Virus record (IMG/VR): IMGVR_UViG_3300032320_000343
Span: 1 to 31,466 of that record
Length of the DNA: 31,466 nucleotides
Direction: 5' to 3' (one strand)
From: a virus
Taxonomy: Duplodnaviria > Caudoviricetes
Both the position numbers and the translations under genes were made by a program. The notes beneath the pieces were generated by a model. The model did not search any database. It was not told where the DNA came from and was given only the letters and a program-made list of their open reading frames with translations. How positions within the stretch are numbered: the first letter of the stretch is position 1; each line of letters starts with the position of its first letter. Positions 1-31,466 of the stretch are shown piece by piece.

Positions 1-2
1 AG

Positions 3-311
3 TGTAGCGAGAATACAACAGTTGAGATTGTACAGAATGAGATACAGCCACCTGGTACTTTCAAGCTAAACATCCCCGGCAAGCCTTCCGAGCTGCATGA
101 AGGCATGAACGCATGGATGGATCGGTATAACGAGATGGCAGATAAAGTAGCCAGATCAAGGCTGGCAGCAGATGTCAAGATCCAAAAGATTGCAGAGTTC
201 AATACGCTAAACGCGGATGTACTTTCTATGCTGACCACGATACAAAAGGTTGGCATGACTGCACACAAGCAGAAACGCAAACAGGCTATTGACGCGTCAG
301 CCGCGGAGTAA
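3..311 (+). CDS. 3' part of a + strand gene that starts before the window (hypothetical protein)
   Basis: The frame of the 105..311 ORF is open back to position 3 (CSENTTVEIVQNEIQPPGTFKLNIPGKPSELHEG-MNAW...). It ends in TAA at 309-311, convergent on the lysozyme gene. Confidence 0.65.
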   Translation, partial: CSENTTVEIVQNEIQPPGTFKLNIPGKPSELHEGMNAWMDRYNEMADKVARSRLAADVKIQKIAEFNTLNADVLSMLTTIQKVGMTAHKQKRKQAIDASAAE

Positions 312-755
312 ATCGATCTCGGCCTGCCTGCGCTTAACCAAGCCGGGCAGGGTTTTACCGCCACCCTTAGTCCATTTCATAAGTTCTGTCTCCACGCCTA
401 GCAGGTCATTAGAGTCCACCCTGCGCTTTAGAGTGCTTGCCCGATACCTACCTACCCCTAAGTTGTAAGCGAAGTCTGTAATGGCCGCCAAGAGCCTCTC
501 ATTGGCTATCAGGATAGGTGATGCCTTGAGTACCCCAGTCATGTAGTTGTGCTCCAGCTCACCCATAAGCCAGTCGTTTGCCAGCTCCTTAGATATGGGC
601 TCATCTTGCATGGTTACTTTGGTGCCATCTGGCTTGTATACGGTGCCGTATCCGATGGTTGGATAGCCTGCTGGGCAGATGTAAGGTTTACTGGAGAACC
701 CCTCAAAAAATCTGCACAGATCCGCGGCTAGGGTTAGTGCCTGGTTCTGTCCCAC
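297..755 (-). CDS. Endolysin, GH24 phage lysozyme
   Basis: FEG...Y.CPAG.PTIGYG catalytic motif, FAYNLG and LPGLVKRRQAE C-terminus. Start is probably GTG at 755 rather than TTG at 773. Confidence 0.93.
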   Translation of the reverse strand: MGQNQALTLAADLCRFFEGFSSKPYICPAGYPTIGYGTVYKPDGTKVTMQDEPISKELANDWLMGELEHNYMTGVLKASPILIANERLLAAITDFAYNLGVGRYRASTLKRRVDSNDLLGVETELMKWTKGGGKTLPGLVKRRQAEIDLLRG

Positions 756-1204
756 ACGCGTCCGACAAACCAAAAAGTAAGAATCATCATCAGCAATGCC
801 ATGTCATCCGCAGACCATGAGCTGACCAGTACCTCTTTCCAATCTGCGCCAGCATCAACGGCCATCAGGATTGAGGCCAGCTTGACAATGGAATACAGGG
901 TTACAAACCAGTATGTAACGAGAGGCCTTACAGCTGCGGAGATAGCAGAGATAAACCAGCCGGATGCCCTTGCTGTCTCGCCCTGCTCTTTGAGCGCCTC
1001 AGTCATTGCATCGAGCTCTTTACCCATGAGCACAGTCTCTTGCTCGCGCATGGAGATCTCACCCTTGAGCTGTGCAAACTCCATCTCTTTGCCTAGCATG
1101 GCCAGCTCATGTGCTCGCTCATTCTTTGCATCCCATAACTTCATTACCTCTGGGACTATGCGGAATATACCGCCAAGCAGGGAGCCGAGCAGGGTCTCAA
1201 TCAT
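734..1204 (-). CDS. Putative holin (3TM/GTA-holin-like)
   Basis: Hydrophobic N-terminus, coiled region, VRP.VTY segment and terminal FWFVGR membrane segment; directly upstream of the lysozyme. Confidence 0.7.
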   Translation of the reverse strand: MIETLLGSLLGGIFRIVPEVMKLWDAKNERAHELAMLGKEMEFAQLKGEISMREQETVLMGKELDAMTEALKEQGETARASGWFISAISAAVRPLVTYWFVTLYSIVKLASILMAVDAGADWKEVLVSSWSADDMALLMMILTFWFVGRVWDRTRH

Positions 1205-1206
1205 TC

Positions 1207-1389
1207 TTAACCGACTTTGATCTGGCCAATACTAGCCAAGTAAGTTACTAAAGCAACGGCACCTACCCCTACGATCCAAAAGAACTTGGTAACAATGGAT
1301 TTACCTACAGAGGTATAAACCTTTTCTATCACACGCTCGGTTACTTTCTCCACAATATCTTCCAGCTCTTTGTCGGTTAAGGTAGACAT
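1207..1389 (-). CDS. Small membrane protein of the lysis region
   Basis: 60 aa with one C-terminal TM helix (FFWIVGVGAVALVTYLA); tightly packed with neighbours. Confidence 0.7.
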   Translation of the reverse strand: MSTLTDKELEDIVEKVTERVIEKVYTSVGKSIVTKFFWIVGVGAVALVTYLASIGQIKVG

Positions 1390-1391
1390 GA

Positions 1392-1580
1392 TTAGACTTT
1401 CTTTCTTACAGTTTTCTTAACCGCTGGTTTCTTGGCAGCTACCTTGCGGGCTGCTGGTTTCTTAGGTGCAGCAGCCTTTGCCGCATCTTGCTTTTCAAAC
1501 TCAGCCCAAAGTGCAACCTCATCTATCTTATAAAATTTATGGTAGTTGAACTTACCTAGTATCCAATCGATTACAAACAT
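1392..1580 (-). CDS. Small protein with Lys/Ala/Pro-rich histone-H1-like tail
   Basis: C-terminus AAKAAAPKKPAARKVAAKKPAVKKTVRKKV; 2-nt spacing to both neighbours. Confidence 0.7.
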   Translation of the reverse strand: MFVIDWILGKFNYHKFYKIDEVALWAEFEKQDAAKAAAPKKPAARKVAAKKPAVKKTVRKKV

Positions 1581-1582
1581 AA

Positions 1583-2140
1583 TTAAACTCCAAAGATTTC
1601 AATTAGAAAGCGACCTGCTGTGTAGGTTGCGTTAGCTGTTCCTTGACCAGCAAGATACAGATAATCATTTGCAGAAGGATCGGCAGCAAAGTAAGTTACT
1701 GTGCCTCGCGACTGAGTGCCAGCATTAATCAGCAACGCTTCAGTTAATCCTGTGACAGCAGCATCTTCAGCGCCAGTACCTTCTAATGCAGAGTACAAGT
1801 CAATGTCAGTATCGCCACCAGCAGGGGCTTCTAAACAGGTCATGCGGCCACCAAGTACAGTCATCGAAGGCAGTCTAGCAATGTAGCAGTTGCTTGCGCC
1901 ATTTACGCCAATGATGTCGTTAGCAGTACCGCCTGAGTTCAAACCAGTTAAATCAATCAGTACACGAACCAGGTACACGCCCTCATTGATTGCAGCATGG
2001 GCTTTGCAGATAGTACCAACACCAGTAGAGATGCCTGTGCCGATGTCTAAGTTGCTGTATACGCTGTCTTGAAAAGCCAACTTACCTAAGTCGCCTACCG
2101 AAGGGACTTGGTTACTCTTTGTTCCGATTAGTGATGGCAT
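1583..2140 (-). CDS. Putative virion structural / fibre-associated protein
   Basis: Gly/Ala/Thr-rich and beta-like; N-terminal IGT..NQVP..GDLG.LAFQD segment; follows the tail fibre module. Confidence 0.6.
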   Translation of the reverse strand: MPSLIGTKSNQVPSVGDLGKLAFQDSVYSNLDIGTGISTGVGTICKAHAAINEGVYLVRVLIDLTGLNSGGTANDIIGVNGASNCYIARLPSMTVLGGRMTCLEAPAGGDTDIDLYSALEGTGAEDAAVTGLTEALLINAGTQSRGTVTYFAADPSANDYLYLAGQGTANATYTAGRFLIEIFGV

Positions 2141-2143
2141 AAA

Positions 2144-2479
2144 TTAATCTCCCGCCCATTTTCGATATTGATGAATAGGTACTACTACATACGCATCCAG
2201 CTCAGGAGCTACAGAGAAGTTCCTTACGTTAACGTGCCATCCACCTACATCAGCCATGACTGGTACTTCCATACCGTTGATTGTTTCTACTGCGCCAGTT
2301 GGTTTGTAGATAATTCCGATGATGTCTATGTTGTCGTAGTTTGGTTTGTCCATCCACTCTGTAGGTGCTGATGGCTCATCCATTGATACAGACTCAGCCC
2401 AAGCAATAGGTACTTTAGTGTAGAGAACAGAGTTAGCCTGTGCCTCATCTGTAAATTTAAGTAAGTAATCGTAGTTCAT
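2144..2479 (-). CDS. Putative tail fibre assembly chaperone
   Basis: 111-aa acidic protein immediately after the tail fibre, with GWHVNVR and P...RKWAG motifs; assignment mostly positional. Confidence 0.55.
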   Translation of the reverse strand: MNYDYLLKFTDEAQANSVLYTKVPIAWAESVSMDEPSAPTEWMDKPNYDNIDIIGIIYKPTGAVETINGMEVPVMADVGGWHVNVRNFSVAPELDAYVVVPIHQYRKWAGD

Positions 2480-2488
2480 CTTTAATCC

Positions 2489-5341
2489 TTAAACTGTAGT
2501 GAGCGAAACAAGCTCAGAATTTTGCAAGCGCTTTGGATAGTAGGCAAACTTCTTAATAGTGCCGTTTAATTGCCTTCCTGTTGGATAGCAACCAATGAAC
2601 AACCTATCTACGATTGGCACAGCCCCCGAGGTAAAGTTTGCCGCAGCAGTTATATTGCTTGCCCCACCATAATCTCCAAACTTATAGGCTGCCGTGAACT
2701 TTGTCGAAGTTGCACCGTAAGTAAATAGTCCACCTCCACTTGGCTCAAATTGAAACGCAGTAGAGCTTGTTGCTGTTGCAGAAGATTTATATATAAATAT
2801 TCTTGTGGTATCGCTAGCGGCTTGAATTGTGAAAAGATATGGAAATGCTCCACCACTTGATATTGGTGACTCCACATAAACAGTACCCTCATCAGCCTTA
2901 TACCAGCTACTAAAGTTAGCGCCAATCATGCTTGCAGAGTCTGGCGCCCGTGTGACCGTACTTCCTTCAGTCTTAATATAGCTGGTACTGAAAGCGCCAA
3001 GCTCTAACTGTGCACCCCAAAGGTAGATGCCGTTATTCGCAACACCAAGATGCGTTCCGATAGCATTTGTAGATTGCGGCTCTACATACCAGTTGACCGT
3101 TGTACCAGAGGATGTTGCGGTTACGGCACAGCGATACCATCCGTTACCTACGGCAGTCATTGTTGCGGAAGTAAATGTTCCAGATGTAACGCCAACCGCT
3201 CCTGATGTTAAGTTAAAAACAACATTGAAACCAAATCCTCCTTGTGCCTGCGTATATACAAAACCTCGCTCTGCCGCTTTTGCATAAAAAGTAAAAGTGT
3301 ATGCTGTTGAATTTGCGACAGTCGCTGATTGTCGAATAACATGGTTTTGAGTAACCCCACCAGCTTCATTAAGTTTGTCACCAGTAAGAGTTCCATTTGG
3401 CGCAATAATTGTATTTGCAATAACTGTTACTGCTGTGCCGCCATCATCCTTAACCCAAGTGGCGTTATCAAATTCTTCAGACCTAAGAAATAAATTAGCC
3501 CTCTGCTCCTCAATCTCTAATCCAAGGCTCTCACCAGTTACAGGGTCATGCTCAAAGCGAGGTACTCCACTAGCAGCAGTTTGCAGAGCAGGGATGTAGT
3601 TTGTGATTGGAGCTGTGGTAGTGGGAGTATATGCGCTGACTGAGCCTCGTTGTTCAAGCTGAACGCCCCATATCAAAAGTTCAAGTCCCAATGTTGCCCC
3701 TGCACCAAAGTTGAAAAGCACAATAAGAGTCGCAGAAGATAAAGTTCCAGTAACTGTAAATCTTTGCCAAGTTGTTGTTGCAGTCCCTGGAGACGGAAAA
3801 GAGCCGCTAGGTATTACAAGAGTTCCAGATGGGACTGAAGCCCAAAATGATAGCGTGTATGTTCCTGTAAAAGTGCCACCCGGAGCCTGCGACATATTTG
3901 GGTAATTCGCATTCGTTGTGACAAAACGCATTGCTGTAGTTGTGCCATCAGGAGCAACCGCATAATTGTCTGTCCTAGCAGATGAACCGCCAGAGTCAGC
4001 GCCCCAGTTTGCAGCCATCCCTGTGCCTTGTGAAAACTTTATTAAATTCTCCTCAGCCTTAGCAACAGTTTTGCCATCGTAGAATGTGCCAGTAGATGCC
4101 CTTGTGAAAGTGATACGAGGGTCTAATGTCTTAGTATTAGCAAAGTCTAGCAAGAGGCTTGGGCGAATTGAGTGACGTACTGGCTCGTTACCGAGGGCTA
4201 CAGCAGATGCAGCAGCAGCACTAGCACTTGCGGAGTTGGCACTAGCCAAAGCCTCAGCCGCTTTAGTAGTAGCAGTCGCAGCGTTAGCAGAGGCAGAGTT
4301 AATAACAGCGGTATCCGCGGCCACTTGGTTTACGTTAGCAATGTTTCCACCAACATTATTCACGTTAGCTATAGAGCCAGCAACCGTAGTCACGTTAGCA
4401 TTATTTGTAGCTACAGTTGTGACATTACTAGAGATGCCTGCTACCGTGGTTACGTTAGCTGCAACACCAGCCACAGTCGTTACGTTAGAAGATATACCTG
4501 CAACAGTTGTTACGCCTGCTGCAACTCCAGCTACAGTCGTGACGTTGCCAGATATACCAGCTACGGTAGTGACGTTTGCGTTATTGCCACCTACGGTATT
4601 TACGTTAGAGATGTTAGTGCCGACTGTGTTTACGTTACCAATATTTACGGCTACCGTATTGATTTCAGATACGGGCTCGTTCAAATCATCCGCTACGGTA
4701 TTGACGTTATATTGAAACGTAGCAACCATCGTTACATCGCTTGATATACCAGCAACTGTATTGACGTTAGCTATGTTTCCGGCTACTGTATTTACTGATG
4801 CAATATTAGTAGCAACAGTATTGATGTTGGCTGACTGAGCTGCAACCGTAGTTACAGCGCCAATGCTAGGGCCTGCCTCTGGATTGCCTGTAGTTGCGTT
4901 AAACGCGAGCACAGTACCAACGCGGGATGCCTTAGCAGGCAAAGTCATATTGATATCAGTTGGATCTACTACTGGAGCCTTGAGGCCACGCTCTGCGGTC
5001 TCGGCTACCTGCTGAATAAAGATGGTCTGGTTATCCAGCTCATCATTTAAAGTATTTGCAAATAGGTCGCCGCCTGTAGTAAAGTCTGTGGTGCGCTGGA
5101 TGTTCTTAGCGCCGACAATCGTAATGTTGCTTGTGCCAGCTGTAGCTACCAGCGTTACAGAGCCTGTACCGTTAGCGTTAATTATTACGGTATAGTCAGT
5201 AGTCAGGGTCAGTAAAGTGCTGGCCTTGTATACTGCGATATCGGTTTGGTTTAGGATCTCAAACGTAAACGCATAAGGGCCTACGCCACTTGGCGCATAG
5301 ACCACTCGTCTCGGAACATTACTTATTGCGTAGTCAGCCAT
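2489..5341 (-). CDS. Tail fibre / receptor-binding protein
   Basis: N-terminal T7-gp17-like attachment domain (YAFTFEI..DYTV..RTTDF..TLNDELD), 10-aa NVTTVAG repeats, Ala-rich coil and two related beta-rich C-terminal domains. Confidence 0.9.
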   Translation of the reverse strand: MADYAISNVPRRVVYAPSGVGPYAFTFEILNQTDIAVYKASTLLTLTTDYTVIINANGTGSVTLVATAGTSNITIVGAKNIQRTTDFTTGGDLFANTLNDELDNQTIFIQQVAETAERGLKAPVVDPTDINMTLPAKASRVGTVLAFNATTGNPEAGPSIGAVTTVAAQSANINTVATNIASVNTVAGNIANVNTVAGISSDVTMVATFQYNVNTVADDLNEPVSEINTVAVNIGNVNTVGTNISNVNTVGGNNANVTTVAGISGNVTTVAGVAAGVTTVAGISSNVTTVAGVAANVTTVAGISSNVTTVATNNANVTTVAGSIANVNNVGGNIANVNQVAADTAVINSASANAATATTKAAEALASANSASASAAAASAVALGNEPVRHSIRPSLLLDFANTKTLDPRITFTRASTGTFYDGKTVAKAEENLIKFSQGTGMAANWGADSGGSSARTDNYAVAPDGTTTAMRFVTTNANYPNMSQAPGGTFTGTYTLSFWASVPSGTLVIPSGSFPSPGTATTTWQRFTVTGTLSSATLIVLFNFGAGATLGLELLIWGVQLEQRGSVSAYTPTTTAPITNYIPALQTAASGVPRFEHDPVTGESLGLEIEEQRANLFLRSEEFDNATWVKDDGGTAVTVIANTIIAPNGTLTGDKLNEAGGVTQNHVIRQSATVANSTAYTFTFYAKAAERGFVYTQAQGGFGFNVVFNLTSGAVGVTSGTFTSATMTAVGNGWYRCAVTATSSGTTVNWYVEPQSTNAIGTHLGVANNGIYLWGAQLELGAFSTSYIKTEGSTVTRAPDSASMIGANFSSWYKADEGTVYVESPISSGGAFPYLFTIQAASDTTRIFIYKSSATATSSTAFQFEPSGGGLFTYGATSTKFTAAYKFGDYGGASNITAAANFTSGAVPIVDRLFIGCYPTGRQLNGTIKKFAYYPKRLQNSELVSLTTV
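4310..4860 (-). repeat. Degenerate ~30-nt (10-aa) tandem repeats in the tail fibre shaft
   Basis: Translated repeats of the type N(V/I)(N/T)TVA(G/T)(N/I/V)xx, on the order of 15-18 copies. Confidence 0.85.
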
Positions 5342-5906
5342 TGTTTACCCCTGCATTATTAGCGTGATATTTATTTTTGCAAATATTAAAAATGTGAACC
5401 TTGCTTACACCAAACAATTCAGACAAATCAACTAGGGATCTGCCTTGTTTTTTAGCAGTCCTGATGGCGTTAGCATCGTCCATAGATAGTTTTTGTTTTC
5501 TGCTTGGATTTACTGCTGATGTAAACCCGCCAGTAGCTTTGTAGTGAGCTACATTTTCCTGTCTAGTAACCCACTCTAGATTGCTGGCTTGGTTGTCTAA
5601 CTTGTCAAAGTTCTTATGGTTTACTTCAGCCTTCCCGTTTGGGCTACAAAATAAAGTAGCAACGGCCTTGTGAACTTTCATCATTTTTCGTGTGTTGTTG
5701 CGGCATAACTGAAACTGCAAGTAGCCATGACCATCTGGGGATGGCTTGATTGTCCTGCCTTTTATAAGCCTCTTGCCCAACCATCTATCCAGACTTCTAA
5801 TATTGCCGAGATTGCTGGCCTCATAAACCCCCTCGTAATCAGGAATAGCAAGCCATATCTCACCCATGCGGGAGATATCGCTGCTAGAGGGTTTGTAATC
5901 TGCCAT
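5334..5906 (-). CDS. NUMOD4-HNH free-standing homing endonuclease
   Basis: EIW..IPDYEG.YEASNLGNIRS (NUMOD4), VHKAVA..F...VNHKNFDKLDN...NLEWVT..EN (HNH) and a C-terminal HTH (LSELFGVSK). Confidence 0.92.
   Translation of the reverse strand: MADYKPSSSDISRMGEIWLAIPDYEGVYEASNLGNIRSLDRWLGKRLIKGRTIKPSPDGHGYLQFQLCRNNTRKMMKVHKAVATLFCSPNGKAEVNHKNFDKLDNQASNLEWVTRQENVAHYKATGGFTSAVNPSRKQKLSMDDANAIRTAKKQGRSLVDLSELFGVSKVHIFNICKNKYHANNAGVNNG
5846..5886 (-). promoter_or_regulatory. Stem-loop enclosing the internal ATG of the HNH gene
   Basis: - strand TAGCAGCGATATCTC-CCGCATGGGT-GAGATATGGCTTGCTA gives about 14 bp with one mismatch and one bulge; the ATG of MGEIW lies at the apex. Confidence 0.6.
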
Positions 5907-5954
5907 AATCTTTCCTTAACTTAGTCTGAATCTATCTGATTTTGCTAAAAAAAT

Positions 5955-8867
5955 CTAGCGTTTATATTTACCGTAATCTCTCTTAAATTCTTTAACTTCT
6001 TGCATTGCATCAGCTAAATCGGGATCTTCTGCAATCAACCTCTCTTTTGCGCTGGAATAGGCATCCGACATCGTTTTGGTAATGATGGCTTGGACTTCCT
6101 CAAGGTTGTCTGCTGCCTTGCTTTGAATGGCTGGCGACTCACCTAAATACGATATCCGATCTGCCAAAACCCCATCTTGCGTGGCCAGCTCAATCCAACG
6201 GTTGTACTGGGTGGCCGATAACTGGATGCCATCAATAGACTTCTTAGGGATATACATGGGTACGCCATAGGCTACCAGCACAGCTTTAGCCTGGTTGTAC
6301 TTGCCACTTGATTCTTTGAATGGGTTAAACATCTCGTACAGTTTGCCCTTGCCAACCATCTCAGCCTCACCCGTAATCGGATCTAAAGCCCGTGGAAGGC
6401 TGTCAGAGGTCAGCGGATTGCGTGACTTATAGTAGCGTACCGCGTCATAGAACCCGCGTACTGCTGGCTCAATCATCCCTGTTTTGGTACTCATCTCAGC
6501 AGGCATAGTATTAGACCTAGTTGGGTCTACGATACGCTCAACGCCAGCCACGAATGAGCTATGCACTCCGACTGGAGATCCACCGATAGCAAACTGAGAC
6601 ATCTGCTTGCTGGCTGCGTTAATGAAGTCATACAGAATCGTAGGGCCATCCTTAGCGCCAGAGGTAAATACCTTTTGGATATCGCTAAAGCCTTGTAACA
6701 TAGGCTGCTCTGACAAGTATTGATAAACGCCTAATGCGCCACCCATAGCCAGCTTGTCTAAGTCCTCACCGCCTGGAGTCATCTGGGCGTACTCCCCTGA
6801 TGTAGCGCCAATACCTAGCAAGGTACCAATAGGCTCTAGTCCAGCGTAGGAGATATATACCTTATCTGGGCCACGGGATACTGTAGTCAGTTTCTCAAAG
6901 CGAGCCATCATCTCCTCAGATACGTCCTTAGTATCAAATACAAAGGAGAACTGCTGCCAGCCTGTACCCTCTAGCGCTTTCTTATCTTCCATACGCATAG
7001 GGCCATAACCCGTTACACGCCCCTCAAATACCCCTGCGGATACCGAGTAAATCATAGCGCCGCCTAAAGTAACCCTAGCGATGGCTTGATCCCTGCGGAT
7101 GCCGCCTGCATTAAAGTCACCCCAGAACCGTGGGCTTGCAAAGTTTAGCCCCGGTGTACGGCTAATAGCCTCTAAAGCAATATTCGTAGGGGTTTTAATA
7201 AACGGTACAAACATCTTAATTAAAGGATTCTGAGCTGCGCGCTGGATACCCTGCAATGCTGGCTCTAGTTCACGGGTAAACGTGACGGTACGAGCCACGC
7301 CCATAGCTGCATCACGAATATCATCGCTAGGGTTAGCCAACATATCAGCCATAAAATCAGCAGACTGACGAGCTGCGTTGTCAGGATCTATGCCACTACC
7401 AACCAGCGCTTTGTACATCTTTTCTGATTCGCGAGTAGCTAAGGCGTTCAGCTCCATGCGGTAGCCGATAGCTTTAAAGAACTCGTCCTCAGCCATTAGA
7501 GCGCGGCCAGGCAATGTGACAAACTTACCGTAATAGCTTAATGCCCCGCTTACTGCCTTGCCTGTATCCGAGTCTCCAAAGTCAACCTCAAAAGGCTCAC
7601 GGTTTAAACGTGTTGCCTCTATCTTTTGGAATGGATCTGTAGGGGTATTGCTCTTAAATGCTCTTGCAGCAATCTCGCCACCCTCGCGGATGCCCTGCAA
7701 AAAGCCCATAGCCTGTGCGTATATCTCATCTGTAGAGATGGCATCCTCGCCACCCTTAAACATAAAGTTACGGGTTTTGCCTATAGCGGATGCAAGGGCG
7801 CGTTCAGGTATCTGCAAGCCACCAAAGAATAAGTTACCAGCGATATTCTTAGCATGAGTAGTTGGGTTAGATAGCAGGCCATTAATCCATGTGCTCATCC
7901 ACATATCTGTGCCTCTGGATAGCGCATTGCCATAGCCATTCTCAGCCATAGTAGCGCGAGCAGAGCTGCTTGCTAGAGCTGTGTACTTGTTTGCAAAGTC
8001 ATGTACTGACTCGATGCCGCCAGCCTCATTCATAATTGCCTCAAGCATAGCGCCACGCTCTGCGCTGGATTGCCGAGCCTGAGAGAAGATACCAAGAGTA
8101 CGGGCAATGTCAGCCTGACGGCCGCGTACTGCTTTGACTAGGGTACCCTCTAAAGCTACTGCCTGCATAAAAGCAGAGGTCAGCTCTGGGGTTAGTTGAC
8201 CAGTAGCTTTAGCTGCCTTAACTTGCTCACCCAAATCAAATGCCCTCTTGCCTGCGTCAACGAGCGCCAGCTGCATTTTGTACGCGTCTTGAGGGCTTGC
8301 CTTAGTCGCCTCTAGTGGATCAATTATACGAGCGATAAAGCCCTCATCGTAACCGCTGACAGAAAGCTCCTCGGCCATCTGCTTGTAACTAATCTTTTCA
8401 ATCTTATCTGCGCCGTATGCCCTAGCTGTGGCCTCAATAAATTGCTTGACCCCATCGGCATCTTGGATCATGTCTAGGTTAAATGCGGTTTCAGGTACGC
8501 CTGCTGCTACCTCCGCAGAAGTAGGAGAGGGTTTACCCGTAGTAGGCATCTGCGGTGCTGACTGAATAATGACTTCGCCTTTAGCGCCTGTTTCGCGGAT
8601 AACCTGCGACTGGCCTACCTTACCTTGATCTACACCCGGTGGAAGTATAGGGCGCTCTGTGCGTACTGGAGCTTCTTTAACTGCTTTGCGTAGCAGGCTG
8701 CCTAGCCCCTCTACTGGGCCAGCAACTTGTACTGGATCAAACTGTTGACCTTCATTAGTCAATGGCACCAGCTCTTGCATCTGAGTCTCAAGCGGGACTA
8801 CCTGCTGCGACTCTTTGTCCGCAGAGGATAGGTCGTCTAGGCGTTCAGTAAGGGATGGGATACTCAT
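5955..8867 (-). CDS. Large internal virion (DNA ejection) protein
   Basis: 970 aa, helical and Ala/Gly-rich, in the T7 gp16-like position between tail tube genes and tail fibre. Confidence 0.75.
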   Translation of the reverse strand: MSIPSLTERLDDLSSADKESQQVVPLETQMQELVPLTNEGQQFDPVQVAGPVEGLGSLLRKAVKEAPVRTERPILPPGVDQGKVGQSQVIRETGAKGEVIIQSAPQMPTTGKPSPTSAEVAAGVPETAFNLDMIQDADGVKQFIEATARAYGADKIEKISYKQMAEELSVSGYDEGFIARIIDPLEATKASPQDAYKMQLALVDAGKRAFDLGEQVKAAKATGQLTPELTSAFMQAVALEGTLVKAVRGRQADIARTLGIFSQARQSSAERGAMLEAIMNEAGGIESVHDFANKYTALASSSARATMAENGYGNALSRGTDMWMSTWINGLLSNPTTHAKNIAGNLFFGGLQIPERALASAIGKTRNFMFKGGEDAISTDEIYAQAMGFLQGIREGGEIAARAFKSNTPTDPFQKIEATRLNREPFEVDFGDSDTGKAVSGALSYYGKFVTLPGRALMAEDEFFKAIGYRMELNALATRESEKMYKALVGSGIDPDNAARQSADFMADMLANPSDDIRDAAMGVARTVTFTRELEPALQGIQRAAQNPLIKMFVPFIKTPTNIALEAISRTPGLNFASPRFWGDFNAGGIRRDQAIARVTLGGAMIYSVSAGVFEGRVTGYGPMRMEDKKALEGTGWQQFSFVFDTKDVSEEMMARFEKLTTVSRGPDKVYISYAGLEPIGTLLGIGATSGEYAQMTPGGEDLDKLAMGGALGVYQYLSEQPMLQGFSDIQKVFTSGAKDGPTILYDFINAASKQMSQFAIGGSPVGVHSSFVAGVERIVDPTRSNTMPAEMSTKTGMIEPAVRGFYDAVRYYKSRNPLTSDSLPRALDPITGEAEMVGKGKLYEMFNPFKESSGKYNQAKAVLVAYGVPMYIPKKSIDGIQLSATQYNRWIELATQDGVLADRISYLGESPAIQSKAADNLEEVQAIITKTMSDAYSSAKERLIAEDPDLADAMQEVKEFKRDYGKYKR

Positions 8868-11059
8868 TTATTTTCCTCTTGAGTTGCATCAGCTCCAGCG
8901 CCACCAGCTCCAATAGCAAACATAGGTTGGCCTTTAGTTACTACAGATTCTCTCATCTTTGGAGTAACGTCTATGTAGTTTACTTGTGGATTATCGCCAC
9001 CTAAAGATTTTATTGCTTCAGCTTTTGTATCGTATGAGTTGTAATTAATTCCATCTCCAGCATCAACCAAATATTTACCATCTTCAAATGTAATTTGATT
9101 TTCAATATTTACATTGCTTGTTGGGATTTCAGCAACACCAGTCTTAGCATCCCATTTTTTAGCGTACTTGTTTAGGAATTTAGGAAGGATGTCATCGTAA
9201 AAGCCCCTCATGCCTTCGCCGCCTACTTGGAGGTCAAGACCGCTAAATACCTTTGTTACAGACTTACCCATATAATCTTCAGCTACTTTACCCTCACCAT
9301 CAATAATTTTTTTAGCCATGTCTTTTCCGACTAAATCAGGCAACTCTTGTTCTGTTACCTGTTTCCTTAAAACTGGCATATCACTTTTATCAACAGCAAC
9401 AATTTCGTAGTATGGGCCATTACCTAAACCCATAGTTAATTCGTCATCCATTTTTTTATAAGAAAGCTCGTTAATCTGCTTACTCAAATCATATCGATCT
9501 GCCTGAGTCTTGCCAGTCGTAAACGCAATGCGGTCATAGCCGCCTTCGGATGCCATCTGAATAACACGTTTCATAGACAGATCAGACCAAGTGGTTTTAA
9601 ATGGTGCGTTTGGTACGCCATTTTTATTAGCTATAATTTCAGCAGTTACTTTTTCAGATAGCGCCTGTAACTCAGGTTTATCAGCATCGGTTATTTGATT
9701 TTTGCTATCTTTTTCCTTTAATTGCTCGAATCTGCTTCTTTCAGCATTGGTAAGTAAAGATTCTTGATAGCCTTGTTTACGCCCAGCTTGATGCCAATCA
9801 GATTGCACTTCCTCTACAAATAGAGTTTTCTTACCGTCTATTACACGGTCATTAACCCGTATATGGGCTAGGATATTTGGTTCGTCAAAGTGACTAGATT
9901 CAAATTCTTGAGAAAATGGCACTTGTCCATCTGCGCTAGGTTTTTCAAAGTTCTTTCTTGGCAAAGTTAGCAATATCTCGCGATAGTTCTCGCCGCCCGG
10001 TAATGTATAACTAGAGAACTTGGTGTTATCAGCAAACACTTTACCATCTGCTGTTTTAGCAAAGTTTTTAGCAAAATTAGCAGCTTCATTAAAGGAATTA
10101 AAATAATACATTTCACCTTCGCCACCAACTATAAATGTAAAGTCATCAGATCCCTGCTGGTAAATATTACCTACATTAGACTCCCATAAGTCAGGCTCAA
10201 CTTGTCTAAATGTTGGTTCGGGCTGTGCGCCTCCAAGAGTTACTTCTTTAATCTCAACTCGGTTCTTATCTAAGTACTCTTGTACTTCAGCTTTAGTTAC
10301 CGACTTTTTAGATTGCAAAAACTCATCTAAGCCAGTCCATTTAATCTCATCTGGCTTTACGCCTGGAGTCTTGCTAATCTGCGCTAGGAATTGAGCGCCT
10401 GTACCTTTGGGTTGCTGGATTGCATCTACAGCTTGTTTAGCAGCAGAGTAAAAGCCAAGCTCATCCATGCCCTGACCAACAGCCTGAGTGCTCATACCCA
10501 CAGGCATATTCTTAGTAACTTTAATTGCTCTGCCTACCGCTTTAACTCCTTGGATGGCTGCCTCTGGCGCGCCCGGAGCTGGCAGGAATGTACCAATCTC
10601 ACTAGCCATCTTAGCGGTAAACTCACGATCTGCTTGATTGGCTACGCCTTGCGGCACTACCGCTGGTAGGATTTCTTGCATCCGCTCAGTAGTCGGCAAT
10701 ACTGGATTACCCAAATACTTTTGTGCGCCTTCCTTATTAATCATATCTAGGATAGAGCGAATATCGCCAGGCAATCCAAGAGTCTGTGCAGCAGCACCTT
10801 TTAAAGCGCCAGCAAGTGTATCCAATAAAGCAACCAATGGGCGATCTAAACCACCAGCTTTAGCGGATTGCTCAGGGCTGATGCCAGCGCGGCCAACTCT
10901 TACGCCTGTCTGCGGGGTGCCAGCAACCGCACCCATCTCTGGCTGCTTAGGCTCTGCCTCAACCTGTGGGCCCGATACCGTTACCTTACCAGCAGGCACA
11001 ACTTCTTCCGGCATCCGCATGGCATTGGCTAAGTCCCGCATATAAAGTTCGTCTAGCAT
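8864..11059 (-). CDS. Internal virion protein with a conserved-looking enzyme-like domain (EEVQSDW motif)
   Basis: Ejection-protein-like N-terminus, then GFYS..KGTG..GVK.DEI.W, PGGENYRE, SHFDEPN.LAH.R and FVEEVQSDWHQ motifs that I associate with large polyvalent phage proteins. Confidence 0.7.
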   Translation of the reverse strand: MLDELYMRDLANAMRMPEEVVPAGKVTVSGPQVEAEPKQPEMGAVAGTPQTGVRVGRAGISPEQSAKAGGLDRPLVALLDTLAGALKGAAAQTLGLPGDIRSILDMINKEGAQKYLGNPVLPTTERMQEILPAVVPQGVANQADREFTAKMASEIGTFLPAPGAPEAAIQGVKAVGRAIKVTKNMPVGMSTQAVGQGMDELGFYSAAKQAVDAIQQPKGTGAQFLAQISKTPGVKPDEIKWTGLDEFLQSKKSVTKAEVQEYLDKNRVEIKEVTLGGAQPEPTFRQVEPDLWESNVGNIYQQGSDDFTFIVGGEGEMYYFNSFNEAANFAKNFAKTADGKVFADNTKFSSYTLPGGENYREILLTLPRKNFEKPSADGQVPFSQEFESSHFDEPNILAHIRVNDRVIDGKKTLFVEEVQSDWHQAGRKQGYQESLLTNAERSRFEQLKEKDSKNQITDADKPELQALSEKVTAEIIANKNGVPNAPFKTTWSDLSMKRVIQMASEGGYDRIAFTTGKTQADRYDLSKQINELSYKKMDDELTMGLGNGPYYEIVAVDKSDMPVLRKQVTEQELPDLVGKDMAKKIIDGEGKVAEDYMGKSVTKVFSGLDLQVGGEGMRGFYDDILPKFLNKYAKKWDAKTGVAEIPTSNVNIENQITFEDGKYLVDAGDGINYNSYDTKAEAIKSLGGDNPQVNYIDVTPKMRESVVTKGQPMFAIGAGGAGADATQEENK

Positions 11060-11060
11060 C

Positions 11061-12677
11061 TTATAGGCCTTTTTGTATTTTCAATATTGCGTCTGCCTCT
11101 GAGTCGTTAAACCCTCCACGCTTCAAATCTTCTTTGGTATAAGTCTTGCTGCGGTCGTATACCAACTTTTTATCTGTAAATCTTTTTTCAAGTCGCTGCT
11201 GTTTATTTTGATTTTCTTTAATAACTAATTGAGCAGCCTCACTTTTGACTAATACTTGGGCAGCCTCAAAAGGATTGAATGGTTCACCGTTTGCGCGAGC
11301 CTGTTGTTGAAGGGTTTGCAGTTGTGTAGTTAGATCCGCTACTGTTTTCTTTTCCTGACCAAAGCCGGGGGCCATCATATCTGGCACACCAAGAGAGTTT
11401 CGGATCAGCTCACGGGCGCGAGTCATCTCAGGATTATCGTTACGCACTACTTTCTTTAGGTCGTTTGCTTGTTTCCAAGTAATGACTTTACTGTTTGCTA
11501 AGTTATCAAAGTAAGCCTCGCCAACTACTTGACGATCCGCTAAAGATTCAAACTGGCCATACAGCATTGCGTTAGCTCCAGGCCCTTCTCCAGTAATAAG
11601 CGCTTTACGCTGCTCATCTGGCAAAGTAATTCCAAGAGCTTTAGCTTGATTCAGAACTTGCTGACCACTAATTTTGCCAGCATAAAACTCATCTTGAATA
11701 GCGTTCATTTTATCTGCATTAACAGATGCGTTTAATTTGCTTGTGCGCTCCCATGCAGTAGCTACTTCACCTGTACGGTCTACGTACATCTTCATTAACT
11801 TGTCTTTATTAACGCGAGTCATTACGCGATCTAGCTGGCCAAAGTCACCAGCCTGCATCTTACGTAATCCATCTACAGGATTCTTAGCAAAGTCTGGGCT
11901 AATCGTGTAATCCACAATCGCACCCATCAAGGCGCGGTCAAAGTCTGCGCGTTTCTCAGCAAAGAAAACTGGATCGTTTGTTTGCCCTGCAACATCAAAT
12001 ACACGTTGGCGCTCAACTAAGATACGCTCTGCCAACAGAACTGGATCTTTCTCAACTCGGATCAGATCAGCAATGATAGTAGGTGTCTGCGAGATTAAAT
12101 CATCTGCATTGGCTTTTACTTGCTCGCCATAAATCTTGTAGGCTCGGTCTGCTGCCTTAGCGAATACAGGAGCTCCAGCGCTACCAGCAGATGCCCTAAA
12201 CTTTAGACCTTCTTCTGGTGAGATGCTGGATATAGCTCTGCCGTATCCATCGGTAATAGCTTTAATCTGAGTCTGTACGTCTTTTAAATTAAACGAACCA
12301 GCATCAACCATGCCGCTGAGACGCGAGAACTCATTACGTACTTTTACTTCCAATTCATTACGCAGTTGACCAGCTTGTACTTTACGAGCTGCATTGCCGA
12401 ATGTAGTGCCAGGCTCTGCAAACAATTCCTGTGGACTTCTGCCGCCTTCCATAGCAGCCATAACCTGCTCTGCGCTTGGCTGGTTCTCTGCGCCGTATTG
12501 CAAGCCTTCGCGCTCTGCCTGCTCCTCAGCTTTCTTAAATGCAAACTGGGATACGCGATCTAGCGCAGATGTAATTGTACTTAGCTGTGCAGCAGATTCT
12601 TTTACGTCAGCACGATCTAAACGTGGGATATCAGCAGGTAAAAAACCTGTTGGCTGGTAGAGTGGGAGCGTTGCCAT
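11061..12677 (-). CDS. Internal virion protein (gp15-like position)
   Basis: 538-aa helical protein starting MATLPLYQP, within the ejection gene cluster. Confidence 0.7.
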   Translation of the reverse strand: MATLPLYQPTGFLPADIPRLDRADVKESAAQLSTITSALDRVSQFAFKKAEEQAEREGLQYGAENQPSAEQVMAAMEGGRSPQELFAEPGTTFGNAARKVQAGQLRNELEVKVRNEFSRLSGMVDAGSFNLKDVQTQIKAITDGYGRAISSISPEEGLKFRASAGSAGAPVFAKAADRAYKIYGEQVKANADDLISQTPTIIADLIRVEKDPVLLAERILVERQRVFDVAGQTNDPVFFAEKRADFDRALMGAIVDYTISPDFAKNPVDGLRKMQAGDFGQLDRVMTRVNKDKLMKMYVDRTGEVATAWERTSKLNASVNADKMNAIQDEFYAGKISGQQVLNQAKALGITLPDEQRKALITGEGPGANAMLYGQFESLADRQVVGEAYFDNLANSKVITWKQANDLKKVVRNDNPEMTRARELIRNSLGVPDMMAPGFGQEKKTVADLTTQLQTLQQQARANGEPFNPFEAAQVLVKSEAAQLVIKENQNKQQRLEKRFTDKKLVYDRSKTYTKEDLKRGGFNDSEADAILKIQKGL

Positions 12678-12686
12678 ATTTAACCT

Positions 12687-13181
12687 TTAGGACATAGAGT
12701 AAGGGGTGCTCATGTCTGTTACTGGCGCGGGTGTACTAGGCGCTCCACCAAGAGACCCATAAGATGCCGCAGCCATACCCAATTTACCAGCAGCATTAAA
12801 GTAGCCTGTGCGCTCTGCTGTAGATCCGGCTGACTCATACAAGCTGGCTTGGATCAATCCATTACGGCGCTGGCTGTCTGCGCCAGATAAAGCAAACGCA
12901 AACTCTTTACCGCCCCTAGTATTATTGACAGACTGTATCAAACCAGCAGATCCCTCAAAGGCGTTTACACCTCCAGCAAAGCCACGGGCAATCACAGCTG
13001 CGTTAGCCATATTAGTGCGTTGCAATATTTGATTTGCTTGAAACTCGTACTGGATAGCCTTGCGCTCAGTTTCAACGCGAGTCTGAGCTGCTACCTGATT
13101 GTAGTAATTTTTCTTATCTTGGCCTTCTTTGATTGAGCCGTAGGCCGATAATACAGTTAAGGCTATCGCAACTGCTGCCAT
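12687..13181 (-). CDS. Internal virion protein (gp14-like)
   Basis: 164 aa, hydrophobic Ala/Gly N-terminus and A..A.GV..EGS motif, directly after the nozzle gene. Confidence 0.7.
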   Translation of the reverse strand: MAAVAIALTVLSAYGSIKEGQDKKNYYNQVAAQTRVETERKAIQYEFQANQILQRTNMANAAVIARGFAGGVNAFEGSAGLIQSVNNTRGGKEFAFALSGADSQRRNGLIQASLYESAGSTAERTGYFNAAGKLGMAAASYGSLGGAPSTPAPVTDMSTPYSMS

Positions 13182-13182
13182 G

Positions 13183-15171
13183 CTATGTCCCCTGATGTGT
13201 AGCTACTTTGTACTCCATACCCAATAAAGTCATCTTTAAAGGTATGTCCTGAGATATCGTAATTTTAGCCTCTTGCGAATAACCCAAGATGCCATGTAAT
13301 GTTTTAGTTCCAGTAAAGGCCGCAACTGGCTGATCCAAGATGTCGCCAAAAGCGCGGAATGGGATCTGCGTACCGTTAATCTTCATGTGTTGCGTATTTG
13401 CAACAAGTGCATTTACCTCAACAATGCGCTTCTTAAAGCCAAGGCGTGTACCTGTTTGCAACTTTAAATCAACTGGCATAGTGCGAGCCTCAACTGCAAT
13501 AGGTAGTCCAATCTCATAAGAGGATGCGGTAGCTCTAGGCAGGGTTACAGTACCGCCAGCAGGCACAGCTTGGTTAGCTTGTACTGAGCCATCCTCAAGG
13601 ATGTTAACGGTCTCAGTCGCTAGGTGCGCCATCGTTACTGTGCTTACTACGCCTGTGCCAGTTTTGGCTGAGTCGGTTAGTAAGTCGTTATCAAATACTT
13701 CTACATAGTATTGGTTTACGTTATTTACATTGCGGCGCACAATGGTATATATCGTTGATATATCCACGCTGACATCGATGTAAGCGCCATCTACTGTAAT
13801 GAACTCGGATGGGGCGATGACGTTCTGTGCGCGTAGCAGGGAGAATACGGCCATTGTGCCATCGTTAGAGTTGGTCATCAAAAGCAAATCATTCTCATCT
13901 GTAGCTACAGACCTACGCAAAGCTATGCGAGTTGGCCCTTTGAGTAGATGGCCAGCAAGTAATGATATTTTCTGAGTAACGTAGGTAGCCTGAGTATCGG
14001 TATACGCAAACTCATTAAGTGACTTACCTTGACGCTGAATAAATAAAGTGCCTGACTCTAGCTGCTGTACCCGTACACCCTGCTGAGTGCCGTTACGACT
14101 AGCTGTCTTAACAAAGAAGTTGGTAGGGGTAATTGGCTCTAAGCCAGACTGCGGAACGTAGAACTCACCGCCAGTTGTAAACACCTGCAAGTCGCGACCA
14201 GAGATAATATCTACGATTGCGTTAAATGTATTGGTGTCTAGCGTTGCCTCAACTGCGTCATCGTCTAAACCTTCAGTAGCCTCAAAATCAAAAAAGAGGC
14301 CAACCTTAGAACCCCATATAGTACTAGGGCGAGACTTAGAGCCACCAAAGTACAAACGACCTTCATGGAAAGTAACAGCGCGAGGCCAACCTTTTCCAGC
14401 AGACCATACATCTTCGTAACCATATTCATAGTCCCATTGTCCATTTGCTATAGCAGACGTATTAAAAAACGGAAACTCAGTAATTGCATCTACTGATGTA
14501 CCTGAGTTATAGCGCACAATCTTAGCGCGACCTTGGGGCTGGGCATTGACATATTGGCCTACAGATCCAGCAACAAACACGCTAGAGGATGCGGTCAAAG
14601 TCACCTTGCCGGATACAGCGGATGGTGTCAGAGTACCAGCAGGATTACTAACTGATATTGAAAATGGGTATTTAGGAATAGAGTCAAACGTAATTGCGCT
14701 GGCTGTCCAAAGAGAATCACTAGCTCCACGAACAATCCTTATAGGCGCAACATCAGGATGCACCACAATTAACGTATCAGCCGATTGAGTCCATACAATA
14801 TTGTTTAGGGTAGATCCAGTAAGGCCAACCGCCAAATACGGATTGCCTGTACCGTTAATGTTAGTAATTAAAGCTCTATTCTTAAATACGTACATCCGAT
14901 TATGCGTAAAGCACAGCATATAACTGTCAGATGTAGAGAACTCAAACTCAACTAAGCGCACACCGTTAGCAGCAGACTCAGCCCCAGCATTAGGTAGAGC
15001 TGTAATGTAACGCGAGCCTGGTCTACGGCGAATACCGCCTTGTGGCTGGCAGACTACGTTAGTTGCTTTCTCTAGTGCATTTGCGTATGCAGTTAAATCC
15101 ACACGGGCGCGGAGCAATGGGTCAAGCTCACCCGTAGAAAAGTTGGTTTGTATGCTTACAAAGCGACTCAT
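13183..15171 (-). CDS. Tail tubular protein B / nozzle (T7 gp12-like)
   Basis: QTNFSTGELDP.L.AR.D, QGG..RRPG, QSADTL and GWP..VTFHEGRL.FGG motifs. Confidence 0.9.
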   Translation of the reverse strand: MSRFVSIQTNFSTGELDPLLRARVDLTAYANALEKATNVVCQPQGGIRRRPGSRYITALPNAGAESAANGVRLVEFEFSTSDSYMLCFTHNRMYVFKNRALITNINGTGNPYLAVGLTGSTLNNIVWTQSADTLIVVHPDVAPIRIVRGASDSLWTASAITFDSIPKYPFSISVSNPAGTLTPSAVSGKVTLTASSSVFVAGSVGQYVNAQPQGRAKIVRYNSGTSVDAITEFPFFNTSAIANGQWDYEYGYEDVWSAGKGWPRAVTFHEGRLYFGGSKSRPSTIWGSKVGLFFDFEATEGLDDDAVEATLDTNTFNAIVDIISGRDLQVFTTGGEFYVPQSGLEPITPTNFFVKTASRNGTQQGVRVQQLESGTLFIQRQGKSLNEFAYTDTQATYVTQKISLLAGHLLKGPTRIALRRSVATDENDLLLMTNSNDGTMAVFSLLRAQNVIAPSEFITVDGAYIDVSVDISTIYTIVRRNVNNVNQYYVEVFDNDLLTDSAKTGTGVVSTVTMAHLATETVNILEDGSVQANQAVPAGGTVTLPRATASSYEIGLPIAVEARTMPVDLKLQTGTRLGFKKRIVEVNALVANTQHMKINGTQIPFRAFGDILDQPVAAFTGTKTLHGILGYSQEAKITISQDIPLKMTLLGMEYKVATHQGT

Positions 15172-15785
15172 TAATACCTCACAGCAATTAGTGAGAAGTC
15201 ATTTATAGCGTTAGTCGGATTGCCAGCGCCATCAATATTCATAGCCTGACGCAGATAGCCACCGCGGCCATTCTCGCTTGGGCCACCTGTAGCTACAGAC
15301 TGCCAGTACTGGCTCTTATCTGTTTGGTCTGTAATAGGCAAAGCAAGATGCCAAGTCATCATATATTTTAGGAGCTGCACAAAATAGCTAGGCATCTCAA
15401 ACTCAGGCACCGAGTACTGATAGTCAATGTAGACCTGCTCGTAATCTGCCAATAGTTTGTCGCCAATAATGCGATACTCTTTGCGCGGAGGGATGTTGGT
15501 AGCGTTGGTATCGTAGATAGCTCTAGGACTCGTTAAACGGTCTCCAGGCAGTTGATACTCATAACGGTACTCATTGACAGGCGTAGTAATCAAACGCGCT
15601 ATAGATGTCTTTTTATAGCTAAAAGACCAAGGGTACATAAGTAGCGCTTGATCCTTAATATCTGGGTATAAACGGTTGGCAACTGAGGCTTCATCTGTGC
15701 CTTCATCAAAAGACGAAATCGGCTTTGCGCCGAGCATCAACAAAGCATCAGAACAGATCGAGAGAGCGGTATCGCCAGCTGCCAT
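15171..15785 (-). CDS. Tail tubular protein A / adaptor (T7 gp11-like)
   Basis: ICSDAL..LGA.PI.SF, YPWSF and YQLP.D motifs; upstream of the nozzle gene. Confidence 0.9.
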   Translation of the reverse strand: MAAGDTALSICSDALLMLGAKPISSFDEGTDEASVANRLYPDIKDQALLMYPWSFSYKKTSIARLITTPVNEYRYEYQLPGDRLTSPRAIYDTNATNIPPRKEYRIIGDKLLADYEQVYIDYQYSVPEFEMPSYFVQLLKYMMTWHLALPITDQTDKSQYWQSVATGGPSENGRGGYLRQAMNIDGAGNPTNAINDFSLIAVRY

Positions 15786-15803
15786 TTACTTCTCCAATGT
15801 AAG

Positions 15804-15840
15804 AATGGGCCACCACCGAGAAACTCAGTAATGGCCCATT
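15804..15840 (-). terminator. 17-bp hairpin after the capsid genes (terminator or processing site)
   Basis: - strand AATGGGCCATTACTGAG-TTT-CTCGGTGGTGGCCCATT pairs fully with three G-U wobbles; the U-tail is weak (ATTCTT). Confidence 0.7.
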
Positions 15841-15856
15841 TTATTACTAAATGCGA

Positions 15857-16135
15857 TTAATCGCCGTCAGTATTTGCCAAAGTTGTACCATCGTTTACGT
15901 CAACAACGCCAGAGGCGTTAGAAAGAACATAAACCAAAGTAGCAACAGCGGTAGTACCAGTAGAGGTTACGCAATAAATCAAGTCGCCAACGCTGAGGAT
16001 GGTTGACAAGCTATTGAAGTAACCCTCAGTATTTACAGTCGCGATTGAGTCGGTTGTTTTATAAGCATACATCGATGGGGCTGACCCAGCTTTGGATGCG
16101 GCGATGGTTGTAAAACCAGATTCTGCATATGCCAT
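15857..16135 (-). CDS. Putative capsid decoration / minor head protein
   Basis: 92-aa beta-rich protein (Y.T.D...V...GYFN...L.VGDLI) right after the major capsid gene; RBS AGGAG. Confidence 0.7.
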   Translation of the reverse strand: MAYAESGFTTIAASKAGSAPSMYAYKTTDSIATVNTEGYFNSLSTILSVGDLIYCVTSTGTTAVATLVYVLSNASGVVDVNDGTTLANTDGD

Positions 16136-16148
16136 ATTAAGCTCCTAA

Positions 16149-16994
16149 TTAAGCAGTTTCGCGTGCTGTGATTTTAATGATACCCTCAGCATCGATAGCA
16201 ATAGCACCAGCAGAGAATACAGAGTTCACTAGGAACGATGTCTTTTCTGGGATGTAATTTACTTCGGTGCGAGGAGCGATACCTTCAGCGTAGCCGATAG
16301 CGTCCTTGTGGAAAGCAAAGCAAGTACGATCCAAGCTGCCATCAATAGCCAAGCCACCTTCAGAGCGGTCACCCATTACATGGAAAGTAAAGCCTAAGAA
16401 AGTATTAATCTCACCGCTTACCAAAGCCTTAACGGTATTGAAGTCAGAGCTGGTTACAGCTGTCTCAGACAACAAAGATGCCAAGCCAGATGCGTGGAGA
16501 ATAATGTGACGGCCTTCTGGCGGTACGTTATTCTTGTCAAGCAAACGCTTTGCATCGCGCAGTTTAGCTACGTTAAGGTTGGTATCGCTACCACCGATAT
16601 CGTTGCTAACTGTGCCTGTGCCACTTGCAGCTGTCAAAGCATCCAGAATCAACTGGTCTTGACGGCGGCCAATAGCGTTGCCCAATACTTGTACGAGCTC
16701 TTGACGCTCATCAAAGTTGACTTTAGCTTGGCTGAAAATATCGCTATATTCAGCAGCGTTCCAATCTTGCAATGTGCAAGTTACATTGGAAAAGCCTACG
16801 TTTAATGGGGTTACATCGGATTGAGTAATGCGTGGAGTTGCTACACCACGGCCAACTTTAGGAAACTTAACGGTAGAGCCTTCTACTCCTCTGCGCTGAC
16901 GTACAGCACCAACCAGCATAGCCTTGCCCTGGTAGGCCTGTTTTACCTCAGCATCAAATAGAGTTACAAAGGCGTTCGATAATTGAACTGACAT
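16149..16994 (-). CDS. Major capsid protein
   Basis: FVTLFDAEVKQAYQ, GRRQDQLI, LVSGEINTFLGF and YIPEK motifs; strong RBS AGGAG; follows the scaffold gene. Confidence 0.92.
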   Translation of the reverse strand: MSVQLSNAFVTLFDAEVKQAYQGKAMLVGAVRQRRGVEGSTVKFPKVGRGVATPRITQSDVTPLNVGFSNVTCTLQDWNAAEYSDIFSQAKVNFDERQELVQVLGNAIGRRQDQLILDALTAASGTGTVSNDIGGSDTNLNVAKLRDAKRLLDKNNVPPEGRHIILHASGLASLLSETAVTSSDFNTVKALVSGEINTFLGFTFHVMGDRSEGGLAIDGSLDRTCFAFHKDAIGYAEGIAPRTEVNYIPEKTSFLVNSVFSAGAIAIDAEGIIKITARETA

Positions 16995-17040
16995 TTGAAC
17001 TTCTCCTGATAGATAAACAAAAATTAAAGGTTTATTGCTT

Positions 17041-17134
17041 CGGTTAGCCTGTTTCGCAGGGCCGTATGCTTGCCAGTTACGCCAGCCAATCGACAGAGAT
17101 ATCTGTATTAAGGGTCAATTAAATGATATGCCTT
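17041..17134 (-). ncRNA. Candidate structured 5' leader of the capsid mRNA
   Basis: Hairpins AAGG-CATA-TCA..TGA-C-CCTT (17110-17134), ACAGA-TATC-TCTGT and CGG-C-CCTG-CGAAA-CAGG-CTAA-CCG (17041-17064) in a 255-bp intergenic gap. Confidence 0.45.
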
Positions 17135-17140
17135 ATGGAG

Positions 17141-17169
17141 TTTCTAGCAGAACTGTTACTAAAACACAA
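17141..17169 (-). promoter_or_regulatory. Putative sigma70-type promoter for the capsid gene
   Basis: TTGTGT-N17-TAGAAA with extended -10 TGn, just downstream of the scaffold terminator. Confidence 0.55.
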
Positions 17170-17197
17170 CACCTTGTGCAAATATTTTTATAGGCGT

Positions 17198-17226
17198 AAA
17201 AAAACCCCGGCCGTACTGCGCCGGGG
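17198..17226 (-). terminator. Rho-independent terminator after the scaffold gene
   Basis: CCCCGGC-GCAGTACG-GCCGGGG-TTTTTTT. Confidence 0.88.
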
Positions 17227-17249
17227 CAAGCCACTCCCGTGAAGGATAT

Positions 17250-18026
17250 TTATTGACCGAAAGTAGAGTTAAACATCTTCTCCACCTTGGCTCGGTATGC
17301 TGGGTCGGTCTTGTACTTAGGATCCGCTACCATCTGATAGAGCTCATCCTTAGATGGCGCTCCCTCAACTGGCATGGACTGGGTAGGAATCCGAGTACCC
17401 TCGTAAGCCTCCCGTACTTTAGCTAGAGCTTTTAAGCCCTTGGCTGTGCCGCCCATATACTTAAATTCTTCAAAGTCATCTTTACCCCAGATGCCTTTGT
17501 TTACTAGCCCACGCGCCCAGTCTGTCATGCCTTTGATTACAACATCGGCATTAGGGCCTAGAGCTGCGCGCTCTTGCTCAATGGTGCGCTGGCCTTGCTC
17601 GACCTGCTCGCCACCCATTTTAACAACTTCACCGACCAAAGTATCTAGCGCGGCTTGCGATACGCCATACTCCTTAGCCCAGTTTAATACGTGTCCTTTT
17701 ACTGGATCTGTATCAGGGATATTTCCAAATGCGGATACATCGTATTTGCCGTCAGCCGGAGCTTTGTGTTTGCCTTGGCTAATCTGCTTACGCAGGTCAG
17801 ACCATGACTTTGCAATGCCCTCTAAGTCTGGCTCAGTAGTGTCTTTTTTCCAAAAGTTCTCTGGCCACCAATCGGGTCTTTCTAGGGGAGAATCATCTTC
17901 TTGTGGCGCCAAATGGCTTATTGCTGTGCTATTTGGGTCTTGTTGCTCTACGGCATTACTGTCATCAACTGTTGCTGAATCCAATAGGCCGCTTTCTGCT
18001 GCGGGTTGGTTCGCTTCGTCATTCAT
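17250..18026 (-). CDS. Capsid assembly scaffolding protein
   Basis: Acidic N-terminus, ERPDW.PE.FW and C-terminal DPKY..DPAYRAKVE motifs; between portal and capsid genes. Confidence 0.85.
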   Translation of the reverse strand: MNDEANQPAAESGLLDSATVDDSNAVEQQDPNSTAISHLAPQEDDSPLERPDWWPENFWKKDTTEPDLEGIAKSWSDLRKQISQGKHKAPADGKYDVSAFGNIPDTDPVKGHVLNWAKEYGVSQAALDTLVGEVVKMGGEQVEQGQRTIEQERAALGPNADVVIKGMTDWARGLVNKGIWGKDDFEEFKYMGGTAKGLKALAKVREAYEGTRIPTQSMPVEGAPSKDELYQMVADPKYKTDPAYRAKVEKMFNSTFGQ

Positions 18027-18038
18027 GGTTACATTTTC

Positions 18039-18542
18039 CTATTTAGTTTGAGAATGTGCGCGCATTAGCCTTTCTACGAATGATTTTGATACATTCAATG
18101 TATTGCAAATATCGCGCACTTTTACACCAGACTTACGCATTTCATACGTTTTTAGTCTAATGTGCTCTGGCTTGGTTTTCCATGCTACCTTGCCAAGAAC
18201 ATTGTATGAGTGATGCTCATTTTCAGAAGATGTACACCACTCTAAATTTTCAACACAATTATTTAATTTGTTTCCATCTTTGTGGTTTACAAATGGTTTG
18301 TTTAATGGGTTTTCAATAAATGCTTGAGCAACCAATCTATGAACTCTTGCCCTTTTTACAACCTTTCCCAAAGACAAATTAACGCGGCGATAACCGCAAA
18401 TAATTTCGCCGTTTATATAATTCCACTTTTTAGCCTTAAACCTTATAACTGATCCATCTGCGCTTACGGCATATTTGCCGTCTGTATTTGGAATGTTTTT
18501 TACAAGCTGGTTTACAAATTCTTTGCTTTTTGCATTTTCCAT
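18039..18542 (-). CDS. HNH free-standing homing endonuclease
   Basis: KYAVS..G.V, RVHRLVAQAFI.NP.NKP.VNHKDGNKLNN...NLEWCT.SEN and a C-terminal HTH; visibly AT-rich. Confidence 0.92.
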   Translation of the reverse strand: MENAKSKEFVNQLVKNIPNTDGKYAVSADGSVIRFKAKKWNYINGEIICGYRRVNLSLGKVVKRARVHRLVAQAFIENPLNKPFVNHKDGNKLNNCVENLEWCTSSENEHHSYNVLGKVAWKTKPEHIRLKTYEMRKSGVKVRDICNTLNVSKSFVERLMRAHSQTK

Positions 18543-18796
18543 ACAATATCTCTCACGACTGTGCGGCTTCCTTCGTTAAAAAAAGCATGGGCTGGATCGG
18601 TGCCTGGTATAGCTATTGGGATTTCTACGTAAGTATTTTTAAGCCATTCCAAAAATTTTGCCCCGTCCTCAGTAGTAAAAACCCTTAAACATAATTTATT
18701 AAGGTCGTTAACGGACTGCTCTGCCGAGCGAATGTCTTGCACTTGCTCATTAAGCCCTTCCCATCCATCTGTAAGCGCCTGCTCTAGCTTACTCAT
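18512..18796 (-). CDS. Small head-assembly protein (Bbp19-like)
   Basis: RVFTTEDG..FLEWL and AFFNEG.R.VVRDI motifs; typical position between portal and scaffold. Confidence 0.75.
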   Translation of the reverse strand: MSKLEQALTDGWEGLNEQVQDIRSAEQSVNDLNKLCLRVFTTEDGAKFLEWLKNTYVEIPIAIPGTDPAHAFFNEGSRTVVRDIVWKMQKAKNL

Positions 18797-20361
18797 TGCA
18801 TATTACCTATTACTTCGGCTGCAACTTCTGGGTTCTCTTGTGCGAGCTGCTGTGCTTGCTGCGCTGCCTGCTGCATATTAAATTGGCGCTCCTCAGCCGA
18901 TGCGCGTAGCCTGCTTGGTACGCCGAGTTTGTCGCCGATAAAGTCAATAATCTCACCGTACTTCGGTGTAGCCTGACCCTCTGGCCCCAACTGTGCAGCC
19001 ATCTGTACAAACTGCATTGTGTTGGTTACATCTTCCATGTTCTGAGCCATAGCCAGCGGAGCGATTGGAGCAACGCGAACCTCTAGTCCGTTGACGCGCA
19101 ATGGCAGATCGATTAGTCCACGCTCATCCATTACCTGTAAAGTCTTACTTACCAATGGAATCATCGTCTCGTTAATCAAACGACCAAACGCAGAGCCTAA
19201 GTTTTGGCTAAGTTCCTTCATGCGCTCGACTACCTCAGTAGCAGAGCGAGCAGACATATTGTCAGGTGGCAACGATTCATCTAGCAAGATGCGTTTGATG
19301 TTGGTTACGAGGTCATTAATAATAATCTGCGATACGTTGAAATCCCCAGCGCGAGGTAGCGGTTTTAATGATTCGCCTTGTGGGCCACCATTACGCGCTA
19401 CTGGGATAATTGCACCGGGGATAATCTTAACGGTAGCTGGATTTAAAACACCATCGTCTGCCGCTGTGTATACGCCTGAGATAGCCAAACTAGCATTTTT
19501 AAGTACCAGCTCTTTTACCTTGTTTAATGTCTTGATATCTGGCAGAGCTGTAATCAATGGGCCACGACCGTAGATCTCGCCAGCAACCTTCATATAGCGA
19601 CTGACAACCCAAGGGCTGTGCTTTAGTCTGCGGTAAACAACCTCTACTTTAGACTCTTTATGGATTACGTGATAGCAGTAGTCGCCACGCTTAGGATCAA
19701 ATACAGTAGCCTCAATCAGCTCTACATCTTCTGTAGGCTTGTTATCAATCTTAGTTTGCAGATCAGGAGAGATAACTGCGTCCTTCCATTGCTGGATAAT
19801 AGCCTCGCCTTTGATACGCATACGGCGGTATACGTTATCTACTTGGCCGTTAGCGCCTTCTTCAAACGCAACCAAAAACTGTGGCACAGGAATGTAGTTG
19901 ATTGGCGAGATATCATCACCAGGCTGAACCATCATTACAGCGGTACCGACTGACAGATCCAATAAAAACTCACCAACTGCAATATCAAAGTTGGATTGCT
20001 TGATGGTTGCAAACAGTTTCTCAGTATAGATATCAAGAGCTGCGTTAGCCTCTGCTTTGCGGTCATCTGGAATATCAGGGCCAGACTCCAAGCGGCACCA
20101 TCTACGCTGTGGTGGGAATATGCCTGACTGGATGCGATTAGCAAAACGCTGTGTAGAGTTGATGGCGGTAGCATCAAATACGCGGTTCATCTTCTTAGCG
20201 CCGCCTACCTTGCCATCGTAGTAGCCATCATACAGGTTACGCTGTGGCAGAGCGAACTCATATGCCTCATCGTATAGATCGCGAAAGTCCTCTTTCTTAC
20301 GCAGCGCAATGTCGTGCCGCTTTAGAATGTCCTCTGGTTTTAAACGCATCATTTCAGCCAT
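18793..20361 (-). CDS. Portal (head-tail connector) protein
   Basis: FDATAI, GE.YGRGP...ALPDIK.LN and SATEV.ER..E....LG...GRL..E motifs. Start moved to ATG 20361 (RBS AAGGA). Confidence 0.93.
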   Translation of the reverse strand: MAEMMRLKPEDILKRHDIALRKKEDFRDLYDEAYEFALPQRNLYDGYYDGKVGGAKKMNRVFDATAINSTQRFANRIQSGIFPPQRRWCRLESGPDIPDDRKAEANAALDIYTEKLFATIKQSNFDIAVGEFLLDLSVGTAVMMVQPGDDISPINYIPVPQFLVAFEEGANGQVDNVYRRMRIKGEAIIQQWKDAVISPDLQTKIDNKPTEDVELIEATVFDPKRGDYCYHVIHKESKVEVVYRRLKHSPWVVSRYMKVAGEIYGRGPLITALPDIKTLNKVKELVLKNASLAISGVYTAADDGVLNPATVKIIPGAIIPVARNGGPQGESLKPLPRAGDFNVSQIIINDLVTNIKRILLDESLPPDNMSARSATEVVERMKELSQNLGSAFGRLINETMIPLVSKTLQVMDERGLIDLPLRVNGLEVRVAPIAPLAMAQNMEDVTNTMQFVQMAAQLGPEGQATPKYGEIIDFIGDKLGVPSRLRASAEERQFNMQQAAQQAQQLAQENPEVAAEVIGNMQ

Positions 20362-20362
20362 A

Positions 20363-20632
20363 TCAATCCTTTTTGTGCTTATTCGCAAAGTTGCGAGCTG
20401 CCTCTTTGCTACCAAATCCCCACTTCTTTAGAGCCAGCTTTAGGCGTGTTGGCTTTCCATTCTCATCAACGAGTGGGCCAGCCATACCAGCAAACCGAGC
20501 AGCAAACGATACGCGCCGCGGGTTAACGCCTTCGCTTACAGGAGGCTTTAGGTTCGCGCCCTCTGTCCGCTTAAAGTATTTACGGCCAGCCTCAGTAAGA
20601 CCGCCGCTAGGACTCTTATGCTCTTTCTTCAT
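20363..20632 (-). CDS. Small basic protein (DUF6321-like)
   Basis: K.P.GGLT..GR..F...G.NLKPP..RR.SF.ARF.G...PTRL.LAL.KW; ATG 20632 overlaps the upstream TGA. Confidence 0.75.
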   Translation of the reverse strand: MKKEHKSPSGGLTEAGRKYFKRTEGANLKPPVSEGVNPRRVSFAARFAGMAGPLVDENGKPTRLKLALKKWGFGSKEAARNFANKHKKD

Positions 20633-21222
20633 TCGTACCAATCTATCCGCATCTCAGCCATCTGAGAGGTGCTATTTACGTTTGTTAAACGAAACAGATA
20701 TGTTGTCAACGGTTTTAAAATAAATTCAAAACTAGTTCCCCTGCCACCAGCTCCACTTCTATTTCCTTGACCTTCTGCGCTTGTAATAAGTTCAGAATAA
20801 AATTCTGTGCCTACTGCGGTTACGGTTGGATTTAATACCGCAGCCGCTTGGCTTGCTGTGGTAATTACTCGATTGCGGCGATGCAAAGTCATTGCTGTGC
20901 CGCCGCTAGTTGTAGAGCTTTCGTAAGCGTAAACCTCAGTCTCGCCGCCACATTGATAATCAACAAACGCATGAGCCTCTAGTCCAGCTGGCCACGCAAT
21001 AGCAATGTTAATGCTTGCGCCAACAGCCAATCTAGATGCGTCTTTATGTGTGTGATATACATAATACGCAACACCTTCATGCAACCGTAAATGGTTTACA
21101 TCAACCATAGGGAAAGGCTTATCCGAGCTAGCTAGATACTGAGTGCCGTCCTTACCTGTATAGCTAGGCGATACGTGCCTTGACTTAGTGCTTTCAGACT
21201 CGCGCTGAACAATGATTGCCAT
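20629..21222 (-). CDS. Hypothetical protein, possibly structural
   Basis: 197-aa beta-rich ORF coupled to both neighbours (TAATG and ATGA overlaps). Confidence 0.7.
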   Translation of the reverse strand: MAIIVQRESESTKSRHVSPSYTGKDGTQYLASSDKPFPMVDVNHLRLHEGVAYYVYHTHKDASRLAVGASINIAIAWPAGLEAHAFVDYQCGGETEVYAYESSTTSGGTAMTLHRRNRVITTASQAAAVLNPTVTAVGTEFYSELITSAEGQGNRSGAGGRGTSFEFILKPLTTYLFRLTNVNSTSQMAEMRIDWYE

Positions 21223-21377
21223 TATTTTTTCTTAGGCTTCATTGCAGTTTTAGCCGCCTTCTTAAAGGCTGCGTCAGTAGGCGCGCCGGGCGAACCAGGT
21301 TTACGCATCTTTTCTTTAGAACCTTCAGCAATGCGCTCACGCTTGGCGTGGATATTTGCGTATAGTCCAGCTTTCAT
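21222..21377 (-). CDS. Small basic protein (51 aa), not in ORF track
   Basis: MKAGLYANIHAKRERIAEGSKEKMRKPGSPGAPTDAAFKKAAKTAMKPKKK*; start and stop overlap both neighbours. Confidence 0.8.
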   Translation of the reverse strand: MKAGLYANIHAKRERIAEGSKEKMRKPGSPGAPTDAAFKKAAKTAMKPKKK

Positions 21378-21511
21378 TTTTTCTTCGCCATTCCAGCTTC
21401 AGACATAGCAATAGCTACGGCCTGATCGCGTGATTTAACTTTGTCGCCAGAGCTAGACTTTAGCTTGCCCGACTTGTATTCGCGCATAACCTTAGCAACT
21501 TTAGCTTTCAT
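21374..21511 (-). CDS. Small basic protein (45 aa, DUF6496-like), not in ORF track
   Basis: MKAKVAKVMREYKSGKLKSSSGDKVKSRDQAVAIAMSEAGMAKKK*; alternative TTG start at 21520. Confidence 0.8.
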   Translation of the reverse strand: MKAKVAKVMREYKSGKLKSSSGDKVKSRDQAVAIAMSEAGMAKKK

Positions 21512-21512
21512 C

Positions 21513-21752
21513 TTATCCAAGGCTTTGTCCCCCACCTAAAGTTTCTACACCTGACTCTGCACTTAAACGAGCGTCAGATAACAAAGCACGACCACGGCGG
21601 CGAGCGCCACGCATACGAGCGCCCATCATCTCATCCATTGCGCTGGCTCTAGATACATTTTTTGCTGCACCAGCCATGTTTGTTGGCGCTGGTGCGCTAG
21701 GCTTTTTGTCAACGCCAATAGCTTGACCTACTTTTTGGACTGCTCCACCCAT
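21513..21752 (-). CDS. Small Gly/Ala/Arg-rich protein (T7 gp7.3-like position)
   Basis: Starts MGG and ends RRRGRALLSDARL..E.GVETLG; upstream of the portal gene. Confidence 0.7.
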   Translation of the reverse strand: MGGAVQKVGQAIGVDKKPSAPAPTNMAGAAKNVSRASAMDEMMGARMRGARRRGRALLSDARLSAESGVETLGGGQSLG

Positions 21753-21754
21753 GA

Positions 21755-21997
21755 TTAAACTCCCATTCCATTAGAACCTAAAGTTTGCTCAACGCCCGTC
21801 TCAGGGTTTAAGCGCGTATCTGCCAACAACATTCTTGAGCCACCACGTCTGCGTGATGCAACGCGACCAGCTGCTTGCTCGGCGAGCTGTCTACGCTCCT
21901 CGTCTGCTTGCATTTTTAAACGCTCGTTTTCTTCACGCTGCGCTGCAATCTGACCTGACATATCAGGCGCTCCACCGCCGCCAAATAATCCACCCAT
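21755..21997 (-). CDS. Small Gly/Ala/Arg-rich protein, paralogue of the downstream gene
   Basis: Start moved to ATG 21997 (MGGLFGGGG, RBS GAGG); ends RRRGGSRMLLADTRL..E.GVEQTLG. Confidence 0.7.
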   Translation of the reverse strand: MGGLFGGGGAPDMSGQIAAQREENERLKMQADEERRQLAEQAAGRVASRRRGGSRMLLADTRLNPETGVEQTLGSNGMGV

Positions 21998-21998
21998 A

Positions 21999-22493
21999 TT
22001 AAAACCTCGCCATAAGTAAGTAATCAACCTGATCTGGCCCGTACTTTCGCATTACGCTTTCAGTCTCAAACCCAATCGCTTTTGCGTATCGAAACGCCCT
22101 ATTGTCGTCAGTTCTAACAGTTATTTGTAATCTATGCAACTGTAGATATCTAATTGCGATATCGCCAAAAGATCTGCCTGTTCTAAGCGCTGTAGCTGGG
22201 ATCTCTCTAGCTTGATTATCAAAGATGCTCCACATCTCACCAACGCCAGGCCATATGTTTATTACACCAAGTATGGCTATTGGCCTGTTGTGCCTAAACA
22301 CCGTAAACGCAGAGCCCATTCGGGCTTGCTGAGAAACCATTGATTTAATATCGTACACATTAGATAGAACCGATATCTCTTTATGGTCAAAGTCTAAATG
22401 GTCAAAATGCTCAGGCACAAACGGCAGATAGTACATACCCTTGCGCTTATGCACCTCATCGTTTACAGCCTCAAAAGGTATTGATTTTGTCAT
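21999..22493 (-). CDS. GNAT-family (RimL-like) acetyltransferase
   Basis: LHRLQITV..DD.RA.RYAKAIGFE.E..MRKY C-terminal GNAT motif. Confidence 0.75.
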   Translation of the reverse strand: MTKSIPFEAVNDEVHKRKGMYYLPFVPEHFDHLDFDHKEISVLSNVYDIKSMVSQQARMGSAFTVFRHNRPIAILGVINIWPGVGEMWSIFDNQAREIPATALRTGRSFGDIAIRYLQLHRLQITVRTDDNRAFRYAKAIGFETESVMRKYGPDQVDYLLMARF

Positions 22494-24049
22494 CGTCCGA
22501 ATATATCAAAGTCGCTGTTAGCTACGGTCTGGGCTACAAAAGTCTTGCTTTGCCCTGCTGGCCCACGCGTCATGCGCTTGTATTCGCCACCACCTAGCAG
22601 CAGGTAGCCGAAAGCATCGCCTACGTGAGAGTGCTCATTCTTATTCGGCGCATCCTTAAAGCGCTCTTGTCCTGATCCAACCGAGATCCGCTTAAAGTGA
22701 TAGCCACCAGCCAAAGATTTACGCAGCATCTTGCATTTTGTGTCAACGATTAGCCCCGGCTTACCGTTAATAAGTCTTTGCATGGGCGCGGCAGCCGACT
22801 CTCGGCGCACCTTGAAGTCATTTGATGGGGTAGGCTGGGCTTTAAGGCCTAGCGTCTTTAGGAAGTCAAAGGCCGTTACCTCATAAATCGCATCTCTAGC
22901 CATACCAGCGGGGTCGCCCCATACTAATACTTGGATGCCGGGGTATCTTGCGTTCAGTTCCGATATGAGTTGGTGGCCAAAGCGCTCTAAGCCCATATCA
23001 AAAGTAACAATCTCATCAATAATTTGCCATGTGCCAGATGGTAAACGCTGCCCGATCACCGCGGCTGGGGTTAAACCAAAGTCAAGCCCGACTTGGATCG
23101 GCACCGTAGGGTCTACCTCAGTAGGGCCAGACATAATGTTGTCGTTATACTCAGGCCAAACCGACTTACCCTCTTGCACGTAGGTGTACTTACCCTCGGC
23201 ATAGCACCTAATCCAGTCTAAATTCTTACCTAATAGCATCTGCTGATAGTAGCCAGCAGGCAGGTTGGCCACGTTCTCGGCTCGTTTATTAATTTGCCAC
23301 CACTTGCCGGATGCAAAGATGCAGTCGTTTGCCTCTGGGTTCTCAGGCAGATCGGTTACTGGCAGCTCTATAACACCGCCAGGCTGCTTAAAAAACTTCC
23401 AAGCATATACCCCTGTCATCTTTTCTTTTTCTGCAAGGCGATACCACCAATGGTCGTCATCCATCGGGTTTGTATCCATCCAGATACCATGCCAACTAGC
23501 CCCGCCATCCCGCTTTGTGGGGTATCGGCCCACGCGGTGCGTAAGACCATCGATTACAGCCTTCGGTAATTCACGCGCCTCATTCACCCACGCGCCCGTT
23601 AGCTCTAGGGATAATAGCTTTCGCACGTCTTTAGGCTGGTCAAGCGCTAGGAAGATAACCTCACAGTCAATACCAGCTGCGCCCTCTCTAGCAGGCAGCC
23701 GGATATGGTGGGTAATGGGTGGTGTATGCAGCATTGGCCCAAAAGTGTTCTCTGGAAACAGGTCTAACCACGTCTTGATTGTGGTAGTCTTTAACTCAGG
23801 GTACGAGTTTCGTACAATGACAAAACGGCTATATCGGATGCCATCGATAGGGCTAGGCTTTTGCTGAATTGCCCGAATGAATACCTCAGCGGCACAAGCA
23901 TATGATTTGCCGGAGCCCACAGGCCCCATCATTCCACGCACAAACGCGTTAGACGTGAGAAACTTGTATACCTCTGGGCTTTTAGAGAAGTCTAGGTTCA
24001 GACCTGTAGAGGGTATTTGCTTGGAACTTGCCTCTTTGGTACGTGACAT
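22490..24049 (-). CDS. terL: Terminase large subunit
   Basis: Walker A GPVGSGKS, Walker B GAWVNEARE, DTNP, and nuclease motifs GLDFG and SH..DA..Y. Confidence 0.95.
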   Translation of the reverse strand: MSRTKEASSKQIPSTGLNLDFSKSPEVYKFLTSNAFVRGMMGPVGSGKSYACAAEVFIRAIQQKPSPIDGIRYSRFVIVRNSYPELKTTTIKTWLDLFPENTFGPMLHTPPITHHIRLPAREGAAGIDCEVIFLALDQPKDVRKLLSLELTGAWVNEARELPKAVIDGLTHRVGRYPTKRDGGASWHGIWMDTNPMDDDHWWYRLAEKEKMTGVYAWKFFKQPGGVIELPVTDLPENPEANDCIFASGKWWQINKRAENVANLPAGYYQQMLLGKNLDWIRCYAEGKYTYVQEGKSVWPEYNDNIMSGPTEVDPTVPIQVGLDFGLTPAAVIGQRLPSGTWQIIDEIVTFDMGLERFGHQLISELNARYPGIQVLVWGDPAGMARDAIYEVTAFDFLKTLGLKAQPTPSNDFKVRRESAAAPMQRLINGKPGLIVDTKCKMLRKSLAGGYHFKRISVGSGQERFKDAPNKNEHSHVGDAFGYLLLGGGEYKRMTRGPAGQSKTFVAQTVANSDFDIFGR

Positions 24050-24075
24050 AGTAACCTTTTAATGATATTTTCTTA

Positions 24076-24103
24076 AATATACTGTATAAACAACAATATG
24101 CAA
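24076..24103 (-). promoter_or_regulatory. Putative promoter for terL and downstream late genes
   Basis: TTGCAT-N16-TATATT in the AT-rich 71-bp divergent gap. Confidence 0.5.
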
Positions 24104-24120
24104 AATTATTTAAGGTAATT

Positions 24121-25122
24121 ATGTCAGGATATCACCTAACAGACGCAGAGTTTATAGCCGAATGGAACGCCGCCCCTAATGCGGTTGAGATGGCAAAGAA
24201 GATTGGCGTTAATTACCGCAATGTATTAAAGCGCAGGCGCGGTATTGAGTCCAGAAACAACATTATCTTAGAGGCAAAAGGCATTGGTCAAGATAAACTC
24301 AAGTACCAAAACATTCAAATTACTAGAGCTGAGGAGACTCCGCACCATGCTAGGCGTGAGACCCAGATGGAGAAGGGGCGCGTAGTCGTATTCTCCGATG
24401 CCCACTTCTGGCCAGACGATTACACTACCGCATACAAAGCGCTCCTAATGATTATCAAGGAGTTCAGACCTAAAGTTGTGATTGCAAATGGGGACGTGTT
24501 TGATGGCTCCCAGGCTTCACGCCATCCCCGTATCGGCTGGTCTAATACGCCAACCATCAAGGAGGAGTTGGAGGCTTGCAGGGAGTTCATGGGCAATATT
24601 GAAAAGGCTGCAATCGGCGCAGAACTGATCTGGACTTTAGGCAATCACGATGCCCGCTTTGAAACATTCCTTGCAGCTCAGGCTGGGCAGTACGAGGGAG
24701 TTGAGGGCTTTACCCTTAAAGACCACTTTCCATTATGGAAACCTTGCTGGTCTTACTGGGTCAATGACGATACGATGATTAAGCACCGCTGGAAAGGCGG
24801 GTTCTCAGCTGGCCGCGCTAACTCGCTTAACGCTGGAGTTAACATCATTACTGGCCATACACACAACTTGGCCGTTCAGCCGATTACAGACTTTAGCCCA
24901 GCTTTCCGACATAACGGAGGTACACGTTACGGCGTACAGACAGGCACATTGGCAGAGCCACACTCGGAGCAATTTGTTCATTACACCGAGGATAACCCAA
25001 AGGACTGGAGATCAGGGTTTGCCCTACTGTCTTTTGAGCGTGGTCGCCTGATGTTGCCAGAGTTAATCCAAGTCTGCGGCGAGGATGAATTTGAATTTCG
25101 AGGTTGTATAAATAAAGTATGA
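24121..25122 (+). CDS. Calcineurin-like metallophosphoesterase with N-terminal HTH-like segment
   Basis: All five motifs: SDAH, GDVFD, GNHD, H and GHTH; N-terminal MAKKIGVNYRNV; RBS AAGG. Confidence 0.9.
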   Translation: MSGYHLTDAEFIAEWNAAPNAVEMAKKIGVNYRNVLKRRRGIESRNNIILEAKGIGQDKLKYQNIQITRAEETPHHARRETQMEKGRVVVFSDAHFWPDDYTTAYKALLMIIKEFRPKVVIANGDVFDGSQASRHPRIGWSNTPTIKEELEACREFMGNIEKAAIGAELIWTLGNHDARFETFLAAQAGQYEGVEGFTLKDHFPLWKPCWSYWVNDDTMIKHRWKGGFSAGRANSLNAGVNIITGHTHNLAVQPITDFSPAFRHNGGTRYGVQTGTLAEPHSEQFVHYTEDNPKDWRSGFALLSFERGRLMLPELIQVCGEDEFEFRGCINKV

Positions 25123-25472
25123 GAATCACGCCCGAGGCTGTGCGCCACCTTTACTCTAGCTTGGTAGTAACCTACCCCTTCACCAAATGGCCTATGCCTT
25201 TGCCAGAAACTGTGGATTTTCAAATTATCCATGACCGAGATTTAATGGGCAGCTATTTGTATTGCGATTCGGATGACTACGAACACACCATAACCATTTC
25301 ATCGGCTAGGTGCGCGCACTTCTCAACTTTGCTAAGTACCCTTTGCCACGAAATGGTACATTGCAGCTTTCACAAACAAAAGGGTGATAAGTGGTTGCAG
25401 CATGGGAAACCCTTTCGGACTAGGTGTTTTATGGTTGCCCTTGAGATTGGCCTAGATCCATTAGAGCTGTAA
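25119..25472 (+). CDS. Small zincin / SprT-like HExxH protein
   Basis: I.IS...LL.TLCHEMVH...HG..F pattern; ATGA overlap with the phosphoesterase gene. Confidence 0.8.
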   Translation: MRITPEAVRHLYSSLVVTYPFTKWPMPLPETVDFQIIHDRDLMGSYLYCDSDDYEHTITISSARCAHFSTLLSTLCHEMVHCSFHKQKGDKWLQHGKPFRTRCFMVALEIGLDPLEL

Positions 25473-25640
25473 GTGCATGAAATTTCAATAAAAAGTCATG
25501 CAAAAATGTGACATCGTTGTCCGATATTTGTATATACATTGTTTATACTTTTTTTTACAAAGTCACACTTTTTCTTACAAAAGCACCGTTTCAAATATAT
25601 AATTTTTATGTTACTAAAAACACGGTAGAGCCCGGCTGTT

Positions 25641-26468
25641 TTAGTCTCCGCAAAAGCAAGATATTCCTTCTTCATCAGTTTTAAACATATCAGCCTGATC
25701 TGCTGCAAAATTCTTCATTTGAATATAGCTTGGCCTGTCTTTTCTAAACCTAGCTCCATCTCCTGTAAACTTTCCAGCGGAGTGTATTCTGGCCTCTTGC
25801 TCTGCCCACCAGACGGCTCTTTCGGGCTTTTCTGCAATAAGGCTTAATGTTTGTGGGTACCCCTTTAAAAAACATAAATCACAGTTGCCGTGATAAGTTT
25901 TACCTTTAAAGTTTGGCAAACCTAAATCAAAAGACTGCTCATTCCAAAATTTACCTACATCTGCTGCGGTAATACCTGCGGTAAATAAAGGGACTCGCTC
26001 CCTTGCCATTTTTGCGGCCCTTCTTGGTTCATCTGCCCTGATGCCAACCCAGTCCATATTCTCGTTGTGTTTCCATCCAAGGGATTTTAAATATTTATCT
26101 ATTGTGCGTATTTTTAATTCAGCAGTACAAAACCTCGTTACTGGATTTGGTAAATAGTTTTTCTTTGTAATTAATGCCTCAAAAGGCTCACCGTTTCTGC
26201 TGGCTGTAACAAAATCTACAACCTTGAATTTTGGGTCATCTGGTATATATTCTAGCCAATGTATAGGAACATTCCAGTTTTGACCGCAATCTCGCACAAA
26301 TTCCAACGTAGCTTCTTCTTCTTTACCTGTATTTGCAAAAACTACAATAGCGTCAGCAGGCAACTCGCCGTTGTTGGATTGCAATATACGCCAAAGCATA
26401 TAACCAGAAGTGCGACCGCCACTAAAACTAATAACTGTTGGCTCCAATATTTCAAAGGGATCGCTCAT
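25641..26468 (-). CDS. PAPS-reductase-family (PP-loop) protein
   Basis: SFSGGRTS PP-loop, NTGKE, RFCT.ELK, GIRADEPRR, NCDLCF and terminal SCFC. Start moved to ATG 26468 (TAATG overlap). Confidence 0.88.
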   Translation of the reverse strand: MSDPFEILEPTVISFSGGRTSGYMLWRILQSNNGELPADAIVVFANTGKEEEATLEFVRDCGQNWNVPIHWLEYIPDDPKFKVVDFVTASRNGEPFEALITKKNYLPNPVTRFCTAELKIRTIDKYLKSLGWKHNENMDWVGIRADEPRRAAKMARERVPLFTAGITAADVGKFWNEQSFDLGLPNFKGKTYHGNCDLCFLKGYPQTLSLIAEKPERAVWWAEQEARIHSAGKFTGDGARFRKDRPSYIQMKNFAADQADMFKTDEEGISCFCGD

Positions 26469-26689
26469 TACGCAAACTGACAAATGAATAATACAATTCC
26501 AGAAAAGTAAAATATAACCGCTACAGCCTCAACCACAAATAGCGGTTTATCGTCTAGCGCATAGCCAGCAGTTGCCCAGATCGCGGATCCAATAAACCCA
26601 AGGATCAAGTTTGCCGGATAGATATTGAGCGCGGTCAATAGAATACTCAGCAGGCAGATGCTTGTGCCAATCCATTTAAATTTAATCAT
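26468..26689 (-). CDS. Small membrane protein (about 3 TM; DUF6552-like)
   Basis: KWIGT...L....LTALNIYP.N....FIG...W; ATG 26689 with RBS AGGA. Confidence 0.7.
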   Translation of the reverse strand: MIKFKWIGTSICLLSILLTALNIYPANLILGFIGSAIWATAGYALDDKPLFVVEAVAVIFYFSGIVLFICQFA

Positions 26690-26690
26690 G

Positions 26691-26807
26691 TCAGTTCCTA
26701 TGGTAAGTGTTTTGTTTATTGGCCAGCATTGATTTAATAAGCTCATCCATACTAAAGAAGTATTGAATAAACATCTGCCCGCCTGGTTCGTAAATAGTAA
26801 AGCTCAT
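26691..26807 (-). CDS. Hypothetical 38-aa protein, not in ORF track
   Basis: MSFTIYEPGGQMFIQYFFSMDELIKSMLANKQNTYHRN* fills the gap exactly, with an ATGA overlap upstream. Confidence 0.6.
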   Translation of the reverse strand: MSFTIYEPGGQMFIQYFFSMDELIKSMLANKQNTYHRN

Positions 26808-27145
26808 TTCTCACTCGCTTTCTTTAGTACGGCTATAGCAAAATCGTACAAATCCTCATTTGTAGGCTTTTCAGCAACATCCATAATTAAGCCATCTATT
26901 TCTTTATCTGTTAGCTCTTTTGCTGGGTGGGTATAAAGTGGAATAGCCTCCTTTGTTGGGTGGCTAGAGTACCTACAAAAGTCGTTCCAGTTCGGATCTA
27001 CAAGCATCCACGCTACTGGTTTATTGTTACGCATAGCTTCAAGCGCCTTAAACCCCTCTGTTATTTCTTCTGCAAGACTACGCTGACGCAATGGACAATC
27101 TCTGCCTTGATTGCAGTTATGGTTGCAACATTCTTGAGTATTCAT
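26804..27145 (-). CDS. Hypothetical phage accessory protein
   Basis: N-terminal CCNHNCNQGRDCP, then PVAW...PLYTHP..LTD.EI motifs typical of mosaic phage accessory ORFs. Confidence 0.7.
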   Translation of the reverse strand: MNTQECCNHNCNQGRDCPLRQRSLAEEITEGFKALEAMRNNKPVAWMLVDPNWNDFCRYSSHPTKEAIPLYTHPAKELTDKEIDGLIMDVAEKPTNEDLYDFAIAVLKKASEK

Positions 27146-27360
27146 TTGATCCTCTTAGCTATTTCGCGTTCAATGTACCAGCGCGCTTTACGCAAGTCCT
27201 CAACCGCATCGTGTTTTTCGTCAGCTCGCCAAATGTACTTCATGGCGTTGCCCAAGTTAAACCCCATGTGCTCGGTAATCGTAATGCACTCGATCCCAGA
27301 CGGGTGGCTTAGGTAATGCTTTGGCTTATTTACAGGATCGTGCTGTTCAGAACTTGCCAT
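27142..27360 (-). CDS. DUF3310 (SaV / T7 gp1.7-like) protein
   Basis: DPVN.P.HY...GIECI...FNLGNA.KYIWR...K...EDL.KA.WY; start moved to ATG 27360. Confidence 0.88.
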   Translation of the reverse strand: MASSEQHDPVNKPKHYLSHPSGIECITITEHMGFNLGNAMKYIWRADEKHDAVEDLRKARWYIEREIAKRIK

Positions 27361-27646
27361 TGCTAGATCCTTTCGTATCCCACGGGCTAACGTAGGTGGA
27401 TGTAACGCCAAGCGGGTTAGGGCCAACAGAATAACTAACGCCAGCAGGCAGACCTAAAGCATCGTTATAGAGATATGCGCTGCCTAGGTCTACCCTTGTT
27501 CCGGCTGGCAGGTTTAATGCGTTGGTATAAAAAGTAGTATTGGCTATTTGGTAGGACGATCCGGCAGGTAAGCCTAGGGCATCGGTATATAGCCGAGTCT
27601 CAGCCTGTACGCCACCAGCAATTAATAATAAAAATAAGAGTCGCAT
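27347..27646 (-). CDS. Exported protein with three internal repeats
   Basis: Signal peptide MRLLFLLLIAGGVQA, then three Y(T/N)(D/N)AL(G/N)LPAG repeats 20 aa apart. Confidence 0.7.
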   Translation of the reverse strand: MRLLFLLLIAGGVQAETRLYTDALGLPAGSSYQIANTTFYTNALNLPAGTRVDLGSAYLYNDALGLPAGVSYSVGPNPLGVTSTYVSPWDTKGSSNGKF

Positions 27647-27647
27647 C

Positions 27648-27830
27648 TTAGTCCCCAATCAGGTCTTTTAGATTAATGTTTCTTTTCTTGAGCTCAATCT
27701 TGAACTTCTCCATAGCGCGGTTCTCAATCTTGCTAACCGTGTGCGGATGGATAAATAACTTATCCGCAATCTCTACGTTGGTCATCTCATGTGAGCTGGT
27801 GTCTTTTGGTAGCATTTTAGTTTTCTTCAT
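27648..27830 (-). CDS. Small HTH protein (sigma70 region 4-like)
   Basis: MTNVEIADKLFIHPHTVSKIENRAMEK; start uncertain (27860, 27830 or 27815). Confidence 0.75.
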   Translation of the reverse strand: MKKTKMLPKDTSSHEMTNVEIADKLFIHPHTVSKIENRAMEKFKIELKKRNINLKDLIGD

Positions 27831-27984
27831 TGGGGTTAGTGCGCCTATTGCATATGTCATCTATGTCGCCTAGATCATCGTAGTCAGGCTCTATCTCTAC
27901 GATACCAGCAAACGGGATGGGCTCCTCGTAACTGGAACCAGAGTCAACAACTACGGCGGGAGAGTACTCTTTTCTTTTCGTCAT
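27817..27984 (-). CDS. Hypothetical acidic 55-aa protein, not in ORF track
   Basis: MTKRKEYSPAVVVDSGSSYEEPIPFAGIVEIEPDYDDLGDIDDICNRRTNPNEEN*; RBS GAGGA. Confidence 0.65.
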   Translation of the reverse strand: MTKRKEYSPAVVVDSGSSYEEPIPFAGIVEIEPDYDDLGDIDDICNRRTNPNEEN

Positions 27985-28002
27985 ATTATCCTCACGGGTT
28001 AT

Positions 28003-28050
28003 TAGCGATATCGCTACCCCTGATGGTAATCAGAAAATAAATAAATGCAA
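28003..28050 (-). promoter_or_regulatory. Putative promoter with downstream palindromic operator
   Basis: TTGCAT-N16-TACCAT (28050-28023), then the perfect 14-bp palindrome TAGCGATATCGCTA (28003-28016). Confidence 0.6.
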
Positions 28051-28066
28051 TACCCTGTGTTGTTTT

Positions 28067-28495
28067 TTATCCGAGATCTACGTCTTGGATGTCAGGCGGC
28101 TTGATATTAATGCCGATAACCGAGGGTTTATCCGACTCATCGGGGTTATCTAAGAGACCAGAGGCTTTAGCAAGCAGTCGCAATACGCCGACCTTATCGT
28201 ATAGCTCCAGCTCTAAATTACCATCTTTATTAACTTTAATACTCTTGATGGCTTGCAGGGCATGCTCAGGAATATCTTTACTAGCTTTAACCTTAACGTT
28301 GCCCTCATCGTCCCATTCCATTATGTCTGTAATCTTTGTATTGGCCATACACAGCAAAGAGTAGGCGACCGCCTCGCGATTCTCTGAAATCGTAGCCGAA
28401 CGCTCTAATCTTTTCTGAATAGACCGAATACCACCCCAGTTTTGTAGGGATGGTATCTGAGCTGCTATCTTTGCCTTTGGGCGTGTACTAGCCAT
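28067..28495 (-). CDS. Putative terminase small subunit
   Basis: ITDI.EW...V.VK.S..IP....AIKSIK...ELELYDK...L.LLAK..GLL resembles the TerS oligomerisation/C-terminal region. Confidence 0.7.
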   Translation of the reverse strand: MASTRPKAKIAAQIPSLQNWGGIRSIQKRLERSATISENREAVAYSLLCMANTKITDIMEWDDEGNVKVKASKDIPEHALQAIKSIKVNKDGNLELELYDKVGVLRLLAKASGLLDNPDESDKPSVIGINIKPPDIQDVDLG

Positions 28496-28797
28496 CAGAA
28501 CGGCACATCGTCTAATGGAGCTGCCGGAGCATAGTTCTCAGGCCTACCCATCGGAGCTGCTGGTGCAAAGCTATTAAACGCTGCTGGCTGATCTAACTGC
28601 TGCTTTTCTTTGCCAATATAGCCAGAGAAGTACGGGCCTTTATTACCCGTTTTGCTGTACATATTGAACCAGAACTCACGGCCATCCGGCATCTTAATAC
28701 TGCCAGTCCAGTCTGCGTGTTTGGCGTCTGTCTTTTTAGTGTTTTTAAATAACTGGAAGTTACCAGGCTTTAATTCAAAAGGCTTATCGTATGCCAT
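28495..28797 (-). CDS. Putative single-stranded DNA-binding protein (DUF736-like)
   Basis: LFKN.KK....AD..G.I OB-like core and acidic DDVPF tail. Confidence 0.75.
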   Translation of the reverse strand: MAYDKPFELKPGNFQLFKNTKKTDAKHADWTGSIKMPDGREFWFNMYSKTGNKGPYFSGYIGKEKQQLDQPAAFNSFAPAAPMGRPENYAPAAPLDDVPF

Positions 28798-28810
28798 TGT
28801 TTATCCCTAT

Positions 28811-28975
28811 TTACGGTTGGTGGTTGAAATCATTGATTGCCTGCACGATTGCTGCGCTTTCGCTTAATCGCTCAGATTCCACGATTAAAGCATGAACTAC
28901 GGCTTGTAGGGTAAAACCCTGACGCAGCAGACTTAACATTGCACTACGTAATTCTTTCTGTAGCTTATTTTCCAT
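28811..28975 (-). CDS. Hypothetical 54-aa protein, not in ORF track
   Basis: MENKLQKELRSAMLSLLRQGFTLQAVVHALIVESERLSESAAIVQAINDFNHQP*; strong RBS AAGGAG. Confidence 0.7.
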   Translation of the reverse strand: MENKLQKELRSAMLSLLRQGFTLQAVVHALIVESERLSESAAIVQAINDFNHQP

Positions 28976-29171
28976 TTGCAGCTCCTTTTTTTAAATTAAC
29001 GGGGAAAAATTGAGTGGTACACCCCGCCCCTAGTGACAGACCCGGGGGGGGGTAACGTGCCTCTGTTTTTTTGACTGTTTCAGCCACAGCCAGCAGGCCT
29101 CGATGCCTTTGCTTGTAGGCACACACCCCTGTGTTGCCCCTGCATACCACCGTTTGGATCGCATACAACCC

Positions 29172-29951
29172 TTATCCCGCCTTGCTTTGCTCATCGAGCA
29201 GCGCTCTGGCTAGGTCTAGGATGGATTCTGGCGGTGATGTACGCGCTTTCAGCCAGATCTCAAGGTCGCGCCTGAGCATCTGCTCTGTCATTCCACACAT
29301 TCCAATCATTTCAAATCCTTTTAAATCTAAATCATTTATTACTTTTTCTTTTAAATACACACTTCTATACACATCTTGGACTATGCCCTCTACGTTGTTA
29401 TGCGTTACCAGTTCATTCCCAGAGGCTTTCTTTATCACTTCTAATGCCTGTGCCTTTACTGGCAATTTAATCGTCTTACGAGCCGTTCTAGTGGCTTTTA
29501 GGGGTACTGTACTCATGCTTTGTTGCTCCTCTTCTATCATCTGTGGACTTCTGCTCTCATCGGACATCGCTGCTATCGCGTCATTTGTGCCGATATCTGC
29601 ATTGAATATAACTCTCGTTGTGCTCGTATGGCTATTCTTACCGCCCTGCACAATCGTTTTTATATAATTATTCTTTCTTAATGATATGAGTTGGCGAGTG
29701 ATTGCTGGCCTTGTAACTCCGAGGTCTTTAGCCAGCCTATCTTGCCCGACCCACGTAATCCCAGCTCTATTGCAGTAACTACAAAGCAATCCCAATACTC
29801 TGATGGCTGCGTTGTCCAGGCTCCTGTCCTTAAGCGCTCGCAATGGCATCACGGCTATCTGCCGCTGATCTGGTAGTGCAGGCTTTAGCTTTACTTTTGG
29901 CTGTTTTGGTATGGAGAAGTTTGGTTTATCCCCTGTGTTTAAAATCTTCAT
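29172..29951 (-). CDS. Putative replication initiator with winged HTH
   Basis: D..L...AIRVL..LCSY.N..G..W.GQ.RLA.DLG..R.AI.R....L....YI; RBS GAGG; located among RusA and SSB genes. Confidence 0.75.
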   Translation of the reverse strand: MKILNTGDKPNFSIPKQPKVKLKPALPDQRQIAVMPLRALKDRSLDNAAIRVLGLLCSYCNRAGITWVGQDRLAKDLGVTRPAITRQLISLRKNNYIKTIVQGGKNSHTSTTRVIFNADIGTNDAIAAMSDESRSPQMIEEEQQSMSTVPLKATRTARKTIKLPVKAQALEVIKKASGNELVTHNNVEGIVQDVYRSVYLKEKVINDLDLKGFEMIGMCGMTEQMLRRDLEIWLKARTSPPESILDLARALLDEQSKAG

Positions 29952-30190
29952 AGAACCTCACCCGCTATGCTTATAGCGTTTTTTGCTTTCGCAAAGTATC
30001 TATCGTTTATCGCTGTGTCTAGGCTATTTACCTTCAGAGTGCTAGGCCCGATCTTTTCGATGGTCATCCCCCCTGATTCGACTGCGTTTATCTGAGTCTG
30101 GCGATACTCCATTCTCAAGGGCTGGGTTATGGCCCCGTTATTAGTTTCTAGCAGAATATCTGTCATCTGTCTATAAATGTTAACCATCAT
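29948..30190 (-). CDS. Possible 80-aa leader ORF overlying a structured RNA
   Basis: Starts immediately after the upstream TAA and ends in an ATGA overlap with the initiator; no recognisable protein motif. Confidence 0.35.
   Translation of the reverse strand: MMVNIYRQMTDILLETNNGAITQPLRMEYRQTQINAVESGGMTIEKIGPSTLKVNSLDTAINDRYFAKAKNAISIAGEVL
29963..30136 (-). ncRNA. Candidate structured RNA / origin element upstream of the replication initiator
   Basis: Stems TGAG-AA-TGG..CCA-GA-CTCA, ATC-GAAAA-GAT, TTTGC-GAAA-GCAAA and CGCTAT-AAGC-ATAGCG; GATAAACG occurs twice. Confidence 0.5.
30145..30173 (-). promoter_or_regulatory. Putative sigma70-type promoter
   Basis: TAGACA-N17-TAGAAA with extended -10; shares TTCTGCTAGAAACT with the capsid promoter. 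Confidence 0.55.
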
Positions 30191-30358
30191 TTATTGCAGA
30201 CTGACTGGCAATTCAAATAGCGGTATCTCATTGCTCCACCAGCTGTAATTACATTCCCTGCACACTCTGCGCCTGCAAATCCAGTTGCGCTCCTCATGCT
30301 TACGTGTCTCTGCTACCTTAATATCTTGGCTATCGCATATCTCATTTGGGCAAATCAT
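30191..30358 (-). CDS. Stand-alone NrdR-type zinc ribbon protein (55 aa), not in ORF track
   Basis: MICPNEICDSQDIKVAETRKHEERNWICRRRVCRECNYSWWSNEIPLFELPVSLQ*: CP..C, V.ETR and RRR.C..C pattern. Confidence 0.75.
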   Translation of the reverse strand: MICPNEICDSQDIKVAETRKHEERNWICRRRVCRECNYSWWSNEIPLFELPVSLQ

Positions 30359-30698
30359 TCTTTTCTCTTTCGTATATCTCTAACATGGCATTTCGCAGCT
30401 GCTCATATGCAGCATGGCCACGCACTTCTGCCACTCTCGCGAGGTGCAGCTGTCTGGTCTTTCGAGTTCTAAATCTCTTGAGTACTCCGACAGCCTCAGC
30501 ATACAAGCGGTACTCCTCCGAGTAGTTTCCGACTGTCCTCCCATCCGGCAGATGAAGTAGCCGGGGTGATCCGTGAAATTGATTACAAGCGAGACATCGT
30601 AGTCTGTCATCTACTTGGCCGCCTCCCTCGCTTGTTTCCTCTCCCAACAATCCTTGCAGACCCACCTCTTTTGTCTTTTGTTTGCGCTTACGATCCAT
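30342..30698 (-). CDS. Hypothetical protein (CxxC..H)
   Basis: CLACNQFH...LPDG..VG.YSEEYR..EA..VL core; the true start is uncertain and probably downstream of 30698. Confidence 0.6.
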   Translation of the reverse strand: MDRKRKQKTKEVGLQGLLGEETSEGGGQVDDRLRCLACNQFHGSPRLLHLPDGRTVGNYSEEYRLYAEAVGVLKRFRTRKTRQLHLARVAEVRGHAAYEQLRNAMLEIYEREKNDLPK

Positions 30699-30808
30699 GC
30701 ACCATTCCTGTGGTCTTTGCCGAACTGGCAGTTAGAGCACCAGCGCCTGCCCGTAATCGAGCTGTCAGCCTGTACGGCCTTTGTGTACACATCATTCTCA
30801 TGGCTCAT
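30611..30808 (-). CDS. Small zinc-finger protein
   Basis: CSNC...CKDC; ATGA overlap with rusA. Confidence 0.7.
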   Translation of the reverse strand: MSHENDVYTKAVQADSSITGRRWCSNCQFGKDHRNGAWIVSANKRQKRWVCKDCWERKQAREAAK

Positions 30809-31158
30809 TCAATAACCTCAATCATTACTCTTGCTTGGCCGCCAGTACGGGTGCCAGAGCCTCTATAAATATTAATCTGGTCTATCTGCTCATCGTCATC
30901 GAATACGCCAGCATCTTGCAGGCTGTCCAGCAGGGCCTTGATGCGGTTATCGATATCGAACTTGCGCTTATCCTTTGGCCACAGCACGATCTCCAAAGAA
31001 AGCCTAGCAGCTCCCAACTTAGGACTATTGCTCTCTGCTATGTACTCGGCCACCTTTGCTTTGTATTCGCGCCCACCCTTGCTCATGTAGGTTGCATGGG
31101 CTCCTCTACGATAATACGAATTTACAGAAGGCGGGAACGGCAACGTAAGAATAATCAT
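30805..31158 (-). CDS. rusA: RusA Holliday junction resolvase
   Basis: LPFPPSVN.Y and R..DIDN..K.L.D.L..AG...DD.QID motifs. Confidence 0.93.
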   Translation of the reverse strand: MIILTLPFPPSVNSYYRRGAHATYMSKGGREYKAKVAEYIAESNSPKLGAARLSLEIVLWPKDKRKFDIDNRIKALLDSLQDAGVFDDDEQIDQINIYRGSGTRTGGQARVMIEVIE

Positions 31159-31328
31159 CCGATAAGCTGCGATAAACGCTGGTTAAGGTTGCCTGTCTTA
31201 CCAAGGGCAACGCGCAGCTCATCATTGATAACGCTGGCTATGGGTTTCTTACGCTCTTGTGAGGCCTGCACCAGCAGCTCACGCACATCGGGGCGCAAAC
31301 GCACTAAGAATGGCTTTAGTTCTGACAT
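31155..31328 (-). CDS. Arc/CopG-like ribbon-helix-helix regulator (57 aa), not in ORF track
   Basis: MSELKPFLVRLRPDVRELLVQASQERKKPIASVINDELRVALG...; RBS AAGGA; ATGA overlap with rusA. Confidence 0.75.
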   Translation of the reverse strand: MSELKPFLVRLRPDVRELLVQASQERKKPIASVINDELRVALGKTGNLNQRLSQLIG

Positions 31329-31343
31329 ATTGATCCTTTTAGT

Positions 31344-31413
31344 TGGACGGGTAGCAGGTCTTTTTAGTCGTGCCTGACTAGATAGGACTGGCTGAATAGT
31401 GTCAAGCTACCCG
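31344..31413 (-). ncRNA. 70-nt tRNA-like element: 8-bp terminal stem followed by NCCA
   Basis: - strand CGGGTAGC...GCTACCCG-T-CCA with internal hairpin TAGTC-AGGCAC-GACTA; no TTCRA T-loop, so not a canonical tRNA. Confidence 0.4.
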
Positions 31414-31466
31414 ATATCTGTGAGCATACAGTAAAACTACCCGTAGCCTAATCTTAGGGTAATCAC

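Follow-up and report, generated by a model that had tools for sequence, protein, structure and literature searches.

What kind of element occupies the short stretch in front of a putative replication initiator gene in a small phage, and what does it do there? The locus lies in a virus record of 31,466 nt, the whole of which is called the window here (31.5 kb, 91% complete). The window encodes a terminase, a head-tail connector, a major head protein, tail proteins, RusA and SSB, and its phage possesses its own TerS, TerL and portal-type connector. A sequence-only reading of this DNA had proposed an undescribed RNA-based control or primer element, overlaid by a coupled open frame.

The locus and its neighbours

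Three open frames follow one another on the minus strand. A gene for an NrdR-like zinc ribbon (30191..30358; Pfam PF22811, E 6e-9) lies upstream; its stop abuts the start of an 80-codon frame (29948..30190), with a spacing of +3. As noted from the letters alone, this frame begins immediately past the upstream stop and terminates with an ATGA overlap with the next start, that of a gene encoding a 259-aa winged-HTH protein (29172..29951). Largely within the frame, on the same strand, lies a structured element extending from 29954 to 30137 (covariance model R1, 141 bits), which is read here as an RNA gene. It is present in a single copy in the window, and its conservation begins and stops sharply at both ends.

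The HTH protein had been labelled the replication initiator. The matches behind this label are weak, namely those to the PHROG replication initiation protein (E 6e-5) and to Pfam HTH_36 (E 6e-7). Its best relative is found at E 2e-12, and its sole relative in a GenBank phage is encoded by Methylophilales phage MEP301. A comparison with solved structures returned no relative below E 0.018.

Elsewhere in the window, genes for a metallophosphoesterase and a SprT-like protein (24121-25472, plus strand) run counter to the general direction, and a PAPS-reductase-like gene is found at 25641-26483. A G-rich element on the plus strand (29001-29052) adjoins the 3' end of the HTH gene and is made of GGAAAAATT, a C-run and two G-runs. 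It also occurs in many relatives, including some that do not carry the structured RNA, and many contigs stop close by; it is a candidate packaging or terminus site, or a candidate origin. DnaA-box-like repeats follow the G-rich element at three loci (L221, L222, L280) and short direct repeats follow the structured element at two others (L277, L288), with an iteron-like appearance.

Homologous elements in other phages

Homologous loci were collected with the 80-aa product as query (25 loci), with DNA patterns and with the HTH protein. Among the viral loci listed for the first DNA pattern, 105 of 119 match the element profile at E<1e-3; the matches listed are a lower bound, and about 240 public phage stretches are estimated to contain this pattern. 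The second pattern, drawn from the other end of the element, retrieved 60 loci with the element out of 120. By contrast, only one of 120 loci found by the first pattern in bacterial genomes matches the profile at the same threshold. This lone match lies on a 2.7-kb contig in a small genome, none of its 16 family neighbours carries the element, and it gives no clue to the host.

In total, 287 parsed loci with the element yielded 166 distinct full-length members of 175-250 nt and 75 representatives (<88% identity, sequences longer than 250 nt excluded). Alignment A3, made with MAFFT, contains 48 of these 75, mainly long or insertion-bearing representatives having been left out. Insertions of ~30-100 nt, some of them self-complementary, are seen within hairpin P6 at five loci (L280, L282, L323, L337 and L252). 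Two others (L267, L327) show an internal deletion or truncation right after the first conserved motif, due either to recombination or to an assembly artefact.

A conserved fold with two long-range pairings

Folding of the single sequence was considered as proof of structure and rejected, since it is significant on neither strand: the element has a z of -0.90, with 44 of 200 shuffles equally good, and the opposite strand a z of +0.34. As the lone sequence folds no better than shuffles, the structure rests on the homologs. On alignment A3, 90.5% of 1,376 cells are paired and 24 of 29 pairs show changes on both sides. The pairing score was reached by none of 500 shuffles, controls with slid pairings are 30-56% paired, and compensatory base changes exceed what relatedness would lead one to expect, as they do in structured non-coding RNAs. 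A measure of further pair types did not rise above shuffles. RNAalifold recovers P1 and P2 unaided. With this comparative support, the structured RNA is almost certainly real, and on the same footing the element is a conserved, double-pseudoknotted fold common to diverse aquatic phages.

From 5' to 3', the element consists of P1 with its loop L1, P2 with its loop L2, an AUAAA segment, P3 closing P4 and P5, AUAAAC with four further nucleotides, one strand of pseudoknot PK1, P6, P7 and a terminal GGGU. P1 (30119..30136) is paired in 99.5% of cells, with changes on both sides in three of its four pairs, and L1 holds the ACCC (30127-30124) that serves as the 5' strand of PK2. P2 (30092..30118) comprises 5 bp, a 2x2 purine internal loop and 3 bp; it is 98.1% paired, with both-side changes in seven of eight pairs. 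Its AA/GA internal loop corresponds to the tandem purine mismatches already noticed in one of the stems. L2 (30108-30102; 7-8 nt among homologs) contains the 5' strand of PK1 (30107-30103).

A repeated motif had also been pointed out, and indeed GATAAACG is present at 30092 and again at 30011, the minus strand having no further copy anywhere in the 31-kb window. The first GAUAAAC junction (30086..30092) is highly conserved, with AUAAAC in 73 of 75 representatives, a motif that was partly built into the search patterns. It leads into P3 with its three-way junction (30011..30086), which encloses P4 (30076-30034) and P5 (30033-30021) and whose peripheral stems vary in length. The P3 pairs are canonical in 73, 72, 70 and 57 of 75 representatives, the register having been set by hand for the clade of the window. 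P4 and P5 derive from folds of individual sequences, and P4 is just 62.8% paired on A3, where it is misaligned. The second GAUAAAC junction, a 4-nt spacer and the 3' strand of PK1, GAUAC (30000-29996), follow at 29996..30011.

The two long-range pairings, PK1 and PK2, come in addition to the features reported before. For PK1, all five pairs can form in 69 of 72 representatives (three members with a long P2 excluded), and 26 of 29 cognate combinations of loop and strand types reach the score of 5, compared with 25 of 812 non-cognate ones. P6 (29982..29995) is a variable hairpin, and in the window it is devoid of DnaA-box-like 9-mers. The GAAA tetraloop reported earlier does cap this hairpin, but it is not conserved among homologs. 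The last segment (29956..29978) includes P7, which is the 6-bp hairpin described as touching the ribosome-binding site: it spans 29978-29963 and abuts GGGTGAGG (29963-29956). GGGU (29963-29960), the 3' strand of PK2, overlaps the likely ribosome-binding site GGUGAGG. PK2 is 100% paired in the 48 aligned sequences, with both-side changes in two of its four pairs. It is mostly invariant; the swaps GCCC/GGGC and ACCU/AGGU occur in two sequences each, and a third group has AUCC/GGAU. PK1 and PK2 may be separated by as little as 20 nt, with 3-10 bases unpaired in 37 of 75 representatives.

A scan of the window against Rfam 15 gave no match at the gathering thresholds and none on the element at E<=10, in keeping with the undescribed element proposed by the sequence-only reading; at 20 + 18 homolog loci, no match was found on the element at E<=1. 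So far as Rfam 15 includes them, this covers manA, ARRPOF, raiA, c4 and Polynucleobacter-1 RNAs as well as ribozymes and riboswitches. RF01718 was found in none of five genomes, a search in which the control was also silent. Resemblances to HDV, a group I intron, a c-di-AMP riboswitch or a telomerase-like RNA were dropped for want of an Rfam match. Full-text literature searches found no description of the element, although the models of PMC10690425 (30-151 nt, from IMG/VR), judged from the accessible part of that paper, may list a fragment. The motif was not found in the supplements of PMC2864571, where alignment gaps could hide a match. The RNA family thus appears uncatalogued, its fold being strongly supported by comparison of homologs.

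The 80-codon frame

Since the stems lie under an open frame, covariation had to be set against codon-level conservation, and the outcome is that the pairs covary and the protein is not conserved. Substitutions at the three codon positions number 17/20/19 in the frame; in the same 18 members, the HTH gene has 69/47/159. Synonymous changes amount to 15 of 56 in the frame versus 139 of 275 in the HTH gene. The 80-aa product has 85 relatives among predicted proteins, and a domain search with it found nothing above the cut-off. All three frames are interrupted by stops in 124 of 166 members. Judged by these substitution patterns, the frame is not an ordinary protein gene, which would show a synonymous bias and be kept open across homologs.

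The frame can nevertheless not be regarded as a pure shadow of the RNA; this interpretation is overturned for the clade of the window, in which the frame is open and coupled. In 53 of 53 members of this clade (three of the 56 do not have the flank), no stop interrupts it between P1 and a point at most 25 nt from GGGU, compared with 3 of 107 others. An upstream in-frame ATG is present in 51 of 53 clade members versus 8 of 107 elsewhere, the shuffle null being 18.5%. Column-resampled chimeras contain a stop in 13-46% of draws, compared with none of 29 real sequences. In 0 of 56 clade members does the spacing of the two motifs bring the TAA contained in the second one into frame, versus 17 of 62 members elsewhere, a weak indication as there are only five length classes. 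At the downstream end, the stop of the frame falls -14..+4 nt from the HTH start in 44 of 56 members and -26..+8 nt in all 56. At the upstream end, the frame starts -20..+9 nt from the stop of the preceding gene in 29 of 42 cases, involving nine upstream lineages, and farther away in the other 13. No Shine-Dalgarno-like site precedes the internal AUG in any of the 56 members, and GGUGAGG has a predicted unpaired probability of 0.02-0.3 over six bases. A frame that is kept open and coupled while its amino acids drift suggests that, in the clade of the window, it is probably a bridge by which ribosomes leaving the upstream gene reach the HTH gene. The coupled leader frame first described holds within this clade (53/53 open, 56/56 coupled), and outside it the frame is open in 3 of 107 members.

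Predicted promoter and nature of the molecule

A promoter had been predicted in front of the stems. A predicted site does exist; a consensus scan gave TTAACA-17-GATATT (30183-30155), but it is a second site that has its spacing in common with homologs. The latter is a sigma-70-type site on the minus strand (30145..30173) composed of TAGACA (30173-30168), 17 nt and TG-n-TAGAAA (30150-30145), with 9 of 12 matches. It ends 7 nt ahead of the element, and transcription is predicted to start at ~30138. In 111 of 162 members, a promoter-like site (score >=8) ends 4-10 nt upstream of the element, compared with 170 of 3240 random positions; on the 5' side of the remaining members, a terminator-like tract is found in 30 of 162 and neither feature in 21. 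In some members of this terminator class (L607 at ~4760-4880, L608, L611 and L614), a branched RNA with a terminator lies 15-20 nt upstream of the element. It is c4/CI-like in appearance but has no Rfam match.

Other signs bear on whether the active molecule is RNA or single-stranded DNA. At the base of P2, U-G and U-A exchange in representatives (61 and 9 of 72), and among 181 short loops there are 33 GNRA and 16 GNRNA loops and no GNA triloop. Together with the promoter spacing, these patterns point to an element that acts as RNA rather than as single-stranded DNA. The element is likely a stand-alone RNA gene expressed from its own predicted promoter.

Genomic context and a second RNA family

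Of the 166 members, 56 lie directly before an HTH gene, 26 are convergent with one, 13 have none nearby (that is, within 0.9-1.3 kb), and 71 have too little flank. Those directly before the HTH gene form a single clade (tree support 100/100). In other settings, the element adjoins a terminase operon back to back, follows terL immediately, or precedes genes for RecE/YqaJ, a primase-helicase or a methylase; in G028 it follows terL and is ~4.5 kb from the HTH gene. This comparison does not support an RNA that is inherently the leader of the initiator gene: outside one clade, it aims at the 3' end of that gene or adjoins terminase or early genes, and no frame stays open across it. As its position, orientation and neighbours vary while it stays single-copy (8 of 8 near-complete carriers), the element behaves as a gene of its own.

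MEP301 (MW452941.1) carries the element at 33433-33610 on the plus strand (103.5 bits), and this phage and MW202825.1 are the only GenBank phages found with it; a search of plasmids, made with one query, gave no match. In MEP301, gp54 (33584-33730) is annotated as a hypothetical gene of 48 codons antisense to the 3' end of the RNA, and may be spurious. Five of 13 near-complete HTH phages have no match to the element. In four of them (G058, G059, G060 and G062) it was not found, and an unfiltered search of two whole such genomes and half of a third gave a best E of 0.13.

The fifth, the complete genome G070, holds a second structure instead. This type II RNA (~240 nt) occurs at five loci (L585, L586 at ~1175-1420, L587, L593 and L580), in the same two positions as the first type. 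It has a covarying long-range 5' helix, a 5' loop complementary to its 3' end and similar A-rich junctions, but it is not matched by covariance model R1, and two scanned loci gave no Rfam match. It stands directly after an HNH endonuclease gene, the four such proteins scanned being all HNH. We infer that the first type was replaced by the second as part of a homing cassette.

Possible functions

The preferred interpretation is that the element is an origin-activating or primer RNA for phage DNA replication, a proposal to which we assign a probability of about 0.35. It is the best guess because of DnaA boxes, a plasmid precedent and closeness to an initiator-like gene. That MEP301 possesses neither a DNA nor an RNA polymerase also speaks for it. 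Element tails totalling 9,851 nt contain 20 DnaA-box consensus 9-mers, as against 35 in 359,250 nt elsewhere, a ~21-fold excess. They sit in P6 of one clade, often as an inverted pair, and in four genomes of this clade (~57 kb) five of eight boxes fall within the element. The clade includes complete genomes without an HTH match (G004, G005 and G007). The tree shows that the box-bearing members are one clade and hence one evolutionary event, and the window itself has no box. Downstream of the element, boxes show no clear excess (3 of 41 and 2 of 48 loci). The precedent is ARRPOF RNA of the Fusobacterium plasmid pKH9, whose region is needed for Rep-independent replication according to the accessible part of PMC5737381. 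As for closeness, the element lies beside an initiator-like gene, on either side, in 82 of 95 members with enough flank, a figure inflated by the many members fetched via the HTH protein; 11 of 36 representatives with flank have no HTH gene nearby. The HTH gene also adjoins the terminase block, so that closeness fits packaging equally. Four near-complete HTH phages without the element, the distance in G028 and the weakness of the initiator label also weigh against an origin role.

Under the origin or primer reading, a short transcript would begin at ~30138, downstream of the start codons of the frame, which fall within the promoter region, and would fold so as to keep the HTH ribosome-binding site paired; with the start codons missing and this site paired, it would yield no HTH protein. 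On a read-through operon message, ribosomes translating the frame would unfold the element and reinitiate at the HTH gene. An R-loop is envisaged for the folded RNA, which would remain attached to its template through a hybridised 3' end, with the ACCC of L1 paired either to the GGGU of the same molecule or to GGGT on the displaced strand. Loading of the host helicase would meanwhile fall to the phage HTH protein or, in the box-bearing clade, to host DnaA. According to the accessible part of PMC6127211, DnaB can be loaded by way of a DnaA box present in a single-strand hairpin. Taken as a whole, the element may tentatively be seen as a new class of replication-origin RNA that clamps the template, primes together with HTH protein or DnaA, gates translation in one clade and can be replaced by an HNH-carried RNA, a composite picture that remains doubtful.

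Other explanations must be weighed against this one. The main rival, almost as probable as the preferred reading, is a folded RNA acting in trans: its 3' GGGU would enter the L1 of the next molecule, giving head-to-tail rings or cages that serve packaging, scaffolding or as a decoy for host proteins. RNA assemblies of this general kind are formed by phi29 pRNA, manA and ROOL/GOLLD. The free variation in position and orientation and the frequent proximity to terS/terL would suit such an oligomer, as would the short segment between PK1 and PK2, which, on a geometric estimate, would put strain on PK2 within one molecule should P1 and P2 be stacked. ACCC/GGGU moreover resembles the 4-bp loops of pRNA (PMC3753930, in the part available), and in both manA and ARRPOF the long-range pairs that covary join separate molecules. 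On the other hand, the phage of the window has a TerS, TerL and portal-type connector of its own, raiA, of like size, is a monomer (PMC12286853, in the part available), such an assembly would leave the DnaA boxes unexplained, and four near-complete relatives have no match to the element. A cis-acting leader or riboswitch, in which PK2 and P7 pairing would toggle access to the ribosome-binding site with a coupled frame as in repY/tap, is rather unlikely. GGGU does overlap the HTH binding site in 56 of 56 clade members, the 5' strand of P7 could pair with the same GGG in 47 of 75 representatives, and the frame is open and coupled; but the 3' end is the same where no gene follows, and the arrangement is confined to the one clade. 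An R1-type antisense control is not borne out, an antisense promoter-like site being present in 1 of 56 clade members compared with 25 of 280 shuffles.

The signals at the 5' side could also speak for a nascent-RNA antiterminator heading long operons, of which HK022 put is an example. The element stands behind a promoter-like site in 111 of 162 members or a terminator-like tract in 30, and the accessible part of PMC8024684 describes MEP301 as having no DNA or RNA polymerase of its own. This reading is unlikely, given that 26 members run into a convergent gene and that mostly opposite-strand ORFs follow at L223, L251, L253 and L261. A new class of self-cleaving or processing ribozyme, very unlikely in our view, would suit the size, the two pseudoknots and the near-invariant A-rich junctions, and the 30 members without a promoter-like site would need a processed 5' end; against it, no Rfam ribozyme matches and a promoter sets the 5' end in most members. 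It is highly improbable that the fold acts as a single-stranded DNA priming signal or that the frame encodes a small protein in the ordinary way. Boxes for DnaA are sites on DNA and lie in a hairpin as in the A site (PMC6127211, in the part available), and the product does have 85 predicted relatives, but the GNRA loops, missing GNA triloops and promoter spacing contradict the former, and the missing third-position bias, the low synonymous share and the stops in all frames the latter.

New ribozymes, riboswitches and RNA assemblies usually come from orphan RNAs as large and as conserved as the present one, whose fold is suited to probing or cryo-EM and recurs in hundreds of public phage contigs. 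The element can be tested now, since it is carried by a cultured phage-host pair, that of MEP301. The subject bears on how replication starts in small phages without polymerases. The locus also illustrates how an RNA gene can lie within a coupled operon, overlaid by an open frame of unconserved sequence that gene prediction reports under hypothetical proteins (85 entries).

Comparison with known systems

Plasmids R1 (tap/CopA) and IncI (repY/Inc) use coupled leader peptides, and ColE1 RNA II is a folded primer transcript. In the clade of the window, the locus has in common with R1 tap and IncI repY a non-conserved peptide frame over a structured RNA that ends at the start of an initiator-like gene, and the frame is likewise coupled to that gene. 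It differs in that no antisense promoter is conserved (an antisense terminator A-run occurs in 11 of 56 clade members), that the RNA is not always 5' of a rep gene and in other clades has no such frame over it, and that the coupling extends to the upstream gene as well. With ColE1 RNA II and the A site of the ABC primosome (the latter from the available part of PMC6127211), the element has no sequence relation, and it has no equivalent of RNA I; its boxes occur in one clade only and a one-query search of plasmids gave no match; what is shared is the working model of a folded transcript, a displaced strand and a DnaA box in a hairpin.

A three-way junction is common to the element and phi29 pRNA, and so is a loop pairing of 4 bp whose letters are almost identical, aacc/uugg in the accessible part of PMC3753930 and ACCC/GGGU in PK2. 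The window phage, however, encodes TerS and TerL, prohead binding by the element is hypothetical, Rfam gives no match, and the element does not occur in all phages of a packaging group, as expected of a pRNA, five of 13 near-complete relatives being without a match. From bioRxiv 10.64898/2026.07.01.735769, as far as available, manA (RF01745) shares a length below 200 nt, aquatic phages and long-range loop pairings that may be intermolecular; it differs in phages and neighbours, oligomers of the element are hypothetical, and Rfam does not assign the element to any family. The raiA, ROOL and GOLLD RNAs differ in that the element has no Rfam match and no tRNA association at the loci examined; in the available part of PMC12286853 they too are orphan, highly structured and pseudoknotted RNAs, and raiA is of like size. 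ARRPOF RNA has another topology and other hosts, the element matches no Rfam family, and the need for replication has been demonstrated for the ARRPOF region whereas the role of the element is only proposed. Nevertheless, in what is available of PMC5737381 and PMC12990946, ARRPOF is like the element a ~200-255 nt RNA with several pseudoknots that lies in or near a replication region.
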